IMG/VR virus record: IMGVR_UViG_2875722834_000006
Length of the DNA stretch: 42,851 nt
Strand: one strand, 5' to 3'
DNA from: a virus
Lineage: Duplodnaviria; Heunggongvirae; Uroviricota; Caudoviricetes
Shown here: one piece after another, positions 1 to 42,851 of the stretch
How the letters are laid out: the number at the start of each line of letters is the position of its first letter
How positions within the stretch are numbered: position 1 is the first letter of the stretch
The notes under the pieces: model-generated
Told to the model about the DNA's origin: nothing
Databases searched by the model: none
Seen by the model: the letters and a program-made list of their open reading frames with translations, nothing else
Program-made: the position numbers and the translations under genes

Positions 1-321
1 CTACATTACAGGCGATTTATCGTCTTTAACTTGGTTAAGTGTATGTGTAAGAACGCCGTGTACCGTTACGTCATTCAGAGCTTCCCCTTCTATCGCTTCA
101 CCATCTTCAGTGATCAGCGCGTGGCCCATTAGCTTCACGAACTGGTTTCTCCCGTCCATGCTAACCAGCAGCGTATCCCCTCCTTCTGGCTTCAGACTGA
201 CGTTAATAACGGCCCAGCCGCATGAAGTTTCAATAACCCGGCAGTTGTTATCTACACCGCAGATAACATCTATCGTCATGCGCTGCTCCTGGTAATCCAT
301 GGCTGGCGATGGAAATCCCAT
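1..321 (-). CDS. Hypothetical protein (106 aa), no family recognised
   Basis: Complete ORF; GGAGG-like RBS about 8 nt upstream of ATG at 321; stop at window edge. Confidence 0.4.
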   Translation of the reverse strand: MGFPSPAMDYQEQRMTIDVICGVDNNCRVIETSCGWAVINVSLKPEGGDTLLVSMDGRNQFVKLMGHALITEDGEAIEGEALNDVTVHGVLTHTLNQVKDDKSPVM

Positions 322-407
322 TAGAAAACCCTCCCCATGTTTCGCAGGATCCAGTATCGATTCTCACTTCCGTTTGTCGTCTTATCGGCGAAGTCCGGCT
401 GGTACCG

Positions 408-560
408 CTAGATCCATGAATTTGCATCCGCCTGGCTGAAATGCCAGTGCCTCTCCTGCAGTTCAGCGATAAATTTGTCTGTATGCAGGCAGAGATAGCC
501 CTTCGGGTTTTGCTGTATGACCGCAACAAAAGCAGCACGAATATCCGGTTGACGAGGCAT
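408..560 (-). CDS. Hypothetical small protein (50 aa; longer 78-aa alternative start at 644)
   Basis: ATG at 560 preceded by GAGGG RBS (568-572); sits immediately beside the LexA box. Confidence 0.3.
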   Translation of the reverse strand: MPRQPDIRAAFVAVIQQNPKGYLCLHTDKFIAELQERHWHFSQADANSWI

Positions 561-581
561 GTGCGCACCCTCACTCGCTAA

Positions 582-610
582 TTGACTGTATACACATACA
601 GTAGTATTTT
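582..610 (+). promoter_or_regulatory. SOS (LexA) box CTGTATACACATACAG (586-601) overlapping a sigma70-like promoter (TTGACT 582-587, TATTTT 605-610) upstream of the dinI-like gene
   Basis: Exact CTGT-N8-ACAG LexA consensus; 17-bp spacer between -35 and -10 hexamers; lies between divergent genes. Confidence 0.6.
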
Positions 611-660
611 TATAAAAACAGATCAAGCACAGGCAATTTTTCACTAATGAGAGGATCGGT

Positions 661-927
661 ATGTTTGTTGAACTCGTTTATGACAAGCGTAATGTTGAGG
701 GGCTCGAGGGGGCCAGAGAGATCATACTGGCCGAGCTGACGAAGCGGGTGCACCAGATTTTCCCTGATGCCGAAGTGAAGGTGAAGCCGATGCAGGCGAA
801 CGGCTTGAATAGCGATGCCAGCAAAAGCGATCGTGAAAAACTGAACCACATGCTGGAGGAAATGTTTGAAGAATCCGATATGTGGTTGGTTTCTGAGTTC
901 CCGACTGTTCGCCAAGCCGGGCTGTAA
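661..927 (+). CDS. dinI: DinI-family SOS-inducible protein
   Basis: 88-aa product aligns by eye with E. coli DinI (conserved FPD motif and acidic C-terminus ending in W-VSE); RBS GAGAGGA upstream; LexA box upstream. Confidence 0.75.
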   Translation: MFVELVYDKRNVEGLEGAREIILAELTKRVHQIFPDAEVKVKPMQANGLNSDASKSDREKLNHMLEEMFEESDMWLVSEFPTVRQAGL

Positions 928-970
928 AATGGTTCAGGCTGCCAGCTTCAATATTCACTGGCGGCCTGCA

Positions 971-1531
971 TTATGTCTTACCACTACCTACCGGAAATTT
1001 TCGGTAGAGTGTTGAAACCCCTACGTCGTAAATTATTGCCACACGCTGGCGAGATTCCCCTGCTGAGATCAATCTCCCTGCCTGCGCCCATTGTTCATCC
1101 GTTAATTTGGGCCTGCGACCGCCGAACCGCCCTTTTGCTCGCGCAGCTGCTAAACCCGCCCGGGTGCGTTCAACAATGAGCTCTCTTTCCATTTCTGCCA
1201 AAGCCCCCATAACATGAAAGAAGAATCGGCCCATCGGCGTAGACGTGTCTATGCTGTCGGTCAGGCTGCGAAAATTAATGCCCCGCTCTCGCAGCTCCTC
1301 CACAAGAACGACAAGATGCCGCATGCTTCTACCGAGCCGATCGAGTTTCCAGACCACCAGCGTGTCTCCCTCCGACAAGATACGGAGTACCTTTTTGAGC
1401 CCCGGCCTCTCCGATGTCTTTCCGCTTATCTTATCTTCAAAAATCAGTTCACATTCTGCGCTATCGAGCGCATTTCTCTGTAATGCGGTGTTCTGGTCAT
1501 TTGTTGACACTCTCACGTAACCAATAAGCAT
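971..1531 (-). CDS. Serine recombinase, DNA invertase of Hin/Gin/Pin/Cin family
   Basis: 186-aa product starting MLIGYVRVSTNDQ with LVVWKLDRLGRS and C-terminal HTH (GVSTLYR), near-identical motif order to Hin; start moved to internal ATG at 1531. Confidence 0.85.
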   Translation of the reverse strand: MLIGYVRVSTNDQNTALQRNALDSAECELIFEDKISGKTSERPGLKKVLRILSEGDTLVVWKLDRLGRSMRHLVVLVEELRERGINFRSLTDSIDTSTPMGRFFFHVMGALAEMERELIVERTRAGLAAARAKGRFGGRRPKLTDEQWAQAGRLISAGESRQRVAIIYDVGVSTLYRKFPVGSGKT

Positions 1532-1600
1532 TGTTTTATCCCCTGCAAAAAGCAGAAAGCATGCCACTAGTGAGCAGAATGGTCATTATCAAAAACGTTC

Positions 1601-2017
1601 CTATATTGGCATCTCAGGCCAGACAGGGTTGGCTGAGTCAACCTTTGTCAATGCATAGCGATATTTCTGCCACGCCGTGAGTTTTGGCTTATCTGCATCA
1701 TCAATATAGTCACCATCAAAAGCATCCTTAAGTGGGTCAATAATATGTGTTGCATATGCGATAAGAGATGATTTTTTTGACACCGCATCTGCTTCAAGTT
1801 CTTCTGGCGTACGTGGTGGTATTTCACCCCATGTTGGCATGCCGTCATTGCCTGCGATGCGCACTAATCCATCAACGGTTCGATCCTGAGTGAACGCAGT
1901 AAATTGCTCAGTAGTTACGTCAATCAGGTCAGACAGATCCCAACCCGCATCTTCATAATTCCCCAGCTCAGCAGTACGGAAAAATGCATTGTTCTTAGCG
2001 CTGTATTGATATGTCAT
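1601..2017 (-). CDS. tfa: Tail fibre assembly protein (P2 gpG / Mu U-like chaperone)
   Basis: C-terminus VDSANPVWPEMPI matches the conserved tail-fibre-assembly C-terminal motif; start taken at MTYQYSAKNNAFF (ATG 2015-2017) directly after the fibre stop. Confidence 0.75.
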   Translation of the reverse strand: MTYQYSAKNNAFFRTAELGNYEDAGWDLSDLIDVTTEQFTAFTQDRTVDGLVRIAGNDGMPTWGEIPPRTPEELEADAVSKKSSLIAYATHIIDPLKDAFDGDYIDDADKPKLTAWQKYRYALTKVDSANPVWPEMPI

Positions 2018-2018
2018 C

Positions 2019-2936
2019 TTATTTTCCCCAGGCAATGTAATAAACATCTTCACTGAATGGTTGGATACCACCAGAGCCACCCCAGCACCGACCATCAAAA
2101 CCAAAACCCGCCTTATTAAGGTACGTGACATAGGGAGAGAACATCCAGGCTTGGCCAATCATTACGCCGAATGCAATGGCAGTACATTCGTTGGGGAACG
2201 GGGTATCAAATAATTTATCACCGGACAGAGAGACCTTGCCGGTTCTTACATGGCCTGTTGCTGCATTGCCCATCCCAAGATTATTTCTGGCCGTGGCTGC
2301 ATCGTTCGCACCAGTACCGCCTTGCTGAACCCCCAATGGTACGAATTTTGCGCCGTCAAAAAGCCCCCACTGATTATCTTCGCGTGCTGTAAAATATGCA
2401 GTTTTTTTATCGTCGCAATAAATTACCGTTTCACCTGCCCGCTGCTCAACTCTGCCAAGGCCAAGATTAGTCCTTGCTCCTGCTGCATTACCTGCACCTG
2501 TTCCACCCTGATTAATACCCAAGGGGATAAAACCTTTCGTAGTGTCATAAATGCCCCACTGACCATCAATCCTGATGGCAAGATAAGAGGAGTGATCGTC
2601 CCCGGAATAAATTCTCGTTTCGTTATTTAACTGCTCCACCCTGTCAATTCCAAGGTTTGTGAGAGCCGTAGAAATCGCCGCTGCACCATCTGATTTGATA
2701 TCGGCAAATGGGTTTGCACGGCTCAGTGTGAGTTTTTGAATGGCTTTTAAAACCTGAGTCATATCGTTAATGTCGAGCGCCAATCCTGCTGACTCTACGA
2801 TATGCGCTAACTCTTCCTGCATGGCATTAAACGCTGCTGCCCGCAGCCTCGTTGCGGCAATACCACCAGCAACACTTCCATCAGTATATTTGCCATCCTG
2901 CGTTGCAGTGGCTTCGACTTGCCCGATTCGGAGCAT
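2019..2936 (-). CDS. Tail fibre protein (305 aa)
   Basis: Two internal copies of the tail-fibre repeat (P)LG(I/V)xQGGTGA..AA.AR.NLG; GAGGA RBS upstream of ATG at 2936; followed by tfa. Confidence 0.8.
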   Translation of the reverse strand: MLRIGQVEATATQDGKYTDGSVAGGIAATRLRAAAFNAMQEELAHIVESAGLALDINDMTQVLKAIQKLTLSRANPFADIKSDGAAAISTALTNLGIDRVEQLNNETRIYSGDDHSSYLAIRIDGQWGIYDTTKGFIPLGINQGGTGAGNAAGARTNLGLGRVEQRAGETVIYCDDKKTAYFTAREDNQWGLFDGAKFVPLGVQQGGTGANDAATARNNLGMGNAATGHVRTGKVSLSGDKLFDTPFPNECTAIAFGVMIGQAWMFSPYVTYLNKAGFGFDGRCWGGSGGIQPFSEDVYYIAWGK

Positions 2937-2987
2937 AGTTAATCCTCACTTAGTGTTAAGCGATAAAATCAGAGGGGGAAATATCAG

Positions 2988-3581
2988 TTATGAATAATTG
3001 AAAATGATGTTCAGATGGGATGGGGCAATTTTGTTGATTGAACACTCCAGTTGTTTATTGCCCCACGATGCGAGCGGATCTCCGCAGTAGGACGCGCCAG
3101 CAAGCGAATACTTGATCGTTGTTTGTGGCGCATTTATCCGCCAGGTAAATGGCCACTCGTCACCGTTAAGCGCATCACCGCATACTGACATGCCACTCAT
3201 AGCGGGCCGGAACTGTGTGATAGTGATGGTATAACCAAGAGCTGCAGCCACCCGGATGTAATAATCGCGGTTCAGGCCGCCGGTGCTGATTAACTTTGCC
3301 ACCACGGCGCGCTGGCGATCGCTGACGCCACCGGATTCACCAATCGCACAATCATCTGGTAACCCCAGAGAGCTTTCCCATTCTGACAACATTACCGTCG
3401 CTGTAGGGGGAAAAGCACCAGTAATCAGGCTTTGCGCATCGTTGTCAGAACGCTGAAACGCGCTGCCCAGTGCCCGTAATACCGCAGCCTGTACCGTTCT
3501 TTGCGACCGGGGCCACGCCCTGCCCGTCGGTAGCAGCGCACCAAGCGCACCGGCATAATCATTTTTTGAAAAGAGGCTCAT
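2988..3581 (-). CDS. Tail protein, YmfQ / Mu gp48-like (baseplate or fibre attachment)
   Basis: 197-aa product with N-terminal ALLPTGRAW motif typical of this family; position between baseplate J and tail fibre. Confidence 0.6.
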   Translation of the reverse strand: MSLFSKNDYAGALGALLPTGRAWPRSQRTVQAAVLRALGSAFQRSDNDAQSLITGAFPPTATVMLSEWESSLGLPDDCAIGESGGVSDRQRAVVAKLISTGGLNRDYYIRVAAALGYTITITQFRPAMSGMSVCGDALNGDEWPFTWRINAPQTTIKYSLAGASYCGDPLASWGNKQLECSINKIAPSHLNIIFNYS

Positions 3582-4720
3582 ACAAAATTCACCCCGCCAA
3601 GCACCGGAATTTCGCCAACAGCAAAGGTGATATTGGCCGTCGGAGAGTTAAGAATATAGCCCGTCGTGCCGCTAACACCGCCGATACTCCCGTTAATATC
3701 AGAGAGGTAAACTTTCCCGGAACCATCAGGGTTAGCTTCATCAAAAAACAGCGCCGTCAGCGCGTCTTTTATCCCCTGAACTGTGGTGCTGTCGGCATTT
3801 TTGATCCCAGAGATTTCAATATTGATGACTTTCTTGATCGGGGAACATACGAAAACAATGGCAGTGTCTGTCTGCTGCGGATAGATGTGGTCGGCGACAG
3901 CGAGCTGGTCTCCGGTGGCTTTAACAGCCCCCCAGTCCTCAAGTTGGGATATTCCGTCGGTACCGACCGGAAACCCACCATTGTCATTCCGATCACACAT
4001 GATATACACGCCAACGGTCCCGGCCCCGTTCAGACGCCGCTTTACCCACGCGCGGGTGACGCCCGAAACCTCAAGCGCCCATTTTTTATAATCGGCGTCG
4101 CTTCCACCCTGAGGCGGATTCTGCCATGCCAGCAAGCCACGACTGCGAAAATCCTCTTCCGTTTCAATATCGGCTCCGCCGGTCGCAGCGGACAGTAACG
4201 TTACCTGTGGATCCACGCCAGCAATATTCGCGTCCAGGGTCATTATGGTCCCGGCATCAGCGTTACCGCGCGCGCCTCCACCCGTTACATCACTGGTAAT
4301 ATCCGGCAGTATGGCCGTCACCGCGACGATACCAAATCCATCTGCCTGAATTTTAAGATCTGCATCCGTCCGGTACTGGTATCCGTCCCCGCGGTTAATG
4401 ATCGAGCCAACAGGGATAATACAGTCAACACTGCCACTAGCCTGTACCGCAGGCGACTTCGCCGCTGCAGCTGGTTTTCTGAATACCTGCTTAAGGGCCA
4501 TCCACCCGGCGAGATACTCATCGGTAGAGGTAAACGGGTTTGTCTGCAGGGCAATATAGTCAAGGTAGGCGTAATGCAGATGCCCCATCCCCGCATCCAT
4601 GTCAGCCAGTACCTTCAGGTTCGCGAAGCGCAGGAGCGCACCAACATCCTCAAGCTCCGCCTGCATAAATTTCCGGTTTCCGTCGCGGAGTTCGCTCAGC
4701 GTCGGTCGTTTAAACGGCAT
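3578..4720 (-). CDS. Baseplate J-like protein (Mu gp47 / P2 gpJ family)
   Basis: 380-aa product; start moved to MPFKRPTLSELRD (ATG at 4720) abutting upstream gene stop; gene order. Confidence 0.75.
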   Translation of the reverse strand: MPFKRPTLSELRDGNRKFMQAELEDVGALLRFANLKVLADMDAGMGHLHYAYLDYIALQTNPFTSTDEYLAGWMALKQVFRKPAAAAKSPAVQASGSVDCIIPVGSIINRGDGYQYRTDADLKIQADGFGIVAVTAILPDITSDVTGGGARGNADAGTIMTLDANIAGVDPQVTLLSAATGGADIETEEDFRSRGLLAWQNPPQGGSDADYKKWALEVSGVTRAWVKRRLNGAGTVGVYIMCDRNDNGGFPVGTDGISQLEDWGAVKATGDQLAVADHIYPQQTDTAIVFVCSPIKKVINIEISGIKNADSTTVQGIKDALTALFFDEANPDGSGKVYLSDINGSIGGVSGTTGYILNSPTANITFAVGEIPVLGGVNFV

Positions 4721-4721
4721 A

Positions 4722-5159
4722 TTAACGTTGCTCCCATATCCAGTAAAACCTGAATTCCTGCCAGTCCTTCCCCGGTGCCTGATAGCGGATAATGAGATTG
4801 AGCCGGTCAGGCAGGACGATCCTTGCAACAGGAATAACCTCGCTGACAACGCCATCAACCTTTAACCAGTTGAGCGCTTCACTCGAGTATTCCTCCGCTT
4901 TTTTTGCTACATCCGGGGTCAGTTTTTTCCGCCGTAGCAGCCACAGCCGGGATCCCAGTTGGGATTCCTCCCCGGAATCCCCCCACCAGCCGCGGCGATC
5001 GCTATCCTCATAATCATCGTCAGCGCGCGCCAGCCTGTCGGTAAACAGGCTGTCCAGTATTGCAGTCTGTAAATCGTTCCCCGTGGTGAGTTCACCCAGC
5101 CCTTTCTGCCAGTCAGCAAACATCTCATCCACATTCCAGAATGAAGCGATGTCACTCAT
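4722..5159 (-). CDS. Baseplate protein, Mu gp46-like (gp25/GPW-like wedge)
   Basis: 145-aa product with RRGWWGD and SRLWLL motifs; position between V-like and J-like genes. Confidence 0.65.
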   Translation of the reverse strand: MSDIASFWNVDEMFADWQKGLGELTTGNDLQTAILDSLFTDRLARADDDYEDSDRRGWWGDSGEESQLGSRLWLLRRKKLTPDVAKKAEEYSSEALNWLKVDGVVSEVIPVARIVLPDRLNLIIRYQAPGKDWQEFRFYWIWEQR

Positions 5160-5740
5160 GTCACCTGATCCTCTGTTTTTTGGCTGCGGATATTGTCATT
5201 GCCACTCTGGGCATTTTTAACCACATGATCATGGTCATTATGTGCATCCCGCAGCTCTTTCAGTGTTCGGGTATTGGTTTCACAGTTATCAACAATGTCA
5301 CCCGTGCACCTCAGGATCGGGGTATTTGCAAGGATCCCCTGGCTGGCATTGATGGTCACGTTAGTGGCGTTATTGACCTCAACATTCTGGCCCTTTGCAT
5401 CCAGGAAGATCCCCTTCTCCGTCAGGAGAATATTAAGGCCCCACTGGTTATACATGACCGTTTCGCCCGCTTTCAGGCCTGTATGACGGAACCCCTGATG
5501 GTTGGACGCAATTACCACCGCGCTGGAACGATCACCGCCAATAAAAGCCAGAACCACGTCAGTCCCTGACGGCAGGCCGGATGAAAAGCCAAATTCTGCC
5601 ATCCGCGGAGCGCTGGCCACCTCCAGCGGAGTCTGGTACTGGATAGACTGCACCACCCCACCATCTTTCATAGCCGTGATCCGGCCAATCCCCAGCATGC
5701 CGGCGATCCTGGTCGCTGCATGTTTAAATAGTTGCTTCAT
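5156..5740 (-). CDS. Baseplate assembly protein V-like (Mu gp45; spike)
   Basis: 194-aa product, gene order and overlapping start/stop with neighbours. Confidence 0.65.
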   Translation of the reverse strand: MKQLFKHAATRIAGMLGIGRITAMKDGGVVQSIQYQTPLEVASAPRMAEFGFSSGLPSGTDVVLAFIGGDRSSAVVIASNHQGFRHTGLKAGETVMYNQWGLNILLTEKGIFLDAKGQNVEVNNATNVTINASQGILANTPILRCTGDIVDNCETNTRTLKELRDAHNDHDHVVKNAQSGNDNIRSQKTEDQVT

Positions 5741-6822
5741 GTATTGAATCCCGCCAGGTTCTGGTAGAAGGCATATGGCTGAACGGAGAATGCTTCAGGC
5801 GGCATCAGCGTCATGCGTGCATGGGTGCCGTAGTCATCGCGCATATAGGTGACTTCTGCCAGTAGCAATTCAGTCTTCGGCAACCGTAAGGTGGGAAGAT
5901 CAACGGGGATCAATGTGTTTGGTTCCCACAGTTTCCCGTCTTTATCCCGCCAGGAATCGATGGTTACCGAGAGCTGTTTTGAACGTCCGTACCGCCGGTT
6001 CATTTCCCAGTCGATCGCACTTTGTGCCTGTTGAGTAGCCATCAGGGTACTTTCCACAATCGATATATGTTTTCGGTACCGCATGCGGGCGGCCTCCGGA
6101 TCTCTCGCCGTTGCCAGAGTCACAGCGTCATAGGCCGTATCAGGCGAATACCCTGCAATTGGAGAAACGCTCATTGATACACCGACATAATCTGAAAACC
6201 TGTCAGCCATCGATTTGCGGTAGTATGCCTGCTCGACATTTACCCCTTCGGCTATCCCACTTGCCGCACGACGTGTTCCCACCCGGGTCAGTAACAGGTT
6301 TCCATCGGGCTGATCGTAGTAAAGCAGAGCAGACCATCTGGCCACCCGATCGATGACTTCTTGCGGAGACTCACCCCAGTTCAGAGTGAACTGGGGTACC
6401 TTCACAAGTTCATCAACATCCGTGGTTACGGTGATGCCGTAGTAGGATGCCAGGCGAGAAGCAATTTCAAGCGCATTACTGGCATTGATGACGTTGTTAG
6501 GCCACTCGGCTGAGCAATCCACCAGGTCCTGACATTTGCTCCTGCCCGTGGCGCGGACCTCATGGCGGGAGCGCGATAGTGCGGGTTCCCAGTCATCAAC
6601 ATATCCCGTCAGTGTCAGATCATCTCCGATACGAACTTCACAAGACATTCCCTCTTCAACGAGTTGACGATCTTCGTTGCCAGGGAAGTAATCCATTAGC
6701 CCAAGATCGAAATCAGAGGGAAAACGCTCAATACCCCGCGTTACCCGGACAGAATCCCACCCCTCGATGATTTTGCCGTCGACCGTCAAAGAAACAACAT
6801 CCAGATCGCTGTCTGCATTCAT
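5737..6822 (-). CDS. Tail protein, Mu P (gp44) / P2 gpD-like
   Basis: 361-aa product; conserved position after DNA circulation gene in Mu-type tail modules. Confidence 0.65.
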   Translation of the reverse strand: MNADSDLDVVSLTVDGKIIEGWDSVRVTRGIERFPSDFDLGLMDYFPGNEDRQLVEEGMSCEVRIGDDLTLTGYVDDWEPALSRSRHEVRATGRSKCQDLVDCSAEWPNNVINASNALEIASRLASYYGITVTTDVDELVKVPQFTLNWGESPQEVIDRVARWSALLYYDQPDGNLLLTRVGTRRAASGIAEGVNVEQAYYRKSMADRFSDYVGVSMSVSPIAGYSPDTAYDAVTLATARDPEAARMRYRKHISIVESTLMATQQAQSAIDWEMNRRYGRSKQLSVTIDSWRDKDGKLWEPNTLIPVDLPTLRLPKTELLLAEVTYMRDDYGTHARMTLMPPEAFSVQPYAFYQNLAGFNT

Positions 6823-8222
6823 TGCCTCAGTACCTTCATGGTTGTCGGCATAAACGCCGGATGCGGTACGCGCGCTTCCTGTACCAGTTCATCTGCACGG
6901 GTGGCATCCTGGTATAATCGGTTTGCCAGCGTCAGCGCCGGAAGCGGCTGAGCGGTAGTAACCTGCAGAAGCTCGCTCAGACCAGAAGCACGCTCACTCA
7001 TCGTAGAAAGGAATGCCGATCTGACGGCGAGAAGCGCGTTATACATATCATCGTCTGCGCGGTCTCCAGCCAGAACCAGCGCCGTATCAAGTTGCACAGA
7101 AACTCGTTGAGTTAACTCTTCTGCCTCGTCTGTACTGGCTGGTCTGGAGTCCGCAGCGGCACTGGTCATGGCACCAGTACATAGCACAACAATCAGCGTG
7201 TTCATGGTCGCCGAAATCGCTTTGCTGCTGTCGGACTGCTGGTACTCCGTGCTGATTGAATTAGCCAGTTTTTCCAGCGCTGTGATTCGGTCATTAACGC
7301 TGCCGGCGCTGTTAAGAATTGCGTTTACCACGTCGGCGACGCCCTGGACAAACTCATCAGGTGTGTTGGAGCTGCTAAGCTGGCTCGACCTGTCGGTAAC
7401 ATTTTTCCGGTCCATTACCGACTGGGCTGTTACCTTGTCAGCCAGTGCTCTCTCATCATCCACATCAGCAACTGACGATTTGCCAGCAACAGCAGAGGAA
7501 CTACCGCCCACAGAGCCTTTACTGTAACGTCCGTACCGGGTATTCCCGAACGTGGAGTTCAGGACATTGCTGAGATTCGTGACCTGACTGATGGTGCTGT
7601 CAACCATGTTAGTCCAGAACGTGACCGTGCCTCTGATGGTGTTTATAGCCTGTGTGACACCGCGGATTTCACTCTTAACTCTGGCAATCGTGCTCAGCAC
7701 AGCAGTGCTGACCAGTTTCAGATAGTTGGTTTTCACCGTGGCGCCTGCAACGGTACTGCCCGTGACAGCAAACACTTTAAGCCCTGATTCAATTGCCATC
7801 AGGGTAAATTCAAATACTCGCCCGTTCTCCATCGAACCGGAAATACGCAAACCATTCTCAGGGATGGAAACCGTTAATTCGCCCAGTGTCGGATGGACAA
7901 GCGTACCGCTACCTTTTTGTTCACAGGCTTCAATCAGTGACTGGCGCTGCGTGATAGCATCGCCGCCGCCGTAAACCTGGCTGTTCTGGATCAAGAAACC
8001 GCGAATAACAAATCGCCGTGTTGCCCGCCCGATATCCTCTATCCAGGCTGTATCACGGTAGGGATATTCATGTACCGCCTGGCGTCGGCCGTGGCTCCCT
8101 TCCTCAGCAACAATTGCAAATGGCACACCTCTGAATGAGCTGGGCCGTAACTGCCCCTGCCAGTCATCGCTGGTATCTCCCCCCAAAAGAGAAGTTATTG
8201 CGTCCTGGATAATTGACGGCAT
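6819..8222 (-). CDS. DNA circulation protein (Mu N / gp43-like)
   Basis: N-terminus MPSIIQDAITSLLGG...SSFRGVPFAIV typical of Mu N family; ATG at 8222 with GGAGG RBS. Confidence 0.7.
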   Translation of the reverse strand: MPSIIQDAITSLLGGDTSDDWQGQLRPSSFRGVPFAIVAEEGSHGRRQAVHEYPYRDTAWIEDIGRATRRFVIRGFLIQNSQVYGGGDAITQRQSLIEACEQKGSGTLVHPTLGELTVSIPENGLRISGSMENGRVFEFTLMAIESGLKVFAVTGSTVAGATVKTNYLKLVSTAVLSTIARVKSEIRGVTQAINTIRGTVTFWTNMVDSTISQVTNLSNVLNSTFGNTRYGRYSKGSVGGSSSAVAGKSSVADVDDERALADKVTAQSVMDRKNVTDRSSQLSSSNTPDEFVQGVADVVNAILNSAGSVNDRITALEKLANSISTEYQQSDSSKAISATMNTLIVVLCTGAMTSAAADSRPASTDEAEELTQRVSVQLDTALVLAGDRADDDMYNALLAVRSAFLSTMSERASGLSELLQVTTAQPLPALTLANRLYQDATRADELVQEARVPHPAFMPTTMKVLRQ

Positions 8223-8233
8223 CACGCCTCCGG

Positions 8234-8262
8234 AAATAAAAAAACCGCCATGTCGGCGGTTT
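8234..8262 (-). terminator. Intrinsic terminator-like hairpin (CCGCC-N5-GGCGG) with U-tract on the minus strand
   Basis: Stem 8245-8249/8255-8259, T-run on minus strand immediately 5' of RBS of the DNA circulation gene. Confidence 0.5.
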
Positions 8263-8565
8263 ACATATGCACTGAAATGACTTATCTATTTATCGCTGGA
8301 TCCATTACGGTCAAGAGATTCGGCGATCCTGTAAAGATGCTCAGTCGCCTTGAATGAGTTCATTAGGAACTCATAAAGCACACGTAAAAGCAATGCACTT
8401 ACCACCGATATCGTAATCGCCGTGAAATTCATTGAGACAACAGAAAAAACGAGGAAAATGCCAATTACCAGGTAAACAAGCGCAAAAACCTTTGGAGTCT
8501 AAATGGCTTTTGCTCCAAAAACTTTTTCATTCATAACTTCTTCCTTAACGAAATGACGACAGTGA

Positions 8566-17288: not shown

Positions 17289-18922
17289 TTTTCCTCCGGA
17301 TCGGTAATGGTCTGGCTCGCAAACTGGTCAGCCTGTGCCCAGCTCGGAAGCGGTAATCCGCGTTTAAGACATGACTCAATTTCTCTCTGGCGCTGATCAA
17401 GCACTTCTTCCCAGTCTTCACCGACGTTTTCACCCACCTCAATCTCGAGGGTGGAAAGTCCGGCATCCAGACCAAGAATGGCGCCTTTTTTCTCTGCAAC
17501 CGGATCCACCCAGCCGCGCCCTGGCCCCATCCAGCGCGCGCGAGAATACGCGGCTCTGGCGTCAACAAAATCAGGTGCGCCTGCGGGCAGGGGTAAATCC
17601 TCATTGTCGTGAACTTCTTCAACAAAGGCGGTGAGAATGGGCTGAGCGAAGCCGGTAGAAAAATCGTCCCGGCGGCGAGTCAGTGTTTTCCATGCCTCCA
17701 GCAACGAGGAGCGTGCAGAACTGTAGTTAACGTCAGACCAGTCCTGGGTGACCTGCTGTGGGGACAACCCTGTTCCTGAAGAAAAATTACGGAGAACAGC
17801 AGATTCGAAGACTTCAAAATTGCTGTAGGGCCGCGCCGCGTTAACCGTCGTGATTTTCTCACCAGGATAAAGAATGGGCATTCGGGCACCATTCTGAAGT
17901 GTCAGACGCCGATCGTTATGGAACTCAACACGCCCGTCCTGATAAGTGCCTAACTCCGACTCGTCATAGGTCTCGCCCAGGGCAGACTGAACCATCGCAG
18001 GGTCATAGGGTGACTCAATGTAAGCGGCAAATATGGCATTAAGAATTGCTGCCTCAAGCTCACTCTGGTCATACTTCACCAGCATTTTCAGACGCTGAAT
18101 AACCGGAGTCAGGATGCCGTTACCACGGTGCTGCGCGCCACGCTCATGATCAAAATCGTGAACCACATGCGGGCGGCCCCAGTCAGTTTCACGCGGGATA
18201 CGCTGCCACGTCATGGTTTTAGCCCCGCTCCACCAGTCACCGATATGGGCCTCCCTGATGTGGTAAGCAACCGGCGCACCGTCCGCATCAATTTCAACGC
18301 CACCACGGACATTTGGCATATCGAAATTCTGCTGAGGATTACTGAGGCGGTCAGGATCGACAATCTGTACCGTGGTGGCGTAACGCCCTCTTCCGGGACC
18401 AAGCCTGTCAGTTCTGTACTGGAGAATGGCCAGAGCATCCCCGTCAATAAGCTTGTGACGAAATCCCAGGCGTAACATCTGCGACACGGTGAGTTTTCGT
18501 TCAACATCACAATACCGGCCAGGATCGTTACTCCAGGTCCGCCAGTGCCCGTCCAGTGCTTTTCCGTACTCTTCCGCCCAGGACGCATCAAACGCCTTGT
18601 TTCCGGTGATCATTCTGAGAACACGGTAATCGGGTTTCATGATGGGGCGGAAGTTGGCACCAACCGCATTATCCAGCAGACGTGTGACCGCACCGTTTGC
18701 CCAGCCGTCATTACGGACCAGATCGCGTGCGCGGGACACGATGCGATCCCGGTAAATGTTAATTTCATTGTCCGGGGACCACAGCGCGGGTTGCCAGTTC
18801 GCCAGTTGATCGCTGAAAGAGTCAGCTGCGTCATAAGGTACGCGGCTCCCCCCCACCAGCATAGAGGGACGCTGCTGTCGCAACGGCTGCCCATCAGAGC
18901 CCAGTATCTGTACTTTATTCAT
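17285..18922 (-). CDS. Portal protein (lambda gpB-like)
   Basis: 545-aa ORF between W-like and protease genes; size and order. Confidence 0.85.
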   Translation of the reverse strand: MNKVQILGSDGQPLRQQRPSMLVGGSRVPYDAADSFSDQLANWQPALWSPDNEINIYRDRIVSRARDLVRNDGWANGAVTRLLDNAVGANFRPIMKPDYRVLRMITGNKAFDASWAEEYGKALDGHWRTWSNDPGRYCDVERKLTVSQMLRLGFRHKLIDGDALAILQYRTDRLGPGRGRYATTVQIVDPDRLSNPQQNFDMPNVRGGVEIDADGAPVAYHIREAHIGDWWSGAKTMTWQRIPRETDWGRPHVVHDFDHERGAQHRGNGILTPVIQRLKMLVKYDQSELEAAILNAIFAAYIESPYDPAMVQSALGETYDESELGTYQDGRVEFHNDRRLTLQNGARMPILYPGEKITTVNAARPYSNFEVFESAVLRNFSSGTGLSPQQVTQDWSDVNYSSARSSLLEAWKTLTRRRDDFSTGFAQPILTAFVEEVHDNEDLPLPAGAPDFVDARAAYSRARWMGPGRGWVDPVAEKKGAILGLDAGLSTLEIEVGENVGEDWEEVLDQRQREIESCLKRGLPLPSWAQADQFASQTITDPEEK

Positions 18923-19185
18923 CAGAATCTAAACCTCGCTGGTTTCCGGGGACGAGAGATAATCCCCAGTTGCGCCTGCAGAAGTTGAATCAGGGCCAGC
19001 AGATCAGCCAGGGTGCTTTGCTGATAGGACACTGATCGCGTCCCGTCTCCCTGCGTATAGGAAAACGAAACACCGTGGCTCCCGGTTGCTAAATCAATGT
19101 ACGCCTGCTGAGCTTTCGCAAGCGCATCCCTGAGCTGATCGTCAGTCATTGCGCCGGCAAGCAGGCTGGTGTTCCGGTTGAACAT
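18922..19185 (-). CDS. Head-tail joining protein gpW-like
   Basis: Small ORF between terminase large subunit and portal, AAGGA RBS before ATG at 19185. Confidence 0.65.
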   Translation of the reverse strand: MFNRNTSLLAGAMTDDQLRDALAKAQQAYIDLATGSHGVSFSYTQGDGTRSVSYQQSTLADLLALIQLLQAQLGIISRPRKPARFRF

Positions 19186-19193
19186 GATTTTCC

Positions 19194-21323
19194 TTATTTC
19201 GGCAGGAGTTGCGATATTCGCTTACGTTTGACCGGCGCTGGTTCTTCAATAACCGCACCCGGCAGCTCGTAATTGATTTTTTCTTCCTGTCCAACTGGCG
19301 CTGGCAGGAACTTATCCGGATCGGCTTCGAGGTTGGCGGCCCGGACGTTGAGTTTTAACCCCATATGTTTGAGACCGCACAGCGCGGCATAGCTGTAAAC
19401 GAGGCAGTCAAGCGCTTCGTTAGCTCGTCCTGGTATTGCTTCCCAGATACTGTACCGCTGCCCGGAAATGACTTTGTAAACCAGTCGCTCCGCCAGCAGC
19501 TGATTGAAGTACCCGAGATCGCGATCGTCAGGAAAATGCATATAACCCGCAGCGGCGGCGCCAGGTTTGGGTGGCTCAAGATGCAGGCGACCGCGTATCA
19601 CGTCTTTCGCTGAGTTAACCCCCAGAATGACAGGGCGGAAACTGGCTTTGCTTTTCGATGATGGTCGTTTGGTCGGCCAGACAGGATTGCGTTTACCTCC
19701 CTGTGCAGACTCCCCCTTAATTGCCCAGACACGACGGCCAAGACGCTCTTTGGCGAATTCGTATACCTTCTGCGTATGGTGGCCACCGGAGTCCATGCAC
19801 GTTGCCATGATATTCAGGCCGCGCCCGTCACCACGTCGCCAGATCTGTTTCAGGTATGCATCCAGTCGCTTCCAGGGTTCTTCCGTCTCAAGGTCACCAT
19901 AAATAACGTCATGCGCGACCGACCACGATTCTTCATCTCTCCCCCAGCCGGTGATCGTAATTTCGAAGCGATCGTCCTGGGTATCAACTCCAGCTGTTAA
20001 CAATGCCACCCCGTCCGGAACGACGGCCGGAAATATTTCCCGGCGCGCCAGCAGAACATCAACAGGGAGCTGTTTCCCATGATTAGGTCGGTGCGGAAGC
20101 CCCATCTGGGTATTCCACCACGCCTGTTCCTTATCCGGATCGCCCTTCGCATCGATATATTTTTTCGCAATATCCGACGGCTTATCTTTTTGCCAGGGGC
20201 TGAAAAGCTTGGATGCCTGGTACCCCGCGTGGTGGTTATCGACTGCCTCCTTTCCACAGGAGGGGCAGATTGCGCGATAGACCGCATGCCGTTCCGACTC
20301 TGACCATTGCCAGACCTTTTCAACGCTGCCCTCGTCTGCCGCCCGCCAGGCAAGGTCATAATCCATCAGCGGTGAGTGCCGCTCCCCGCAGCACTCAAAT
20401 GGGCGCGTCTGATGCCATCGAATAGTTTGCAGAGCTCTGAGGCGCTGTCCTTCGGACCAGCCACTACCACAGCATTCGCAATAGAGCATCGCCGATTTAG
20501 TCAGGTGTTTATCTCCCTCTTTCGGCCACTGAACGTGTTTGAAAAAGTCGGGGAACTGGCGGTGGCCACAGTGCGGGCAAACCACAGATGCCCGGCGCTG
20601 ATCGGAGTCGGCGTAGCTGTCAGCAATGCGGCTCTCATCCTCCACCGTCGGCGAACAGGCGCGTACAGACAGCCAGGTCAGGCCAAATGTCGCTGTACGC
20701 TCTTCGGCCAGCGCAATTGGATCGCCTTCGCGGGTTATCGGGTACTTGTCCACTTCATCCGCCAGCAGGACACGAATCGGACGACGCGCAAGGTTATCAG
20801 GGCTACCAGCACCCGCCAGCGCCAGAAATCCGCCAGTGAACGCCTTGTAAAGAATGGTTTCTTTCGAGCTTTTCTGTTTCGAATCACCGATGATTTTACG
20901 CAGTACCGGCGTCACCCTTACCAGCGGGCTAATACGCTCTTTCGAAAACTGTTCAGCGGCTTCTTCTTTCGGCTGCAGCAGCAGTATCGGACAAGGATCG
21001 AGGTGGGCAAAATAGCCAAAAAGGTTTTCCAGCAGTGCTGTCTTCATCAACTGGGTACAGCACATTACAGTGATGATATGAACCCCGGACTCCGTCGCGG
21101 CAAGCATCGGTCCGCGGGCAATTTCTACCGTCGATGTTTCCCAGTTTCCCGAAGTGCTCCCAGCCTCTTTTGCCAGCTTACGATAGTCATCTGCCCACTG
21201 CGGCACACTGATACGCGGCGGGGGTGTCCAGCCTTTGCGGACGCTTAATTCAAGACGCTCAATCTTCTGCCGGGTTAAACTCTGGCTCTCCGAGGACTGA
21301 GATGTGTTTGTGGACATGTTCAA
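19194..21323 (-). CDS. Terminase large subunit (lambda gpA-like)
   Basis: 709-aa ORF directly downstream of small subunit, conserved cysteine-rich middle region and ATPase/nuclease size. Confidence 0.9.
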   Translation of the reverse strand: MNMSTNTSQSSESQSLTRQKIERLELSVRKGWTPPPRISVPQWADDYRKLAKEAGSTSGNWETSTVEIARGPMLAATESGVHIITVMCCTQLMKTALLENLFGYFAHLDPCPILLLQPKEEAAEQFSKERISPLVRVTPVLRKIIGDSKQKSSKETILYKAFTGGFLALAGAGSPDNLARRPIRVLLADEVDKYPITREGDPIALAEERTATFGLTWLSVRACSPTVEDESRIADSYADSDQRRASVVCPHCGHRQFPDFFKHVQWPKEGDKHLTKSAMLYCECCGSGWSEGQRLRALQTIRWHQTRPFECCGERHSPLMDYDLAWRAADEGSVEKVWQWSESERHAVYRAICPSCGKEAVDNHHAGYQASKLFSPWQKDKPSDIAKKYIDAKGDPDKEQAWWNTQMGLPHRPNHGKQLPVDVLLARREIFPAVVPDGVALLTAGVDTQDDRFEITITGWGRDEESWSVAHDVIYGDLETEEPWKRLDAYLKQIWRRGDGRGLNIMATCMDSGGHHTQKVYEFAKERLGRRVWAIKGESAQGGKRNPVWPTKRPSSKSKASFRPVILGVNSAKDVIRGRLHLEPPKPGAAAAGYMHFPDDRDLGYFNQLLAERLVYKVISGQRYSIWEAIPGRANEALDCLVYSYAALCGLKHMGLKLNVRAANLEADPDKFLPAPVGQEEKINYELPGAVIEEPAPVKRKRISQLLPK

Positions 21324-21828
21324 TCAGCACCTCTGTCATCCTGTCCGCCGGTACATCCAGATCAGCAGCCATTAGCGGCGCCACCCTGGACGGCCAGTTA
21401 AGCCAGGCATCACGCTGTTGGCGAAAGGCGTTGAATAAAACCTCCTCGGCTGCTGTCAGCTCAATAAGCTGGCCGCTGTCTTTTTCATACTGCAGCTTTG
21501 CCTGCAGGGCCATGTAATTCTCGCGGATACGTCCCGCTTCCTCTCTCGAAAGATCTGCCCCTTCAGTGAGCATTATCTGGCGGACAGTTTTATTGATTTC
21601 ATCACCGTCATCATCGTTATCGCTAACGACGGGAGTTTTCTTTTTCTTCGCGTTCGAGGCGCGCGGGTCTTTGCCATCGCGGTTTTTCTTCAATGCCGCA
21701 TCGCTGGCCTCTACGTCAATCAGGTCTCCGTCCATCACAATGAAGCGCCCGGCTTTAATCCACCGACCAATTGTTTTGCGATCCACACCTGAATGTTGTG
21801 CGTACTGACTCTGGTTCATCGTGGTCAT
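21259..21828 (-). CDS. Terminase small subunit (Nu1-like, N-terminal winged HTH)
   Basis: 189-aa ORF overlapping start of large subunit, N-terminal DNA-binding-like segment, adjacent to repeat array. Confidence 0.7.
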   Translation of the reverse strand: MTTMNQSQYAQHSGVDRKTIGRWIKAGRFIVMDGDLIDVEASDAALKKNRDGKDPRASNAKKKKTPVVSDNDDDGDEINKTVRQIMLTEGADLSREEAGRIRENYMALQAKLQYEKDSGQLIELTAAEEVLFNAFRQQRDAWLNWPSRVAPLMAADLDVPADRMTEVLIEHVHKHISVLGEPEFNPAED

Positions 21829-21976
21829 GGGACATCACCTGGGACATTTTCTGGGGTGGGACATTCGCCTGGGACATTTTTGCCATGTCCCACCAGAATG
21901 TCCCACTGGAATAAACTGGAATAGCCAGAGCTGGCGAGGTGTCCGTAATGATCGCCAGAGGTGGGACATGGGACAC
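21829..21976. promoter_or_regulatory. cosB-like array: 8 copies of GGGACAT(T) in direct and inverted orientation immediately upstream of Nu1-like gene
   Basis: GGGACAT at 21829, 21841, 21858, 21871, 21963, 21970 and inverted ATGTCCCAC at 21885 and 21898. Confidence 0.6.
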
Positions 21977-22067
21977 AAATCTGAAAGTTGTAGCTAGGAA
22001 AACACCGCGGCGCGCAATGCCCGTGCCTTACAAAAGGCTCAGGAAGGACCCAAAACCCCTGGGGGGG

Positions 22068-22721
22068 CTATCTGGCCGAGCTGATCGCCTCAGCAATCGC
22101 CTGGTGCAGCGCTGAGGGTAACAATGCGTTGGCCATGGTGTTTGCCCTGTCCATATAGCCGAGCGTTGGTTTGACTGGAAGCGCGTCTCCAAACCGAATA
22201 AGCAATTTTGGTGCAGGTTGCTTAATCTTGTCTCTGCGCGTGCCGTTCGGAGAACGTTTTGCCCGTTTCTTCCCTTTTTTGGTTTTCGGCTTTTTTCTCT
22301 GCCACACGGCATTCACGCCACCAACGTCACCAATAAATACGTTTGGCTTTGCTTTGAGCTGAGAGAGCTTATTACGCGGCAGGTTGCCGTATTTATTAAG
22401 CTTTATGTCTTTCGGGTTAAGCAAAGCACCACCATTAAGCTTGTGCGCTCCGCCGAACTCGAAGGGTTCAAGGTAGCCAGCAGCAGTATCACGAACAAAC
22501 ACCTTCGCACGAAGGCTGTTTTTCCTGGCACCAACTGACCCTACCGATTTAACTGTAAAAGGTGTTGGATTATCCAGATTCTGCTCAAATGCTGTTTTTT
22601 GGGCCGCTTCTATCTGGCGAACCACTTTAGTCATAGCCTGGGCAGTCGCAAACGGTATTTGCTTCTGCAGCTGTCTTAACTGACTGGAAAGGTCCTTAAG
22701 CGTTGCCATATCATTGACCAC
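22068..22721 (-). CDS. Hypothetical protein (217 aa) with Lys/Arg-rich segment
   Basis: ORF with AGGTGG RBS; located between lysis cassette and cos; no family recognised. Confidence 0.5.
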   Translation of the reverse strand: MVNDMATLKDLSSQLRQLQKQIPFATAQAMTKVVRQIEAAQKTAFEQNLDNPTPFTVKSVGSVGARKNSLRAKVFVRDTAAGYLEPFEFGGAHKLNGGALLNPKDIKLNKYGNLPRNKLSQLKAKPNVFIGDVGGVNAVWQRKKPKTKKGKKRAKRSPNGTRRDKIKQPAPKLLIRFGDALPVKPTLGYMDRANTMANALLPSALHQAIAEAISSAR

Positions 22722-22761
22722 CTAGTTACAGTAATTAAGATCAGTTTGCTCATAAAGTTGA

Positions 22762-22786
22762 CAATAAAAAACCGCCCGTAGGCGGT
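22762..22786 (-). terminator. Intrinsic terminator (ACCGCC-CGTA-GGCGGT plus U-tract on minus strand)
   Basis: Stem 22771-22776/22781-22786 followed by T-run on minus strand, overlapping stop of 22786..23190. Confidence 0.6.
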
Positions 22787-23190
22787 TAGTCGAACATTTT
22801 ATCAAGTTGCTTAGCAAGAGCTCGGTTAAACAGCTCCTTCGAAACTGTCATCAGCGTGCCCATACTGGCATCTTTGAATCCGGTTTTTAATGTTGCCCAA
22901 ACCTCTTTGTTACGGAGAGCATCCAAGAAGTCATGCCCCATCGCGGTCAATCGCAAGGGCATTACAGCCCAGTGAGTCATTCCGTCTAAAGACTGAATAG
23001 CACCAAAGCCGGGCTCTCCATCACTCCTGATAATCAGCCCTCTATCCTCAAGCAAACGCATATGAAACACAAATGTGTCAGTTTCACAATTGAACCCTAA
23101 ATCATTTAATCGAATAATATCGGTATCAGGTGAATCCGATGCCTCGAAAGCCTCGAGCAAACCTTTAAGGTATTCTTGATCTATTTGCAT
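22786..23190 (-). CDS. Hypothetical protein (134 aa), low-GC cargo-like gene (possibly DUF2513-like)
   Basis: ORF with about 37-40% GC in sampled stretch versus about 55-60% in structural genes; own terminator. Confidence 0.5.
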   Translation of the reverse strand: MQIDQEYLKGLLEAFEASDSPDTDIIRLNDLGFNCETDTFVFHMRLLEDRGLIIRSDGEPGFGAIQSLDGMTHWAVMPLRLTAMGHDFLDALRNKEVWATLKTGFKDASMGTLMTVSKELFNRALAKQLDKMFD

Positions 23191-23222
23191 AACCCCTCCG
23201 TATGTAAAAGGTTAATTTAACA

Positions 23223-23684
23223 TCAATTTAAGCACTGCTCTTTGATGTATTCCTGCAAATATCCAACCTGTTTCGTCACTGTGACGATTCGCTCTCTGAG
23301 GGTGAAATAATCCCGTTCAGCGGAGTCAGTAAGTCGGGGGCCGGTAACATCGCCCAGGCCGCCGGTGCTGGTCGCTCCGTTCGCGGGACATCTGGCGTTG
23401 ACGTGCAGCCCACACTTGCCAGTGCGAACACAACGCTGCAAATCATCAAGCTGCTTTTTAGCATCAGCTAAGTCCTTCGTGTATTTGGCATCCAGCACCG
23501 CTGCATCACGCTGGCGGATCTGCATGTCTTTGATGGTGGCGTTCGCCTGGCTAAGATTCTTAATGGCTTTATCGCGCTGGTCTTTGTAGGTGATGGCGTT
23601 GCCGCGGTAGTGGTTAATCGCCCAGGCCATGGAAACCATCAGGCAGATAACGACAGCACAGATGATTGCTGTTAATCGGCTCAC
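23223..23684 (-). CDS. Rz: i-spanin Rz
   Basis: Aligns by eye with lambda Rz ([32 protein letters not shown]); GTG start at 23684 giving MSRLTAII. Confidence 0.8.
23276..23464 (-). CDS. Rz1: o-spanin Rz1 (lipoprotein) embedded in Rz in alternate frame
   Basis: Lipobox ASVGC, proline-rich, [11 protein letters not shown] identical to lambda Rz1 motif. Confidence 0.8.
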
Positions 23685-24220
23685 TAATCTAACCCCCAAC
23701 ACGCCAGCGCGCTTTCCTGGTCCCGTCTCTCAACCTGACCATAGCAGCCATTCTTCTGGCCTTTGGTTAGTCGGCAATCGCGGCCACCGTCTTTGATCCA
23801 CCAGCGGATTGCTTCACATGCCCCTTTACGATCACCGGCGTTGATGCGTTTATAAAAGGTAGAAGGGAAGCATTTACCAGGACCAATGTTGTACGGGCAA
23901 AATGAGGCAATCCCCGCTTTCTGCGGTTCGGTCAGTGGTACCTGGATATTGCGGTCGACCCAAGCCAGCGCCTTGTTCAGCTCGCTGGCGTTCACCTGAT
24001 TACATTTCTCTGGCGATAGCCTCATACCTGGTGTAACAGGCTTGCCGTCAACCGTGGTAGCTCCCCGGCAAATCGTCCAGATGCCGCTGCCATCTTTGTA
24101 CGCTGTAAGGCTGTTTCCCTCTTTCTCATTCAGAAACTGATCGAGAATGACGGATGCTGGCGCACCAGCAAGTACCAACCCCAGAACAGCAGCACTTAAT
24201 TTTGCTCTGGATCCCATCAC
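23684..24220 (-). CDS. Endolysin, lysozyme-type with N-terminal signal-anchor-release (SAR) segment
   Basis: Hydrophobic Gly/Ala-rich N-terminus followed by [20 protein letters not shown] catalytic motif. Confidence 0.8.
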
Positions 24221-24519
24221 TCACCTTCCTTTTGTAATGCCTCAACGACCACGCTTGCAGCCGCAGGACGTTCGTGAAGGGGTTTATCACCAACGCCTTT
24301 CAGGTAGTCATTGACCATTTTTGTTCGCTTCTCGTCCTCTCTACGCCTGCGGTGGGCATCCACGCGACCATTGACATAGGAGGCAAACGAGATAAGCAGA
24401 CCAGCGGCGCCAAAGAACATGAACACCATATCCTGAGTGGTAAAACCAATGGCTGACGCCAGAGCTGCTACCCACGCGAAGAACTGCGTGAAAATGTTCC
24501 CTGAATCATTCATTTTCAT
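24217..24519 (-). CDS. Holin (two predicted TMDs, MKM dual-start; pinholin-like)
   Basis: 100-aa ORF upstream of SAR endolysin with two hydrophobic helices and charged C-terminus. Confidence 0.7.
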   Translation of the reverse strand: MKMNDSGNIFTQFFAWVAALASAIGFTTQDMVFMFFGAAGLLISFASYVNGRVDAHRRRREDEKRTKMVNDYLKGVGDKPLHERPAAASVVVEALQKEGE

Positions 24520-24552
24520 GGTCTCTCACCTCGCTGTGTGCGGGTGTTATTG

Positions 24553-24580
24553 AGGTAATAAAAAAGGCCGCTTGAGCGAC
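24553..24580 (-). terminator. Terminator-like hairpin with U-tract between methyltransferase and holin genes
   Basis: GGUCGC/GCGGCC stem (one G-U pair) followed by TTTTTTATT on minus strand. Confidence 0.4.
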
Positions 24581-24587
24581 CTCACGT

Positions 24588-25640
24588 TTATTCCCCTGTT
24601 AACGCCCTTATTTCCCCCACCGTCTGGCTAAACCTGTCCTTCTCGAGTTCAACGCCGATAGCCTGGCGGCCAAGTTCCAGCGCGATTTTCACGGTCGAAC
24701 CGGACCCCATAAAGAAATCAGCCACCACATCACCAGGCTTACTGCTGGCGTTGATGATCTGCCGCAACATGTCAGCGGGTTTTTCGCATGGGTGTTTACC
24801 TGGGTAAAACTGAACGGGTTTATGTGTCCAGACGTCGGTATAAGGAACGGATACGGAAACAGAGAAATGCCGCCGAAGCGATTTGTACTCTTCGAGCAGC
24901 TCTGAATACTTGCGATTTAACGAATGCCACATAGCCACCAGCTGGTGGTGTGGTGTTGCCAGTTCGCCGTTCTGGTGCTTTTCGATGGCTACCTGCGTGA
25001 AAAGGGACTGAAGCTTCCGGTAGTCTGATTCATTCGGTAATTGCCACTGGCTACCGCTGAACCAGTGAGACACCATGTTCTTCTTTCCAGTCGCATCGGC
25101 TATTTGTTTTGAGGTTATGCCAAGCGCTTCACGTGCATCCCGGAAATAAGAAATTAGGGGAGTCATTACATGCTGCTTCAGCTCGCTTCCCTTCTCAGCG
25201 TACCCGTCGCTCTTTGGTTTATACGGCCCCTGGTAATGCTCAGCGAACAGGATGCGCTCTGTTGCAGGGAAGTAAGAGCGCAGGCTCTCTTTATTACAGC
25301 CATTCCAGCGGCCCGACGGTTTAGCCCAGATGATGTGGTTCAGGACGTTGAACCGCTCACGCATCATGATCTCAATGTCTGCCGCCAGACGGTGACCTGA
25401 GAAAAGATAAAGACTGCCGGCAGGTTTAAGCACTCGCCAGAATTGTGCGAGGCACATATCAAGCCAGCGAAGATAATCCTCATCCCCTTTCCATTGATTG
25501 TCCCAGCCGTTGGGTTTCACTTTGAAGTACGGCGGATCCGTGACTATCAGGTCAATGAAGTTATCAGGGAGAGTTGCGATGTATTGCAGGCTATCAGCGT
25601 TGACTAACTCAACACTGTTTATATTTACAGTATTTTTCAT
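24588..25640 (-). CDS. DNA N6-adenine (or N4-cytosine) methyltransferase, beta class
   Basis: DPPY motif near N-terminus (VTDPPYF) and AdoMet motif FxGxG near C-terminus (DFFMGSGST). Confidence 0.8.
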   Translation of the reverse strand: MKNTVNINSVELVNADSLQYIATLPDNFIDLIVTDPPYFKVKPNGWDNQWKGDEDYLRWLDMCLAQFWRVLKPAGSLYLFSGHRLAADIEIMMRERFNVLNHIIWAKPSGRWNGCNKESLRSYFPATERILFAEHYQGPYKPKSDGYAEKGSELKQHVMTPLISYFRDAREALGITSKQIADATGKKNMVSHWFSGSQWQLPNESDYRKLQSLFTQVAIEKHQNGELATPHHQLVAMWHSLNRKYSELLEEYKSLRRHFSVSVSVPYTDVWTHKPVQFYPGKHPCEKPADMLRQIINASSKPGDVVADFFMGSGSTVKIALELGRQAIGVELEKDRFSQTVGEIRALTGE

Positions 25641-25810
25641 AGATCCGTAAGCGTAACTCTGATAGGCTCACTATGCTTTTGCGCTAAAGCAGTGGGCCTT
25701 GGTTAGCTTGTGACCTGTAAGCATGAGCTGATGGTTGGTCGGGTGCTACAACACCCACCAGCCGCCCATTCCACAGCAAAACTCCTCCATATTGAAGGAA
25801 CGAAGGCGTA

Positions 25811-25850
25811 AAAAAGCCCTGATTTTCAGGTCAGGGCATTTTTAATAAAA
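25811..25850 (-). terminator. Intrinsic terminator hairpin (GCCCTGA...TCAGGGC) with T/A runs on both sides
   Basis: Stem 25816-25822/25831-25837; minus-strand U-tract directly after stop of 25859..26758. Confidence 0.6.
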
Positions 25851-25858
25851 TCTGAAAT

Positions 25859-26758
25859 TTACGCGTTTCCAGGAGGGACATGCCAGACTCTTCGGCCATC
25901 CTCATGGTTCTCGATAATCTTGGCTGCTGTACTGCCACCAAAAGTGTGCATATAGCTATGATGTATCGTTAACACAATATCTTGTAATGCCTGATCTGCT
26001 TCCATCGGTATGATTTTCAAACCAATTTGGCTAGCTTTATCACTGTGAATATGACGTGCATGAGCAAAAGTTGAACTGTGGTTATTCAGGCTTGAACAAA
26101 TAGCTTCAGCCTTTTGCTGGGCATCTGGATCCCCATCAAACATACCAGTAATTAGCCATTCACTGACAATTGTTGTTGCCCATTGGATTGCCTTTTCACA
26201 CTCACCAATGAACGTCGGATTGAGTTTAGACAGTGTAAATTGCCAATACGCAGCAGTCGCAGGGTTTTTAATAATATCTTGCATAGCCTTCTGCGCTTCT
26301 TCAATCACGCCATGTGCTGGCACGCCACCGATTTGGGGATCGAAAGGACCGATATTTGATTGTTTCCCCATGATGATTTCTTTTGCACAACAAGCCAACA
26401 TAGTCCCTGCTGACATAGATATCATGGGGACAAAAGCACGGATATCGTTACCGAACTTAGCTCTCAAGTAATAACCTATCGATTCTAAGGCGGCGATATC
26501 CCCACCAGGTGTATGCAAAATGAGATCAAGCCCCTTCGTGGCATCGAGCCCATGAACCGCTGTCATGAATCCATTTTTATCATCATCAGACATAGTGCAT
26601 AAATGCGAGCTATTCTGAAGGAACCCCGAGTAGTACGCAATGACGTTACGTCCGGTCATCTGCGACATCTCTTTGATATATTTGCTTCTTACTGTGTCTA
26701 GGGGGCTTTTTTGGGCGAGGACTGCAACCTCGCCCATAACATGATTCCAATTAGGCAT
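25859..26758 (-). CDS. Clp-fold serine peptidase (SDH / S49-S14-like family), cargo gene
   Basis: LILHTPGGDIAA and MISMSAGTMLA motifs resemble ClpP/SppA fold; low GC; separate from head protease. Confidence 0.55.
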   Translation of the reverse strand: MPNWNHVMGEVAVLAQKSPLDTVRSKYIKEMSQMTGRNVIAYYSGFLQNSSHLCTMSDDDKNGFMTAVHGLDATKGLDLILHTPGGDIAALESIGYYLRAKFGNDIRAFVPMISMSAGTMLACCAKEIIMGKQSNIGPFDPQIGGVPAHGVIEEAQKAMQDIIKNPATAAYWQFTLSKLNPTFIGECEKAIQWATTIVSEWLITGMFDGDPDAQQKAEAICSSLNNHSSTFAHARHIHSDKASQIGLKIIPMEADQALQDIVLTIHHSYMHTFGGSTAAKIIENHEDGRRVWHVPPGNA

Positions 26759-26772
26759 TGTTCATCTTATTG

Positions 26773-26982
26773 TTAGTATGAATACAGTTGGTACGATGCA
26801 TTTCCTTGTTGATTGTAATCAACATTTTCCAGGTGAGAACCTGTCGAATAAATCACACCTTTTTGCCCAGAACCAACTGATGAGGTACTCATTACTCTGC
26901 GACCAAAATCAGTTGCTGTTTCGTTTGGCAAAAATTCTGCGGGGGTGATACCAAAATCGTCATAAAGCTGGTTTATGTTCAT
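26773..26982 (-). CDS. Small hypothetical protein (69 aa), translationally adjacent to peptidase
   Basis: ATG at 26982 with GGAGAG RBS; 14-nt gap to peptidase start; low GC. Confidence 0.4.
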   Translation of the reverse strand: MNINQLYDDFGITPAEFLPNETATDFGRRVMSTSSVGSGQKGVIYSTGSHLENVDYNQQGNASYQLYSY

Positions 26983-27064
26983 GGCTGCGCTCTCCAACAA
27001 ACTACATGTAGTAAAAAAACAACTTCGGCACACAACATGTAGATTTCACTAAGGGATAGATACG

Positions 27065-27086
27065 AAAAAACCTCCCAAGTGGAGGT
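27065..27086 (-). terminator. Intrinsic terminator (CCTCC-CAAGT-GGAGG plus U6 on minus strand)
   Basis: Stem 27071-27075/27081-27085 followed by TTTTTT on minus strand. Confidence 0.65.
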
Positions 27087-27292
27087 CAAGATTGCTTTAG
27101 TTATGCGCTAAATATGGTCTGAACATACGTTATATGCAATCTTTTTTGCACAGATTAGTGGTGTTTCTCGGAGATTTCTTGACTTTTTTTGTTGTAAGTG
27201 CAGCTTAACAACAAATTCCTATGAATGTATAAACAGTATCTTTTTATGTTGTTATGGTCGCCGGGTAATCCCATCCACTTAGTACGTGAAAA

Positions 27293-27318
27293 TGAAAAAC
27301 CCGCTCGCTGGCGGGTTT
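27293..27318 (-). terminator. tR'-like intrinsic terminator downstream of Q-like gene
   Basis: Stem CCCGC/GCGGG (27300-27304/27311-27315) with U-tract on minus strand about 100 nt after Q stop. Confidence 0.55.
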
Positions 27319-27410
27319 ATATACTCATGGCAACATATCAAATTAGCTTTAAATATCGCTTATTTTGTTGCATTTTGCAAGCCTGATTGAAGACGTTAGT
27401 GAAATTTACT

Positions 27411-28103
27411 TCACATTTCTACCACTTTCGCTTCTTCATACTCTTCGTACCGCGCCAGGCTTTCACATAACGCCACGCTGTCCATTTCCACGAAAGCTGC
27501 TTTAAATGCTGTCCAGTGAGCAGCGTATACCCTTAGCCAAGTTGAACGCTCCACGCTCACCATGCGGGCCAGTGCAGCCCCCGCATACTCCTGGTACGTA
27601 TCGTTATTGCGTGATGCCGCAACTTCCTGGGCCGCGAGCCAGACCAACCCCACTAATTTTTTTGTGACTCTGTCTTGGAGCTTCTTACTCCCCTGCTGAT
27701 GCTGAAACTGTGCCCAAACGTACTGGCACATTAACGTCTGGTACCGGAAAGACAGGTCATACCCATAGCAATACCTCACCCATGCCTGCAAATGCTCCCC
27801 CAGACCATTCACCGAACGACGCCATGCTGAACAAGCGAACTCCGTATCCTTAATAGGCGGTAAAGGTCGACGACGGCTCCTTGTCTCAAGAACATAAAGT
27901 GGAGTGGCCAGCGTTTTTACAACCTTGGATCCACAACCTTCCCCACCCTCCATGATGATTTCAGGATGGTGCCGGGGGTATTTGTTCTTATCTGCTGGTG
28001 GATGCTCACTGAACGCCTGCAGCTGTCCTTTTGTCGATCCTGATAAATCCGCCAGCGCGCGGCGCAGTTCAATCCGTGTAAATTCCAGTTCTTGTAAATT
28101 CAT
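27411..28103 (-). CDS. Late-gene antiterminator Q-like protein
   Basis: Position immediately upstream of promoter/terminator region preceding lysis genes; family assignment from memory of Q-family prophage proteins, not verified. Confidence 0.45.
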   Translation of the reverse strand: MNLQELEFTRIELRRALADLSGSTKGQLQAFSEHPPADKNKYPRHHPEIIMEGGEGCGSKVVKTLATPLYVLETRSRRRPLPPIKDTEFACSAWRRSVNGLGEHLQAWVRYCYGYDLSFRYQTLMCQYVWAQFQHQQGSKKLQDRVTKKLVGLVWLAAQEVAASRNNDTYQEYAGAALARMVSVERSTWLRVYAAHWTAFKAAFVEMDSVALCESLARYEEYEEAKVVEM

Positions 28104-28124
28104 TATGCTCAGCGCTCCATACAA

Positions 28125-29186
28125 TTACGCTTTTGTTATTACGCCGATCGCCAGCGCTCGATTCATAAATCGGAATAGCAGCTCCAGCTGGGTACCGTGT
28201 TTTTTCTCGAACGCTGCAACATCAGCATGTAATTTGTCGTGACACTCTCTGCACAGAGGGATCACGAACAAATCGTGGGCTTTAGTGGCGGTACCGCCCA
28301 TGCCGTGACCAATGACATGGTGTGGATCATCCGCTGGCCGCCGGCAACCTTCACAGGGCTGGGTTTTAGCCCACCGGGTATAGTCCTCATTCACCCACCT
28401 GCGGTGTTTTGGGCGCAACATGAATGATTCAGGGGATTCAGGATCCGCATGCAGAGCCAGAACCTGTGGCTGGTCATAGGCCACTTCCTGATTTGTTCCA
28501 TGCTTTAAATGCGCAGCCGTGACCGCAGGGGTGACCTTCTTCTGCAAAATGTTTTTTGTCGGTGGCATCGGCACAATGTCACTTTCGCGATATACGGATA
28601 AAAACGGCTCATCCGGTAAGCGAAGCGCATGCTGGGCCATCCTTTCCGTGATTGCATCAGCAATGCCTGAGTAAACGGCCCACCAGCACAATTCACCGAG
28701 GGATAGTTCACGCTCGTTGTTGTAGCCAAGCGAAGACAGGATAGAACTGATCAGCCAGTTAATGAGATTACGCCGGGCCAGTTCTGCCAGCGCCGCGGTG
28801 GTTTGCTCGCGCAGCTGGTTATCGCAATGCCAACAGAGCAACATTGATCCAGGGGGATGTCGCATCGTTACCAGCTCATGATGGTGATAATTAGTGTGCG
28901 GGTACTGGCATTCCTTCACGTTACGCTCTAGCCAGGATTCCAACCCGGACAAACCGCCTGCTGCACGGATAACTCTCTCGTCGGTGAAGAATTCCTCGAG
29001 GGACTTATCTTCTGCCAGCGGCTGCCGGGCATCAGGGACGAGCCCCGACGGAAGCCCAGCCATGCTTTTTGGCTGAGGCTCCACCAGCACACGCCCCTGT
29101 TGAAACAAAGACATCAGTTCGCTACCCGGCTTTAACAGCACAAGCCCAAGGCGCGGAACAGTCTCGGCTGTAAACAGTCCTCTCAC
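28125..29186 (-). CDS. DUF968-like protein with C-terminal HNH-type Cys/His motif
   Basis: C-terminal HHVIGHGMGG...CRECHDKLH motif; GTG start overlapping upstream stop; typical location near Q in lambdoid prophages. Confidence 0.5.
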   Translation of the reverse strand: MRGLFTAETVPRLGLVLLKPGSELMSLFQQGRVLVEPQPKSMAGLPSGLVPDARQPLAEDKSLEEFFTDERVIRAAGGLSGLESWLERNVKECQYPHTNYHHHELVTMRHPPGSMLLCWHCDNQLREQTTAALAELARRNLINWLISSILSSLGYNNERELSLGELCWWAVYSGIADAITERMAQHALRLPDEPFLSVYRESDIVPMPPTKNILQKKVTPAVTAAHLKHGTNQEVAYDQPQVLALHADPESPESFMLRPKHRRWVNEDYTRWAKTQPCEGCRRPADDPHHVIGHGMGGTATKAHDLFVIPLCRECHDKLHADVAAFEKKHGTQLELLFRFMNRALAIGVITKA

Positions 29187-29875
29187 GCGGCATGCCCCTT
29201 AGCGATGTGTGCCGTCCACAGGCCGCCGATCCACTCGATGCCTTTGGGTGTAAAACGTGCCTGGCTAAAGGCGTAGTTTGTTTCGCTCGTAGTGCCAGTT
29301 TTCACTTCAAACCGCCCGGCAGCAATGTGCTGGTGCCGAGGTGTCAGCACTCCACTGAGCCGGTACAAAATGCCGCTCTCAATGAGGAACAAGCGGAAAT
29401 CGGTCTCTTTGGCCTGCAACAGCTTTGCCACCTGGCGGAAAGACATTGAGCCTTTGGCAGTACAATATCGATCGACAAACTCAACTTTCGGCGCGGCAGC
29501 GGCTAACTGCTGGCTGAGTTGTTCTTTCTGCTCGGCCAGATCCGCGGCGAGACGTAATGCCTCCGGCAATGTTTGCGGGACACTTACGGCCTGGCTGTTC
29601 TCCAGCTCTTGCCAGCGATCGACAACAGCGGCGGTAAATTCTGGCGACAGCCTGGCGACGATCACCAGAGAATCACGTTTGTTAAACCAATACTCCTCGT
29701 AGGTTTGCCCGTTTTGCGGGTGTGTGTAGGGGGTGTGCGCCAACGGCGCGGTTAAAATACCAGCAGATGCAAGGCGCTCAGCTGAGCGCTTCACATCACC
29801 ATGTTTGCTCTGCACCAGCCTGGCAATTTCACGGCTGGACATTGTCACAACACCCTTAGCGGTTAACTGATTCAT
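29183..29875 (-). CDS. Rha-family phage regulatory protein / antirepressor (KilA-C/ANT C-terminal domain)
   Basis: N-terminal VTMSSREIARL...KHGDV motif of Rha family; start at ATG 29875 with GGAG RBS. Confidence 0.7.
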   Translation of the reverse strand: MNQLTAKGVVTMSSREIARLVQSKHGDVKRSAERLASAGILTAPLAHTPYTHPQNGQTYEEYWFNKRDSLVIVARLSPEFTAAVVDRWQELENSQAVSVPQTLPEALRLAADLAEQKEQLSQQLAAAAPKVEFVDRYCTAKGSMSFRQVAKLLQAKETDFRLFLIESGILYRLSGVLTPRHQHIAAGRFEVKTGTTSETNYAFSQARFTPKGIEWIGGLWTAHIAKGHAA

Positions 29876-29889
29876 GCTATTTCTCCATA

Positions 29890-31827
29890 TCAGGCGGCTG
29901 CACCCGCCTTTTGATTTGCACATAATTCAGGAAGATTTGCTTCTACCAGCGCACGAGCGAACGGCGGCGGTACTGCGTTACCACAGCGCGCTACCTGCTT
30001 GTCTTTGGCGTAACGATTGCCGCGATAGTCCTGATCGATAACGTAGCCGTCAGGGAAGCCCTGCGCCTTATAAAGCTCATGCGGTTGCAGCATGCGCATT
30101 CCGATATCGACGATCTGGTACTTAACCCCCTCGATCGTCACCAGCCATTCATCCTCGCTATCACCGCAGTAGGTTTCGAGGAATGTCCGGACCTCGCCAA
30201 CGTGCTGGCCACCAGCGGTAATCGTCGGCATAGGTGTATCCATGGTCTGACCGTCGCGGCAGGTTCCGCGCAGCTTCACCAGGTGCGACGCAACTACCGC
30301 GTGGTGATCAACAGTAGTGACTGAGTGGGCAGGCTCATCCATACCAACACCCGGCCCCGTGTAATTCCCACCATAGTGCTTCGCCAGGAACGCGCTCACC
30401 GTTGCAAACTTATTACCACCAGCAGTGACCGTGCCGAGCGGGTTATTCAGTTGAAGAACACGCGGTTCTTGCCCTGGGCGTTCGCCGTACCCCATCTGGA
30501 TCAGTGTTGGAGTTACCAGCTGCGACTTACCGCCACCACCTGCAGTAATCGTCGCACTCGGTTCGTCAGCCCTGTGCCCAACACTGGCTCCAAACTGGCG
30601 GGCGATGACCGGCGCAACCACGCACGCGCGGGACTGCTTGAGGATTGTATGAGCGGGTTTATCCAGCGGGCGCGGCTTTGCCTGGTACTCACTGCCGCCA
30701 TTGCCAGCCAGGAACGGTGTCAGGGCGGCCTCAACTACGCCAAGCGCATGCCCATTCCCGCCCGGGCGCGCCGACGTACCAGCGGTGACAGTTGGTACCG
30801 GCTCGGTCACTGGCTGCCCGGTGGCCCCGGTGCGGAATTTAGTAAGATGCGGTACCGCCAGTGCGTAGCCATGCTTTTTAGTGATGGTCTGCAATGGCTC
30901 TAACAACGATTGCCCGCGGAAACAGTCATAACCTCCTTTCGTCGTGGTGTGGTTACACTTCACGATGAAAGGTGATGCGCTTTCGATAACAAAGCGCTGG
31001 ATGCCGCGCGCGATACGTTTGAGCGTATTTTCCGCCAGCGGCTTTTTGCGGTCGAAGATGGACCGGGCCGGGATATTCCAGTCAATGCACTCCGCCGCGG
31101 TACGCCATGGCGCCAGCTTGCCGCTTTGTACTTCCAGTGATTTTGGATCCCCATGAGTCGCTTCAGGCCAATGAATCTTGCGGCCGTCACAGCGCATGAC
31201 CATGAAGAAACGCTTTCTGATCGTCGGCGCGCCGTAGTCACATGCGCGCAGCTCCCGATAATCAACCTCATAACCAAGCCCGGCGATCAGCTGTTGCGCC
31301 TGCTGGCCGTGCGGCTCAATGGCAAGGAATTCACAAACCTCAGCCAGCGCAGGGTGATTCGCCGCGATCCCCGTCGACAGCATGCCGACAAATGCCTCGA
31401 ATGTTTCGCCAGCACGCTCAGGATCTGGGCGTAATTCTTCATCCAGCAGCGGGCCCCATGTCTTAAACTCTTCGACGTTCTCCAGCATCATGACGCGGGG
31501 ACGTACTGCCAGCGCCCAGCGCAGGACAATCCACGCCAGCCCGCGAATCTCTTTCTTAACCGGCTTAGCGCCCTTCGCCTTGGAAAAGTGGCGGCAGTCA
31601 GGGCTAAACCAGGCCAGACCGACAGGTTTACCGCTGGTGGCTGCGCTTGGGTCAACGTCAAACACCGACTCGCAATAATGCAGCGTGTCAGGGTGATTCG
31701 TCTTATGCATCGCAATAGCGTTTTCGTCGTGGTTGATAGCGATATCCACGCTACGCCCGATCGCCAGTTCAATGCCGGTACTCGCGCCGCCGCCACCAGC
31801 AAAGTTATCAACGATAATTTCACGCAT
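29890..31827 (-). CDS. DNA (cytosine-5)-methyltransferase with extended, internally repeated variable region
   Basis: Motif I FAGGGG, PC motif (SPDCRHFS), ENV (MLENVEEF), motif VIII (YGAPTIRKRFFMV), motif X (GNAVPPP); four T(I/V)TAGG-containing modules between VIII and IX. Confidence 0.85.
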   Translation of the reverse strand: MREIIVDNFAGGGGASTGIELAIGRSVDIAINHDENAIAMHKTNHPDTLHYCESVFDVDPSAATSGKPVGLAWFSPDCRHFSKAKGAKPVKKEIRGLAWIVLRWALAVRPRVMMLENVEEFKTWGPLLDEELRPDPERAGETFEAFVGMLSTGIAANHPALAEVCEFLAIEPHGQQAQQLIAGLGYEVDYRELRACDYGAPTIRKRFFMVMRCDGRKIHWPEATHGDPKSLEVQSGKLAPWRTAAECIDWNIPARSIFDRKKPLAENTLKRIARGIQRFVIESASPFIVKCNHTTTKGGYDCFRGQSLLEPLQTITKKHGYALAVPHLTKFRTGATGQPVTEPVPTVTAGTSARPGGNGHALGVVEAALTPFLAGNGGSEYQAKPRPLDKPAHTILKQSRACVVAPVIARQFGASVGHRADEPSATITAGGGGKSQLVTPTLIQMGYGERPGQEPRVLQLNNPLGTVTAGGNKFATVSAFLAKHYGGNYTGPGVGMDEPAHSVTTVDHHAVVASHLVKLRGTCRDGQTMDTPMPTITAGGQHVGEVRTFLETYCGDSEDEWLVTIEGVKYQIVDIGMRMLQPHELYKAQGFPDGYVIDQDYRGNRYAKDKQVARCGNAVPPPFARALVEANLPELCANQKAGAAA

Positions 31828-33154
31828 TGACGGCCCCCTGCATGCTGTTGAAGAGACCACCAGCGGTCGTGATAATTTCACTCGTCGGCATACGTTCGAG
31901 CCACAGCTGGTTGATATTGGCTTTCAGCTTGTTCTGCTGCGAAACAGGTAGAGCGTCAGCCCCTTCAATCTGGTTAAACACCAGTCCAACCTCAAGAGGC
32001 CAAACGCGCGATTCGTTTAACGCCTTGTCCTTTGATTCCTGCGTCTCACGGACATGGGCGCGGATCCCCCGAATATTTGACCATTTGGCTTTATCCAGGC
32101 TTTCCATGGTCGCGATGAATTCACTGTGGTTAATGCCGTATTCTTTCGCAGACTCAACGGCAACCGTGCGTAACCGCTCTGACATGTCTTGTTTCACGTC
32201 ATCGCTATCAAAGGGCAATGTTTCCAGCCATGCATTAACACCCACCAGGATGCTCTCGCTGATCAGCTTTTTCGCTCTGTCGATCGTCAGCGGTGAAACA
32301 TTGGTAAATTCAGGGTTTTCCAGAGAGTCGGCAGCCCAGGTATGACCAAACTTTGACTCGCTGAAGGTGTACTCGTCTTTCTTGCCGAACGCCGCGACAA
32401 CACAGGCCCAAGCCTCTACACCGCTGGTTTCCAGAATGGCTTTTTGGGTTAATGGCAGTTCTGCCTCTGATTTCTCCGGCACTACCTCAGCGTCCAGCTC
32501 CGGCGCCGCATCAGTTTGCGTTCTTCCCACGGCAAATTGGGCCAGCGACATCGCAGCACGGCCTTTGGCCTCCAGGTCGGTGCGGTTGATGTAACTGAAA
32601 CGCTCACCCCGCCATGTTTTGTCGAAGACCACGATAGCGCCAGCAAAAAATGCGCTGGTGGGCTGCTGCTTTTCGTCTTTCGGCACGAACCATGTAGGAA
32701 GATCGAAACCAATTCGGCCACGGATGAATGTGACGTGATCTGCCTCTACCGGCCACCACGTTTCACTCGTCGCAGACTTAATGAGAAAAACGTACCGACC
32801 ACCCTTTTCTCGCATGGCCATAGCGTGGTTAATGATGTGGGTCATTCCGGTAACGGCCTGCTTGTCGTGGTACTGAGAGCGGCTGTAAGGCGGGTTGCCA
32901 AACCCGGCACCACCGAGTTCTGCCAGCCGCTCTGACCAATCCTGCATCAGGGCATTATCTTCAGCCGTGTACCATGCTGGGCACTTCGCGTTGCTGTCGT
33001 CGGCAAAAAGGTCCAACACCAGAGGGCCGAACATCGCATTGATCCCCCAAAACAACAGATCCGGAGTGCGCCATTGATCACCGACCTCTTTCAACTCGTG
33101 TGCTGGTTTTGAACGGAGTTCAGCCAGTGCACGGCAGTATTTATTTTCCATCAT
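31820..33154 (-). CDS. Phage-type DNA N6-adenine methyltransferase (Dam family) with about 250-aa C-terminal extension of unknown function
   Basis: N-terminal DQWRTPDLLF and NPPYS motifs characteristic of phage Dam family; long uncharacterised C-terminal half. Confidence 0.7.
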   Translation of the reverse strand: MMENKYCRALAELRSKPAHELKEVGDQWRTPDLLFWGINAMFGPLVLDLFADDSNAKCPAWYTAEDNALMQDWSERLAELGGAGFGNPPYSRSQYHDKQAVTGMTHIINHAMAMREKGGRYVFLIKSATSETWWPVEADHVTFIRGRIGFDLPTWFVPKDEKQQPTSAFFAGAIVVFDKTWRGERFSYINRTDLEAKGRAAMSLAQFAVGRTQTDAAPELDAEVVPEKSEAELPLTQKAILETSGVEAWACVVAAFGKKDEYTFSESKFGHTWAADSLENPEFTNVSPLTIDRAKKLISESILVGVNAWLETLPFDSDDVKQDMSERLRTVAVESAKEYGINHSEFIATMESLDKAKWSNIRGIRAHVRETQESKDKALNESRVWPLEVGLVFNQIEGADALPVSQQNKLKANINQLWLERMPTSEIITTAGGLFNSMQGAVNA

Positions 33155-34005
33155 CCTCTGAACCCCTCTGGAATCTTGCTATCAACCGGACCGAACTTCA
33201 TCGGGTCATGTTTCTTTTCACCCCAGCTGTCACGCGGTGGCCGCCCCTTCTTGTCCCAGCGGATCCCGCTTTGCAGATAACCTTCAAATTTTTTCGGACC
33301 GAAGAGCGTTTCAGGACGCATGTACTGGTACTGCACGTCATTGCCGTTCCAGTGCTCATGCTTAAGGTCGATCACCAGCTGTAAGTCGCTAACGGTGTAA
33401 CCTTCACGCAGACGAGCACGGATGTTTTCCAGAGAAGTTTTTGATTTTTGGTATCGTGAGCCACTAACCAGGTTCAGATGATTCAGAACCAGGATGGCGT
33501 TATCGGTGATCATCACTTCAGGGTCTGGTTGCGGCGCAACCGGACAAGAAGGTTTTTTAACTGATGGATCAGTAGTTGTATTTACTGACGGATCCCCCCC
33601 AGATTCTGACGGGTGAAAACCGCCTTTTTCATCGTTTTTTGATGCCTCAGATTTTGACGCGTCGGTTTTTGAGGCATCAGATTTTGATGCGTCAGAATCT
33701 GACAGGTGAGAAAAGGCAGCAGCCTGCAATTTAGCAACATTGAGCTGGTAAACGTTCGATGCATTTCGGTTGCCTTTACGGCGCTGCTGGCGGGTTAACC
33801 AACCATCTTTTTCCAGCTGAGATATGGCTGTACGAACCGTGCTCTCACCAGCACCAATCTGGCGCGCGATGGTAGCGATGGAAGGCCAGCTAACCCCTTC
33901 ATCACTGCTGAAGTCTGCCAGACGCGCCATGATGGCAACGCTGGATAGCTTCATGCCAGAAGCGGCACAAGCATCCCAAACGTAACCCGTTAATTTAGTG
34001 CTCAT
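33151..34005 (-). CDS. Replication initiator-like protein (N-terminal winged HTH, central SDASK repeats, conserved phage C-terminal domain)
   Basis: HTH segment GVSWPSIATIARQIGAGESTVRTAISQLEKDGWL; DNA-level iteron-like repeats inside gene; position after cro/CII-like genes. Confidence 0.65.
   Translation of the reverse strand: MSTKLTGYVWDACAASGMKLSSVAIMARLADFSSDEGVSWPSIATIARQIGAGESTVRTAISQLEKDGWLTRQQRRKGNRNASNVYQLNVAKLQAAAFSHLSDSDASKSDASKTDASKSEASKNDEKGGFHPSESGGDPSVNTTTDPSVKKPSCPVAPQPDPEVMITDNAILVLNHLNLVSGSRYQKSKTSLENIRARLREGYTVSDLQLVIDLKHEHWNGNDVQYQYMRPETLFGPKKFEGYLQSGIRWDKKGRPPRDSWGEKKHDPMKFGPVDSKIPEGFRG
33640..33710. repeat. Iteron-like repeats (GCATCAGATTTTGA(C/T)GCGTC and inverted partner) inside initiator gene; candidate ori
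   Basis: Repeated TCAGATTTTGA units at about 33647 and 33678 with flanking inverted TTTTTGA(T/G)GC(C/A)TCA. Confidence 0.45.
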
Positions 34006-34014
34006 GGTCGTCCT

Positions 34015-34341
34015 TTAACTCTGTAAACTTGCGCTTGAATTGTTCGAGCGGGCTGAAACATTCGTGGTCATATCCATCCCGCAGGTAGATAACTCGTTGA
34101 GTCTCTGGCTCCCACCTGATAACCCGAACGGGGATCCCTCTGTGGTCTTTGAACCTTCGGTTAACTTCGCGCTTAAGCGTTTCGCCTTCCTGTAGTAAAC
34201 CCCCACAATTGCGACCGCCCGACTGTGGTTACATGGCACCCAGCGGTTTGCTATTCTGCGTTCATACCGAAACAACGGAGCGCCCGGTACCGGGATCATC
34301 CTGAGTTGCGGCAAACGGTTAAAAGCCGTTAAACTGGTCAT
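34015..34341 (-). CDS. Questionable hypothetical ORF (108 aa)
   Basis: Open frame filling gap between CII-like and initiator genes; atypical composition, no RBS evident. Confidence 0.2.
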   Translation of the reverse strand: MTSLTAFNRLPQLRMIPVPGAPLFRYERRIANRWVPCNHSRAVAIVGVYYRKAKRLSAKLTEGSKTTEGSPFGLSGGSQRLNELSTCGMDMTTNVSARSNNSSASLQS

Positions 34342-34346
34342 GCGGA

Positions 34347-34952
34347 TTACTTCTCCATACAAGATTTGTCTGCCACGACGCCCGGAGCTGCACACTCGCG
34401 GGCGTCACCTTTTTCCGGCGCACAAAACACACGGAAAAGCAGCGTCAAATGTTCCTGCCACTTAGCCATCACCTGATAGCTGTTCTCTTCAATCTGGGCG
34501 CGTTCCTGAGCATCAATAACGCCGTCAGCGGTAGCTTTGCGAACGTATTGCGAATGCCTGCCGATCCACTCCACTGACTCCATAAGACGCTGGTTGATGT
34601 CACCGTTCTCTATTTCTTCAACGTCAGCCAATGGCACGAAAACACCGTTCGAGTGACGTGCAATAGCGTTCGCTATGTGGTTTGAACCACCAGCACGTTG
34701 AAGCACCATCGCCCAACCGAGCTGGAAGATCTGATCGCCATCGGTACGCAGCCGGTTAAACAGCGCGTTCTCGGTCACACCCAACCACTCAGCAGCTTCT
34801 GAATATCCGCCAGGCAGCTCGGTGATCGTTTTTTTGATTGCGGCCACCAGCCAGGCTGGCTGCTTATCTACTTTCCATTCAGGTTCTATACCCACGGCTA
34901 GGTCCTCCCTTCTGTGGTTATTTCTGATCGCTTGGCGATGTATTCTTGCCAT
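34347..34952 (-). CDS. CII-like / phage regulatory protein (HTH-containing)
   Basis: Predicted HTH (YSEAAEWLGVTENALFNRL); position directly downstream of cro; start ambiguous (GTG 34979 or ATG 34952). Confidence 0.4.
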   Translation of the reverse strand: MARIHRQAIRNNHRREDLAVGIEPEWKVDKQPAWLVAAIKKTITELPGGYSEAAEWLGVTENALFNRLRTDGDQIFQLGWAMVLQRAGGSNHIANAIARHSNGVFVPLADVEEIENGDINQRLMESVEWIGRHSQYVRKATADGVIDAQERAQIEENSYQVMAKWQEHLTLLFRVFCAPEKGDARECAAPGVVADKSCMEK

Positions 34953-35133
34953 AACGTTCTGGGTTAAATTCCAGTTCACCAGCAGTTCGATACGCAGCTT
35001 CAGCAGCTCGTCCTTTTGGGATTAAGCGTCCGGGGCGGTTACGCCACTGGTAAACGGCCTCACTGGTGATGCCAAAAAATTCGGCAACTTTTTCAGTGCT
35101 GCCGAAATGTTGTTCAATCTCGTCGGTTGTCAT
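34918..35133 (-). CDS. cro: Cro-like repressor (Cro/YdaS-type HTH)
   Basis: 71-aa HTH protein (KVAEFFGITSEAVYQWR), AAGGAGG RBS, divergent from cI-like gene across operator region. Confidence 0.7.
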   Translation of the reverse strand: MTTDEIEQHFGSTEKVAEFFGITSEAVYQWRNRPGRLIPKGRAAEAAYRTAGELEFNPERYGKNTSPSDQK

Positions 35134-35232
35134 GAAGCCTCCTTAGCTAAGTTTGGTTAGATATTAATAACCAATCTAACTTTGGTCAATAAAAACTAAG
35201 ATTACTTAGTCTTTTTTAAACTTGGTGCTTTC
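35134..35232. promoter_or_regulatory. Right operator/promoter region: PR (-35 TTGACC, -10 TAATAT on minus strand) with three CTAAG-containing operator repeats
   Basis: Minus-strand TTGACC-17bp-TAATAT upstream of cro RBS; repeats CTAAGTTTGGTTAGAT (35147-35162), ACCAATCTAACTTTGGT (35171-35187), CTAAGATTACTTAG (35196-35209). Confidence 0.65.
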
Positions 35233-35859
35233 ATGGAAACGGTTGGTCAGCGCATTAAAGCCCTACGTAGGGTTACAAGAACCTCTCAAAAAGAACTGGG
35301 TAAGTTCTGCGGGGTTAGTGACGTAGCGGTGGGTTATTGGGAAAAGGATGTGAATATCCCAAACGGTGAATCGCTGGTTAAGCTGGCGAAATTCTTTAAC
35401 ACATCAATAGATTACATTCTTTACGGCACTGAATTTGAAGGCACCCTCATAACTAAAATGAGGCGTGTCCCGGTGATTTCATGGGTTCAAGCTGGGCAGT
35501 TCACGGAATGTAAAGCCGCTGATTTGTTCAGTGATGTCGATAAATGGGTTGAAACATCACTTCGCATTGGGGATAACTCGTTCGCTTTAGAGGTCAAAGG
35601 GGATTCAATGACCAATCCAAATGGCCTCCCAACAATCCCTGAAGGGGCAACCGTTATTGTTGATCCAGATGCCGAACCCCTTCATGGCAAGATTGTGGTT
35701 GCGCGTCTTGATGGCACTAATGAAGCGACTGTTAAAAAACTTGTCATTGATGGCCCACAAAAATTTTTAGTGCCACTAAATCCTCGCTACCCCAACATCC
35801 CGATCAATGGTAACTGCCTCATTATTGGCGTTGTTAAAGGCGTTCAGTACGAACTCTAA
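35233..35859 (+). CDS. cI: CI-like repressor (N-terminal HTH, C-terminal LexA/S24 peptidase-like autocleavage domain)
   Basis: HTH (TSQKELGKFCGVSDVAVGYWE) and S24 signature (EVKGDSMTNP...K) with divergent cro. Confidence 0.85.
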   Translation: METVGQRIKALRRVTRTSQKELGKFCGVSDVAVGYWEKDVNIPNGESLVKLAKFFNTSIDYILYGTEFEGTLITKMRRVPVISWVQAGQFTECKAADLFSDVDKWVETSLRIGDNSFALEVKGDSMTNPNGLPTIPEGATVIVDPDAEPLHGKIVVARLDGTNEATVKKLVIDGPQKFLVPLNPRYPNIPINGNCLIIGVVKGVQYEL

Positions 35860-35884
35860 TCCCTTCCCACTCTTCCTCTAAGCA

Positions 35885-35945
35885 TCAAGCTAAGTTTAGT
35901 TTGATGTTTTCACTTGACCAGAAAACTAAGTTAAGTTAGATTTTT
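35885..35945 (+). promoter_or_regulatory. Left operator/promoter region: PL-like promoter (TTGACC 35914-35919, TAGATT 35937-35942) with operator repeats CTAAGTTTAGTTTGAT and CTAAGTTAAGTTAGAT
   Basis: Same CTAAG-type repeats as in OR; 17-bp spacer promoter overlapping second repeat. Confidence 0.55.
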
Positions 35946-36486
35946 TTCTGTCGACACCAAACCACCGCGCCTGATGTGGTTAAAAGCAGGCCAAAGCAAT
36001 AAGAAGTGATCCCTGTTCTGGCTGCTCACTTTCCCCTTGAGGGTGACAGCCAGCTTTTTAAGGGCACAACAGGCGAGAGCATTGCTGATTATCGGACTGC
36101 GTGAGACGCGACGCGGTAAAGCAGGTAAACAGTGCTCTCACCGTTGTGGTAATGCGGCTCTGCGCACGTGACGAGGCCAACAAGTTTTTATTTCAACTTT
36201 TGAAATGAATACGTTTCTTGTGGTGTAGCGTCGCCGGTTCTGGCCGGTCCGGCAGGTGGAGGCACCACCGCCACAACAACATCATTGCTGTGTGTAGTCT
36301 TTGCCCATCACATCGGTGGGCACCTTTTTTACACAAGAGACAAGGGCATCACCGGGCGACGGGCTCATTCCCCAATCCACCCGGGCAAGAGGATAGCGAT
36401 TGCAGTCGCCGACAAATGCAGGTGCCCTTCTCTGTTGTGTATGGAGAAAGTTCGGCGGTGGCAGCCGCCATAACGAGGGTAAAACC

Positions 36487-36858
36487 ATGAGTAATGACCG
36501 CATGACCGTAGTGCCCGACTTTTTGGGCGAGCTGGATGCCGGTGTGTTCATGAACAAAATCGCGGCAGCACTTAACACCACCGCGCTTGGCGTTCTGAAC
36601 AACGGCAACAAAGGCAAAGTAGTCCTCACCTTTGATTTTGAGCGTATGGGTAATTCCGTTGAAGAGAAGCGCGTCAAGATCAAGCACAAGCTGAACTACA
36701 GCACCCCAACCCCGCGCGGTAAAGCCTCCGAAGAGGACACAACCGAAACCCCTATGTGGGTTAACAAAGGCGGGAAGCTAACCATCCTCCAGGAGGATCA
36801 GGGGCAACTGTTCGGGATCACCGGCGCGGTGGACGGAAAGCTTAAAGCGGCTCAGTGA
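36487..36858 (+). CDS. Hypothetical early protein (123 aa), YfdP-like position
   Basis: ATG at 36487 with GAGGG RBS; first recognisable ORF of leftward early operon. Confidence 0.5.
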   Translation: MSNDRMTVVPDFLGELDAGVFMNKIAAALNTTALGVLNNGNKGKVVLTFDFERMGNSVEEKRVKIKHKLNYSTPTPRGKASEEDTTETPMWVNKGGKLTILQEDQGQLFGITGAVDGKLKAAQ

Positions 36859-36914
36859 TCCGCAACAACAAACTCACTGATACCACTTTGATCATCAGTT
36901 AATAAGGAATTTTT

Positions 36915-37742
36915 ATGTCTCAGTTAGACAGCGGCACCTTCAAGCAGGTCAAAGACCTGGTCCTTTCCGGTTATCACCTGAATGATATTCATGGCCTGGC
37001 TTGCCCGACCGCATTACTGCCAGAGGGTACTGGCGTTGAAAGCCTTGAGCGCTTTTCTCTGGAACGTTTCCGCTTTCGTGGCGCAATGACCACAACCAGT
37101 ATTGACGACTTCGCACGTTATTCTAAAGGTTATGCCAGCGCCAGCGAGCCAGCTCGTTGCTTCATTGACGCTGACAACATGACCGCCCGTTCAGTGTTCA
37201 ACATCGGCACCCTGGATAACCCCGGTCACGCCGATAACGTTGCTTCAATCACTCTGAAGAAAACCGCCCCGTTTCGCGCGCTACTACAGATCGATGGTCA
37301 GCGTCTGAAACAAAAGCAAATCGCTGAATGGCTGGAAGACTGGAGTGATTACCTGCTGGCGTTTGACGCTGATGGTAAGACGATGGAGATTTCTCAGGCG
37401 GCTCAGGCCGTGCGTCGTATCACTATCCAACAAGCAACCCAGCAGGATCATGAAACTGGTGATTTCGCTTGTAAAAAATCACTCATGCAAAGCGTCGAAG
37501 CAAGCAGCAAAGACGTAATGCCGGTAGCGTTCGAATTCAAATGTGTGCCGTATGAAGGTCTGGGCGAACGCCGCTTTAGCTTGCGTAACAGCCTGCTGAC
37601 CAGCGATGAACCCTGCTTTGTTCTGCGCATCGTCCAACTTGAAGCCCAGGAAGAAGCAATCGCCAACGAATTCCGCGATTTACTGATCAGCAAGTTCGAC
37701 GGTGAATCAGTGGAAACTTTCATCGGTAACTTTAAAGCCTAA
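36915..37742 (+). CDS. YfdQ-like (DUF2303) prophage protein
   Basis: 275-aa ORF starting MSQLDSGTFKQVKDLVLSG with AAGGAA RBS; family assignment by recollection. Confidence 0.5.
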   Translation: MSQLDSGTFKQVKDLVLSGYHLNDIHGLACPTALLPEGTGVESLERFSLERFRFRGAMTTTSIDDFARYSKGYASASEPARCFIDADNMTARSVFNIGTLDNPGHADNVASITLKKTAPFRALLQIDGQRLKQKQIAEWLEDWSDYLLAFDADGKTMEISQAAQAVRRITIQQATQQDHETGDFACKKSLMQSVEASSKDVMPVAFEFKCVPYEGLGERRFSLRNSLLTSDEPCFVLRIVQLEAQEEAIANEFRDLLISKFDGESVETFIGNFKA

Positions 37743-37870
37743 TTGCTCTGCATTAAATCCCCGGCGCCGCGGGGATTTATTGAAGCGTAATTCCATTAAT
37801 TATCGCCATCCGGCGAGGGATTCGTGCAACCAAAATCTGCGCGGTACAGCGCGCCAATATGGAGAAAACC

Positions 37871-38410
37871 ATGAGCTACATTCAGACATTATCCGGCAAA
37901 CACTTTAATTACCTCGATATCCAACAGGACGATATCGTCATCGAGGATATTGCTACTGCGCTGTCTCATATCTGCCGTTTTGCTGGGCATCTTCCTGAGT
38001 TTTACAGCGTCGGCCAGCATAGCGTTTTAACCAGCCATCTCGTTCCGCAGGAGTTTGCCTTAGAAGCACTGCTTCATGATGCCGCCGAAGCCTACCTGCA
38101 AGATATTCCCTCACCGCTTAAGCGCCTGTTACCGGATTACCAGGTGATCGAAGCTCGCGTAGACGCTGCTATTCGCCAGAAATTTGGCCTACCGACGGAG
38201 CAACACCCAACAGTGAAATATGCCGATCTGGTGATGCTCGCCAGCGAACGCCGCGATTTTGAGATTGACGAAGGTTCCGTGTGGCCATGCCTCGATGGCG
38301 TTGTCCCGACGGACCTATTCATCATCAATCCAGTTCGTCCAGGCCAGTCATACGGCATGTTCATAAATCGCTTTAATGAGTTGATGGAGCAGCGTCAATG
38401 CGCCGCATGA
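37871..38410 (+). CDS. HD-domain phosphohydrolase (YfdR-like)
   Basis: H...HD motif (ALSHICRFAGH, LLHDAAEAY); GGAG RBS before ATG 37871. Confidence 0.6.
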   Translation: MSYIQTLSGKHFNYLDIQQDDIVIEDIATALSHICRFAGHLPEFYSVGQHSVLTSHLVPQEFALEALLHDAAEAYLQDIPSPLKRLLPDYQVIEARVDAAIRQKFGLPTEQHPTVKYADLVMLASERRDFEIDEGSVWPCLDGVVPTDLFIINPVRPGQSYGMFINRFNELMEQRQCAA

Positions 38411-38574
38411 AGGTAAAAGAACTCGTGGCGGAGGCGTTTGCCTCCGTGGCTGAATTGCCACCAAAGCATGCATCGCTTATGCGCGAAGTCGCTACCAGGC
38501 TTGAAGCTACGTTCGCAGCATTAACCGAATCATTGGCGCAACTGGAACAGGAACGTAAAGGTAAAACGCAATGA
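38407..38574 (+). CDS. Small hypothetical protein (55 aa), translationally coupled
   Basis: ATGA overlaps at both ends (38407-38410 and 38571-38574); below ORF-track size cutoff. Confidence 0.35.
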   Translation: MKVKELVAEAFASVAELPPKHASLMREVATRLEATFAALTESLAQLEQERKGKTQ

Positions 38575-38825
38575 CCGTATTTGAATATCTCCAGGGCCAC
38601 CCGAACGCCACCAGCGGTGAAATCGCAAGGGCGATGGGTAAAAAGACGCCAGCCGTAGCCAGCGCACTATCTCAGCTTTATGCAACAGGGAGAATTGTTA
38701 AGTCTGGCGCACGCGGTGGGATACCGACATACCGCGTCAATGATCTGCCGTTTGGATGCAGCAATAACTTAACGCTGATATTTAACCAGCTTCTGCGAAA
38801 CGTCCGCAAAGGAGCAGCCCAATGA
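38571..38825 (+). CDS. Small winged-helix DNA-binding protein
   Basis: 84-aa ORF with HTH-like TSGEIARAMGKKTPAVASALSQL. Confidence 0.5.
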   Translation: MTVFEYLQGHPNATSGEIARAMGKKTPAVASALSQLYATGRIVKSGARGGIPTYRVNDLPFGCSNNLTLIFNQLLRNVRKGAAQ

Positions 38826-39139
38826 GCAAATTTACGGCATTACCAGTAGAACGCGACCAATACGGCTACTGGACTCACCCCGTCTATGAGCAATTTTGCG
38901 ATGGTCGTGAATTTATCTCACCTGATGAGTTCAACGCCTGGCTGGATAAAAACGGCCTCGAATGGACGGTAGTTTACCGGGATGAAGAAGACATCGATCC
39001 TGAAGTTGATGGTTACGATATTTCAGCCTGGCAGCCAGAATCGCCAGCCGGTGAAGGTTGGTTTGTCGGTTCAATTCACAACGCCGAAGATGGCGCGGTA
39101 TGCATCTGGTTACGTAACGTTGAAGGCGGTGCAGCATGA
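38822..39139 (+). CDS. Hypothetical protein (105 aa)
   Basis: ORF overlapping upstream stop (ATGA), acidic/aromatic composition. Confidence 0.45.
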   Translation: MSKFTALPVERDQYGYWTHPVYEQFCDGREFISPDEFNAWLDKNGLEWTVVYRDEEDIDPEVDGYDISAWQPESPAGEGWFVGSIHNAEDGAVCIWLRNVEGGAA

Positions 39140-39293
39140 CAGTCCATACACTGAAGCAATGCCGCCCGGACCAAGAAGAAGCGCATGACTGGCGCTGACT
39201 GGCTGACAGCGATTGAGATGTACAAACCAACTGTGCGCATCGTGGAAGTTAATGTGCCACGCGCCGCTGGCATTCGCATCAAAGGAGAGTGAT

Positions 39294-39809
39294 ATGGCGT
39301 TAACACACCGCGAACTCTGTCAGATTGCGTACAAGTTCCTTAAGCGCAACGGGTTCAAGGTTTGTTTTCATGACCGCTTTATAGCTGTAACCAGTACCGG
39401 AGAACAGCCAGATGCTATGGGATTCAGAAATTCAGCATCATGCCTGATAGAGGCGAAGTGTTCTCGTGCTGACTTGTTGGCAGATAGAAAAAAGCGTTTC
39501 CGTAAAAATCCCTCACTTGGCATGGGCGACTGGCGATTCTTTATTAGTGAGCCGGGAATTATTTCAGTTGAGGATTTACCTCCCGGCTGGGGATTACTTC
39601 ACGTTGTTAACGGAAGAGTACGGAAAGTACATGGGTGGCCCAAGGGTAATTGCTGTTGGGGTAATCCTGACGATAAGCCATTTACTGGAAATAAGCAGGT
39701 TGAATGCGATTACATGTTATCTGCATTAAGGCGCATGGAGTTGAGAGGGCACCTTAATGAAATATATGACGGTGTAATTGTTAATAAGAAAGAAGGAAAC
39801 GCGGCATGA
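39294..39809 (+). CDS. PD-(D/E)xK-type nuclease-fold protein (MmcB-like)
   Basis: QPDAMGF...LIEAKCS matches PD-x(n)-E-x-K arrangement; AAGGAG RBS before ATG 39294. Confidence 0.5.
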   Translation: MALTHRELCQIAYKFLKRNGFKVCFHDRFIAVTSTGEQPDAMGFRNSASCLIEAKCSRADLLADRKKRFRKNPSLGMGDWRFFISEPGIISVEDLPPGWGLLHVVNGRVRKVHGWPKGNCCWGNPDDKPFTGNKQVECDYMLSALRRMELRGHLNEIYDGVIVNKKEGNAA

Positions 39810-40420
39810 CCACTATTACCAAAGAACGTATTGAATTGTTCATTAAAAATCCGCTTGAAAACGGACTTACCCGTGGCGAACAAATGGAACTGGCACGGAT
39901 TGCACTGGCATCACTGGAAGCGGAGCCTGTAAGCCAAGCTTACAACTTGCCACAAACGCACTTTGAACAGGTTGCTGACCTTTACGAAATGCAATTTGAG
40001 GATGGACGCACTTGTACCTTTCACACTGATGCGCAAAAGGCTGTGCAATGGCTTCAGGCGTGCGACGGAAACAGGGTTCAGGAATACGTTAAGCTGGAAC
40101 GATTGCAGAACGCACTGTCTGGCAACTCTCCGGTAGCTCCGGATGGTTTGTTAGGTTGTGGTGAAAATTGCTGGTCATGTGGCAAGTATTTTACATACGA
40201 ACAGCACTCTGAATGCGACGGATACTGCCCACACTGTAACTCTCCTGTTGATCTTGATGATGAAGAAGACCAGCCATCGAAAGTAGTGCCAACTAATCCT
40301 ACGGAAGAGATGATTTCTAACGCATGGAGGGAGGCAATCGGCAAGTGCGATCATGAAACCATTAAGCGCATATACGCGACAATGCTCGCAGCAGCACCAC
40401 AGCAGGAGGTGAAGCTGTGA
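39806..40420 (+). CDS. Hypothetical protein with C-terminal Cys-rich zinc-ribbon-like motif
   Basis: CGENCWSCG...CDGYCPHC cluster; overlapping start/stop with neighbours. Confidence 0.5.
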   Translation: MTTITKERIELFIKNPLENGLTRGEQMELARIALASLEAEPVSQAYNLPQTHFEQVADLYEMQFEDGRTCTFHTDAQKAVQWLQACDGNRVQEYVKLERLQNALSGNSPVAPDGLLGCGENCWSCGKYFTYEQHSECDGYCPHCNSPVDLDDEEDQPSKVVPTNPTEEMISNAWREAIGKCDHETIKRIYATMLAAAPQQEVKL

Positions 40421-40656
40421 CTAAATCAGAATTCCTCCAGAAGGTAGCGGTGCTGGCCGGTGAATGCCATAAGTTGGCCTGTGAGCTGGACATAGGCGAT
40501 GAACGAATAGAGATGTTCGAGATTTATGAAGTGCTTCGCCGAATCCAGCGGAGTGGTGCAGCCGGTGAAATGCTGGCTGCAACAAACCCTTTACTATCCC
40601 CTGGAATACCTGAGGACACTGAATGGGTAAATTTCCATAAAGAGGATCATGCCTGA
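40417..40656 (+). CDS. Hypothetical protein (79 aa)
   Basis: ORF translationally coupled to neighbours. Confidence 0.45.
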   Translation: MTKSEFLQKVAVLAGECHKLACELDIGDERIEMFEIYEVLRRIQRSGAAGEMLAATNPLLSPGIPEDTEWVNFHKEDHA

Positions 40657-40832
40657 TGCCTAAGACAATCATCATAACCTTAGAAATTGATGTTCCGGAA
40701 CACGCTACCGATAGCGACATATCAGATTGGGTAGACGTCGAGTACGGGCAGTGTGGTGGACAAAAATTAGATAACCCCTGCCGTGGCGATGCCACCGAAG
40801 TAATAAACCATTCATGGAAATTTGAGAGCTAA
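40656..40832 (+). CDS. Small hypothetical protein (58 aa)
   Basis: ATG overlapping upstream TGA; ends 3 nt before exonuclease start; below ORF-track cutoff. Confidence 0.3.
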   Translation: MPKTIIITLEIDVPEHATDSDISDWVDVEYGQCGGQKLDNPCRGDATEVINHSWKFES

Positions 40833-40834
40833 AG

Positions 40835-41407
40835 ATGAACGACTTAATGATTGACCTCGAATCAATGGGGAAAAAGCCAAACGCGCCGATCGTCTCAGTT
40901 GGTGCTGTCTTTTTTAACCCTCAAACAGGTGAACTTGGCCAAGAATTCTATACAGCCGTCTCGCTTGAAAGCTCAATGGATCAAGGCGCGGTACCGGATG
41001 GAGATACGATTCTTTGGTGGCTAAAACAAAGCCCTGAAGCGCGCTCAGCTATCTGCGTTGATGATGCGATGCCTATCACTGATGCACTGTCGGAACTTAG
41101 CCATTTCATTCACCGGCATGCATATAATCTCAAATACATGAAGGTCTGGGGTAACGGGGCCACCTTTGACAATGTGATTTTGCGCGGAGCTTACGAACGC
41201 GCCGGACGCATTTGCCCGTGGGAATTTTGGAACGATCATGATGTACGAACGATTGTTACCCTCGGTCGCAGTGTTGGTTTCGATCCGAAGCGTGACATGC
41301 CTTTCATTGGCGATGTTCACAACGCCCTGGCTGATGCGCGCCATCAGGCAAAATATGTGTCAGCAATTTGGCAGAAAATTATCCCTGCCACCAGCACCAA
41401 CGAGTAA
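40835..41407 (+). CDS. 3'-5' exonuclease, DnaQ-like (DEDDh)
   Basis: N-terminal MIDLES (D-x-E), downstream acidic residues and HNALADA (H-x4-D) motif. Confidence 0.6.
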   Translation: MNDLMIDLESMGKKPNAPIVSVGAVFFNPQTGELGQEFYTAVSLESSMDQGAVPDGDTILWWLKQSPEARSAICVDDAMPITDALSELSHFIHRHAYNLKYMKVWGNGATFDNVILRGAYERAGRICPWEFWNDHDVRTIVTLGRSVGFDPKRDMPFIGDVHNALADARHQAKYVSAIWQKIIPATSTNE

Positions 41408-41414
41408 ACCACAC

Positions 41415-41438
41415 AGCCCGGGTGCAGCCGGGCTTTAT
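41415..41438 (+). terminator. Hairpin (AGCCCGG-GTGCAG-CCGGGCT) with short U-tract after exonuclease gene
   Basis: Perfect 7-bp stem; weak T-run. Confidence 0.35.
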
Positions 41439-41451
41439 GGAGAAGGAAACC

Positions 41452-41661
41452 ATGGCAAAGCTAATGAAAGCGAGTCTCTGGAGTAAACGCGAATTTACCA
41501 AAGACTCCATTCCTGACAACCGTACAATAAAACGTTGGGTCGAAAACGGATTACTCATGGGAAGGATTGTAGATGGTTCAGTTTTTGTCTATGAAACCGA
41601 AAAGTGGGGAGTTGACTCAATTGTTAATCAGGCGGTACGTCAGTTAATAATTGAGGGTTGA
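41452..41661 (+). CDS. xis: Excisionase (Xis-like DNA-binding protein)
   Basis: 69-aa ORF immediately upstream of and overlapping integrase start, GGAGAAGGA RBS. Confidence 0.6.
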   Translation: MAKLMKASLWSKREFTKDSIPDNRTIKRWVENGLLMGRIVDGSVFVYETEKWGVDSIVNQAVRQLIIEG

Positions 41662-41663
41662 CC

Positions 41664-42851
41664 ATGGCAGCAAGGCCACGAAAAAAAGAATACCGCCACC
41701 TTCCTGATTATCTTTTTTTTGATAAAGATCGTGGCGTGTATAAGTTCACGCTTATAACTGGGAAAAAGAAAACTCTAGGTTCGGATCGAGTAATGGCTAT
41801 CGCCATCGCCCGAGAATATAACCTGAGGATGCGCCCTGAAAATACACCATCGATAGATTCATTAATTCGGGAATCGGGAGGGCTGAATGGTGAATCCCAC
41901 CCGTTTTCTGAACATGTTGATCGCATTATGGAGAGAGCTATCAAAGATGAGCAACCGTCTAAAAGCACACTTGACGATTGGAATAATGATGCCATCAGGG
42001 TTAAAGAATTTTTTAATAACATACCCGCATGCGACATTGAGCTTGAGCACGTAAATGCCTACATACGAAATTACCATTCTGAATCGTCGGCCAATGTTCA
42101 GAACCGAAAAGTTAGCTTCCTGAAAAAGCTATTCTCTTATGCTGTTGATGAATCGCTAATGATGGATAACCCTGCAACACGGAAAAAAATGCGGCGTGTC
42201 GATAAAAAGGTCCGCCGGCGACTTACTTTGGAGCAGTTCCTGGCCATACATGCAGCTGCTGAACCCTGGCTGAAGACAGCAATGGACCTTGCATTACAAA
42301 CTACTCAAGCACGCCTGGAAGTATCCCGGATCCGGTACTCGATCAAGGAACCTCAAGAAGGAGTTTGCGGCTGTGTATGGTTCGATCAGGAAGAGGCTGG
42401 CATATTCGGAACGCTTTACATTCATCGGCAAAAAGTGCAACACAAAGAGGCCTCTCACGTTGCAATTCCGATCGGCAGGGCCCTGAAAGAGATCATCGAC
42501 AATAGCAGAGACAATGTGGCCAGTCCTTATGTTGTTCACCGGCTTTTGGAAAAGAGAAGCAATCCGATAAGCAAGGAAGTTAACCACCCAACACAGGTGG
42601 CCCCTGATTATTTGAGCAGAGCATTTTCAGAGCTGCGGGACCGGATAGGTATAGCGGCAGAATTACCTATCAAAGAAAGGCCAACTTTCCACGAGATTAG
42701 AGCGCTGGCGGCTCATATTTTCGAAAGACAAGGTATCGATCCGCAGGCAAGGATGGCCCATAGTGATGCAAAATCGACAAAAATTTATACCCAGAACCAT
42801 GTTGAATGGGTAGAAGTTCCTCATGCTGAAATTGTCTTTAAAGCCGGGTGA
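41664..42851 (+). CDS. int: Tyrosine integrase (site-specific recombinase)
   Basis: C-terminal catalytic region with HEIRAL...AHSDAKSTKIYT (R..H..R..Y pattern); GAGGG RBS before ATG 41664; stop is last codon of window. Confidence 0.85.
   Translation: MAARPRKKEYRHLPDYLFFDKDRGVYKFTLITGKKKTLGSDRVMAIAIAREYNLRMRPENTPSIDSLIRESGGLNGESHPFSEHVDRIMERAIKDEQPSKSTLDDWNNDAIRVKEFFNNIPACDIELEHVNAYIRNYHSESSANVQNRKVSFLKKLFSYAVDESLMMDNPATRKKMRRVDKKVRRRLTLEQFLAIHAAAEPWLKTAMDLALQTTQARLEVSRIRYSIKEPQEGVCGCVWFDQEEAGIFGTLYIHRQKVQHKEASHVAIPIGRALKEIIDNSRDNVASPYVVHRLLEKRSNPISKEVNHPTQVAPDYLSRAFSELRDRIGIAAELPIKERPTFHEIRALAAHIFERQGIDPQARMAHSDAKSTKIYTQNHVEWVEVPHAEIVFKAG

Follow-up and report, generated by a model that had tools for sequence, protein, structure and literature searches.

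In the temperate enterobacterial phage phiKO2 (GenBank AY374448), a 'lexA; binding site' and overlapping -10 signals are annotated between the divergent genes 22 and 23, which code for a DinI-like and a UmuD'-like protein, respectively. The phiKO2 box is perfect (TACTGTATGCATATACAGTA), with a core, CTGTATGCATATACAG, that is the same as in mEp390 and Flotzy, and a 'putative bidirectional' terminator is annotated past the dinI gene. The genome of P1 (GenBank AF234172) has an annotated 'LexA binding site in the regulatory region of lxr and humD'. Here too, two divergent genes have one box in common; the product of one of them is a pre-truncated UmuD' homologue, and no umuC is adjacent. In N15, a box, TACTGTATAAAAAAACAGTT, is found 15 nt before the ATG of gene 26. 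P1 HumD was reportedly established as a functional UmuD' homologue by McLenigan et al. in 1999. A related gene set is present on another mobile element, the plasmid TP110, whose SOS-controlled impCAB genes encode the DinI-like ImpC, the UmuD-like ImpA and the UmuC-like ImpB. One LexA box common to two divergent genes is also known from uvrA and ssb in Escherichia coli and Salmonella (PMC8072944). Experimental data are available for the dinI homologues of Gifsy-1, -2 and -3, which have LexA boxes, are repressed by the host LexA and are induced by mitomycin C and nalidixic acid. When the LexA-box region of Gifsy-2 was exchanged for an arabinose-inducible promoter, the damage-dependent activation of a lytic-gene (recE-lacZ) reporter of this prophage was abolished (Lemire et al. 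2011, PMC3121763; Merida-Floriano et al. 2021, PMC8072944).

Here, we describe a locus of this kind in a stretch of viral DNA of 42,851 nucleotides, which is referred to as the window. A dinI-like gene and a divergent unit, consisting of orf79 and a umuD'-like gene, are located on either side of a predicted LexA box (Table 1). We consider it likely that a pair of divergent sigma-70 promoters, which overlap each other, is controlled by a single operator for the host LexA protein at the cargo end of this lambdoid/Mu-tailed prophage, which is integrated at tRNA-Pro.

As in phiKO2, the dinI/umuD' pair adjoins the tail genes of a temperate enterobacterial phage, and phiKO2 Gp22 is 58% identical to the window's DinI. 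However, in phiKO2 the box and umuD' are not separated by an orf79, and its UmuD' is of the 127-aa HumD type, whereas that of the window is a compact 106-aa variant. The phiKO2 box is 14 nt from the dinI start, while in the window the distances are 57 nt to dinI and 23 nt to orf79. Furthermore, phiKO2 is a linear plasmid prophage, unlike the tRNA-Pro-integrated prophage described here. Its annotated terminator may be compared with the hairpin at 935..968 of the window. P1 differs in that the divergent partner is lxr instead of dinI and in that orf79 is absent, and its HumD is 28% identical to the 106-aa protein over the full length (E = 8e-11). The dinI coding DNA of Gifsy-2 is ~90% identical to that of the window; however, the Gifsy dinI is the first gene of an operon that also encodes a small antirepressor, the trigger of induction, whereas the dinI-like gene of the window is probably monocistronic and followed by a convergent invertase gene. 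The Gifsy box is located 19 nt from the dinI ATG, in upstream DNA unrelated to that of the window. The chromosomal uvrA-ssb and umuDC loci are housekeeping SOS genes, with no homology to the window outside the box. The impCAB genes, unlike the genes of the window, form a co-directional single operon in which a umuC homologue is present and the UmuD homologue is full-length and needs cleavage.

Table 1. Coordinates of the features at the dinI/umuD' end of the prophage
Feature	Position	Strand	Details
Compact UmuD'/HumD-like gene, 106 aa	1..321	-	phrog_3469; Shine-Dalgarno GGGGAGGG 329..336
orf79 pseudogene	321..560	-	79-80-codon frame, TAG at 408..410; Shine-Dalgarno GAGGG 568..572
Predicted LexA (SOS) box	20-mer 584..603; 16-bp core CTGT-N8-ACAG 586..601		Sequence, weight-matrix score, conservation
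Predicted sigma-70 promoter of the dinI-like gene	582..610	+	-35 TTGACT 582-587, 17-nt spacer 588-604, -10 TATTTT 605-610
Predicted promoter of the orf79/umuD'-like operon	598..626	-	-35 TTGATC 626..621, 17-nt spacer, -10 TACTGT 603..598
dinI-like gene, 88 aa	661..927	+	Pfam, phrog_189; Shine-Dalgarno GAGAGGA 649..655
GC-rich hairpin	935..968		Between the convergent dinI-like and invertase genes

Prophage setting

Five complete E. coli chromosomes match the first kilobase of the window with 100% identity, and some match to it was found in 42 of 5,426 complete genomes. In E. coli ECONIH4, the locus is located ~105 bp from tRNA-Pro, beside yejM. The window is bounded by the stop codons of the umuD'-like gene and the integrase gene and is thus a whole prophage. 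The early genes are lambdoid and code for a CI-like repressor of the LexA family (self-cleaving type), a Cro-like protein, Q and Ant. The tail genes are Mu/SfV-like and contractile, and include an invertible tail-fibre segment with a Pin-like invertase. The module of dinI, orf79 and the umuD'-like gene occupies the site typical of cargo genes, with the attachment site on one side and the tail-fibre end on the other, and an equal position is seen in mEp390, HK140, Flotzy, Eeyore, HK225 and LLS.

The invertase gene (971..1567, minus strand) encodes a Pin/Gin-type serine invertase (Resolvase and HTH_7) and is located beside the tail-fibre and tail-fibre-assembly genes at 1580..2940, the whole being an invertible host-range segment of the Mu/e14/P1 type. 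The ECONIH4 copy has a second, inverted and partial set of tail-fibre/assembly genes. The two prophages differ by ~763 nt between positions 1000 and 24600 of the window, possibly within the invertible segment, and also at their integrase ends. Searches of the whole window with Rfam (gathering thresholds) and for tRNAs returned no matches.

A predicted LexA box overlapping two predicted divergent promoters

The core of the box is CTGTATACACATACAG (586..601), a CTGT-N8-ACAG palindrome with an AT-rich centre, and with its flanks (GACTGTATACACATACAGTA, 584..603) the box matches the consensus TACTGTATATATATACAGTA at 17 of 20 positions. The bare CTGT-N8-ACAG pattern occurs twice in the 42.8-kb window, compared with an expectation of 0.52, a count that is weak when taken alone, at least two matches having been obtained in 12 of 100 shuffles. 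The complete 20-mer was scored with a symmetrised 20-nt weight matrix, which is approximate and was derived from 24 LexA operators of E. coli known from the literature. The box reaches 22.9 bits, compared with 19.2 bits for the best of 200 shuffles of the window and a median of 11.4, and this score is in the upper third of those of the 24 operators used for the matrix (range 12.9-27.3).

LexA bound at or beside promoter elements excludes RNA polymerase. The box covers nearly all of the spacer of the predicted dinI promoter as well as the final two bases of its -35 element, and rightward transcription would start near 617. In the other direction, the right arm of the box forms the -10 element, TACTGT, of the sequence TTGATC-17-TACTGT, which we infer to be the promoter of the leftward operon, with a start near 591. 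This promoter was overlooked by the promoter scan because TACTGT fits just three of the six -10 positions. The two predicted -10 hexamers are adjacent to each other (598..603 on the minus strand and 605..610 on the plus strand), and the predicted starts are ~26 bp apart. A further candidate for the main leftward promoter, TTGCCT-16-TATAAA, was rejected, as it is not conserved in mEp390 or HK140.

These observations agree with a preliminary description of the same DNA, in which CTGTATACACATACAG had been recognised as a fit to CTGT-N8-ACAG and placed in the TTGACT/TATTTT spacer upstream of the dinI-like gene, an overlap that was recovered by the independent promoter scan. That description had also placed a minus-strand ribosome-binding site 15 nt from the box, where GAGGG is found ~14 nt away, and had proposed that the box is common to the dinI-like gene and a divergent two-gene unit, a proposal that is supported here. 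The location that it had assigned to the locus, at a prophage end, holds as well: the locus is situated between the attachment site (tRNA-Pro) and the tail-fibre/invertase genes.

The rightward gene encodes a DinI family protein

DinI is a modulator of RecA filaments. The dinI-like identity first suggested for the product of 661..927 is corroborated by a match to the DinI family PF06183 (79.5 bits against a Pfam cut-off of 24.2, E = 2.4e-22). The protein also matches phrog_189, 'RecA filament binding protein DinI', and it possesses the acidic C-terminal helix of the family, its C-terminus being LEEMFEESDMWLVSE. The score with the NCBIfam equivalog model for chromosomal DinI is below the cut-off (41 vs 111). 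The protein is best classified as a member of the DinI family without being a chromosomal DinI equivalog.

The hairpin downstream of the dinI-like gene has a minimum free energy of -24.8 kcal/mol (z = -3.7), none of 200 shuffles folding as well, and there is no clear T-run on the plus strand. It may act as a bidirectional terminator, and the dinI transcript would probably end at this hairpin, ahead of the convergent invertase gene.

The leftward unit contains an interrupted, predicted winged-helix gene and a compact UmuD'-like gene

The first leftward gene, orf79, starts with an ATG at 560..558. ORF 408..560, previously taken for an intact gene, comprises the first 50 codons of the orf79 frame, in which Glu51 (GAG) is changed to TAG (CTC to CTA on the plus strand). 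At the identical locus of E. coli, a pseudogene with an 'internal stop' is annotated by NCBI's PGAP. The 50-aa fragment matches phrog_3893 (E = 2e-22) over profile positions 1-50 of 79, and orf79 is intact (79 aa) in seven of seven phage/prophage relatives examined, the HK225 variant being longer. The lost C-terminus holds the family-invariant W-I-x-x-Y-Q and YWILRNMGR positions. ORF 408..560 is best viewed as a nonsense-truncated allele rather than an intact gene, and orf79 appears to be non-functional in this prophage. The preliminary description had also referred to the leftward genes as an unknown two-gene operon. Two leftward genes are indeed present, and they can be identified as a member of the phrog_3893 family, winged-helix-like by prediction, followed by a UmuD'/HumD-like gene.

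An AF2 model of the intact orf79 family (pLDDT 89.6) predicts a winged helix with H-strand-H-H-strand-strand topology, a recognition helix and a wing. Neither the 50-aa ORF nor intact orf79 has an accepted match in Pfam, NCBIfam or PADLOC; the only Pfam hit is DUF7669, with an E-value of 0.039, below the cut-off. The profile made from the orf79 alignment gave noise only when compared with PDB sequences. A function of orf79 as a Gifsy/N15-type antirepressor is not supported: N15 is absent among the best 40 of 41 phage records matching orf79, and the presence of a LexA-family CI-like repressor in the prophage was counted against it.

The ATG of the umuD'-like gene overlaps the orf79 stop codon (TAATG). 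Its product matches phrog_3469, 'UmuD-like', with an E-value of 8e-48. The N-terminus, MGFPSPAMDY, aligns with MGFPSPAADY of P1 HumD, and the start is equivalent to Gly25 of UmuD, just past the cleavage site; the 106-aa protein has a pre-truncated start, without the N-terminal cleavable arm. With the NCBIfam HumD model (NF051876), the cut-off was not reached (33.6 bits vs 120) and the N-terminal 63 residues alone match. No match to Pfam Peptidase_S24 was obtained for the 106-aa protein, and PADLOC returned nothing. Its AF2 model is of moderate quality (pLDDT 64.6), and Foldseek ranks the LexA C-domain, UmuD' and the lambda CI C-domain highest (E = 3e-3 to 1e-2, TM 0.5-0.6). The predicted product is a compact UmuD'/HumD-like protein that belongs to a separate 106-aa family, phrog_3469, and not to HumD in the strict sense.

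The ribosome-binding site of the umuD'-like gene is only 87 nt beyond the premature orf79 stop. Because this site is retained despite the orf79 nonsense codon, the UmuD'-like protein is likely still made, and the gene is probably expressed in spite of the truncation. The nonsense codon may lower its expression by polarity, and the leftward arm may be decaying in this prophage.

Conservation of the box and alternative explanations

The box is present in all eight E. coli phage/prophage copies that were aligned, with CTGTAT and ATACAG invariant. The invariant columns are ATTGACTGTAT, TACAGT and GTATTTTT, whereas the centre of the box (ACAC, GCAT, ATGA, ACAT, GTAT and others) and its flanks vary, and there is little conservation from the box to the orf79 start. 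Both hexamers of the dinI promoter are likewise invariant among the eight copies. Six more distant phages of Klebsiella, Enterobacter and E. coli, in which orf79 is just 40-60% identical, dinI is absent and the upstream DNA is otherwise unalignable, all have TACTGT-N8-ACAGT(A/G) about 18-20 nt before the orf79 ATG. The boxes of the Klebsiella phages, TACTGTATATAAAAACAGTG, are a one-base variant of the E. coli umuDC operator.

A survey of contigs from one genome per bacterial species found 27 orf79 loci, in Enterobacter, Citrobacter, Leclercia, Lelliottia, Kosakonia, Huaxiibacter, Erwinia, Superficieibacter and others. A strict box, with the contact bases conserved, is located 14-24 nt upstream of orf79 in 19 of these, compared with a chance expectation of ~0.2 loci. 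At least four further loci (L024, L029, L042 and L047) have a one-base variant of the box, and in L026 half a box is visible where the contig end interrupts it. Just two of the 27 loci are without a box, and both are differently arranged or match orf79 partially. LexA control does not appear to be universal in the orf79 family, as the box is mutated in L024, L029 and L042. The promoter sequence TTGATC-17-TACTGT is kept upstream of orf79 in the Klebsiella, Enterobacter and E. coli phages and in most of the 27 loci, with differing spacer sequences. The conservation of the box in homologous and in distantly related loci is the decisive evidence, and argues that the box is no chance match.

A divergent dinI is found in seven of the 27 loci. 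Only in these dinI-bearing loci is the box 23-24 nt from orf79 and does it end with ACAGTCAA, which on the other strand provides the -35 element TTGACT of dinI, with TATTTT 17 nt further on. TTGACT-17-TATTTT is kept in every dinI-bearing locus, even at 63% DinI identity. On the most economical reading of this distribution, the orf79-umuD' operon has long carried the box, which belongs primarily to it, and dinI joined later on the other side, in one sub-lineage, with a promoter built around the existing operator.

In the 20 loci without dinI, the box serves the orf79 operon alone, and the window might similarly contain a real LexA operator that controls one unit only: either orf79/umuD', with dinI using a different promoter, or dinI, the leftward genes then being read from elsewhere, for example by late-operon read-through. 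Such read-through is conceivable in view of the common orientation of the leftward genes and the tail and invertase genes, and the leftward promoter is a prediction with a weak -10 element. Nevertheless, control of one unit is improbable: in every locus with both genes the two hexamer pairs are kept together with the box, each predicted promoter is physically overlapped by it, and the phiKO2 and P1 annotations give one site for both divergent genes.

It is considerably less probable that the palindrome is mainly the operator of a phage-encoded regulator, for instance for autorepression by orf79, and that its resemblance to a LexA site is secondary. In P1, N15 and phiKO2, none of which is among the best 40 of the 41 phage records matching orf79, humD-type genes follow the same box, and the invariant bases are exactly those contacted by LexA. 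These facts stand against an orf79 operator even though orf79 is always the first gene past the palindrome and its family is confidently predicted to adopt the winged-helix fold, a common DNA-binding fold. Least credible of all is a chance palindrome or a non-functional relic, with expression constitutive or silent regardless of SOS; the bare pattern count is not significant and one of the controlled genes is already a pseudogene, but the full 20-mer scores above all 200 shuffles, at least five E. coli genomes have the box and the two promoters intact and without a sequence difference, and the family-wide conservation is far above chance.

Additional LexA-like sites

A second LexA-box-like site is present at 25613..25632 on the minus strand (TACTGTAAATATAAACAGTG), with a score of 23.7 bits, slightly above that of the box described above. 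It overlaps codons 3-9 of a gene for a 350-aa DPPY-motif DNA methyltransferase (24588..25640, minus strand), which is located past Q and ahead of the lysis genes. The site is retained in SfV, in phiP27 (as CTGT-N8-CCAG) and in the Hafnia phage yong2, a conservation that may stem from coding constraint or from LexA binding. Upstream of the methyltransferase gene, ~140 nt of non-coding DNA (25641..25785, minus strand) are highly conserved in SfV, phiP27, Stx phages and the Hafnia phage yong2. This segment has no Rfam match and folds no better than shuffles (z = -1.3); it may represent the late-promoter/qut region downstream of Q.

Another LexA-like box, CACTGTTTGCATATACAGTC (18.7 bits), is found in Flotzy (locus L004, 2776..2795) and Eeyore (locus L006, 1276..1295). 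It is situated between the integrase gene and the attP core derived from tRNA-Pro, ~60 nt from the integrase stop codon and ~55 nt from the core. A corresponding position would fall beyond the end of the window, whose last codon is the integrase stop, and the integrase end of ECONIH4 has no such box. HK140, Eeyore and the MEI4O1-23 prophage share with the window a CTGG-N8-CCAG palindrome within orf79 (430..449, GCCTGGCTGAAATGCCAGTG). As a LexA site it has a poor score, and coding constraint probably explains why it is conserved.

Proposed regulation and implications

We propose that in the undamaged cell a LexA dimer bound at 586..601 would cover the spacer and the -35 edge of the rightward dinI promoter and, likewise, the -10 element and start region of the leftward promoter. 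Because one dimer would cover both promoters, both units would be silent in the lysogen. Upon DNA damage, RecA filaments would trigger the self-cleavage of LexA and both promoters would open, leading to the production of a DinI-type modulator of RecA filaments and of a UmuD' mimic. Because its start is equivalent to Gly25 of UmuD, the latter may not require RecA-mediated processing. In the prophage studied here, orf79, the first leftward gene, would be inactivated by the nonsense mutation, while the umuD'-like gene would keep its ribosome-binding site. The functions assigned to the two proteins, modulation of RecA filaments and cleavage-free mimicry of UmuD', are predicted from established family knowledge. 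Direct SOS control of the prophage cargo is supported by strong comparative evidence, by the annotated precedents in phiKO2 and P1 and by the experimental precedent of the dinI homologues (PMC3121763, PMC8072944).

A more speculative idea, which we put forward tentatively and regard as rather doubtful, is that orf79 and the 106-aa 'mini-UmuD'' form a distinct two-protein module of temperate enterobacterial phages, almost always behind a LexA box, whose role goes beyond the substitution of UmuD'. For instance, an SOS-induced regulator might be combined with a decoy that binds RecA filaments or UmuC, and the pair may tune host mutagenesis or prophage induction.

The principle of LexA-controlled cargo is already documented by phiKO2, P1, N15 and the Gifsy phages, and the gain is small in this respect. 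The modest additions concern three points: the orf79 winged-helix family accompanies a compact UmuD' variant as an apparently near-obligate partner gated by LexA, there is evidence that dinI took over an operator already in place, and orf79 is a pseudogene in this prophage lineage. On the comparative evidence, the prophage appears to tie accessory genes directly to the SOS circuit of the host, apart from its own CI-type switch. A damaged lysogen would gain a modulator of RecA filaments together with a ready-made UmuD' mimic, and translesion synthesis, mutation rates or the timing of the SOS response could shift in E. coli strains carrying such prophages.

Follow-up and report, generated by a model that had tools for sequence, protein, structure and literature searches.

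Prophage e14 is the described system closest to the locus considered here. Its tail end (ymfQ-stfP-tfaP-tfaE-stfE'-pinE, with the crossover sites pixL and pixR) has the same backbone order as that of the window, a term used below for the whole stretch of 42,851 nucleotides that was analysed. Thus, baseplate J, YmfQ/gp48, fibre, chaperone and invertase follow each other in both, and both share the core dinucleotide AA. However, e14 carries two cassettes and the window only one, which is not flanked by an inverted repeat and for which no orientation polymorphism has been found. In a single culture, two-cassette segments have been observed at a ratio of about 50:50 (PMC4134206).

The G segment of Mu with Gin, the C segment of P1 with Cin, and Hin of Salmonella belong to the same recombinase family as the window invertase. 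As in the Mu/P1-type systems, a 26-bp site divides the fibre gene of the window between its constant and its variable part, and one of the two sites has the invertase gene beside it. Nevertheless, in Mu, P1 and Hin both sites are full or nearly so and the segment carries two alternative coding ends (with Hin, a promoter instead), whereas the window offers no alternative, and inversion would only destroy its fibre gene. The Rac prophage (stfR-tfaR-pinR) resembles the window in that an invertase lies beside a single pair of fibre and assembly genes. It was rejected as a close analogue, since PinR is only 40% identical to the window invertase and is convergent to tfaR, and the Rac region yielded no Din-type half-sites; the window, in contrast, encodes a true Pin/Gin-type invertase accompanied by recognisable halves of its own sites.

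The window invertase (Table 1) shares 87% of its residues with PinE and 74% with Gin, and its N-terminal resolvase catalytic domain with the catalytic serine, C-terminal HTH_7, size (186 aa, against about 185-195) and close relation to characterised invertases place it among the Din invertase enzymes. Its N-terminus, MLIGYVRVSTNDQ, coincides with those of PinE and Gin from residue 2, the latter being annotated with a GTG start. No inactivating mutation was found in the gene, and exactly the same protein is present on 288 contigs. A crude motif scan located Fis-like 15-mers at nt 94 and 131 of the gene, matching those of gin (94 and 129) and pinE (94 and 131); the 48-bp spacing expected of a Fis-dependent recombinational enhancer was not found.

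The assembly gene begins 2 nt past the stop codon of the fibre gene, and its product belongs with the Caudovirales tail-fibre assembly proteins (lambda gpK/Tfa, Mu U, P2 G). In every context read, the assembly gene follows a fibre gene on the same strand, and its cluster at 90% identity has 86 members; a scan of species-representative genomes with the assembly protein returned no relatives. The constant part of the fibre is presumably the one that attaches to the baseplate, while the variable part is contained in only 26 protein clusters. Among the sequences read, the junction between the two parts is always at ..ALTNL/G, and site A falls precisely there, coding for ..ALTN-L-GID...

Table 1. 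Features of the tail end of the window, with the junctions computed for its inverted form and the flanks of a P2-like locus
Feature	Position	Strand	Description
Pin/Gin (Din) family serine DNA invertase	971..1531	-	186 aa, intact; Pfam Resolvase 3.6e-50 and HTH_7 1.9e-14
Site B, hybrid crossover site	1586..1611		TTATCAAAAACG / TT / CCTATATTGGCA; outer half 1586-1597, core 1598-1599, inner half 1600-1611
Tail-fibre assembly (chaperone) gene, member of the single cassette	1601..2017	-	138 aa; Caudo_TAP PF02413 1.8e-18
Fibre gene	2019..2936	-	305 aa
Variable, receptor-binding fibre part	2019..2651	-	aa 97-305; in translation, two units of about 65 aa, each with a terminal NLG motif, then a tip domain
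Site A, hybrid crossover site within the fibre gene	2640..2665		CCTGTCAATTCC / AA / GGTTTGTGAGAG; inner half 2640-2651, core 2652-2653, outer half 2654-2665
Constant N-terminal fibre part	2652..2936	-	aa 1-95/96; 95 residues at 100% identity fused to many C-termini
Mu gp48/e14 YmfQ-like baseplate wedge protein, backbone gene upstream of the fibre	2988..3581	-	Pfam Phage_Mu_Gp48 1.2e-32
Computed inverted-form junctions			A' = TGCCAATATAGG-AA-GGTTTGTGAGAG; B' = TTATCAAAAACG-TT-GGAATTGACAGG
Flanks of P2-like L058, candidate native quasi-sites			TTCTCAAAAACC-TT-GGAATTGACAGG and TGCCAATATAGG-AA-CCTTTGAAAGAA

When the assembly protein, the fibre and the invertase were compared by tblastn with all 42,851 bases, only those genes themselves were matched. 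A second cassette is thus absent, and the two opposed alternative coding ends (fibre C-terminus plus chaperone) that the sister locus has are not found in the window. The original prediction, made from the letters alone, had described an invertase next to a single cassette, with no opposed second pair between 1 and 3600. Both observations hold, the invertase lying intact on the minus strand with its two domains and the cassette remaining single over the whole window.

Crossover sites were sought with a half-site matrix built from 19 published Din half-sites. The outer half of site B, TTATCAAAAACG, obtains 14.4 bits and ranks first among about 85,700 positions on both strands, and therefore is more than a chance match, so the hix/gix-like half-site that had been noticed at 1586..1596 is real. 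In the fibre gene, the outer half of site A (CTCTCACAAACC on the minus strand) obtains 11.6 bits and ranks fourth. The inner halves are non-consensus, with -1.4 bits at site B, where the half coincides with the final codons and stop codon of the assembly gene, and -4.1 bits at site A. The two sites are in inverted orientation with the same AA core, the plus strand reading ..CC AA GG.. at A and ..CG TT CC.. at B. The outer halves resemble those of e14 (CTCTCACAAACC and CTCTCGAAAACC for pixL, TTATCAAAAACG and TTTTCATAAACG for pixR). In e14, as in the E. coli prophage ECONIH4, the inner half-site is TTCTCCCAAACC; both inner half-sites are missing in the window.

Neither site is therefore a complete 26-bp site, with 12-bp inverted halves around a 2-bp core, since only the outer halves match. 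The matrix scan revealed no complete site in the 42.8-kb window, where the best full-site score was 10.4 bits, at chance level; under the same full-site matrix, 22-30 bits are reached by the genuine sites of Mu, e14 and ECONIH4. No inverted repeat pairing sites A and B was found in the window, and the top inverted repeat of ECONIH4 is exactly its two crossover sites. An isolated strong half at 26263-26274, which lacks a partner half, was rejected as a partner site elsewhere in the window. A partner within the fibre gene or outside the window had been one of the two alternatives offered, and a weight-matrix search for it had been recommended. The search places it in the fibre gene, inverted and with an AA core, but delivers only the consensus outer half and not a full site. 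Neither a complete inverted-repeat pair with both orientations nor an inactivated invertase, the two findings named beforehand as contrary to the prediction, came to light in the window.

In relatives, the prophage adjoins tRNA-Pro/yejM. The comparison with ECONIH4, a sister prophage with a full switch and the complete e14-like arrangement, is the most informative one. The invertases are 99.5% identical, their genes differing at a single base (1405), and the two prophages are 99.9-100% identical on both sides of the segment, with 2 mismatches in 1..1599 and none in 2650..5332. Between these flanks, ECONIH4 has 1,814 bp with two opposed fibre-tip/chaperone pairs, and the window 1,050 bp with one pair. 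The ECONIH4 segment is the classic e14-like two-cassette form with two full pix-like sites, TTATCAAAAACG TT GGTTTGGGAGAA at the position of site B and TTCTCCCAAACC AA GGTTTGTGAGAG at that of site A, of which the window keeps only the outer halves. The breakpoints fall on the two core dinucleotides, homology stopping at 1599 and resuming at 2650, and no similarity could be detected between the window cassette and either of the two in ECONIH4. The replacement of the cassette has been recent and precise. Taking into account that two-cassette forms of the prophage are far commoner (fibre variants on 29-31+ contigs, against a cluster of 2 for the window-type fibre), the single cassette is the derived state.

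We propose, with a probability of roughly 0.6, that the invertase itself mediated this replacement through quasi-sites, leaving the fibre locked ON and the invertase orphaned. On this reading, the locus is the tail end of an e14-like prophage of E. coli, in which a Pin-type invertible segment once offered two alternative fibre tips. One foreign cassette, formed by a fibre tip and its assembly chaperone, would then have taken the place of everything between the crossover dinucleotides. We infer that the resident invertase was the most likely agent, and that each of its two real sites would have crossed with a quasi-site in a fibre operon of P2 type. The first quasi-site would be the conserved ..xNL/G.. 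motif inside the fibre gene, and the second the sequence directly past the stop codon of the assembly gene. The product sites would thus have the resident consensus half outside and a random-looking half inside. Such hybrid sites would recombine too rarely for flipping to be detected, so that the fibre would be effectively locked ON, and any flipping would merely truncate it after residue 95. The invertase would then be free to decay, as in related lineages, or to act in trans. Among Fis-dependent invertases, intermolecular or quasi-site recombination is disfavoured, and therefore the proposed exchange must be rare and amplified by selection.

The same 1,052-nt cassette (1600-2651) is found, 92-100% identical, in 32 other loci whose flanks are mostly unalignable. 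Its backgrounds include e14/Mu-like, P2-like and other myovirus tail modules, some of the P2-like ones without any invertase, and its outer sequences are of 7 different kinds on the A side and 10 on the B side. In the invertase-bearing loci, the cassette meets its flank at the core; at site B, identity changes within 1-2 bp of the core with several unrelated flanks. When five backgrounds were compared, the interior of the cassette was 92-100% invariant against 44-70% for the adjacent invertase gene, with the jump at 1598/1599. By these identities, the cassette is younger than the divergence of the invertases. In the loci without invertase, CCTTTG..AGAA and a terminator follow the same AA, and 12 further bases are shared past the core; this sequence was probably the flank native to the cassette, and the one used as a quasi-site.

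One locus (L004) delimits the right-hand crossover to 2650-2656, core included, where donor and recipient share at most 7 bp. On the left, the mosaic that it forms with the window ends within the invertase gene, near 1122, a position that points to homologous recombination there. It could be argued that the whole exchange was independent of the invertase, being due to homologous (general or phage-encoded) or microhomology-mediated recombination at the NLG-coding motif and the invertase gene, and that these overlap with the crossover sites only because they are the sole conserved islands. Such a process would agree with the boundary near 1122, with the recurrence of the NLG motif within fibres as a module boundary, and with the sequence that invertase-less loci share past the core. 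However, RecA-type recombination would need a longer stretch than the sites share, and the position at site B is so reproducible, over several unrelated flanks, that random illegitimate joining does not explain it. We therefore regard an invertase-independent exchange as unlikely.

A second alternative is that the segment is a working single-cassette ON/OFF switch, in which 1600-2651 flips between the hybrid sites, so that part of the lysogens make fibre-less or truncated-fibre particles, or the orientation controls something else. The sites are indeed inverted, with identical AA cores and one strong half each, and the invertase is intact and virtually the same as one that serves a full switch. 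Moreover, with the matrix trained on good halves only, hixR-left falls to -3.6 bits and certain mix halves lie between -3.0 and 1.4, against -5.4 and -5.2 for the inner halves of the window. Since natural functional sites can carry one random-looking half, sequence alone is no proof against activity of the hybrid sites. In one locus (L044), the A-inner half of the cassette is joined to an invertase-side outer half in inverted orientation, which is the invertase-side inverted junction predicted for this kind of cassette start, and therefore that hybrid half has been involved in at least one inversion-type event.

Nevertheless, the orientation data go against such a switch. In the 32 loci and the window, A and B lie on one strand with a spacing of about 1,043 nt, and in about 18 of these loci an invertase is found within 150 nt; none of the 32 has the cassette inverted. 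The computed inverted form had no match covering at least 80% in 5,426 E. coli genomes, and a 151-nt junction query found no spanning match in E. coli genomes. The inverted-junction pattern had no matches in viral and metagenome collections. The 20-mer of the invertase-side inverted junction was equally without viral matches, and its 11 matches in species-representative genomes, all in unrelated taxa, are about the number estimated for chance. In three Logan contigs (L026-L028), the sequence continues without a break across site A, from a point far upstream into the cassette.

At the protein level, the computed OFF state encodes only fibre residues 1-95 followed by 26 junk residues, and a search of the protein database did not find the fusion protein predicted for it. 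A 40-aa query with the 26-residue tail of the OFF state gave no candidates either, a result that is not trusted, since the 13 fibre residues that the query also contained should have matched known proteins. As a control, homologous two-cassette segments beside the same invertase (86-90% identical) were found in both orientations, while the exact flipped form of the segment of ECONIH4 itself was not present among complete genomes. It has to be noted that these data come from assemblies, in which minority orientations below about 10% are invisible. From assemblies in three collections, both orientations of the window segment were found neither in populations nor in isolates, and the cassette appears to be fixed in one orientation. 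Taking into account, in addition, that several lineages with the same cassette have a truncated invertase or none, a working switch is very improbable.

An ordinary deletion of the invertase-proximal cassette, leaving one original cassette, is hardly credible, for although a two-cassette sister prophage exists and one assembly gene of the pair is already truncated in ABWA45, the window cassette is unlike either of those in the sister prophage, both inner half-sites are altered and not just the one beside the invertase, and the same cassette recurs with the same ends in unrelated backbones, including P2-like ones without invertase. The fossil switch of the original prediction thus survives in part. 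The locus does look locked, with no inverted locus, no OFF protein and an invertase that has decayed in some lineages, but it did not arise by the simple loss of one cassette. The mechanism then suggested, loss of the alternative cassette, is contradicted by the replacement of the whole core-to-core interval with an unrelated cassette and by the disappearance of both inner half-sites.

At the cassette-bearing loci, the invertase is dispensable. In two of them (L021 and L025), a nonsense mutation at E146 removes its DNA-binding domain, and in four others (L030-L033) the invertase gene is gone and the outer half-site is kept. The window invertase, without a proper substrate in cis, may work in trans instead, at Din sites that other prophages in its cell carry. 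A possible model for this role is PinQ of the Qin prophage, for which activity in trans on the e14 segment has been demonstrated (PMC12529663).

A wider proposal can also be put forward, which we hold only tentatively. The cassette could be a plug-in host-range module that spreads among unrelated myovirus tail modules (e14/Mu-like, P2-like and others) through the resident Din invertase, crossing at the 2-bp cores of real sites and of NLG-motif quasi-sites. Should this be true, an important evolutionary job of phage invertases would be the capture and exchange of fibre tips, beyond flipping between two of them. Each quasi-site capture would lock the new tip, and the invertase would be free to decay or to work in trans, as PinQ does.

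How tail-fibre host-range segments move between unrelated phages is a question that has been open since the early 1990s, and the evidence for a route through invertase sites has been indirect. The locus is a clean natural experiment, with two prophages that are essentially identical except between the crossover dinucleotides, and it makes the exchange hypothesis directly testable. For annotation, the presence of an intact invertase beside a fibre gene is not enough to infer a phase-variable host range, and orphan invertases of this kind may yet rearrange other prophages that share their cell. As a natural example of phages trading host-range modules, the locus is of moderate interest, its kind being already known and its variant new.

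Regarding the precedents, Sandmeier reportedly proposed in 1994 that host-range segments are exchanged by way of the invertase sites that bound them. Quasi-site selection in Cin-mediated inversion is said to have been described by Iida and Hiestand-Nauer in 1987, recombination at quasi-sites reportedly depending on a shared core dinucleotide. In comparison with that proposal and with the Cin quasi-sites, the event can be read here at base resolution, since the sister prophages, otherwise nearly identical, depart from each other only between the cores, and the same cassette has turned up both with its presumed native flanks and with several captured ones.

At the left end of the prophage (see the table) the genes stand in the same order as in the E. 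coli K-12 element e14 (ymfQ-stfP-tfaP-tfaE-stfE'-pinE), but the second, opposed fibre-tip/chaperone pair of e14 is absent. The single fibre/assembly cassette beside an invertase, as originally described, was confirmed, and the whole 42.8-kb window contains no second homologue of any of these genes. Over its first 6 kb the window is 100% identical to a contig from the E. coli genome GCA_011008635.1 and, since further independent assemblies show the same arrangement, an assembly artefact is ruled out. The prophage has a contractile tail and lambda-like head genes, and also carries three DNA methyltransferase genes.

Features of the window discussed in the text, with half-site scores
Feature	Position	Strand	Remarks
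Baseplate J	3578-4720	minus	
Mu gp48 / e14 YmfQ-like protein	2988-3581	minus	
Fibre gene	2019-2936	minus	305 aa
Caudo_TAP assembly gene	1601-2017	minus	138 aa
Serine invertase	971-1531	minus	186 aa; Resolvase and HTH_7 domains
DinI gene	661-927	plus	after the invertase
Site A, 26 bp	2640-2665		plus strand: CCTGTCAATTCC AA GGTTTGTGAGAG
A outer half	2654-2665	minus	CTCTCACAAACC; 11.6 bits, rank 4
A inner half	2640-2651		CCTGTCAATTCC; -4.1 bits
Site B, 26 bp	1586-1611		plus strand: TTATCAAAAACG TT CCTATATTGGCA
B outer half (originally reported)	1586-1597		TTATCAAAAACG; 14.4 bits, rank 1 in window
B inner half	1600-1611		CCTATATTGGCA; -1.4 bits
49-aa ORF	1531-1680	plus	antisense to assembly gene end; crosses site B
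Methyltransferase, N6_N4 type	24588-25640	minus	HTH_3-like insert
Methyltransferase, 663 aa	29890-31881	minus	C5 DNA_methylase match confined to N-terminal part
Methyltransferase, 444 aa	31820-33154	minus	Dam family match confined to first 200 aa

Half-sites were scored with a matrix of 19 distinct half-sites from published hix, gix, cix, pix, mix and bix sites (PMC3241671, Table 3). The hix/gix half-site of the original prediction proved to be the top-scoring half in the window, and the inverted partner suspected within the fibre gene was found as site A, although its outer half alone fits the consensus. The cores of sites A and B are one dinucleotide in inverted orientation, as inversion requires, and in both sites only the halves pointing away from the segment match the consensus; site A is read in the fibre frame as ..A-L-T-N-L-G-I-D.., after residue 95. 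The scores of the inner halves are reached by ~8% of random window 12-mers, the matrix being trained on good halves only. When gix and pix were left out of the training set, the matrix picked out the two known sites and no others in Mu (29.8 and 29.8 bits; next best 6.3), e14 (29.5 and 22.2; next best 11.0) and the E. coli sister prophage ECONIH4 (26.5 and 26.1; next best 10.4). The matrix scan of the window gave no real full site (best match 10.4 bits, chance level), and no inverted repeat in it pairs the positions of sites A and B; the top inverted repeat of ECONIH4 (24 nt, 92% complementary) is exactly its two sites. Under a good-halves-only matrix, hixR-left scores -3.6 bits, some mix halves -3.0 to 1.4, and the window inner halves -5.4 and -5.2. 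Since one random-looking half occurs in functional sites (hixR-left, mix), weak activity of the window sites is possible on sequence alone.

These hybrid sites, with one consensus half each, can be compared with those of ECONIH4, the same prophage adjoining tRNA-Pro/yejM. It matches the window over 1..1599 with two mismatches and from 2650 to 5332 with none, the intervening stretch being 1,814 bp in ECONIH4 versus 1,050 bp in the window. The ECONIH4 segment is of the classic two-cassette type: one strand encodes a fibre tip with its chaperone, the opposite strand a second chaperone and a fibre tip that lacks a promoter. Its sites are complete and pix-like (TTCTCCCAAACC AA GGTTTGTGAGAG and TTATCAAAAACG TT GGTTTGGGAGAA). 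Taking into account the matching flanks and these complete sites, the two prophages differ only between the crossover dinucleotides, and both inner half-sites left with the exchanged segment. Two-cassette versions of the prophage are common (two fibre variants, ~30 contigs each) and the window fibre is rare (a cluster of two), so that the single cassette is the derived state in this lineage. The invertible segment was replaced recently and precisely between the two cores. Two small prophage-end ORFs (window 1-569 region) adjoin tRNA-Pro/yejM in ECONIH4, one of them as a pseudogene.

The cassette was followed into other genomes by exact-sequence look-up of the assembly protein and three close variants, which is blind to orientation, combined with DNA searches. 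Both junctions are contained in 32 further loci, in all of which the 1,052-nt cassette keeps 92-100% identity; the 300 nt beyond A usually cannot be aligned, and those beyond B are unalignable, 75-82% identical (other invertase genes) or identical, depending on the locus. The backbones include the e14/Mu-like type of the window, a second Mu-like type, a Sheath_initiator + Phage_Wedge1 myovirus and several P2-like prophages; in the latter the cassette comprises gene G and the end of gene H, and some of them have an invertase separating G from the adjacent tail genes, others none. Seven different outer halves occur on the A side, all of them good half-sites because the conserved x-N-L motif is encoded there, and ten different outer sequences on the B side. 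When five backgrounds with an invertase are compared, invariance is 92-100% within the cassette and only 44-70% in the adjacent invertase gene, the jump falling at 1598/1599. The window and locus L004 are identical but for two bases over 1122-2656 and differ at 2657, which confines the right-hand crossover to seven bases, 2650-2656, core included; the left boundary of the L004 mosaic lies inside the invertase gene, away from the core, which suggests homologous recombination there. In invertase-less loci the same AA is followed by CCTTTG(A/G)(A/T)AGAA and a terminator, taken to be the cassette's native 3' flank; this is a weak half-site (2-5 bits) and could have served as a quasi-site. Fibre residues 96-305 (2019-2650) contain two tandem ~65-aa units, each ending GGTGA..A..AR.NLG(L/M)G. 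Fibre length among relatives is 291, 305 or 354 aa, with one cassette shorter by 96 nt, so unit number varies and the NLG motifs are module boundaries.

No orientation polymorphism of the cassette was found. It is inverted in none of the 32 loci nor in the window, sites A and B lying ~1,043 nt apart on one strand, and the ~18 loci whose invertase is no more than 150 nt away share this non-inverted layout. A search of 5,426 complete E. coli genomes gave no counterpart of the computed inverted form. The viral and metagenome collections each contain one match to the normal junction and none to the inverted A' junction pattern. The protein database lacks the predicted OFF product, residues 1-95 of the fibre followed by LPILASQARQGWLSQPLSMHSDISATP; residues 1-95 recur there at 100% identity on many other C-termini. 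As a control, isolates differ in the orientation of homologous two-cassette segments beside the same invertase (L001 and L034 versus L038-L043), and in E. coli EC958 two-cassette segments are found at ~50:50 orientation in one culture (PMC4134206). Inversion would put the ATG of the 49-aa ORF (1580-1582) in frame with the fibre tip; this codon is ACG in L007 and absent in L009, so the placement is probably coincidental.

The window enzyme belongs to the Din invertase family: it shares 87% identity with PinE and 74% with Gin, and its N-terminus (MLIGYVRVSTNDQ) agrees with both from residue 2. An inactivating lesion was looked for in the 186-aa protein and none was found, and the exact protein occurs in 288 contigs. 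The invertase is intact here but decaying in related lineages: in L021 and L025 (3492-4058), beside the same cassette, an E146* nonsense codon removes the DNA-binding domain, and in L030-L033 the gene is wholly gone downstream of the assembly gene, the outer half-site CGTTTACGAAAA being kept and followed by the same DinI gene, found in L031-L032 despite the deletion. In several invertase-bearing prophage backgrounds a DinI gene lies downstream of the invertase.

It is proposed that the invertase itself made the exchange, which would have joined its real sites to quasi-sites of a P2-type fibre operon. The P2-like prophage L044 (GCA_049063925.1; 4975-6485), which in its flanks matches the single-cassette locus L029 at 99.5-100% identity, supports the invertase as maker of the junctions. 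Beside its invertase, TTTTCAAAAACG-TT-GGAATTGACAGG leads into the first repeat unit of this fibre-tip type in inverted orientation, exactly the junction that inversion would make, so that the weak A-type half has been used in at least one inversion-type event. The silent frame is interrupted at a third hybrid site (TTCTCCGAAATC TT CGTCCAAGAGCG), and the fibre tip that is expressed is of another kind, rich in glycine; the event is consistent with rare, quasi-site-like activity. Two other fusions may point the same way. In L014-L017 (~3772-3977 in L014) the window-type fibre constant part is joined at the core to CGTTTCGAACAG and ends after six codons, before an assembly gene that runs towards it; 10 contigs carry this fusion, and the four retrieved all break within 170 nt. 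In L018 (3611-3915) the constant part continues in frame into the C-terminal 95 residues of a Caudo_TAP protein.

The hybrid sites would now be too weak for detectable inversion, leaving the invertase functionally orphaned in cis. It may act in trans, by analogy with PinQ, which inverts the e14 segment in trans (PMC12529663), and with the EC958 Phi4 segment, apparently inverted by another prophage's enzyme (PMC4134206).

Three features that define a Din invertible-segment switch are lacking at the window locus: its sites are incomplete, it has no alternative end, and only one orientation was found. It behaves like the molecular scar of a switch, rather than a switch. Sandmeier reportedly held, in 1994, that invertase sites mark and mediate the exchange of host-range segments. 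What is new here is a natural example of such an exchange at base resolution, together with a recurring single-cassette, hybrid-site architecture.

Follow-up and report, generated by a model that had tools for sequence, protein, structure and literature searches.

Background

In phage lambda, cosQ is a highly conserved 7-bp site that is required for the termination of packaging (PMC4669245), and I2 (about bp 18–50), which lies between cosN and cosB, is likewise conserved and required for termination (PMC4669245, PMC4856287). The R3 site of cosB is found at bp 50–65 in lambda and at bp 48–60 in N15; in lambda R2 has the opposite orientation to R3 and R1, the ATG of Nu1 is at bp 191 and the distance between cosN and R3 is critical (PMC9026076). 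An IHF site in cosB is not universal, as N15 is without one (PMC4669245). Across lambda, 21, N15 and Monarch, packaging specificity resides in cosB and in the N-terminal winged helix-turn-helix (wHTH) domain of the small terminase subunit (TerS), with cosQ and cosN being common to the different specificities (PMC4669245, PMC9026076). Feiss et al. use the term 'lambda-like phages' for those with a 12-nt 5' overhang closely similar to GGGCGGCGACCT (PMC4669245). In the Serratia phage vB_SspM_BZS1 (MT843275; henceforth BZS1) the overhang is GCATTGCGCGCC: PhageTerm gave these 5' cohesive ends from virion reads, and a comparison of the phage-end sequences with a prophage PCR product served as a check (PMC7556043).

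The stretch of DNA analysed here (the window) comprises 42,851 nucleotides of a virus assigned to the Caudoviricetes. An earlier note, made from its letters alone, had pointed to a dense array of GGGACAT repeats at the terminase boundary as a candidate cosB, with a GC-rich candidate cosN beyond it. Our sequence comparisons lead us to regard 21828..22051 as probably the cos site of an integrated temperate myovirus with a lambda-type (gpA/Nu1-type) terminase. Along the minus strand its parts come in the order cosQ (GGGTCCT), cosN, an I2-like block and cosB, followed by terS and terL.

Results and discussion

The prophage and the genes around the candidate cos site

The genes and the gap that frame the region are the following:

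19194..21323, minus strand: terL, gpA-type large terminase subunit, 709 aa (Pfam GpA_ATPase, 2.2e-64; GpA_nuclease, 2.1e-78)
21259..21828, minus strand: terS, small terminase subunit, 189 aa (phrog_57 'terminase small subunit', E = 4.6e-36)
21829..22067: intergenic gap with the repeats, 239 bp, between the 217-aa ORF and terS
22068..22721, minus strand: 217-aa ORF (phrog_1924 'minor tail protein'; without a Pfam match)

E. coli chromosomes match the window at 100% identity, and the prophage is carried by 60 of 5426 complete genomes (~1%). Its gene set includes an integrase, a CI-like repressor, lysis genes, terminase, portal, protease, capsid, sheath and tape measure. The portal, protease, major capsid, tail sheath and tape measure genes are situated downstream of terL, and the CI-like repressor and integrase at the far end of the window; upstream on the minus strand there are the 217-aa ORF, a DUF2513 ORF, Rz-like, lysozyme-like and holin-sized ORFs (these three kinds being assigned by eye) and a DNA methyltransferase. 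This gene content suggests that the window is a complete-looking integrated temperate myovirus. The position of the integrase gene (41658..), the tail genes toward coordinate 1 and cos near 22 kb bear out the earlier proposal that the element is integrated and that cos lies internally. There are three separate DNA methyltransferase-like genes (24588..25640, 29890..31881 and 31820..33154, all on the minus strand), one of which also matches a PAPS-reductase-like PHROG.

The large terminase subunit encoded just downstream of cos is of the gpA family, with both the ATPase and the gpA nuclease domains, and is 49% identical to that of BZS1 and 90% identical to that of the Klebsiella relative L126. 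The mechanically called terL ORF starts with a TTG at 21323, and the gene calls of the Klebsiella relative begin two codons later (MSTN...); judged from the sequence, the true start is likely the ATG at 21317, and terL overlaps the end of terS with either start. The 217-aa ORF is directly upstream of cos and distant from the tail gene block. Its homologs in BZS1 (p72) and in the Citrobacter rodentium phage phiNP (029) occupy the same place near the right genome end, and its 'minor tail protein' label looks doubtful.

A megablast search of the phage collection with 21200..22800 recovered no match and hence no cultured close relative there, and no cultured phage in the collection carries the terS of the window, the best tblastn match being 33.6% identical. 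That no cultured phage in the collection matches the prophage would fit a relic, i.e. a prophage that is defective or no longer inducible, with a cos that is intact but unused. However, the gene set looks complete, from integrase through tape measure, and the subsites of cos are intact and, in many hosts, evidently kept so by purifying selection, making such a relic an unlikely explanation.

Candidate cosQ, cosN and the I2-like block

We numbered base pairs from the predicted left end, with bp 1 corresponding to window position 22020. The features of the candidate cos site are:

22040..22051, minus strand: cosQ-like element GGGTCCTTCCTG, with its core GGGTCCT at 22051..22045
22009..22020, minus strand: cosN, with a predicted 12-nt 5' cohesive end GCATTGCGCGCC, identical to the BZS1 overhang
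22021/22020 (minus strand) and 22008/22009 (plus strand): predicted nicks
21977..22008, minus strand: I2-like conserved block GCGGTGTTTTCCTAGCTACAACTTTCAGATTTG, between cosN and the first repeats
21962..21976, plus strand: cosN-proximal repeat pair TGGGACAT + GGGACAC, R3-equivalent, bp 45–59
21906..21961, strand not assigned: variable spacer from the proximal to the distal repeats
21885..21892 and 21898..21905, minus strand: two inverted repeats, R2-equivalent, bp 116–136
21828..21877, plus strand: four direct repeats, R1-equivalent, starting at 21828, 21840, 21857 and 21870, bp 144–193
bp 193 from the nick: terS ATG

On the minus strand the candidate cosN reads CACGG, followed by GCATTGCGCGCC and GCGG; over a longer stretch, GGGTCCTTCCTGAGCCTTTTGTAAGGCACGG is followed by GCATTGCGCGCC and this by GCGGTGTTTTCCTAGCTACAACTTTCAGATTTG. 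The overhang is that of BZS1, with the flanks and the cosQ word conserved, and the 14-mer GGGCATTGCGCGCC has a single occurrence in the window. The GC-rich segment that had been proposed as cosN (about 22005..22030) contains the 12-nt overhang sequence of BZS1, and the proposal can be sharpened to 22009..22020, which on this match is very probably the cosN of the prophage. When the literature was searched for the overhang sequence, the BZS1 paper was the only relevant match. Among the IMG/VR contigs scanned none ends exactly at cosN, and the contigs therefore give no independent evidence for the physical ends.

The GGGTCCT core begins 31 nt upstream of the predicted top-strand nick. The cosQ-like element is invariant in 14 class-A1 relatives and also in an alignment of lambda, BZS1, the Klebsiella relative L126 and the window; a conserved 7-bp element is found about 30 nt before the nick. 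The lambda right end is ...GGGTCCTttccggtgatccgacaggttacg, and GGGTCCT starts there 30 nt before the nick. We take the lambda GGGTCCT at 48473–48479 to be cosQ, a position reportedly due to Wieczorek and Feiss (2001). The I2-like block is kept across the repeat classes described below and is partly shared with lambda bp 13–45.

Arrays of TerS-binding repeats are also known at the pac sites of headful phages, and the repeats of the window could in principle belong to such a site, where they would recruit TerS for imprecise cutting and give rise to permuted genomes. Three features make this very unlikely: TerL is of the gpA type with a gpA nuclease domain, a lambda-type cosQ is present, and in the relative BZS1 the identical sequence gives defined cohesive ends with 12-nt 5' overhangs (PMC7556043).

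The repeat array and the layout of the probable cosB

GGGACAT occurs 9 times in the window, 7 of these being exact copies within 21829..21969 (at 21829, 21841, 21858, 21871 and 21963 on the plus strand and at 21885 and 21898 on the minus strand); an eighth copy, at 21970..21976, is the variant GGGACAC. The earlier count of eight copies in 150 bp was thus right about the density of the array and wrong in treating all eight as identical. The core shared by the eight is the 8-mer TGGGACAY, and all 8 of its occurrences in the window fall within 21828..21976 (149 bp), with six in one orientation and two (21885 and 21898) inverted, in keeping with the direct and inverted copies reported before. The number expected by chance in 149 bp is 0.0093, which corresponds to a P of ~1e-21 for the given span and of ~6e-17 after allowing for all positions. 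The largest TGGGACAY cluster in 300 shuffles had 2 members, and elsewhere in the window no 7-mer is present more than 5 times in any 150-bp span. As also noted earlier, the array begins at the terS start codon: the minus-strand ATG (21828..21826) abuts the first repeat, the T at 21828 being common to both. The short length of the word might suggest a functionless low-complexity product of chance or slippage, but this reading is effectively refuted by footprint and statistics, with a P of about 1e-17 or lower, words that are conserved while the spacers diverge across 16 species, and a whole-word replacement that keeps the layout in Klebsiella L126–L128 (see below).

Between cosN and terS the eight 8-bp copies form 2+2(inverted)+4 short sites, the first lying near bp 50 and one set being inverted. 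The positions mirror the R3-I1-R2(inverted)-R1 series of lambda, suggesting that the layout is that of the lambda 'complex cosB' with 2, 2 and 4 short sites. The last direct repeat abuts the terS ATG, and a Shine-Dalgarno sequence, AGGTGA, sits between the last two repeats. The inverted pair together with the next two direct copies makes up an inverted repeat with 22-nt arms. The fold of cosB as single-strand DNA gave z = -3.5, and we set aside the predicted hairpin as a signal of its own, given that it reflects the inverted candidate binding sites. An RNA-leader reading was also dropped, as an Rfam scan of 21600..22300 gave one spurious miRNA match (E = 0.2).

The IHF consensus WATCAANNNNTTR had no match in 21829..22067 with up to 1 mismatch allowed, and the layout is accordingly that of a complex cosB lacking a recognizable IHF site (I1) between R3 and R2. 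The sequence ACTGGAATA occurs twice, 10 bp apart, at 21905..21923 on the plus strand, adjoining the inverted pair, with its first base outside the spacer span; on the minus strand the double block reads TATTCCAGTTTATTCCAGT. The TTTATTCCAGT block is kept in all close relatives, and the rest of the spacer varies freely. The double ACTGGAATA block is without a match to the IHF consensus and may serve as a site for a host factor or provide an additional contact for TerS.

The TerS protein and the start of its gene

The terS gene, assigned to phrog_57, lies between cos and terL. Pfam returned no match for it, and thus no Nu1, nor for the upstream 217-aa ORF. In a BLASTP comparison with lambda Nu1 the HTH region alone aligned (E = 0.043), and a PDB sequence search with TerS retrieved only spurious RecA-fusion and ATPase matches. 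An AlphaFold2 model of moderate quality (overall pLDDT 67.5; ~78 for the N-terminal domain) shows an N-terminal strand-helix-helix-hairpin-helix domain, a disordered linker at 54–75 and a helical C-terminal part, and residues about 3–50 are predicted from it to form a wHTH. A Foldseek search of the PDB with the full model yielded no significant match; the best local matches, themselves non-significant, were to wHTH domains of the Xis/BldC/MerR type, among them the gpNu1 DNA-binding domain 1J9I (TMt 0.52) and the TerS chain of 6HN7. The epithet 'Nu1-like' that had been given to this protein is reasonable for the position of its gene and its predicted fold class, but it does not extend to the sequence, where similarity is confined to the HTH match.

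The homologs of this TerS family (P0001–P0120) have no Pfam domain and are called 'hypothetical protein' in almost all NCBI/RefSeq records, a label that is also found on the terS of the E. coli genomes carrying the prophage. In one IMG/VR relative (L030) the last repeat is mutated (ATGCCCC), with a GTG replacing the first ATG, and a second in-frame ATG (MNQ...) is kept without change throughout the family. The Shine-Dalgarno sequence favours the first ATG as the true terS start.

Conservation of the site in relatives

We scanned viral contigs for GGGCATTGCGCGCC, which gave 120 stretches, and took the ~58 with GGGTCC upstream as true cos homologs. The combination of GGGCATTGCGCGCC and an upstream GGGTCC is common to more than 50 viral contigs, and every one that is read through then has a terS-like ORF. 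Little or no change is seen in cosQ, cosN and the eight repeats among 14 non-identical close relatives, the four direct R1-equivalent repeats being near-invariant, whereas the spacers vary freely, above all at bp 60–100. A blastn search of phages with the 91-nt cos core recovered phiNP alone, a search in which phages with records ending at cos are missed (short queries being split).

Scanning one genome per species, we found this cos class in 16 species, including members of Kluyvera, Raoultella, Salmonella, Hafnia, Yersinia, Rahnella, Ewingella, Morganella, Photorhabdus and Xenorhabdus. All 16 have the proximal pair at bp 46/47 and 53/54, followed by up to 3 inverted copies and 2–5 direct copies. 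One to three inverted copies are found at the R2 position in the long-cosB relatives, L133 being the one with none. A repeat abuts the terS ATG in 15 of the 16 species, the exception being L140. The spacers are unalignable between the 16-species groups, yet the words persist. Enterobacterales-type cos and terS sequences are also seen in a record titled Vagococcus sp. WN89Y (L129), labelled as a Firmicute, and in one titled Martelella alba (L136), labelled as an alphaproteobacterium, and the TerS N-terminal domain of the former is 98% identical to that of the window, which suggests that these two assemblies are contaminated or mislabelled.

The repeat word and the TerS N-terminal domain

For 50 non-redundant loci sharing the cosQ and cosN of the window we counted the 7-mer found at bp 45–48 within 450 bp. 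This 7-mer recurs 5–10 times in 48 of the 50, with a mean count of 7.1 vs 1.6 for control words from bp 14–27. The start of the first repeat pair is fixed at bp 45–48 in all 50, whatever the word. The words and the corresponding motifs in the TerS HTH are:

TGTCCCA: TerS HTH [DN]RKT[IV]xRW, 18 non-redundant loci
GGTAACA: TerS HTH SRKTVTxW, 21 non-redundant loci
GGTAACG: TerS HTH SKKTVTxW, 2 non-redundant loci
GGTTTCA: TerS HTH SHTAVSKW, 1 non-redundant locus
GTTCGCA / TGTTCGC: TerS HTH SDTLVR[KR]A, 7 non-redundant loci
TGTCCGC: TerS HTH DEKQVRRA, 1 non-redundant locus

The word tracks the N-terminal HTH domain of TerS, and not its C-terminal part or TerL. Within the TGTCCCA class the identity of the TerS N-terminal domain is at least 57%, as against at most 53% for GGTAACA. 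In terms of TerL, TGTCCCA words pair with proteins that are 87–100%, about 76% and about 47% identical to that of the window, and GGTAACA words with proteins that are 41–49%, 60%, 75% and 90% identical to it; both words are thus found on window-like and on BZS1-like TerL backbones, and all four combinations exist.

The Klebsiella relatives L126–L128 are natural chimeras. Their TerL is 90% identical to that of the window, their cos core is 95–100% identical, and their TerS is 85–95% identical from about 21460 downstream; from 21972 to ~21480, identity is at the random level. Only cosB and the first ~350 nt of terS have been exchanged. The swapped stretch has a class-B N-terminal domain and the word GGTAACA, again arranged as 2+2(inverted)+4 and reaching the ATG with its last copy. 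Natural terminase chimeras are also seen in L049 and L064, in addition to 2700..3600 of L126. They have a class-B TerS N-terminal domain and a GGTAACA cosB on a window-like TerS C-terminus and TerL (74–90% identity), with recombination joints just past the I2-like block and about 350 nt into terS.

As cosB and the 5' end of terS are adjacent, linkage alone could yield some of this covariation, and part of their co-inheritance is, on the sequences compared, probably simple linkage rather than proof of binding. The Klebsiella chimeras and the reassortment with TerL weaken this objection, since they indicate that the word follows the TerS N-terminal domain through several independent recombination events. 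The original proposal that the array is cosB is supported by the pair at the R3 position, by repeats that are conserved while spacers drift and by words that are swapped together with the TerS N-terminal domain, and we accordingly consider it likely that the eight repeats are TerS sites.

In the short-cosB relatives (218..310 of BZS1, L001; L002, L012, L013 and others), in which the terS ATG is at bp 75, there are 5–7 further GGTAACA/TGTTACC copies inside the terS ORF, mostly 12 nt apart and in the part coding for the linker. The rR2 site of N15, located inside its terS gene, resembles these in-ORF repeats.

We also considered the possibility that the repeats are operators for terS and terL, bound by TerS or another regulator, rather than a packaging site. 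A repeat is found next to the start codon in every class, in the window the last repeat abuts the ATG with the Shine-Dalgarno sequence between the last two repeats, and the predicted Xis/MerR-type fold of the TerS N-terminal domain is one that regulators use too. On the other hand, the first pair is fixed at bp 45–48 from cosN in all classes, at the R3 position of lambda and N15, and the distal copies inside the terS ORF of the short-cosB relatives would be oddly placed as operators. A scan of 21600..22300 detected neither sigma-70 promoter-like nor terminator-like sites, and a promoter role for the repeats was dropped on this account. Taken together these observations render the operator explanation improbable. 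Given the ATG-adjacent repeat in every class, TerS autoregulation may be a second function beside packaging.

Proposed function in packaging

Under the favoured reading as a cos site, and by analogy with lambda, the N-terminal wHTH domains of TerS would bind the eight TGGGACAY sites, and the proximal pair at bp 45–59 would anchor TerL over cosN. TerL would then nick the two strands 12 nt apart to produce 5'-GCATTGCGCGCC overhangs. The terminase complex is expected to stay on the cosB-bearing end, such that packaging would run through terS and terL and go on into the genes for head and tail. Termination would take place at the following cos of the concatemer, under the direction of cosQ, cosN and I2. 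The repeat word would set the packaging specificity, matched to the recognition helix of TerS, which here is [D/N]RKT[I/V]xRW.

A more speculative reading, which we regard as possible rather than probable, is that cosB and the TerS N-terminal domain constitute a mobile specificity cassette that is swapped among terminase backbones keeping one cosQ/cosN core. This would result in at least 6 mutually exclusive packaging specificities among the prophages of Enterobacterales and other proteobacteria. In the long form found in the window, the eight 2+2(inverted)+4 sites might support a higher-order TerS-DNA assembly without IHF, and the ATG-adjacent copy might let TerS repress its own translation.

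The analysis provides precise predicted virion DNA ends and a packaging signal for a prophage group carried by ~1% of the complete genomes of E. coli and also by many other members of the Enterobacterales. The relatives offer a natural series in which one cutting and one termination site are combined with at least 6 repeat words, each paired with a distinct TerS recognition helix. These word-helix pairs are reassorted across terminase backbones, which extends the packaging-specificity picture drawn from lambda, 21 and N15. They could be used to examine how TerS recognizes its DNA, to predict the terminase by which a given co-resident prophage or satellite can be packaged, and to design cosmid-like vectors.

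Comparison with known systems

BZS1 was found by tblastn with TerS, among relatives of ~33% identity. Its record starts 74 nt before terS, with nt 1–12 annotated as cosL. Its 12-nt 5' overhang, GCATTGCGCGCC, is identical to the one predicted here, and the flanks (CACGG on the left and GCG... on the right) are kept; its right end, ...GGGTCCTTCCctgcacttttgtaaagCACGG, and its left-end flank align to the window on both sides. The cosQ word GGGTCCTTCC and the I2-like CTAGCTA..TTTGAAATTTG block are also conserved, and terS follows cos. In contrast, the repeat word of BZS1 is GGTAACA and not TGGGACAT, the window using TGGGACAY. The cosB of BZS1 is short, with three copies and the terS ATG at bp 75, and further copies are present in the terS ORF at bp 218–310. 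Between its TerS and that of the window the N-terminal domains are ~50% identical, and no C-terminal similarity was detected. The phage phiNP (OR565852) shares with the window cosQ, cosN and the I2 core upstream of terS, as well as a homolog of the upstream ORF, but its repeat word is of the GGTAACA class and its cosB is short, and its record is circular, with no mapped ends.

With lambda the candidate site shares the subsite order cosQ-cosN-I2-cosB, the location of GGGTCCT (30 nt before the nick in lambda vs 31 here) and that of the terS ATG (bp 191 vs bp 193). A 12-nt 5' extension is predicted here as the overhang, and is followed by an I2-like T-tract block; the first TerS site is near bp 50 and the middle set is inverted. 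However, eight 8-bp sites (2+2+4) take the place of the three 16-bp R sequences of lambda, the spacer of the window has no IHF consensus with up to 1 mismatch, and TerS is barely alignable to Nu1. The prophage of the window also has a contractile tail (a sheath gene is present), unlike lambda. The twofold symmetry of cosN is 6 of 16 bp in the window by our own count, as against 10 of 16 in lambda (PMC9026076). The overhang GCATTGCGCGCC matches that of lambda, GGGCGGCGACCT, at 5 of 12 positions, and by the cohesive-end criterion of Feiss et al. the phage of the window is, on its predicted overhang, not 'lambda-like'.

The kind of element is already known, and the exact overhang is known from BZS1. 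In the literature that we searched, the repeat class, the 2+2+4 layout and the combination of one cosQ/cosN core with several reassorting modules of cosB and TerS N-terminal domain appear to be undescribed. The covariation of word and domain seen across these modules is the natural counterpart of the hybrid experiments with lambda, 21 and N15 (PMC4669245).

Follow-up and report, generated by a model that had tools for sequence, protein, structure and literature searches.

The locus between the lysis genes and the cohesive-end site of an Escherichia coli prophage raises a simple question: what are the two uncharacterised genes that lie there, and do they belong to the phage's working parts or to its cargo? 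The window, by which we mean the whole stretch of 42,851 nucleotides that was analysed, is near-identical to NZ_CM174221 positions 1317766-1359866 and combines two kinds of module. Its head and packaging genes are lambda-like, comprising a Nu1-type small terminase subunit (terS), a GpA-type large subunit (terL), gpW, a portal, an S49 protease, a decoration protein, and a capsid protein, and its tail is contractile and Mu-like. All genes of the region are carried on the minus strand, in the order DNA methylase, holin, lysozyme, Rz/Rz1, the 134-codon gene (ORF134), a terminator, the 213-codon gene (ORF213), cos, terS, and terL (Table 1). A first-pass annotation made from the letters alone had set both genes between Rz and cos, which our mapping of cos confirms, and had taken both for cargo. 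We find instead that the interval holds two unrelated units, and we consider it probable that ORF213 is a tail completion protein and ORF134 a self-contained moron cassette. Both are ordinary, known kinds of phage gene. The view that the Rz-to-cos interval is a cargo location was sound: it is a variable slot, with related prophages bearing different inserts there.

Table 1. Coordinates of the genes and signals around the Rz-to-cos interval of the prophage, in the direction of transcription.
Feature	Position in window	Strand	Details
DNA methylase	24588-25640	-	
Rz spanin (Rz/Rz1), last lysis gene, upstream of the ORF134 cassette	23223..23702	-	PF03245, E = 7e-38
Putative extended -10 promoter motif	23214..23222	-	TGTTAAATT; 32 nt upstream of the ORF134 ATG, right after the Rz stop codon
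Strong Shine-Dalgarno sequence of ORF134	23193..23199	-	GGAGGGG; read from sequence
ORF134, DUF2513 protein, accessory gene	22786..23190	-	134 aa
Intrinsic terminator of the DUF2513 cassette	22760..22787	-	overlaps the ORF134 stop codon
Shine-Dalgarno sequence of ORF213	22718..22723	-	AGGTGG; 8-nt spacing to the ATG at 22709
ORF213, predicted tail completion protein (lambda gpZ / HK97 gp10 / 80alpha gp51 class)	22068..22709	-	213 aa
Lys/Arg-rich loop of ORF213, residues 138-168	22206..22298	-	read from sequence
Conserved right-end block in the ORF213-cosN gap, cosQ-like position	22021..22052	-	TGGGTCCTTCC, CTTTTGTAAGGCACGG
cosN, 12-nt cohesive-end sequence	22009..22020	-	GCATTGCGCGCC; 47 nt past the ORF213 stop codon
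Repeat array in the cosN-terS gap	21828..21976	both orientations	TGGGACAT; 7 exact copies and 1 near copy
Terminase small subunit (terS), first gene past cos	21259..21828	-	phrog_57, E = 4.6e-36

The position of cos was established by comparison with Serratia phage BZS1, in which a 12-nt 5′ overhang, GCATTGCGCGCC, was computed with PhageTerm and then verified through PCR and sequencing (PMC7556043). Read on the minus strand, the succession CTTTTGTAAGGCACGG-GCATTGCGCGCC-GCG in the window is identical to the joined ends of BZS1 at 30 of 31 positions, and the match to this experimentally determined junction places cosN at 22009-22020. The 12-mer recurs exactly in 72 of 74 related loci, and the two right-end elements TGGGTCCTTCC and CTTTTGTAAGGCACGG are common to the window, BZS1, and the IMG/VR relatives. 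The last gene on the packaged chromosome is, with this junction, ORF213. On the far side of cosN, every exact copy of TGGGACAT found in the 42.8-kb window sits within the array listed in Table 1, and the distribution of these repeats across loci suggests that they are probably cosB-like binding sites for terS: six to eight copies are present in loci with a terS at least 70% identical, and none in loci with a terS of ~60% identity, though terL and cosN are conserved there. In the three ~60% loci shown, GGTAACA repeats replace TGGGACAT, and BZS1 carries GGTAACA as well.

ORF213 is a real open reading frame, although its start requires correction. The first-pass coordinates (22068..22721) began at a GTG codon that falls within the AGGTGG motif itself, whereas the likely start is the ATG at 22709. 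PGAP also places the start at this ATG, and the N-termini of all homologues agree with it. The resulting protein is strongly basic (pI 10.8, net charge +27).

In the PHROGs collection, ORF213 matches phrog_1924 (‘minor tail protein’) at E = 1.5e-60 and, weakly, phrog_27 (‘tail completion or Neck1’) at E = 0.005. No Pfam or NCBIfam model was reached by ORF213 itself, with nothing at E < 0.1 for Pfam Minor_tail_Z or HK97-gp10_like, and neither PF06763 nor PF04883 was matched above its curated cut-off; its membership by sequence is thus indirect, running through transitive and weak links to lambda gpZ. Among 127 representatives of the ORF213 family, 21 match Pfam Minor_tail_Z (PF06763, the lambda gpZ family; best E = 2.4e-7); the homologue gp49 of phage R4C scores E = 0.013; and an hhalign comparison of the ORF213 family profile with lambda Z gave E = 1.7e-4 with equivalent N-terminal positions aligned. 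A deeper profile was needed for such comparisons: when a shallow alignment was set against the individual sequences of lambda Z and HK97 gp10, hhalign was uninformative. The family is large, a full HMMER scan returning 7,742 cluster representatives (50% identity clusters, E ≤ 0.001), and the E. coli records listed call its members ‘hypothetical protein’. Against the PADLOC defence models, ORF213 gave a chance-level match alone (E = 0.036).

Fold comparison brought the relation into view. A confident AF2 model of ORF213, built from 62 diverse homologues (pLDDT 86.6), opens with an N-terminal helix of 40 residues and closes with a long C-terminal one; the part in between is rich in beta structure and includes the Lys/Arg loop, which is poorly ordered. 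The model has the long bent N-terminal helix, the loop or beta-hairpin region, and the long C-terminal helix by which the tail completion fold is recognised. The model shares its fold with the tail completion proteins HK97 gp10 and 80alpha gp51; a PDB sequence search with the family profiles gave no match, and against the PDB the relation is visible by fold comparison only. In the description of the 80alpha neck, gp51 was equated with lambda gpZ, HK97 gp10, and SPP1 gp16.1, with an extra beta domain noted in gpZ, and was seen as a single copy in the neck channel, capping the packaged DNA at its end and sharing a beta-sheet with the tape measure protein (PMC11661146). We therefore regard ORF213 as most likely a core virion-assembly gene, encoding a gpZ-like tail completion protein from an unusual place, and not as cargo. 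By analogy, the protein would reside in the virion neck in contact with the DNA and the tape measure protein, whose gene lies at 8566-10494, and its charge of +27 would suit a DNA-facing role.

The genomic context of ORF213 is constant. Among the IMG/VR loci with enough sequence, 70 of 72 have the gene directly upstream of terS, GpA terL, gpW, and portal, and the same synteny is present in phages of Citrobacter, Serratia, Acetobacter, Ralstonia, Rhodobacter, and Dinoroseobacter, spanning phages of Gamma-, Beta-, and Alphaproteobacteria. An ORF213-type gene precedes terS and terL in Citrobacter phage phiNP, Acetobacter phage phiAP1, and a Ralstonia phage; in the linear genomes of Serratia BZS1, Rhodobacter RcCronus, and Dinoroseobacter R4C, the homologue is the last or nearly the last gene. 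All five divergent prophage loci inspected show the gene, a gap of 100-150 nt, Phage_Nu1, GpA, a small gene, and Phage_portal_2. The upstream neighbours of the homologues vary (lysis genes, primases, Q, integrase), and the gene accompanies the packaging and head module across both siphovirus and myovirus tails. Such linkage to the packaging and head module was unexpected for a protein named after the tail.

Canonical tail completion genes lie between the head-closure and the tail terminator or major tail genes, and ORF213 does not. A scan of the prophage's neck cluster (gpW, an FII-like gene, a 126-aa gene, a 181-aa gene, and DUF2635), in which gpW lies at 18922-19185 and the FII-like gene at 13533-13892, gave no match to gpZ or HK97 gp10 models. 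The canonical tail completion slot is occupied only by the 181-aa protein (12991-13536), which we considered as the tail completion protein and set aside, as it showed neither profile similarity to the ORF213 family nor a Pfam match. Its homologue in BZS1 is a virion protein (PMC7556043).

Given the constant linkage of ORF213 to the packaging and head module across tail types, the protein may enter the neck from the head side. On this idea, it has a gpZ-like fold but functions with the genes for cos packaging and the head: it would sit at the DNA end or in the connector lumen, and would be loaded through the head once the terminase has cut cos, and not onto the tail. We hold this to be unlikely. 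Its strict association with the Nu1-type terS, GpA terL, gpW, and lambda-type portal, while tail type and upstream genes change, speaks for it, as do the short distance from the gene's end to cosN and the very basic character of the protein. In 80alpha, moreover, the surface buried by the protein is mostly shared with the head-tail connector, and the authors were unable to time its addition (PMC11661146). Genetic linkage, however, does not reveal an assembly pathway; lambda gpZ classically joins tails (cited in PMC11661146), and the 80alpha counterpart of ORF213 builds its beta-sheet with a protein of the tail, the tape measure. A broader version of the thought is that the gpZ-like family may be the cohesive-end capping protein of the Nu1/GpA packaging module and not of the tail.

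Published virion data did not report the homologues of ORF213. Virion mass spectrometry of BZS1 listed 13 proteins, among which p72, 72% identical to ORF213, did not appear; the portal, gpW, and the FII-like protein were also missed, which marks the experiment as not sensitive (PMC7556043). The cryo-EM study of R4C listed 12 structural proteins, gp49 not included, with a symmetrised neck map at 6.6 Å (PMC10276861). Neither approach is sensitive to a single-copy lumen protein. The supplements of the R4C and marine-phage proteomics papers contained nothing on the gp49 homologue.

The reading proposed in the first-pass annotation, that both genes are lysogenic-conversion cargo, is highly improbable and, for ORF213, already contradicted by the synteny and fold data; under it, ORF213 would be a nucleic-acid-binding accessory protein on account of its Lys/Arg-rich segment. 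In its favour, cargo is known from the Rz-to-cos interval, the Lys/Arg-rich segment does exist, and ORF213 carries no Pfam or NCBIfam name. Yet the gene is found in essentially all relatives at a fixed position beside terS, its fold and family (phrog_1924, with Minor_tail_Z members) are those of a structural protein, and its GC content is normal (49.5%, against 51.4% for the window). A conserved morphogenesis family together with normal GC was what the annotation had itself named as grounds for abandoning cargo, and it is what we find for the 213-aa gene. The Lys/Arg-rich segment is modelled with low confidence (pLDDT ~61 in residue blocks 141-160) and is probably flexible. It is missing from the homologues of the alphaproteobacterial phages of Rhodobacter and Dinoroseobacter, which makes it a dispensable, lineage-specific insertion, and we rejected it as a defining functional motif for the same reason.

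Nor does ORF213 have transcription signals of the kind expected of cargo, as neither a promoter nor a terminator of its own was detected. The promoter-like sequence reported for it at first pass was not recovered: a consensus promoter scan of 21700-23800 gave no coding-strand match upstream of the gene, all four matches being on the opposite strand, and the extended -10 motif of the interval precedes the DUF2513 gene instead. The antisense matches, near 22685-22741 and 23090-23118, we regard as chance in AT-rich DNA. As a gpZ-like tail completion protein, ORF213 would be made during lytic growth from the Q-antiterminated late transcript, which would pass the terminator that immediately precedes the gene and run on across cos into terS and terL. 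The protein would then act as a member of the lambda gpZ / HK97 gp10 / SPP1 gp16.1 / 80alpha gp51 class that is encoded outside the neck cluster.

The second gene of the interval, ORF134, is of a different nature. The open reading frame exists exactly as first described, and the guess that its 134-aa product belongs to DUF2513 proved correct, with a match to the Pfam model (PF10711) at E = 2.5e-10 (41.1 bits against a cut-off of 29.6) in which residues 5-110 cover positions 4-99 of the 100 in the model. Its homologues are almost all ~134 aa long and conserved from residue 1. A 91-aa PGAP call was considered as the DUF2513 start and rejected, given the length of the homologues and a nonsense mutation in NZ_CM174221 (window position 23145). 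Nonsense and frameshift alleles of ORF134 exist among relatives. The claim of strongly reduced GC was overstated: the ~37% reported holds only for the 5′-most 150 nt of the gene (23041-23190), and ORF134 as a whole is moderately low at 44.0% (GC3 44.4%) compared to 51.4% for the window, at the 6.7th percentile of 405-nt windows.

The gene is framed by its own signals. The putative promoter is an extended -10 motif match with no -35 element; a TGnTAnnnT motif (mostly TGCTAAATT or TGTTAAATT) is shared by 41 of 50 distinct homologous loci, beginning 31-48 nt ahead of the start codon, where 0.016 per search window would be expected by chance. G-rich Shine-Dalgarno-like runs are seen at the same place in the sequences of most homologous loci (uncounted). 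The hairpin and T-run terminator noted at first pass is real: its stem (AACCGCC/GGCGGTT, 22787..22770) encloses a 4-nt loop and is followed by a T-run, and the RNA has a folding energy of -13.9 kcal/mol (z = -2.9). Of 53 distinct homologous loci, 45 have a terminator-like hairpin with T-run 3′ of the gene, and the stem sequences differ. DNA homology to other phage backgrounds extends only from ~23191-23236 to 22756-22766, ending right past the terminator. Given that promoter motif, Shine-Dalgarno sequence, gene, and terminator occur together across loci, they travel together, which is the definition of a moron.

The distribution of ORF134 agrees with this. The cargo label was apt for this gene, whose behaviour is that of a mobile accessory cassette: of 78 relatives of the prophage, only 15 carry it. 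Across 79 viral loci, its upstream neighbours are Rz, lysozyme, or unknown genes, and downstream lie an HNH endonuclease (15 loci), a tail completion gene (15), terS (16, from three PHROG families), or a glycosyltransferase (5). Patchy presence, unrelated backgrounds, atypical composition, and a factor-independent terminator of its own are all traits by which morons are recognised. Judging from these signals, ORF134 appears to be a moron inserted as a self-contained cassette between Rz and the late morphogenesis genes, and its expression in the prophage is predicted: the putative promoter would let the prophage express the gene, and the terminator would keep that transcript out of the morphogenesis genes.

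One could also picture ORF134 as an ordinary late gene, a packaging helper or a late regulator that is silent in the lysogen, with the motif and terminator being incidental or serving the late operon. We think this improbable. It accords with the orientation of the gene, which is that of the late operon, with its start only 32 nt past Rz, with the missing -35 element, and with the 46 of 79 loci in which the downstream neighbour is on the packaging side (HNH endonuclease, terS, or tail completion gene). A late gene, however, would hardly be confined to that minority of the prophage's relatives or be inactivated by nonsense and frameshift mutations in some of them, and in phage Chlobot a homologue lies near exo, xis, and int. 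The promoter motif and terminator also move with the gene across unrelated phages.

As to what the moron's product does, the protein adopts a winged-helix fold, a three-helix bundle and beta wing followed by C-terminal helices, and is acidic (pI 4.77, net charge -8; family median pI 5.2), with a net charge of -2 on its putative recognition helix. The net acidity and the charge of this helix make ordinary DNA binding doubtful. That ORF134 is nonetheless a classical autoregulated DNA-binding transcription factor of MarR/PadR type, acting on host or phage genes, is somewhat unlikely; a 17-bp imperfect inverted repeat, GGCATTCACTGAGTGCC, does occur in many other phages ~10 nt upstream of the extended -10 (about the -35 position), but it is absent from the window's copy, and the acidity just described, shared by the family, weighs against this role. 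Our preferred guess is a small factor, regulatory or protein-binding, that is of benefit to the lysogen and is not a virion or lysis component. A more specific proposal, which we consider quite unlikely, is a new kind of prophage-expressed effector that is not a transcription factor and binds a basic DNA-handling protein. Such an effector would be made in the lysogen from its own promoter, and its target might be either a host nuclease or, in competing phages, the small terminase or HNH packaging proteins; the repeated insertion of ORF134 before packaging modules of at least five unrelated types fits this idea. No PADLOC defence-system model matched ORF134, and no mention of DUF2513 was found in the literature searched.

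Our understanding of these kinds of gene is unchanged by the locus, and its interest is mild, lying in a displaced, cos-adjacent gpZ-like gene, the size of an unannotated family, and a well-defined DUF2513 cassette. The results allow a very large family (7,742 clusters) to be interpreted as tail completion proteins of gpZ-like type, and this reading supplies the missing neck component of prophages with lambda heads and Mu tails and of Cronusvirus siphophages. Its fixed place by cos and the Nu1/GpA terminase bears on when, and from which side, a tail completion protein enters the neck. For the domain of unknown function DUF2513, there is now a transcription unit that can be tested, made up of a putative promoter, the gene, and a terminator.

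Set beside known systems, ORF213 resembles lambda gpZ. The two are of similar length (213 and 192 aa), their N-terminal helices carry a similar Pro-x-Ala-x-Ala...Asn pattern, and the helix, beta-domain, and helix layout of ORF213 is that of the gpZ model as described (PMC11661146). ORF213 differs in carrying the Lys/Arg-rich loop and in belonging to a phage with a contractile Mu-like tail and not a lambda tail. The position of the genes differs too: in lambda, Z is flanked by FII and U within the genes for neck and tail, whereas ORF213 lies upstream of cos, at the opposite end of the virion DNA. With 80alpha gp51 and HK97 gp10 (PDB 9mu2 chain P; PF04883), ORF213 shares the weak phrog_27 match and a basic nature, which fits a protein touching the end of the DNA. 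It is, however, roughly double their length, has an extra beta domain and a flexible loop, shows 11% sequence identity and no PF04883 match, and, unlike the tail completion genes of 80alpha and HK97, is not placed between head-closure and tail-terminator genes.

For ORF134, the fold is that of MarR, PadR, and TubR, with a three-helix bundle, beta wing, and C-terminal helices in common; ORF134 differs from them in having no membership of their sequence families and in its net negative charge, which extends to the putative DNA-reading helix. The cassette as a whole resembles the morons HK97 gp15 and lambda bor, in that a promoter motif, a gene, and an intrinsic terminator stand between late genes, with a GC content below the surroundings and patchy presence among relatives. 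The bor product is a lipoprotein, whereas the product of ORF134 is a cytoplasmic, acidic, winged-helix protein. In its record, HK97 gp15 is labelled ‘moron product’, and a putative terminator comes after it.

The sequence between cosN and the start codon of the small terminase gene (terS) is occupied by an array of a short repeat, TGGGACAT, with all seven exact copies present in the window clustered within this interval. Comparison across relatives revealed that the motif covaries with terS, as relatives with a terS at least 70% identical carry 6–8 copies of TGGGACAT, and those with a terS ~60% identical carry none, despite the latter still sharing terL at 88–92% identity and retaining the 12-mer of cosN. 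In three displayed loci with a terS ~60% identical, TGGGACAT is replaced by GGTAACA repeats, which are likewise found in the Serratia phage BZS1 (whose cos junction was determined experimentally). The exchange of TGGGACAT for GGTAACA tracking terS looks like a swap of cosB/terS specificity.

Coordinates of features in the window and in related loci (L-numbers)
Feature	Locus	Position	Remarks
TGGGACAT repeat array	window	21828-21976	both orientations; 7 exact copies and 1 near copy
Insert with 178-aa gene	L034	7637-8443	reverse strand; about 40 similar IMG/VR loci
Site of the NZ_CM174221 nonsense mutation in DUF2513	window	23145	window coordinate; the gene is full-length (134 aa) in the window
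Inactivated DUF2513 allele	L001	21446	
Inactivated DUF2513 allele	L015/L128		
GGCATTCACTGAGTGCC inverted repeat	L114, L117, L118, L129-L135, L141-L147, L152, L156, L158, L164, L165, L169, L170		
SDH family Clp fold serine proteinase	window	25859-26758	299 aa; GC 44.7%
DNA methyltransferase	window	24588-25640	immediately upstream of holin
Cytosine methyltransferase and N6-adenine methyltransferase	window	29890-31881, 31820-33154	early region
181-aa gene	window	12991-13536	between FII-like gene and DUF2635/sheath; phrog_6774

Around half of the relatives contain an additional 560 bp between cos and the homologue of ORF213 (the predicted gpZ-like tail completion gene), with a reverse-strand gene whose 178-aa product has a signal-like sequence at its N-terminus. 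This site is a second cargo slot, on the opposite side of the tail completion gene. In one relative (L107, 4433-5021), a ~590-bp insertion lies exactly between the DUF2513 terminator and the Shine–Dalgarno sequence (SD) of ORF213, with homology to the window stopping at 22759 (terminator) and restarting at 22723 (SD); it marks another insertion point.

Among complete genomes the closest, NZ_CM174221, has its DUF2513 gene interrupted by a nonsense mutation (Glu16 to stop), which accounts for the PGAP annotation of just 91 aa there, and the gene is frameshifted in one IMG/VR prophage, 2671180804_000003 (loci L015 and L128). It follows that prophage maintenance does not require the gene. In many DUF2513 cassettes of other phages, a 17-bp imperfect inverted repeat, GGCATTCACTGAGTGCC, is conserved ~10 nt ahead of the extended −10 motif, about 45–60 nt upstream of the DUF2513 start. 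This repeat might serve as an operator or form an RNA hairpin; the window's own copy of the cassette lacks it.

The Q region and the DNA methylase are separated by a second low-GC stretch (40–46%; 25800-27000), which is probably another cargo region. It holds one small hypothetical gene and the SDH family Clp fold serine proteinase gene, for which PADLOC returned no match. The prophage encodes three DNA methyltransferases.

Within the neck cluster, the product of the 181-aa gene displayed no Pfam match and no named family beyond its phrog. Judging from its position, this gene probably encodes the tail terminator; its homologue in the BZS1 phage, p11, was detected in virions by mass spectrometry.

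Follow-up and report, generated by a model that had tools for sequence, protein, structure and literature searches.

In phage Mu, mom is a late, toxic DNA-modification gene, and its translation requires Com, a zinc-finger protein that remodels a hairpin in the mRNA. The enzymes that resemble the one analysed here are M.EcoGI and M.EcoGII. As described by Murray et al. 2018 (PMC5778455), M.EcoGII is a 349-aa beta-class enzyme with a DPPY motif, a central target-recognition domain (TRD) and an FxGxG motif, and it methylates adenine in any context, with no recognition site; it is encoded on a prophage of E. coli O104:H4 (C227-11), and closely related enzymes occur in 1720a-02 and further phages of enterobacteria. 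The same paper reports that M.EcoGI and M.EcoGII produce no methylation in the lysogen and are deleterious under constitutive expression. The published domains of M.EcoGII are a Rossmann fold (residues 1-134 and 260-349) and a four-helix, helix-turn-helix (HTH) TRD (160-237) in a dimeric enzyme. In comparative maps of STEC, the interval from Q to the tRNA/stx genes also contains a 'DNA methylase' (PMC3491183, PMC8456039), although the gene is merely named there, with no link to M.EcoGII and no description of a leader.

Here we analyse a stretch of 42,851 nucleotides (the window; IMG/VR record IMGVR_UViG_2875722834_000006), an E. coli lambdoid prophage in which a methylase assigned by sequence to the M.EcoGII family lies in the interval from the antiterminator Q to the holin. 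The window matches a prophage of E. coli NZ_CM174221.1 at 100% identity, and the gene is annotated there as 'DNA methyltransferase' (WP_001515595.1). Taken as a whole, the locus is likely to represent an orphan, context-independent methylase of the M.EcoGII type, expressed as a Q-dependent late gene, gated by its leader and serving anti-restriction. The methylase by itself is ordinary, another copy of a characterised family at a previously recorded gene position. Both the enzyme family and the Q-methylase-(stx)-holin layout are already known; the new part is the leader.

The methylase between Q and the lysis genes

The features of the late region, in the direction of transcription, are as follows.

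27411..28103, minus strand: antiterminator Q (PF06323 Phage_antiter_Q, E 1.5e-40; RefSeq 'bacteriophage antitermination protein Q')
27352..27380, minus strand: candidate late promoter pR' (TTGCAA, 17 nt, GATATT), read just past the Q stop codon
27297..27318, minus strand: tR'-like intrinsic terminator downstream of Q (8-bp stem, 5 G-C pairs, T run)
27069..27087, minus strand: second intrinsic terminator, in the late leader region (terminator scan)
26773-26982, minus strand: 69-aa ORF between Q and the SDH protease
25859-26758, minus strand: SDH Clp-fold serine protease, upstream of the methylase
25816..25837, both strands: bidirectional terminator ending the SDH-protease insert (terminator scan)
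25781..25801, minus strand: G+C-rich hairpin followed by a U-rich tail, bordering the methylase module on its 5' side (terminator scan, alignments)
24588..25640, minus strand: methylase ORF, ATG start, 350 aa, assigned to the M.EcoGII family of beta-class N6-adenine DNA methyltransferases
24564..24583, minus strand: methylase-holin intrinsic terminator (8-bp stem, then TTTTTATT)
24217..24519, minus strand: holin, the first lysis gene (phrog_1350, E 2.5e-24)

Beyond the holin lie lysozyme (PF00959), Rz/Rz1 and then the morphogenesis genes. The original prediction, made from the sequence before this analysis, had placed the methylase in the late operon directly before the holin, and the order Q, terminators, methylase, terminator, holin in the window agrees with that placement. 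It had also counted three methyltransferases in this genome, and the two in the early region are both real:

29890..31827, minus strand: early-region C5-cytosine methyltransferase (PF00145, E 1.9e-20)
31820..33154, minus strand: early-region Dam-family N6-adenine methyltransferase (PF05869, E 1.7e-42)

Its 350-aa ORF stands, but the lower coordinate of 24553 does not, the 35 extra nucleotides holding the downstream intrinsic terminator. The minus strand, the bracketing terminators, the conserved structured leader and the membership of the M.EcoGII family had been overlooked.

Transcription signals around the gene vary in strength and conservation. The candidate pR' is weak and falls below the threshold of a consensus promoter scan, and the scan detected no sigma-70-like promoter on the minus strand over 25641-25860, although sequence alone leaves some chance of an internal promoter active in the lysogen. 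The hairpin at 25781..25801 is conserved in position and variable in sequence, with strict terminator criteria reached in 57 of 168 relatives; in phiKO2, the hairpin at this position is the annotated terminator just past the putative late promoter. A terminator follows the methylase in 97 of 173 relatives (4 of 173 after shuffling) and is also annotated in SfV, Ayreon and phiKO2.

These signals are consistent with the following scheme, in which the late operon of this lambdoid prophage would depend on Q, with the methylase as its first conserved gene. As long as the phage is lysogenic, pR' transcripts would halt at tR'. Because of the terminators and hairpins between tR' and the methylase (at least three further ones before the gene, and one after it), Q-modified, terminator-resistant RNA polymerase alone should reach the methylase, so that neither this toxic gene nor the lysis genes downstream of it would be expressed before induction. 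An enzyme that methylated every adenine would, for that reason, have to sit behind several terminators. Silence in the lysogen is known for M.EcoGI and M.EcoGII and is predicted by analogy for the window methylase. During lytic growth, the enzyme would modify adenines of the replicating phage DNA regardless of context, and the packaged genomes would then resist many restriction enzymes that are blocked by m6A. We infer this protection of progeny DNA from restriction, as does the literature.

To place the module among its relatives, 179 related loci from one genome per species, viral contigs and phage records were oriented and their flanking ORFs clustered. Downstream, the clusters are represented by holins, which span five or more Pfam families, and then by lysozyme; in Xenorhabdus, a Tad2-like gene comes first downstream of the methylase. 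Upstream, a 64-aa winged-helix ORF (SfV orf47, phrog_331) accompanies the leader in 107 of 170 loci, and the Q proteins past it fall into three or four families unrelated to one another. The methylase module is thus a fixed resident of the Q-to-lysis interval, whatever the Q or the holin. Members of the methylase family occupy the same slot in SfV (orf48), phiP27 (L24), cdtI, mEp460, Ayreon, 1720a-02 and the N15-like phiKO2, as well as in many Stx2a and Stx2c phages, and the order Q-terminators-methylase-terminator-holin is shared by SfV, phiP27, Ayreon, Stx2a_WGPS2, 1720a-02 and phiKO2. The 'DNA methylase' genes of Stx and lambdoid phages (SfV orf48, phiP27 L24) are in the same family and position, with 78-82% identity. 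Immediately 3' of the methylase, relatives carry insertions of toxin genes (stx2, LT-IIb) and tRNAs. The family member in 1720a-02, the phage cited as carrying an M.EcoGII relative, has the same layout of Q, small ORF and methylase. The window prophage departs from these loci upstream, where the winged-helix ORF is replaced by the SDH-protease insert; identity to other E. coli prophages breaks off near window position 25820. The 69-aa ORF of the window was considered as a counterpart of the winged-helix ORF and rejected, as the two have no similarity.

A conserved structured leader RNA

Conservation extends upstream of the methylase into a structured leader, which comprises the following elements.

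25641..25775, minus strand: conserved structured leader RNA, ~135 nt (covariance model, covariation, conservation)
25775-25709, minus strand: leader domain 1, with P0 (UGUGG:UCACA), P1 (AUGGG:CUCAU) and the P2 hairpin at 25763-25733
25708-25650, minus strand: leader domain 2, with P3, P4 and the P5 hairpin at 25690-25675, which has a palindromic apex

A 9-nt spacer containing GGAUC links domain 2 to the AUG. In an alignment of five phages, ~140 nt 5' of the ATG are conserved and the sequence farther upstream is not, and 80 loci with 64-94% protein identity give the same pattern. RNAalifold together with manual inspection folds the leader into two adjacent irregular hairpin domains. In the consensus, domain 1 consists of P0 (UGUGR:UCACA), P1 (AUGGG paired with CUCAU or CCCGU) and a P2 hairpin of 11-13 bp, while domain 2 consists of P3 (AGCG:CGCU), P4 (GGC/CACU) and the hairpin P5.

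Covariation supports this fold. In a MAFFT alignment of 37 sequences, 90% of leader cells pair, compared with 33-46% when the partners are slid; 15 pairs have changed on both sides, and none of 500 shuffles reaches any of the measures. When 64 sequences are realigned to the covariance model, 94% of cells are paired against 32-46% in slid controls, with 17 compensatory pairs. Variation in P0 and P1 is confined to A-U/G-U and G-U/G-C exchanges, which fits RNA better than duplex DNA. Many unpaired positions are invariant, and all variants of the P5 apex (GCGC, GTGCAC, AACGTT) read as palindromes in DNA; the apex could mediate loop-loop dimerisation or form a dyad binding site. The leader is 78% identical across relatives, compared with 33% at four-fold degenerate sites, which are saturated, and 79% at codon positions 1 and 2.

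The leader is also exclusively linked to the late methylase. The covariance model, R1, has a single significant match in the window, at the leader (169 bits, E 1e-32), upstream of the late methylase and not of the two early-region methyltransferases. Among methylase-first loci, 61 of 82 have one strong R1 match immediately 5' of the gene; three Photorhabdus loci have weak matches, and upstream alignment indicates that Xenorhabdus and Photorhabdus apparently carry a shorter variant, with two loci lacking a leader. When viral contigs were searched by the RNA motif alone, the methylase start lay 72-73 nt downstream in all 116 informative matches. A looser second motif recovered three more true leaders, all upstream of the methylase, for a motif-first total of 119/119; of its 66 new loci, the covariance model confirmed only 3 as leaders, most matches of this loose domain-1 pattern having arisen by chance. 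In one relative among the leader-bearing loci, the leader precedes a com-like ORF and not the methylase directly. The leader is found before homologues of only 50-60% identity in Klebsiella phiKO2 (79 bits), Vibrio VHML (52) and Aeromonas phiARM81ld (36), and in phiKO2 it begins right behind the annotated late promoter and its terminator. Of 5426 complete E. coli genomes, 2635 contain the leader, for a total of 3759 copies and a maximum of eight in one genome. Covariation, conservation and this exclusive linkage strongly support a functional RNA structure.

As far as these tools show, the conserved structured leader is previously undescribed. Rfam 15 has no match at E<=1 over 23000-28500, and at E<=10 over 25600-25860 it returns only terminator-type or chance matches far below gathering scores. 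RefSeq annotates nothing under the leader in the rows for 12 sampled matches, a full-text search with leader sequence strings returned only an unrelated primer, and neither the searched literature nor the available parts of the M.EcoGII papers describe or mention such a leader.

Several other identities for the region were considered and set aside. TGTGnAAAT resembles an extended -10 element, but its bases form P0 with UCACA, its variation is wobble-consistent and its spacing varies, which speaks against a promoter. A conserved upstream ORF could open at ATGGGCGGC..., but in the window codon 8 of this frame is a stop, and elsewhere the frame varies in length. The phage sRNAs AgvB, AsxR and EcOnc do not fit either, as the sRNAs of Tree et al. 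lie elsewhere and give no Rfam match. Covariation gives no support to the alternative pairing GCUCA:UGAGC, nor to pairing of the ribosome-binding site with AUCAG.

Leader function and the likeness to Mu com/mom

The methylase start in the window has no Shine-Dalgarno sequence, and a core Shine-Dalgarno is present at 1 of 99 non-redundant methylase starts, compared with 119 of 134 for the downstream gene (mostly holins). GATC occupies positions -5 to -2 at 84 of the 99 methylase starts, and UGAUC can base-pair with the 3' terminus of 16S rRNA. The opening codons of the methylase are conserved in their nucleotides (ACU GUx ... AGU). The segment from -9 to the AUG is unpaired in the consensus fold. 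Simple occlusion of the ribosome-binding site is thus not evident, since spacer and AUG are both unpaired, and RNAalifold finds no conserved structure across the start codon.

From these sequence patterns, the M.EcoGII family appears to be under translational control, and we lean towards the reading that the leader acts in cis to control translation or stability of the methylase. The ~135-nt, two-domain leader lacking a Shine-Dalgarno sequence would most likely set or gate this step, by a logic like that of Mu com/mom, in which RNA structure controls a toxic late DNA-modification gene. More tentatively, and with somewhat less than even confidence, we propose that it represents a hitherto undescribed type of cis-acting regulatory RNA that serves only the M.EcoGII family, a signal-sensing translation switch that may dimerise via P5. 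The signal could be the methylase itself (perhaps through m6A on the leader), a winged-helix or Com-type protein, or a metabolite, for instance SAM or SAH.

The comparison with Mu has definite bounds. Both systems have a late, host-toxic, anti-restriction DNA-modification gene behind a structured mRNA region, and in a distant family member, Aeromonas phiARM81ld, the leader is separated from the methylase by an ORF resembling the Mu Com zinc ribbon (PF10122, 27.9 bits, above cut-off). This ORF overlaps the methylase start, where a GGAG is buried in a hairpin. However, the modification here is N6-methylation and not Mom's adenine modification, the leader is a ~135-nt two-domain RNA in place of a single inhibitory hairpin, and the window contains no com gene, the Com-like ORF being found only in the Aeromonas relative; the small winged-helix ORF is likewise absent from the window. 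Nor do we extend the likeness to Mu-style transcriptional control by Dam, OxyR and C. The resemblance to Mu com/mom is therefore functional and not one of membership.

It is less likely, albeit the strongest of the alternatives, that the leader does something other than regulate methylase translation, acting as a small-molecule riboswitch (for SAM or SAH, for instance), a processed trans-acting RNA, an RNA dimerising by way of the palindromic P5 apex, or in part as a DNA operator bound by a dimeric protein. Its many invariant unpaired positions are in line with such roles, as are the apex of P5, which stays a DNA palindrome despite sequence change, the phiARM81ld leader that precedes com instead of the methylase, and the 64-aa winged-helix ORF that travels with the leader in most loci. 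Against them stand the strict linkage to one gene family at the fixed distance of 72-73 nt, and the G-U and one-sided changes in P0, P1 and P2, which fit pairing in RNA and not in DNA. The leader also contains no terminator or obvious expression platform and matches no known riboswitch. Control of the methylase in cis therefore stays our preferred reading of the leader.

Specificity, expression and orphan status of the enzyme

The methylase has the hallmarks of a beta-class enzyme. The original prediction had noted DPPY ahead of FxGxG, and the motifs indeed lie in this order, with D35-P36-P37-Y38 followed by F310-M-G312-S-G314; together with the match to Pfam N6_N4_Mtase PF01555 (E 1.5e-42, 146.5 bits; curated cut-off 26.7) and the beta-class structural neighbours, this bears out the class assignment. 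PHROG DNA-methyltransferase families are also matched. The closest solved structures by sequence are M.BceJIV, M.RsrI, M.MboIIA and CcrM, all beta-class, and they cover the N- and C-terminal thirds only, leaving residues ~115-280 unmatched. An AlphaFold2 model built on 76 homologues (pLDDT 88.9, pTM 0.76) has a Rossmann core formed by residues 1-135 and 260-350, split by a helical insert at residues 146-253 that corresponds to an HTH target-recognition insert, with model helices at 146-173, 177-184, 190-194, 204-223 and 234-253; Pfam HTH_3 matches weakly at residues 167-197. This architecture agrees with the domain limits published for M.EcoGII. Foldseek relates this model to CcrM, M.BceJIV, RsrI and MboIIA (probability 1.00, E 1e-16 to 1e-14), with TM scores to the solved beta-class enzymes of 0.75-0.78 on the target. 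The predicted structure therefore contains the AdoMet-binding fold on which the original prediction depended, and the model identifies the protein as a beta-class amino-methyltransferase with an AdoMet-binding Rossmann fold.

Full-length comparison, insert included, gives 273 of 348 residues (78%) identical to M.EcoGII and 85% identity to the reconstructed ancestor Anc289, the comparison sequences being machine-read from PDF with a few errors (M.EcoGII from Table S1 of PMC11551740). The window methylase and M.EcoGII/M.EcoGI share the beta class, a length of 349-350 aa and an arrangement with DPPY near the N terminus, a helical HTH TRD in the middle and FxGxG near the C terminus, and both M.EcoGII and the window methylase reside on prophages. 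On this basis the enzyme belongs to the M.EcoGII family. Its relatives are very numerous, with 2909 clusters at 90% identity reaching E<=1e-5. Anc289 is reported to be experimentally active and to methylate both DNA and RNA. Since its identity to context-independent enzymes is 78-85%, the window methylase is very likely to methylate adenine regardless of context. Sequence and HMM comparison, the route by which specificity was to be assigned, thus points to a family for which any adenine is the predicted target, and the question is answerable without experiment, the most likely answer being every adenine.

It is improbable that the methylase is instead a site-specific orphan with its own recognition sequence, protecting against one cognate restriction system. 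The nearest solved relatives (M.BceJIV 8URK, CcrM 6PBD, M.RsrI 1EG2 and M.MboIIA 1G60) are all site-specific, and 22% of residues differ from M.EcoGII. However, these solved enzymes, while sharing the Rossmann core and motif order, have only 18-22% identity and lack the ~110-residue four-helix insert, and this target-recognition insert, the most family-specific part of the protein, is highly conserved with M.EcoGII. The experimentally tested ancestors that bracket the window methylase are reported to retain context-independent activity in every case, and among site-specific enzymes the closest known relative, M.PflMI, shares only ~27% identity with M.EcoGII. The evidence thus favours methylation of adenine in any context.

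Somewhat less probable still is that the methylase is a lysogenic-conversion 'moron', transcribed in the prophage from its own promoter, that would regulate the host epigenetically or place m6A on RNA such as rRNA or mRNA. Terminators do bracket the gene, M.EcoGII-family enzymes are reported to methylate RNA too, and another 'DNA methylase' of a Stx phage proved to be a 16S rRNA methyltransferase (PMC10810198). That enzyme, however, belongs to a different family, being an MT-A70 DPPW protein with a partner subunit, and a Koudelka-type prophage rRNA methyltransferase was rejected on this ground. The RNA activity of M.EcoGII is about 100-fold below its DNA activity (PMC11551740, Table S3), no conserved promoter lies upstream, where the conserved sequence begins with transcribed RNA stems, and the lack of methylation in lysogens and the toxicity of M.EcoGI and M.EcoGII on expression, as given in PMC5778455, also speak against a gene expressed for the benefit of the lysogen. 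A late gene acting on phage DNA remains the preferred reading.

The original prediction had called the gene an orphan, and it holds: no endonuclease was found adjoining the methylase in the window, and no nuclease when representatives of the most frequent neighbour clusters across ~170 related loci were annotated. That the methylase is half of a restriction-modification system with its nuclease nearby or lost is hardly credible, since only the general rule that N6_N4_Mtase genes often occur in such systems speaks for it, against window neighbours that are a holin and a protease and flanks in ~170 loci that comprise holins, lysozyme, tRNAs/stx, the winged-helix ORF and Q, with no nuclease family.

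The leader gives a specific, experimentally accessible way into the question of how phages keep a toxic methylase of context-independent action under control, and its reach extends to about half of complete E. coli genomes as well as to Klebsiella, Vibrio and Aeromonas phages. It may also matter for the heterologous expression of EcoGII-type enzymes, EcoGII being marketed as a reagent. In many Stx phages, the same late transcript carries the leader and, not far downstream, the toxin genes, and an RNA element placed before stx could affect expression of the toxin operon.

Structured RNA leader of the methylase module

Directly 5' of the M.EcoGII-family methylases examined lies a conserved structured RNA leader of two domains, present in the window and in the related loci L002-L005, L006-L085 and L206-L208, and counted here as part of the methylase module. 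The leader matches no Rfam family and carries no annotation in the RefSeq rows looked at, and it is contained in 2635 of 5426 complete E. coli genomes. Palindromic DNA is retained at the apex of P5, the hairpin of the second domain (window 25675-25690, minus strand), in all variants despite sequence change, as GCGC, GTGCAC or AACGTT in the window and its relatives. Kissing-loop dimerisation sites look similar, as does a dyad operator.

Features of the module and its neighbourhood
Window 25641-25775, minus strand: conserved two-domain structured RNA leader
Window 25816-27033, minus strand: insert separating the tR' region from the methylase module
SfV (L002) 3157-3351: winged-helix ORF, orf47
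phiP27 (L003) 3153-3350: winged-helix ORF, L23
Aeromonas phage phiARM81ld (L206) 2362-2577: Mu Com-like Zn-ribbon ORF, PF10122
Xenorhabdus locus L062 6200-7063: gene for a Tad2-like (anti-Thoeris) domain protein

Variable genes around the module

Just 5' of the leader, relatives encode a conserved 64-aa winged-helix ORF (phrog_331) with a weak DprA_WH/TrmB match, detected by tblastn in 56 of the first 85 loci and by ORF clustering in 107 of 170. In SfV, the stop codon of this ORF falls within the hairpin preceding the leader, and translating the ORF could therefore influence this hairpin. The winged-helix ORF is absent from the window, where the slot that it occupies in two thirds of relatives is taken by the insert at 25816-27033, and position ~25820 is the point at which the window stops matching most other E. 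coli prophages. Besides a 69-aa ORF (phrog_25714), this insert encodes an SDH Clp-fold serine protease (PF01972, phrog_11747). It is flanked by terminators on both sides, has a promoter-like site at 26839-26812 and is probably a moron.

In phiARM81ld, the Com-like ORF separates the leader from the methylase, with an overlap at the methylase start, where a hairpin (CUCCGAG...CUCGGAG) sequesters GGAG. At the Xenorhabdus locus and six similar loci from this genus, the Tad2-like gene is found directly 3' of the methylase, ahead of the lysis genes.

One database homologue, P0126, looks as if C-to-T-converted DNA had been translated: where P, A, R and H would be expected, it systematically has L, V, C/W and Y. 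The probable explanation is an artefact, with bisulfite-type or damaged reads behind the source assembly. The methylase module, of an enterobacterial prophage type, is also found at 64-94% protein identity on contigs titled as a Geobacteraceae MAG, Vagococcus, Chryseobacterium, Collinsella and Pseudomonas lundensis (L006, L020, L029, L055 and L078), likely through mis-binning or contamination.

Terminator-like sites of the late transcript and early methyltransferases

The Q-to-holin interval (window 24564-27318, minus strand) is enriched in terminator-like sites, with 15 observed versus 4.4 expected in 4.7 kb. On the late-transcript strand, a series of at least five precedes the holin.

The early methyltransferase genes (29890-33154, minus strand) share 8 nt at 31820-31827. 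Both enzymes are unusually long and may carry extra fused domains: PF00145 covers only part of the 645-aa C5 enzyme, and ~240 C-terminal residues of the 444-aa Dam-family enzyme are without a match.

Follow-up and report, generated by a model that had tools for sequence, protein, structure and literature searches.

Serine proteases of the SDH family (PF01972, NF047768; related to MEROPS S49) have the ClpP/crotonase fold and a namesake triad, which we take to be Ser, Asp and His in that chain order (Pfam entry PF01972), with no tested function behind the name. NfeD (PH1510-N) is a membrane-anchored protease with a Ser-Lys dyad, whose partner in the operon is a large SPFH protein (stomatin). To our knowledge, proteases are rare among the characterised accessory genes of phages. 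Further points of comparison are offered by morons of the stx type, which lie between Q and the lysis genes, deviate in GC content, are present variably and, as is known from lambda biology, are transcribed on induction in a Q-dependent manner, by type II toxin-antitoxin and protease-based abortive infection systems (Xre/COG2856 pairs; Lit of prophage e14), and by S49 prohead proteases of the lambda gpC type.

The locus described here belongs to an E. coli prophage and was analysed within a window of 42,851 nucleotides, this being the whole stretch of DNA under study. It consists of a structured leader, two genes that encode first a partner of 69 aa and then a protease of 299 aa, and a terminator (Table 1). 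Its protease passes the Pfam gathering score for the SDH family, shares the fold and has conserved Ser, Asp and His, a candidate triad, in the same order, but the cassette subfamily is extended at its C-terminus by a helical stretch of about 120 aa, and a literature search of SDH family descriptions found neither a dedicated small upstream partner nor a conserved leader. In contrast with NfeD, both cassette proteins are predicted from sequence to be soluble, the partner is only 69 aa long, and the conserved residues are Ser, Asp and His. Position, deviant GC, variable presence and the expected Q-dependent transcription on induction are shared with the stx-type morons, whereas the predicted product is an intracellular protease with its partner and not a secreted toxin, and the cassette has an upstream terminator and hairpin of its own and is also found at other sites as well as in Mu-like phages. 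An operon of two genes of which the first is small and evolves fast, an inverted repeat upstream of it, residence in a prophage and the possibility that proteolysis is the effector recall the toxin-antitoxin and abortive infection systems, although no sequence or profile relationship and no PADLOC match to them was found and the cassette is nearly absent from plasmids. Proteases of the gpC type belong to the same structural superfamily and give weak profile matches, but the real S49 head protease of this phage is encoded at 16422..17288 and the cassette protease is dispensable in relatives. What appears, on sequence grounds, to be new here is a partner under selection in a conserved position, a leader belonging to the module, its occurrence in multiple slots and behind multiple Q families, and the presence of alternative cargo in the slot.

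Table 1. Features of the accessory cassette and its immediate surroundings (positions in the window)
Feature	Position	Strand	Basis or remark
Late antiterminator Q	27411..28124	-	PF06323 E 1.7e-40; phrog_304; RefSeq Q
Phage tR'-like terminator, outside the cassette	27297..27318	-	Scan; ~95 nt downstream of Q
Accessory cassette	25782..27289	-	~1.5 kb; directly after the late-gene switch
Leader 5' block, non-coding, starts GTCAAGAAATCTCCGAG	27088..27183	-	Conservation between cassettes
Leader intrinsic terminator, GACCTCC-loop-GGAGGTT-T-run	27063..27087 (scan 27087..27069)	-	Terminator scan
Imperfect inverted repeat/stem-loop, CTACATGTTGT-19 nt-ACTACATGTAG	27002..27042	-	Arms (27042..27032 and 27012..27002) co-vary between lineages
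Shine-Dalgarno GGAGAG	26995..26990	-	Inverted repeat ends 6 nt before
Small partner gene, 69 aa, ATG at 26982	26773..26982	-	MNINQLYDDFGITPAEF...GVIYSTGS...YQLYSY
SDH-type ClpP-fold serine protease, 299 aa	25859..26758	-	PF01972
Cassette-closing intrinsic terminator, GCCCTGA-loop-TCAGGGC-T-run	25810..25837 (scan 25837..25816)	-	Terminator scan
N6/N4 DNA methyltransferase, backbone	24588..25640	-	PF01555 E 1.5e-42; PADLOC MTase_II

The earlier note on this DNA had described a low-GC two-gene cargo, and as an overall observation this was confirmed. The two co-oriented minus-strand ORFs lie where it had placed them, and the 14-nt gap that it gave is correct provided that the protease starts at M1. 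Although RefSeq/PGAP places the start at M8, M1 is taken as the right one because alignments of 23-62 homologues show an almost unvarying N-terminus (MPNW...E). The GC content is 0.395 in the small ORF, 0.447 in the protease gene and 0.420 in the cassette, compared with 0.514 in the whole window (z = -2.8; 4th lowest of 827 sliding windows), and GC3 deviates as well, being 0.33 and 0.42 in the two ORFs but 0.53-0.58 in neighbouring genes. The value of 55-60% GC that had been quoted for the neighbours was, however, too high, the flanking genes standing at 0.50-0.54.

Homology with the phage backbone breaks at ~25781 and ~27289, and the suggestion that the pair is variable cargo was upheld by synteny: relatives with the same Q and methyltransferase carry other contents at this site or none. 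In 37 related viral contigs, together with ECONIH4 and CX21, the slot between Q and the methyltransferase was either empty or occupied by eight other gene sets, amounting to nine different contents between the same flanks. The methyltransferase is kept in relatives without the pair, and the tR'-like terminator lies inside the segment common to such backbone relatives. Of 5426 complete E. coli genomes, 3 have the window allele and 80 have an allele of any kind; E. coli Nissle 1917 carries one. These sequence comparisons show the cassette to be cargo in a hypervariable slot. PADLOC gave no significant match to known defence genes among the alternative cargos of the slot, nor to two ORFs in the slot between the lysis genes and terminase.

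The pair is found in other surroundings as well. Its 75 distinct upstream neighbours include members of the Q families PF06323 (10), PF06530/DUF1133 (10) and PF03589 (7), and it follows Mor/C in Mu-like prophages and lies between Rz and terminase in CX21. Three different regulatory systems govern the late operons at whose start the module recurs. It often adjoins lysis genes, an integrase makes up 14 of its 78 distinct downstream neighbours, and in Porphyromonas phages it neighbours a HicAB module. The module is almost confined to temperate phages, which belong to hosts from Proteobacteria, Bacteroidota and Actinobacteria; the family was found in 42 of 72,556 plasmid records, the close matches being replicons of ~43 kb, which we suspect to be phage-plasmids. 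Presence and absence at the same site, deviant base composition and a downstream terminator of its own are all features of a moron, and the region is best explained as a moron cassette, an accessory operon that is complete in itself and moves horizontally.

The 299-aa protein, named SDH family Clp-fold serine proteinase in RefSeq, does contain the HTPGGDIAA and MSMSAGT motifs from which a peptidase had been proposed. A profile search matched its residues 56-164 to PF01972 with 66.6 bits (Pfam gathering cut-off 31.3) and residues 18-250 to NF047768 with 85.7 bits; the latter score falls far below the NCBIfam equivalog cut-off of 250, and the protein is a divergent subfamily member and no equivalog of NF047768. 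The protease has the ClpP/crotonase fold, and a search of solved structures gave ClpP or NfeD as the closest relatives, at E 4e-5 or weaker. Residues S116 (MSxGT), D140 (GPxDPQ) and H233 (HxRH) are invariant in alignments of 23 and of 62 sequences and are the candidate catalytic set; H82, H266 and H267 are further invariant histidines, and there are invariant His, Arg, Lys and Glu residues in the helical extension of the phage-borne subfamily too. With dN/dS of 0.01-0.04, the alignments show strong purifying selection on the protease, in which Ser116, Asp140 and His233 are all kept intact.

The idea of a small partner turned out to be better founded than could be known from the window. Distinct upstream regions of protease homologues contain an ORF of at least 45 aa in 60 of 67 cases (90%; ORF end between -33 and +100 nt from the protease start), compared with chance rates of 9.6% in shuffles and 15% on the opposite strand, and the gaps between the small gene and the protease gene are 0-14 nt. 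The dN/dS of the partner is 0.04-0.22, a pattern of substitution which shows the small gene to be real, protein-coding and under selection. Pairwise identity of the partner tracks that of the protease (r = 0.90; means 43% and 72%), and all homologues of the partner are stand-alone proteins of 63-94 aa, both in a search that gave 33 clusters and in one of 1.84 billion proteins that gave 22 representatives, and neither turned up a fusion or another architecture; judged by these alignments, the partner always stands alone and is inherited and diverges jointly with the protease. It matches phrog_25714 (E 3e-13), a profile search gave no Pfam family, and neither a signal peptide nor a transmembrane segment was found in it. 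Residues Y7, I12, Y45, Y67 and Y69 are invariant. The AF2 model has two short N-terminal helices and a C-terminal half of low confidence, and it is in this half, predicted to be disordered, that two invariant motifs of similar appearance are situated, GVxYSxG[ST] and, at the C-terminus, LY[ST]Y. A single homologous partner family across lineages is unproven: hhalign gave a probability of 7.6%, and in the HMM search the best real match (E 0.025) was not separated from the best decoy (0.064). Only the position of the partner can be called conserved across lineages.

The terminators that had been reported on both sides of the pair are indeed there, although the upstream one is part of the conserved leader of the cassette and not the tR' of the phage; in this region the scan returned 15 terminator-like sites, where 4.1 were expected. 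The 5' block of the leader is kept among cassettes lying behind unrelated Q families (the window, L004, L010 and L033), and the leader terminator is found in the same place in the CX21 copy between the lysis genes and terminase and in a Mu-like Aeromonas prophage. Its helix is 88% paired in 20 homologous leaders, with changes on both sides in 5 of 7 pairs. In the inverted repeat, the column pair 76/105 reads AU in 6, GC in 5, CG in 3 and UG in 2 sequences, a covariation reached by 0 of 500 shuffles; from its sequence the repeat could be either an RNA hairpin or a symmetric operator. By this comparative evidence, a leader made up of the terminator and then the co-varying hairpin travels with the pair. 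At the downstream terminator position, a hairpin and T-run were found in L004, L010, L032 and L033, with diverged sequence. The leader matched no Rfam family, and its fold as a whole was not significant (z = -1.5). The scan detected no sigma-70-like site between the leader terminator and the ATG; AT-rich, TATAGT-like elements occur within the inverted repeat of some lineages and are not conserved. By eye, a TTGCAT-N17-CATATT element can be seen 5' of the leader terminator, resembling a short pR'/tR' unit, though its -35 hexamer agrees in only 3 of 6 positions.

The placement of the pair between Q and the lysis genes was likewise corroborated, with the methyltransferase intervening before the holin: Q, tR', cassette and lysis genes follow each other in this order on one strand. 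In lambda, Q-modified RNA polymerase reads through intrinsic terminators. Because a polymerase so modified passes terminators, induction at least would bring about transcription of the pair, which would come first among the late genes. The leader terminator and the operator-like inverted repeat nevertheless suit a purely late gene no better than an autonomous, autoregulated unit expressed in the lysogen.

We infer the function of the pair from its sequence and surroundings. In PADLOC-DB v2.0.0 (E <= 0.1) no family matched the protease or the partner, a full-text literature search brought up no paper on the function of the family, and the pair is not mentioned in the Tai paper, the Porphyromonas phage paper or the Nissle paper; across these database and literature searches, no defence-database match, solved structure or paper assigned a function. 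Our reading of the whole, held tentatively and with not quite even confidence, is that of a mobile moron cassette encoding a partner-gated accessory protease that acts in conflict between phage and host or between phages. The partner, in which a brief helical stretch at the N-terminus is taken to precede a disordered C-terminal half with invariant Tyr/Ser motifs, would dock on or in the protease through GVxYSxG[ST] and LY[ST]Y as a substrate or pseudo-substrate, and this docking would gate or direct proteolytic activity; the active protease may then cleave proteins of the host or of a competitor. Protection of the late phase of the induced phage (anti-defence or anti-competitor), rather than head assembly or lysis, is our leading guess. 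It is position and variability that suggest a role in conflict, because neither the pair nor the alternative cargos match a known defence gene.

The same operon could be read as a module resembling toxin-antitoxin systems, providing abortive infection or exclusion in the lysogen, in which the protease would be a toxin kept in check by the small, labile protein encoded upstream. That protein might also act on the inverted repeat to repress the operon, and an incoming phage would set the protease free by upsetting the balance. Gene order and sizes are those of type II systems, the small fast-evolving gene coming first and the enzyme second with gaps of 0-14 nt; the model of the partner, folded over a short N-terminal part and disordered in its C-terminal half, the co-varying inverted repeat directly 5' of the operon and the HicAB module beside the pair in Porphyromonas phages would also agree with it. 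Moreover, the upstream terminator insulates the cassette from phage transcription in every context seen, and copies beside an integrase, at prophage edges, cannot depend on Q. Yet PADLOC gives no match, the scan shows no promoter between terminator and ATG, the pair in the window would be transcribed by Q-modified polymerase anyway, which would be odd for a toxin needing balance, and the family is nearly absent from plasmids (42 of 72,556), where toxin-antitoxin modules abound. We consider this reading unlikely, though to be reckoned with. A classical addiction module of the plasmid type was considered separately and is unlikely because close homologues are nearly missing from the 72,556 plasmids.

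The mutual similarity of the two invariant motifs and their location in a disordered region would also fit the maturation of a peptide, the small protein being a precursor cut by the protease at the Tyr/Ser motifs to give a signal, toxin or inhibitor that acts intracellularly or is released at lysis. SppA binds its own C-terminus in the active site (4kwb), and expression late, just before lysis, would release such a product. The partner, however, has no signal peptide or transmembrane segment, the cassette contains no gene for a receptor, an exporter or a modification enzyme, and the motif is not demonstrable in the partners of other lineages, all of which makes peptide maturation distinctly improbable. 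Least probable by far is a helper in morphogenesis or lysis (such as a regulator of lysis or another protease for prohead or scaffold) that would not be cargo at all. Weak matches to head-maturation proteases (phrog_53, E 1.4e-5; NF045542, 22.5 bits) and the frequent proximity of lysis genes speak for it, but the NF045542 score is far under the cut-off of 120, the pair is missing from close relatives whose Q, methyltransferase, lysis genes and head genes are the same, and copies are also found at prophage edges beside integrases. The phage has its own, separate S49 head protease (PF01343 E 1.6e-27), adjoining the portal and scaffold genes, and the cassette protease lies 8.5 kb from the head genes, so that neither profile score nor position identifies it as a head-maturation protease. 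The interpretation offered by the earlier note stood up in part, namely as to variable cargo with a small partner and without an obvious structural role, while its suggestion of a defence, anti-defence, exclusion or toxin-like module found no support in PADLOC or in the literature search.

A much bolder extension of the partner-gated protease reading, which we regard as doubtful, is that the pair stands in E. coli for a class of phage conflict systems that spans phyla and has so far gone unrecognised, in which an SDH ClpP-fold protease would be switched on or aimed by a lineage-specific disordered mini-protein. Such a system, with its own terminator-hairpin leader and preferentially placed as the first late gene, might destroy host immune sensors or effectors that respond to late structural proteins, or else rivals such as satellites and co-induced prophages.

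In conclusion, what had looked like an odd prophage gene has become a defined module, in which a leader and a small partner accompany a protease. The allele in Nissle 1917 makes knock-outs and induction studies immediately feasible. If the module proves to be neutral, it would be a clean example of a cargo cassette moving between hot spots; if it serves defence or anti-defence, the known mechanisms would gain one that is based on a protease and has a regulator of a new kind.

The window is an entire prophage of E. coli, found at 100% identity in three RefSeq chromosomes, one of them that of an ST536 mussel isolate, and the layout of its late region is listed in the table below. Every ORF, motif and terminator named in an earlier note made from the sequence alone was found, as was the 14-nt gap between the two ORFs, which results from a protease start at M1, the correct one given that the MPNW...E N-terminus is nearly invariant among homologues. 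The low GC content reported there was also borne out on computation (0.395 for the small ORF, 0.447 for the protease gene and 0.420 for the whole cassette of leader, both genes and terminator, against 0.514 for the window; cassette z = -2.8, the fourth lowest among 827 windows), with GC3 values of 0.33 and 0.42 against 0.53-0.58 for neighbouring genes; the GC content of these neighbours had been overstated, being 50-54% and not 55-60%.

Features of the late region of the prophage
Feature	Position	Strand	Remark
Q antiterminator	27411..28124	-	PF06323, E 1.7e-40
First terminator after Q	27318..27297	-	within late region
AT-rich stretch	between 27318..27297 and 27087..27069	-	between the first and second terminators
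Cassette leader	27002..27183	-	95-nt block, then intrinsic terminator, then inverted repeat
Second terminator	27087..27069	-	
69-aa ORF (partner)	26773..26982	-	
299-aa ORF (protease)	25859..26758	-	
Third terminator	25837..25816	-	after protease gene
N6/N4 DNA methyltransferase	24588..25640	-	after third terminator
Holin, lysozyme, Rz	downstream of methyltransferase	-	

Two further DNA methyltransferases, a 663-aa cytosine and a 444-aa N6-adenine enzyme in the RefSeq annotation, are encoded within 29890..33154 (minus strand), and the three together are a heavy anti-restriction load.

The proposal that the pair is variable cargo was confirmed by synteny. Megablast found 25700..27400 whole in only 3 of 5426 complete E. 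coli genomes, other prophages showing homology only at its two ends (25700..25781 and 27289..27400), and the cassette borders were therefore placed at approximately 25782 and 27289. Since the upstream border falls just downstream of the first terminator, this terminator belongs to the phage backbone, and we read it as tR', the late terminator downstream of Q and the late promoter pR'. Slot contents differ among relatives sharing Q: in 37 IMG/VR contigs carrying a close relative of the window's Q, the interval between Q and the methyltransferase gene was either empty (337 nt) or held a 63-aa gene, one of three different 215-231-aa transmembrane proteins (one of them DUF4760), opposite-strand ORFs of 95-159 aa, a 251+134-aa pair or the SDH pair itself. 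In ECONIH4 the slot is occupied by an unrelated pair of 251 aa and 134 aa and in CX21, which shares the window's backbone, by a 63-aa winged-helix protein alone; none of the alternative cargos is known to PADLOC, a catalogue of anti-phage defence profiles.

Some of these cargos deserve mention in their own right. The 251-aa and 134-aa proteins (ECONIH4 locus, 3495..4675, and one further locus) have no Pfam or PADLOC match, though by eye the 134-aa protein looks HEPN-like. The three transmembrane proteins, which alternate in the slot of seven related-Q contigs, are distinct single-pass proteins, the DUF4760 assignment having an E value of 1.8e-24, and look like candidates for exclusion or abortive infection.

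Comparison of flanking genes indicates that the two genes relocate together from one hot spot to another. Among the pair's 75 distinct upstream neighbours are Q proteins of three Pfam families (10, 10 and 7), one Mor and host MutS; on the downstream side, the 78 distinct neighbours count integrases (14) and holins (13 or more), the methyltransferase (5) and small terminases among them. Mu-like prophages have the pair behind a Mor/C-type late activator and ahead of the lysis genes; in Pseudomonas it lies between the host flank and the integrase, oriented toward the latter; CX21 carries another allele between Rz and the small terminase gene. This Rz-terminase interval is a second cargo slot, in the window comprising a GC dip (0.455) at 22068..23190 (minus strand) with a 217-aa ORF and a 134-aa DUF2513 ORF, neither matched in PADLOC. 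Other genes were noted in prophages carrying the pair: a TIR_2-domain gene, likely another conflict gene, lies on the opposite strand between gemA and mor in an Aeromonas Mu-like prophage (L109, 3784..4578), about 1.2 kb upstream of the pair, and an Acb2/Tad1-hairpin domain gene (PF24729, an anti-CBASS/anti-Thoeris sponge family) directly follows the lysis genes in another (L004, 8909..9193).

The protease family is large yet almost confined to temperate phages. A word-seeded search gave at least 8000 candidates, and the matches listed were all of about 300 aa, at least 54% identical, and from Enterobacterales, Pseudomonas, Aeromonas, Vibrio, Shewanella, Methylomonas and other hosts. The family occurs in 7 of 50,697 GenBank phage records (a Mu-like Shewanella phage, Porphyromonas phages and a Gordonia phage), in 192 IMG/VR contigs and in 42 of 72,556 plasmid records, close matches being restricted to replicons of about 43 kb, which we assume may be phage-plasmids. 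One allele or another occurs in 80 of the 5426 complete E. coli genomes, among them that of Nissle 1917, where the backbone is the same as the window's and the order is Q, pair, 63-aa gene, methyltransferase. Nissle 1917 and its relatives carry a diverged allele with a 68-aa partner (P0133) and a 299-aa protease gene directly after it; index entries for P0133 come from over 1500 blocks of an assembly collection, and the allele is therefore common.

That the larger protein is a peptidase was upheld by profile searches, PF01972 (SDH_protease) scoring 66.6 bits against a gathering score of 31.3; NF047768 scored 85.7 bits, far under its equivalog cut-off of 250, and phrog_11747, matched with E 1e-106, has no assigned function. 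The AlphaFold model, built from a 62-sequence alignment, has a mean pLDDT of 90.8, and its C-terminal 120 residues or so form a helical extension specific to the family; no solved structure was nearer than ClpP (E 4e-5). Invariant residues include H82 (HTPGG), S116 (MSxGT), D140 (GPxDPQ), H233/R235 (HxRH), H266/H267, K280 and E283, among which S116, D140 and H233 would fit the Ser-Asp-His order that names the family. In BFVD, a set of viral protein structure models, the best matches of the model (ma7ba9bda4572) were giant-virus 'serine dehydrogenase proteinase' paralogues of Marseillevirus and Klosneuvirinae, several per genome, and SDH-type proteases thus recur in bacterial and eukaryotic viruses. 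PGAP begins the protease at an internal Met (M8 in the window, one further downstream in CX21) and leaves the 66-aa partner gene of CX21 (NZ_CP081762, 993..2099 of the locus) unannotated; with the MPNW N-terminus and the partner conserved, these are annotation errors.

Conservation of the small gene argues that it is a genuine, dedicated partner, as the earlier note had supposed. All enterobacterial loci examined have a 64-70-aa ORF ending 2-14 nt upstream of the protease start, and an ORF of at least 45 aa occupies this position in 90% of 67 distinct upstream regions, against 9.6% in shuffles and 15% on the opposite strand (81% against 10.7% and 25% outside the enterobacterial/Aeromonas type). 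Within the window's partner type dN/dS is 0.04-0.22 for the partner and 0.01-0.04 for the protease, and their pairwise identities (means 43% and 72%) correlate with r = 0.90; the two genes are thus passed on, and diverge, together. This type is small, with 33 clusters at 90% identity (in a separate search, 22 representatives among 1.84 billion proteins), all of them stand-alone proteins of 63-94 aa for which Pfam has no family. Residues Y7, I12, Y45, Y67 and Y69 are invariant, and the signature consists of a central [VR]-Y-S-x-[GS]-[ST] motif and a C-terminal L-Y-[ST]-Y. AlphaFold predicts two short helices at the N-terminus (pLDDT 80-85) and models the C-terminal half with low confidence; the conserved motifs thus sit in a probably disordered tail, as is typical of segments that serve binding or recognition. 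Other lineages have small ORFs in the same position (a Pseudomonas FEAGFALLGL... type and others), whose homology to the window's partner was sought and was not demonstrable.

The pair is accompanied by a conserved leader when it moves: upstream sequence from about 27183 is common to cassettes behind unrelated Q families, and the same leader architecture precedes the CX21 lysis-terminase copy and the Aeromonas Mu-like pair. The inverted repeat (27042..27032 / 27012..27002) lies 26 nt beyond the leader terminator and ends 6 nt short of the Shine-Dalgarno sequence of the small ORF. When both helices were scored in 20 leaders from diverged lineages, 88% of cells were paired and 44 had changed on both sides against 18 expected, the covariation observed was reached by 0 of 500 shuffles, and pairing dropped to 27-54% when the 3' partners were shifted by 1-3 columns; both helices are thus maintained by compensatory change. 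The repeat may act either as an RNA hairpin or as a symmetric operator; no Rfam family matches the leader, and a scan detected no sigma-70-like promoter between its terminator and the ATG. By eye, a TTGCAT-N17-CATATT element within 27100..27150 (minus strand) and the leader terminator about 40 nt after it look like a small version of a pR'/tR' unit. This copy may derive from a late promoter that the cassette picked up and that is now a relic, or it may specify a small RNA; the phage's actual unit seems to consist of TTGCAA-N17-GATATT near 27385..27350 and the first terminator.

In lambda, it is established that polymerase modified by Q reads from pR' through intrinsic terminators, so the window's pair is expected to be transcribed upon induction, as the first late genes. 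Tight coupling, co-divergence and a motif-bearing, probably disordered tail point to a direct relationship in which the partner would be a substrate, pseudo-substrate inhibitor or adaptor, for which NfeD with stomatin, and SppA, whose own C-terminus occupies its active site, are structural precedents. A conflict function is suggested by the pair being cargo, by the hypervariability of its slot, by its confinement to temperate phages and by strong purifying selection; our leading guess is that the pair would protect the late phase, either from host sensors that detect late proteins or from competing elements. The chief alternative is a TA-like module that the lysogen would express, and expression there is also conceivable. 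Peptide maturation ranks lower, as does a morphogenesis or lysis role; the phage's real head protease is a separate S49 peptidase adjoining the portal and scaffold genes. PADLOC has no match for the pair, and a literature search returned no paper relevant to the function of the protease family.

The earlier observation is thus confirmed and sharpened, and its interpretation stands in part, as regards cargo, peptidase and partner, the functions it suggested being candidates. Databases already have a name for the protease family, which is not categorically new, but the conserved three-part module of leader, partner and protease and its placement rules are, as far as we could search, undescribed. 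The pair is a good experimental target, for which E. coli Nissle 1917 offers a ready handle.

What the first reader, a model, noticed from the sequence alone, without database searches (positions are those of the whole stretch)
27061..27410. Q-downstream region with two successive intrinsic terminators separated by about 200 nt of ORF-poor AT-rich sequence
Seen: minus-strand hairpin/U-tract terminators at 27293..27318 and 27065..27086; promoter-like hexamers (TTGCAA ... TATTTA on minus strand) between the Q-like stop and the first terminator. Established: lambdoid late promoters (pR') give a short terminated RNA that Q-modified polymerase reads through. Inference: first terminator is tR'-like; the second may define an additional short transcript (possible small RNA or 36-codon peptide) or insulate the cargo insert.
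Basis: partly seen in the sequence, partly recalled or inferred. Interest (0 to 1): 0.4.

Follow-up and report, generated by a model that had tools for sequence, protein, structure and literature searches.

The report
Phage late terminator plus cargo terminator
The first hairpin is the usual stop signal a lambda-like prophage places just after its late promoter. The second is a separate stop signal belonging to an inserted two-gene cargo cassette that has its own promoter, so the arrangement is real but largely ordinary.

Summary
Both minus-strand terminators are present at the stated coordinates, and the about 200 nt between them is AT-rich (34% GC against 51% for the window) and non-coding.

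**Terminator 1** (stem 27318..27297) is the tR' of a Q82-family late control module.
- The Q gene is PF06323.
- The region from the Q stop to the terminator aligns without gaps to phage 434 (Q82-like) pR'. It has TTGCAA, a 17-nt spacer, GATATT, an extended -10-like pause element TGATATGTT followed by GCC, and then the terminator.
- The module is conserved in 36 other aligned distinct sequences from more than 55 related phage loci. Homology stops exactly at the terminator.

**Terminator 2** (stem 27087..27069) does not belong to the phage backbone. It lies in the 5' leader of a roughly 1.4-kb mobile cassette, in this order:
- sigma70-type promoter
- about 40-nt RNA ending at terminator 2
- two conserved palindromes
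- 69-aa ORF
- SDH/ClpP-like protease
- 3' terminator

The same cassette, with its leader, sits behind all three Q families, behind lysis genes, and in P4-like elements. Its stems carry compensating changes. Other cargos in the same slot have no 5' terminator.

The most likely role is a promoter-proximal attenuator that Q-modified polymerase bypasses. This role is inferred, not shown. The 36-codon peptide reading is rejected.

The parts
27411..28103 (-). Q antiterminator gene, Q82 family
   Evidence: PF06323, E = 1.7e-40. 33.5% identical to phage 82 Q and 32.5% to phage 434 Q, over 92% of its length. RefSeq annotates it as antitermination protein Q.
27352..27380 (-). Late promoter pR': -35 TTGCAA (27380..27375), 17-nt spacer, -10 GATATT (27357..27352)
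   Evidence: Aligns without gaps to phage 434 TTGCAA-17-TATACT. CTTGCAAAA and ATATTT are invariant in 37 aligned sequences. It occurs once in the window.
27329..27345 (-). Predicted start (+1 at about 27345/27344) and sigma70-dependent pause element: extended -10-like TGATATGTT (27340..27332) followed by GCC (27331..27329, which would be +15 to +17). The predicted pause at +25 is at about 27321.
   Evidence: Same register as phage 434 TGGTATGTT. PMC5001585 describes an extended -10-like element, GCC at +15 to +17 and a pause at +25 for 82 pR'. TAATTTGATAT..TG.CA is nearly invariant in A2. The start and pause positions are inferred, not mapped.
27290..27318 (-). Terminator 1 = tR' (stem 27318..27297 plus a U-rich tail). 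Predicted RNA of about 50-55 nt.
   Evidence: A terminator sits at this place in all 22 representative relatives and is annotated there in phage 434. Homology with related phages ends at 27295/27289.
27241..27289 (-). Junction between the phage backbone and the cassette, not conserved
   Evidence: Identity to other cassettes is 0.23-0.26, about random. It is not shared with empty-site phages.
27135..27240 (-). Conserved 5' region of the cassette: LexA-box-like CTGT-N8-TCAT (27236..27221), block GTCAAGAAATCTCCGAG (27183..27167), and inverted repeat TGCAA-N6-TTGCA (27150..27135) over the -35
   Evidence: Function unknown.
27104..27139 (-). Cassette promoter: -35 TTGCAT (27139..27134), 17-nt spacer, -10 CATATT (27116..27111), predicted +1 at about 27104
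   Evidence: In 23 of 25 distinct leaders the best -35/-10 pair falls at the homologous position, with up to 10 of 12 matches (TTGCCA-18-TATATT, TTGATA-18-TATATT). In the window the homologous pair ties with another candidate at 7 of 12. The -10 block is 80% conserved.
27065..27087 (-). Terminator 2 (stem 27087..27069, U6 at 27070..27065). It ends an RNA of about 40 nt from the cassette promoter.
   Evidence: A hairpin plus T-run lies 105-109 nt upstream of the small-ORF ATG in 20 of 25 leaders, with freely varying loops. 97.6% of cells are paired, and 3 of 7 pairs carry changes on both sides.
27002..27042 (-). Two copies of the palindrome CTACATRTAG(TG), at 27042..27033 and 27011..27002. Either operator-like sites or the arms of an RNA hairpin in the mRNA leader.
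   Evidence: Present in 25 of 25 leaders with a spacing of 31-32 bp. These are the only copies in the window.
26773..26982 (-). 69-aa cargo ORF (SD GGAG at 26995..26992), ending in YSY
   Evidence: Conserved protein (alignments A3 and A6). phrog_25714. The AlphaFold model is low-confidence, with two short helices.
25859..26758 (-). SDH-type ClpP-like serine protease (cargo)
   Evidence: PF01972. phrog_11747. No PADLOC match. No PDB relative by sequence.
25808..25837 (-). Terminator at the 3' end of the cassette (two-way hairpin 25837..25816)
   Evidence: 19 of 22 related cassettes have a strong terminator 15-25 nt after the protease stop.
25781..25801 (-). Weak backbone hairpin plus T-run upstream of the DNA methyltransferase gene
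   Evidence: The counterpart GCCTCC.AGATCC.GGAGGC|TTTCTG is present in empty-site phages.

Best explanation
The region holds two independent transcription units placed end to end by a cargo insertion.

**Unit 1: the prophage's late control module, Q82 type**
- A promoter that is presumably active during lysogeny, as lambda and Stx-phage pR' are (-35 at 27380, -10 at 27357), starts an RNA at about 27345.
- Polymerase is expected to pause near +25 at a -10-like element (27340..27329).
- Without Q it stops at terminator 1, giving an RNA of about 50-55 nt.
- With Q it becomes resistant to terminators.

**Unit 2: a mobile cargo cassette inserted directly behind tR'**
- Its own sigma70-type promoter (27139..27111) starts an RNA at about 27104.
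- That RNA meets terminator 2 after about 20 nt, so most transcripts should end as an RNA of about 40 nt.
- Only the fraction that reads through goes on to the 69-aa ORF and the protease.
- A terminator at the cassette's 3' end (25837..25816) keeps cassette transcription out of the methylase and lysis genes.

**After induction**
- Q-modified polymerase from pR' must read through terminators 1 and 2 and the 3' terminator to reach the lysis genes.
- The cargo is therefore also transcribed late.

**What is shown and what is inferred**
- Shown: the anatomy, the homology, and the conservation of each element, plus the fact that terminator 2 travels with the cassette.
- Inferred: promoter activity, start sites, termination efficiency, Q read-through, and the attenuator role.
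For: **T1 as tR'**
- Q is PF06323 and related to the 82 and 434 Q proteins.
- The region aligns without gaps to the annotated phage 434 Q82-like region, including its annotated terminator.
- The extended -10-like element followed by GCC fits the published 82 pR' pause anatomy (PMC5001585).
- Promoter and pause element are nearly invariant in 37 sequences.
- A terminator is present at this place in all 22 representative relatives, in at least three stem versions.
- Homology to relatives, including empty-site phages, ends at 27295/27289 and resumes at about 25788.

**T2 as part of the cassette**
- The same leader lies upstream of the small ORF and protease in 25 distinct versions.
- These sit behind Q82-, Q-lambda- and Q21-family Q genes (the three families are defined in PMC9388147), behind lysis genes, and after a P4-alpha-like primase.
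- A hairpin plus T-run lies at a fixed distance (-105 to -109 from the ATG) in 20 of 25 leaders, with loops free to vary.
- 97.6% of cells are paired and 3 pairs carry compensating changes.
- The -10-to-T2 block is 80-84% conserved, as high as the best protease segments.
- A promoter sits at the homologous place in 23 of 25 leaders.
- A 3' terminator is present in 19 of 22 related cassettes.
- Cassette GC is 39-45%, against 51% for the backbone.
- Other cargos in this slot have no 5' terminator.

**Precedents**
- The greA leader terminator stops two-thirds of transcripts and yields 40-60-nt RNAs (PMC2836576).
- pR' is always active and is terminated at tR' during lysogeny (PMC7547250).
Against: - There are no transcript data for this locus.
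- In the window both promoters are mediocre matches to consensus (8 of 12 and 7 of 12), and the simple scan did not flag either.
- A promoter that fires into a terminator 20 nt away looks wasteful. The strong sequence conservation of the unpaired 5' tail and of CGTATCT after the U-run goes beyond what a plain terminator needs. This suggests an added function: a regulator site, a regulated attenuator, or an active RNA.
- 5 of 25 leaders lack a canonical terminator at that position (L135, L136, L140, L142, L143), so termination is not indispensable to the cassette.
- Compensating changes in T2 come from only a few lineages (L133, L064, L145).
Confidence: 0.65

Rival explanations
1. The cassette promoter plus terminator 2 is a small-RNA gene in its own right. 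The product would be an RNA of about 40 nt with a 17-nt unpaired seed, a terminator hairpin and a U-tail (the usual Hfq-type anatomy). It would act in trans on host or phage mRNAs, or serve as a third component of the cargo system.
For: - The unpaired 5' tail ATAACTAAAGCAATCTT is almost unchanged between enterobacterial and Pseudomonas cassettes, whose proteases are about 68% identical at the DNA level.
- The anatomy is seed plus hairpin plus U6.
- Precedents exist. StxS arises from the pR'-tR' transcript (PMC7547250), and GraL overexpression changes transcription of over 100 genes though no direct target was found (PMC2836576).
Against: - The tail is not conserved in the more distant cassette groups (L133, L064, L145, L309, L318), where it varies in length from 12 to 27 nt.
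- Complementarity to its own mRNA is no better than for shuffled tails, and the best sites differ between cassettes.
- There is no Rfam match.
- Host targets were not testable.
Confidence: 0.15
2. Terminator 2 is a regulated attenuator. A cassette-encoded or host factor, or an infection signal, would suppress termination so that the protease operon is switched on only under particular conditions. This would resemble type III toxin-antitoxin loci, where a terminator between the RNA gene and the toxin gene sets their ratio.
For: - The sequence of and around T2 is conserved beyond the stem.
- Conserved palindromes lie directly downstream, and an inverted repeat lies over the -35.
- The cassette sits in cargo slots of prophages and satellites, next to superinfection-immunity and Acb2/Tad1-type genes. 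This fits a tightly controlled, possibly toxic cargo.
Against: - The about 40-nt RNA has no alternative (antiterminator) pairing, because its 5' tail has no complement to the stem (read from the sequence).
- There are no tandem repeats.
- No RNA-binding or DNA-binding domain was recognised in either cargo protein.
- There is no PADLOC match.
Confidence: 0.15
3. Terminator 2 is a backup or insulating terminator of the phage's late operon. It would have been selected in this phage to catch polymerases that leak through tR', as with the second terminator-like hairpin downstream of lambda tR'.
For: - Lambda has a second GC-rich hairpin plus T-run about 290 nt after tR' (sequence read). Tandem late terminators in lambda were reported by Luk and Szybalski in 1983; this is from my own recollection and was not checked here.
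- In this window T2 necessarily adds a second barrier in front of the lysis genes.
- The backbone also carries a weak hairpin at 25801..25781.
Against: - T2 has its own conserved promoter directly upstream.
- It is found with the cassette where no Q or pR' exists, for example after a P4-like primase and after lysis genes.
- 21 representative relatives with other cargo or an empty slot have no terminator about 200 nt after tR'.
Confidence: 0.05
4. The stretch across terminator 2 encodes a 36-codon peptide (27089..26979).
For: An uninterrupted TTG-started ORF exists in the window.
Against: - The frame contains stop codons or is shifted in all 7 related leaders examined.
- Loop length differs by single nucleotides between cassettes.
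- No ribosome-binding site is evident by reading.
Confidence: 0.01

Closest known systems
pR'-tR' late control region of phage 82 and phage 434 (Q82 family)
   Same: - The Q gene is of the same Pfam family.
- The -35 is TTGCAA with a 17-nt spacer.
- The extended -10-like pause element (TGNTATGTT) sits in the same register.
- An AAACCCGC...GCGGGTTT-type terminator gives a short leader RNA.
   Different: - Q is only about 33% identical.
- The -10 is GATATT, not TATACT.
- The Q-binding element is not defined.
- Nothing has been tested biochemically.
Lambda late leader: tR' followed by a further terminator-like hairpin before gene S
   Same: Two hairpin plus T-run signals lie a few hundred nt apart, between pR' and the lysis genes.
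   Different: - In lambda both belong to the phage backbone, and no promoter sits between them.
- Here the second has its own promoter and belongs to an inserted cassette.
GraL, the greA leader terminator of E. coli (PMC2836576)
   Same: - Promoters are followed within tens of nucleotides by an intrinsic terminator.
- Most transcripts end as RNAs of about 40-60 nt, and the read-through fraction is the mRNA.
- The stem is conserved among relatives.
   Different: - GraL lies in a chromosomal housekeeping gene. This one lies in a mobile cassette.
- Termination efficiency here is unknown.
StxS, the sRNA made from the pR'-tR' transcript of Stx phages (PMC7547250)
   Same: It is a short, terminated RNA made constitutively downstream of a lambdoid Q gene. 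This shows such by-products can acquire functions.
   Different: - StxS is processed from a 258-nt transcript of a different Q module.
- No Hfq binding or target is known for either short RNA here.
Phage morons (PMC3594210)
   Same: - It is an independent transcription unit with its own promoter and terminator.
- Its GC content is lower than that of its surroundings.
- It is present or absent between otherwise collinear phages, and lies in the Q-to-lysis slot, as stx does.
   Different: It has an extra terminator between the promoter and the genes, plus conserved palindromes in the leader.
Type III toxin-antitoxin loci (ToxIN type); recalled from my own knowledge, not checked here
   Same: The order is promoter, short RNA segment, intrinsic terminator, protein gene.
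   Different: - There are no tandem RNA repeats.
- The downstream genes encode a small protein and a protease, not an endoribonuclease.

Membership tests
Q82-type late control module (Q, pR', pause element, tR') | A Q gene of Pfam PF06323 immediately upstream | tested here: met
   PF06323, E = 1.7e-40. The family definition is in PMC9388147.
Q82-type late control module (Q, pR', pause element, tR') | A sigma70 promoter just after the Q stop, homologous to 82/434 pR' | tested here: met
   Aligns without gaps to phage 434. The hexamers are invariant in 37 sequences. Promoter activity was not tested.
Q82-type late control module (Q, pR', pause element, tR') | A -10-like pause element with an extended -10 TG in the early transcribed region, a GC-rich triplet at +15 to +17, and a pause near +25 | tested here: met
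   TGATATGTT followed by GCC at 27340..27329, in the register of phage 434 and of the description in PMC5001585. This is sequence only; pausing itself was not tested.
Q82-type late control module (Q, pR', pause element, tR') | An intrinsic terminator a few tens of nt downstream | tested here: met
Q82-type late control module (Q, pR', pause element, tR') | A Q-binding element and Q-dependent read-through | not testable with these tools
   Needs footprinting or in vitro transcription with the Q protein. The conserved TTGCAAAATGCAA (a direct repeat of TGCAA) is only a candidate site.
Intrinsic (Rho-independent) terminator: T2 | A GC-rich hairpin directly followed by a U-run | tested here: met
   A 7-bp stem, a 5-nt loop and U6. 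-10.3 kcal/mol.
Intrinsic (Rho-independent) terminator: T2 | Pairing kept across relatives while the sequence changes | tested here: met
   97.6% of cells are paired, 3 of 7 pairs change on both sides, and slid controls reach 31-70%. Loops vary freely. Few independent lineages contribute.
Intrinsic (Rho-independent) terminator: T2 | Transcripts actually end there | not testable with these tools
   Needs 3' end mapping.
Moron (independent transcription unit added to a phage genome) | Own promoter and own terminator flanking the gene or genes | tested here: met
   A promoter is conserved at the homologous place in 23 of 25 leaders. A 3' terminator is present in the window and in 19 of 22 relatives.
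Moron (independent transcription unit added to a phage genome) | Present or absent between otherwise collinear phages, with different base composition | tested here: met
   Empty site of 70 nt in Flotzy, L007, L010, L053 and L055 (72 nt in L030). GC is 39-45% against 51%.
Hfq-type trans-acting sRNA | A conserved single-stranded seed with a matching target | tested here: inconclusive
   The seed is conserved in the closest cassette versions aligned (about 12 of the 25), not in the distant ones. Its own mRNA is not a target. Host targets were not tested.
Type III toxin-antitoxin locus | Tandem repeats of the antitoxin RNA upstream of the terminator | tested here: not met
   No tandem repeats in 26900..27420.
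Known anti-phage defence systems (PADLOC) | Cargo proteins match a defence-system model | tested here: not met
   No match for the protease or the 69-aa protein.
Any curated RNA family (Rfam 15) | A covariance-model match at or near the gathering score | tested here: not met
   No match at gathering score in the window. Only chance-level hits on T1 (STnc370 at 22 bits against a 54-bit cutoff; Trp leader at 21 against 41) and none on T2.

The most novel reading that the evidence does not exclude
The promoter, the about 40-nt RNA ending at terminator 2, and the tandem palindromes may form a conserved multi-layer lock on an uncharacterised two-gene system (69-aa protein plus SDH/ClpP-like protease). 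That system moves between the cargo slots of lambdoid phages and P4-like elements.

In this reading the short RNA or the terminator is a working part of the system. It could be a regulator or partner RNA. Alternatively it could be a switch opened only by terminator-resistant polymerase or by loss of a palindrome-binding factor. The cassette would then be a new kind of prophage-borne exclusion or abortive-infection module.
Probability: 0.15. Interest if true: 0.6.

Novelty: new member of a known kind. Interest (0 to 1): 0.3.

Why it matters
- **Annotation.** The first unit can be labelled as a Q82-family late promoter, pause site and terminator. This family is the least studied of the three Q families and has no solved structure. 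The 37-sequence alignment shows which bases of its promoter and pause region never vary, which gives a candidate Q-binding site.
- **Method.** Two terminators in a row behind a Q gene need not be one regulatory device. Here the second was brought in by a cargo insertion.
- **Biology.** The cargo cassette is an uncharacterised unit that moves between phages and satellites. Its leader is unusually well conserved. If it proves to be an exclusion system, the leader is where its control should be sought.

Tried and rejected
- **Rfam.** The search at gathering score over the window, and at E up to 10 over 26700..27500, found nothing credible.
- **Exact-pattern scans for the T2 3' half.** The viral scan returned the same cassettes plus one unrelated phage terminator (L179).
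- **Base-pairing of the T2 RNA tail with its own mRNA.** No better than shuffled controls.
- **36-codon ORF.** Broken in relatives.
- **Tandem repeats (type III TA idea).** None found.
- **Covariation count on T1 across the family.** Not meaningful, because the relatives carry at least three non-alignable stem versions. I report presence at the same position instead.
- **DNA-binding fold in the 69-aa protein.** The AlphaFold model has mean pLDDT 64, two short helices and a disordered remainder, so it is uninformative.
- **Palindromes as RNA hairpin or DNA operators.** G-U outnumbers A-C mismatches 26 to 13 (p = 0.05, sequences not independent). This is not decisive.
- **Second promoter between T2 and the ORF.** No conserved -10 with A2 and T6 was found by reading the 25 leaders.
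- **Upstream antiterminator pairing.** 27282..27274 pairs with the T2 loop and arm. It lies in the non-conserved junction, so I treat it as chance.
- **Lambda terminators.** The simple scan misses even lambda tR', so the lambda comparison rests on reading the sequence.
- **Literature on SDH-type proteases in phage defence.** Nothing relevant.
Full report
**1. Observation**

Genes in this part of the window run on the minus strand.
- T1: AAACCCGCCAGCGAGCGGGTTT, stem 27318..27297, followed by TTCATTTTCA.
- T2: GACCTCCACTTGGGAGGTT, stem 27087..27069, followed by TTTTCGTATC.

The 3.5-kb region holds 11 such sites, against 3.2 +/- 2.0 in shuffles. Folded alone:

| Terminator | Free energy | z-score | Shuffles folding as well |
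|---|---|---|---|
| T1 | -12.0 kcal/mol | -3.6 | 0 of 200 |
| T2 | -10.3 kcal/mol | -2.2 | 6 of 200 |

- The 209 nt between the stems are 34% GC, against 51% for the window.
- They hold only a 39-codon ORF that starts in sequence not shared with any relative.

**2. The first unit is a Q82-family late control module**

*The Q gene*
- The upstream ORF (27411..28103) matches Pfam PF06323 at E = 1.7e-40.
- It is 33.5% identical to phage 82 Q and 32.5% to phage 434 Q over 92% of its length.
- PF06323 is the Q82 family, one of three unrelated Q families (PMC9388147).

*Alignment to phage 434.* The phage 434 record marks its Q as Q82-like and annotates a terminator just downstream. The two sequences align without a gap:

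| Phage | -35 | Spacer | -10 | Next 6 nt | Early transcribed region | Terminator |
|---|---|---|---|---|---|---|
| 434 | TTGCAA | 17 nt | TATACT | TCATGC | AAATTTGGTATGTTG | AAACCCGCTGCCGAGTGGGTTTTTTTT |
| window | TTGCAA | 17 nt | GATATT | TAAAGC | TAATTTGATATGTTGCC | AAACCCGCCAGCGAGCGGGTTTTTC |

*Fit to published 82 pR'.* PMC5001585 describes:
- a -10-like pause element with an extended -10 motif
- a GCC triplet at +15 to +17
- a pause at +25

In the window, TGATATGTT followed by GCC (27340..27329) fits that description if transcription starts at about 27345. That puts +25 at about 27321 and gives an RNA of about 50-55 nt ending in the T1 U-run. The start, the pause and Q action are inferred from homology. 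They were not measured.

**3. This unit belongs to the phage backbone**

- A search with the Q protein brought in 55 viral contigs. Searches with the DNA of 26700..27500 brought in named phages (Flotzy, Eeyore, LLS, phiNP and others) and E. coli prophages.
- In all of them, similarity to the window runs from Q to 27295 or 27289, the end of T1. It resumes at about 25788, upstream of the DNA methyltransferase gene.
- In a 37-sequence alignment, CTTGCAAAA, ATATTT and TAATTTGATAT..TG.CA are invariant or nearly so.
- All 22 representative loci have a terminator at this place, in at least three stem versions: AAACCCGC/GCGGGTTT, GACCCGCT/GGCGGGTT and AACCTCGC/GCGGGGTT.

**4. The slot between tR' and the methylase gene is a cargo slot**

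- It is 70-72 nt in six phages (Flotzy, L007, L010, L053, L055 and L030).
- It holds 280 to 1,540 nt of various unrelated sequences in the others.
- The window's content (27294..25789) recurs in three viral contigs at 97-99% identity and in three E. coli genomes that are 100% identical over 26700..27500.
- None of the other cargos has a terminator near its 5' end. The two-terminator pattern is therefore not a property of this Q family.

**5. The second terminator belongs to a mobile cassette**

*Finding relatives*
- Searching with the SDH-type protease (PF01972) found divergent copies in which similarity to the window begins upstream of T2, at 27238 to 27088.
- Searching with the 69-aa protein and fetching its contigs added more.

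*Contexts.* There are 25 distinct leaders. They lie:
- behind Q genes of all three families: PF06323, PF03589 and PF06530
- behind the lysis genes, in front of terminase genes (L133, L135, L136, L145, L309-L315, L318-L320)
- after a P4-alpha-like primase, next to a superinfection-immunity-family gene in Klebsiella (L305-L308)
- beside a umuC-type gene (L140)

*Common plan*
- A sigma70-type promoter. In 23 of 25 leaders the best -35/-10 pair falls at the homologous place, with up to 10 of 12 matches. In the window it is TTGCAT, a 17-nt spacer and CATATT, at 27139..27111.
- A short A/U-rich tail of about 17 nt in the closest leaders (12-27 nt across those measured).
- A hairpin plus T-run 105-109 nt upstream of the small-ORF ATG in 20 of 25 leaders, with loops that vary freely.
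- Then two palindromes, a Shine-Dalgarno sequence, the small ORF and the protease.
- Finally a strong terminator 15-25 nt after the protease stop, in the window and in 19 of 22 relatives.

*Conservation of T2*
- On a 12-sequence alignment of T2, 97.6% of cells are paired and 3 of 7 pairs show changes on both sides. With the partner slid by 1-3 columns, pairing is 31-70%.
- The block from the -10 hexamer through T2 (27120..27061) is 80-84% identical across ten cassettes. That is as high as the best-conserved protease segments and higher than the small ORF.
- The cassette's GC content is 39-45%.

The cassette is therefore a self-contained transcription unit, a moron in the sense of PMC3594210, with an unusual extra terminator between promoter and genes.

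**6. Mechanism**

*What follows from established knowledge*
- pR' is constitutively active and terminated at tR' in lysogens (PMC7547250).
- Q-loaded polymerase is termination-deficient (PMC9388147).
- After induction, Q-modified polymerase starting at about 27345 must therefore pass T1, T2 and the 3' terminator at 25837..25816 to reach the methylase, holin and lysozyme genes. The cargo is thus transcribed late as well.

*What is inferred for the lysogen*
- The cassette promoter makes an RNA of about 40 nt ending at T2, and a minority of transcripts read through to give the cargo mRNA.
- The nearest documented analogue is the greA leader, where an intrinsic terminator stops two-thirds of transcripts and yields 40-60-nt RNAs (PMC2836576).
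- The 3' terminator keeps cassette transcription out of the lysis genes.

*Confidence by step*

| Claim | Confidence |
|---|---|
| T1 is tR' | about 0.9 |
| T2 belongs to the cassette | about 0.9 |
| T2 is a plain attenuator | about 0.55 |

**7. What does not fit a plain attenuator**

- The unpaired tail and the CGTATCT after the U-run are conserved more than a terminator requires.
- Five leaders lack a canonical terminator at that position.

I tested the following alternatives:
- **Pairing with its own mRNA.** The tail does not pair with its own mRNA better than shuffled tails do.
- **Tandem repeats.** There are none.
- **Known RNA families.** There is no Rfam match.
- **36-codon ORF.** The ORF across T2 is broken in 7 of 7 relatives.
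- **Cargo protein domains.** Neither cargo protein shows a nucleic-acid-binding domain, and neither matches a known defence system.

A trans-acting sRNA and a regulated attenuator remain open rivals, at about 0.15 each. A phage-selected backup terminator is largely excluded by the comparative data.

**8. Comparison with what is known, and verdict**

- Unit 1 is a new member of the Q82-type pR'-tR' kind.
- The tandem appearance has a precedent in lambda. The sequence there shows tR' and, about 290 nt further on, a second GC-rich hairpin with a T-run before gene S. Tandem late terminators in lambda are also something I recall from Luk and Szybalski (1983); I did not check that here.
- Unit 2 is a moron with a promoter-proximal terminator, comparable to the greA leader.
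- The finding is real and now explained in outline, but largely ordinary.
- The part that deserves further work is the cassette and its strongly conserved leader.

Noticed in passing
window 27042..27033 and 27011..27002 (minus strand): Two copies of the palindrome CTACATRTAG(TG) lie 31 bp apart, between terminator 2 and the ribosome-binding site of the 69-aa ORF. They are present in all 25 cassette leaders with a spacing of 31-32 bp, and are the only copies in the window. They are either a pair of operator sites or the arms of an RNA hairpin. The G-U to A-C ratio of 26:13 does not decide it.
   Followed up: partly
window 25859..26982 (minus strand), and loci L062-L064, L131-L148, L163, L301-L321: The 69-aa protein (C-terminus YSY/YTY) and the SDH/ClpP-like protease form a conserved pair. 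It moves between three cargo positions: after Q, after the lysis genes, and after a P4-alpha-like primase. It sometimes sits next to Imm_superinfect or Acb2/Tad1-hairpin genes. It matches no PADLOC model, and no literature was found. It is a candidate exclusion or defence cargo of unknown function.
   Followed up: partly
window 27236..27221 (minus strand); L137 and L305 at the same relative place: A LexA-box-like CTGT-N8-TCAT lies about 100 nt upstream of the cassette promoter. The same position is a perfect CTGT-N8-ACAG in L137 and ATGT-N8-ACAG in L305. This may be a decayed or variant SOS box. It was not scored.
   Followed up: no
L133, L142 and L143 (cassette promoter spacer); weaker versions in L064, L145 and L309: A consensus DnaA box (TGTGGATAA) lies inside the 17-18-nt spacer of the cassette promoter in some relatives. 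The window has only a degenerate version (GTATGTTCAGA).
   Followed up: no
window 27150..27135 (minus strand): The inverted repeat TGCAA-N6-TTGCA overlaps the -35 of the cassette promoter and is conserved in the closer cassettes. The cassette promoter and the Q82-type pR' also share TTGCAA..(C/G)ATATTTA(G/A)nGC. In Pseudomonas locus L063 both read TTGCAAAA...CATATTTAGC. Common descent, convergence and chance were not resolved.
   Followed up: partly
window 27294..25789, and loci L002-L061: The slot between tR' and the DNA methyltransferase gene is a hotspot of variable cargo in this phage family. It runs from 70-72 nt (empty) to about 1.5 kb and holds several different unrelated inserts.
   Followed up: partly
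window 25801..25781 (minus strand); Flotzy L002 at about 1868..1893: A weak hairpin plus T-run belonging to the phage backbone lies just upstream of the methylase gene, also in phages with an empty slot. Between pR' and the methylase gene the window therefore carries four successive minus-strand terminator-like signals.
   Followed up: partly
window 27362..27380 (minus strand): TTGCAAAATGCAACAAAAT contains a direct repeat of TGCAA spanning the -35 and the spacer of pR'. It is nearly invariant in the 35 enterobacterial sequences of the alignment, though the two Pseudomonas-type sequences differ after TTGCAAAA. It is a candidate binding site for this Q family, whose binding element I could not define.
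   Followed up: no
window 27396..27409 and 27039..27052: A 14-nt inverted repeat (13 of 14 matching) has one arm just after the Q stop and the other just after terminator 2. The cassette arm is not conserved in other cassettes, so this is probably chance.
   Followed up: partly
window 28125..31881 (minus strand): Upstream of Q lie a DUF968/HNH-like protein, an Ant-type antirepressor and a DNA cytosine methyltransferase. The identical RefSeq prophage also annotates an N6-adenine methyltransferase just upstream. With the methylase downstream of the cargo, that makes three methyltransferase genes in this prophage.
   Followed up: no
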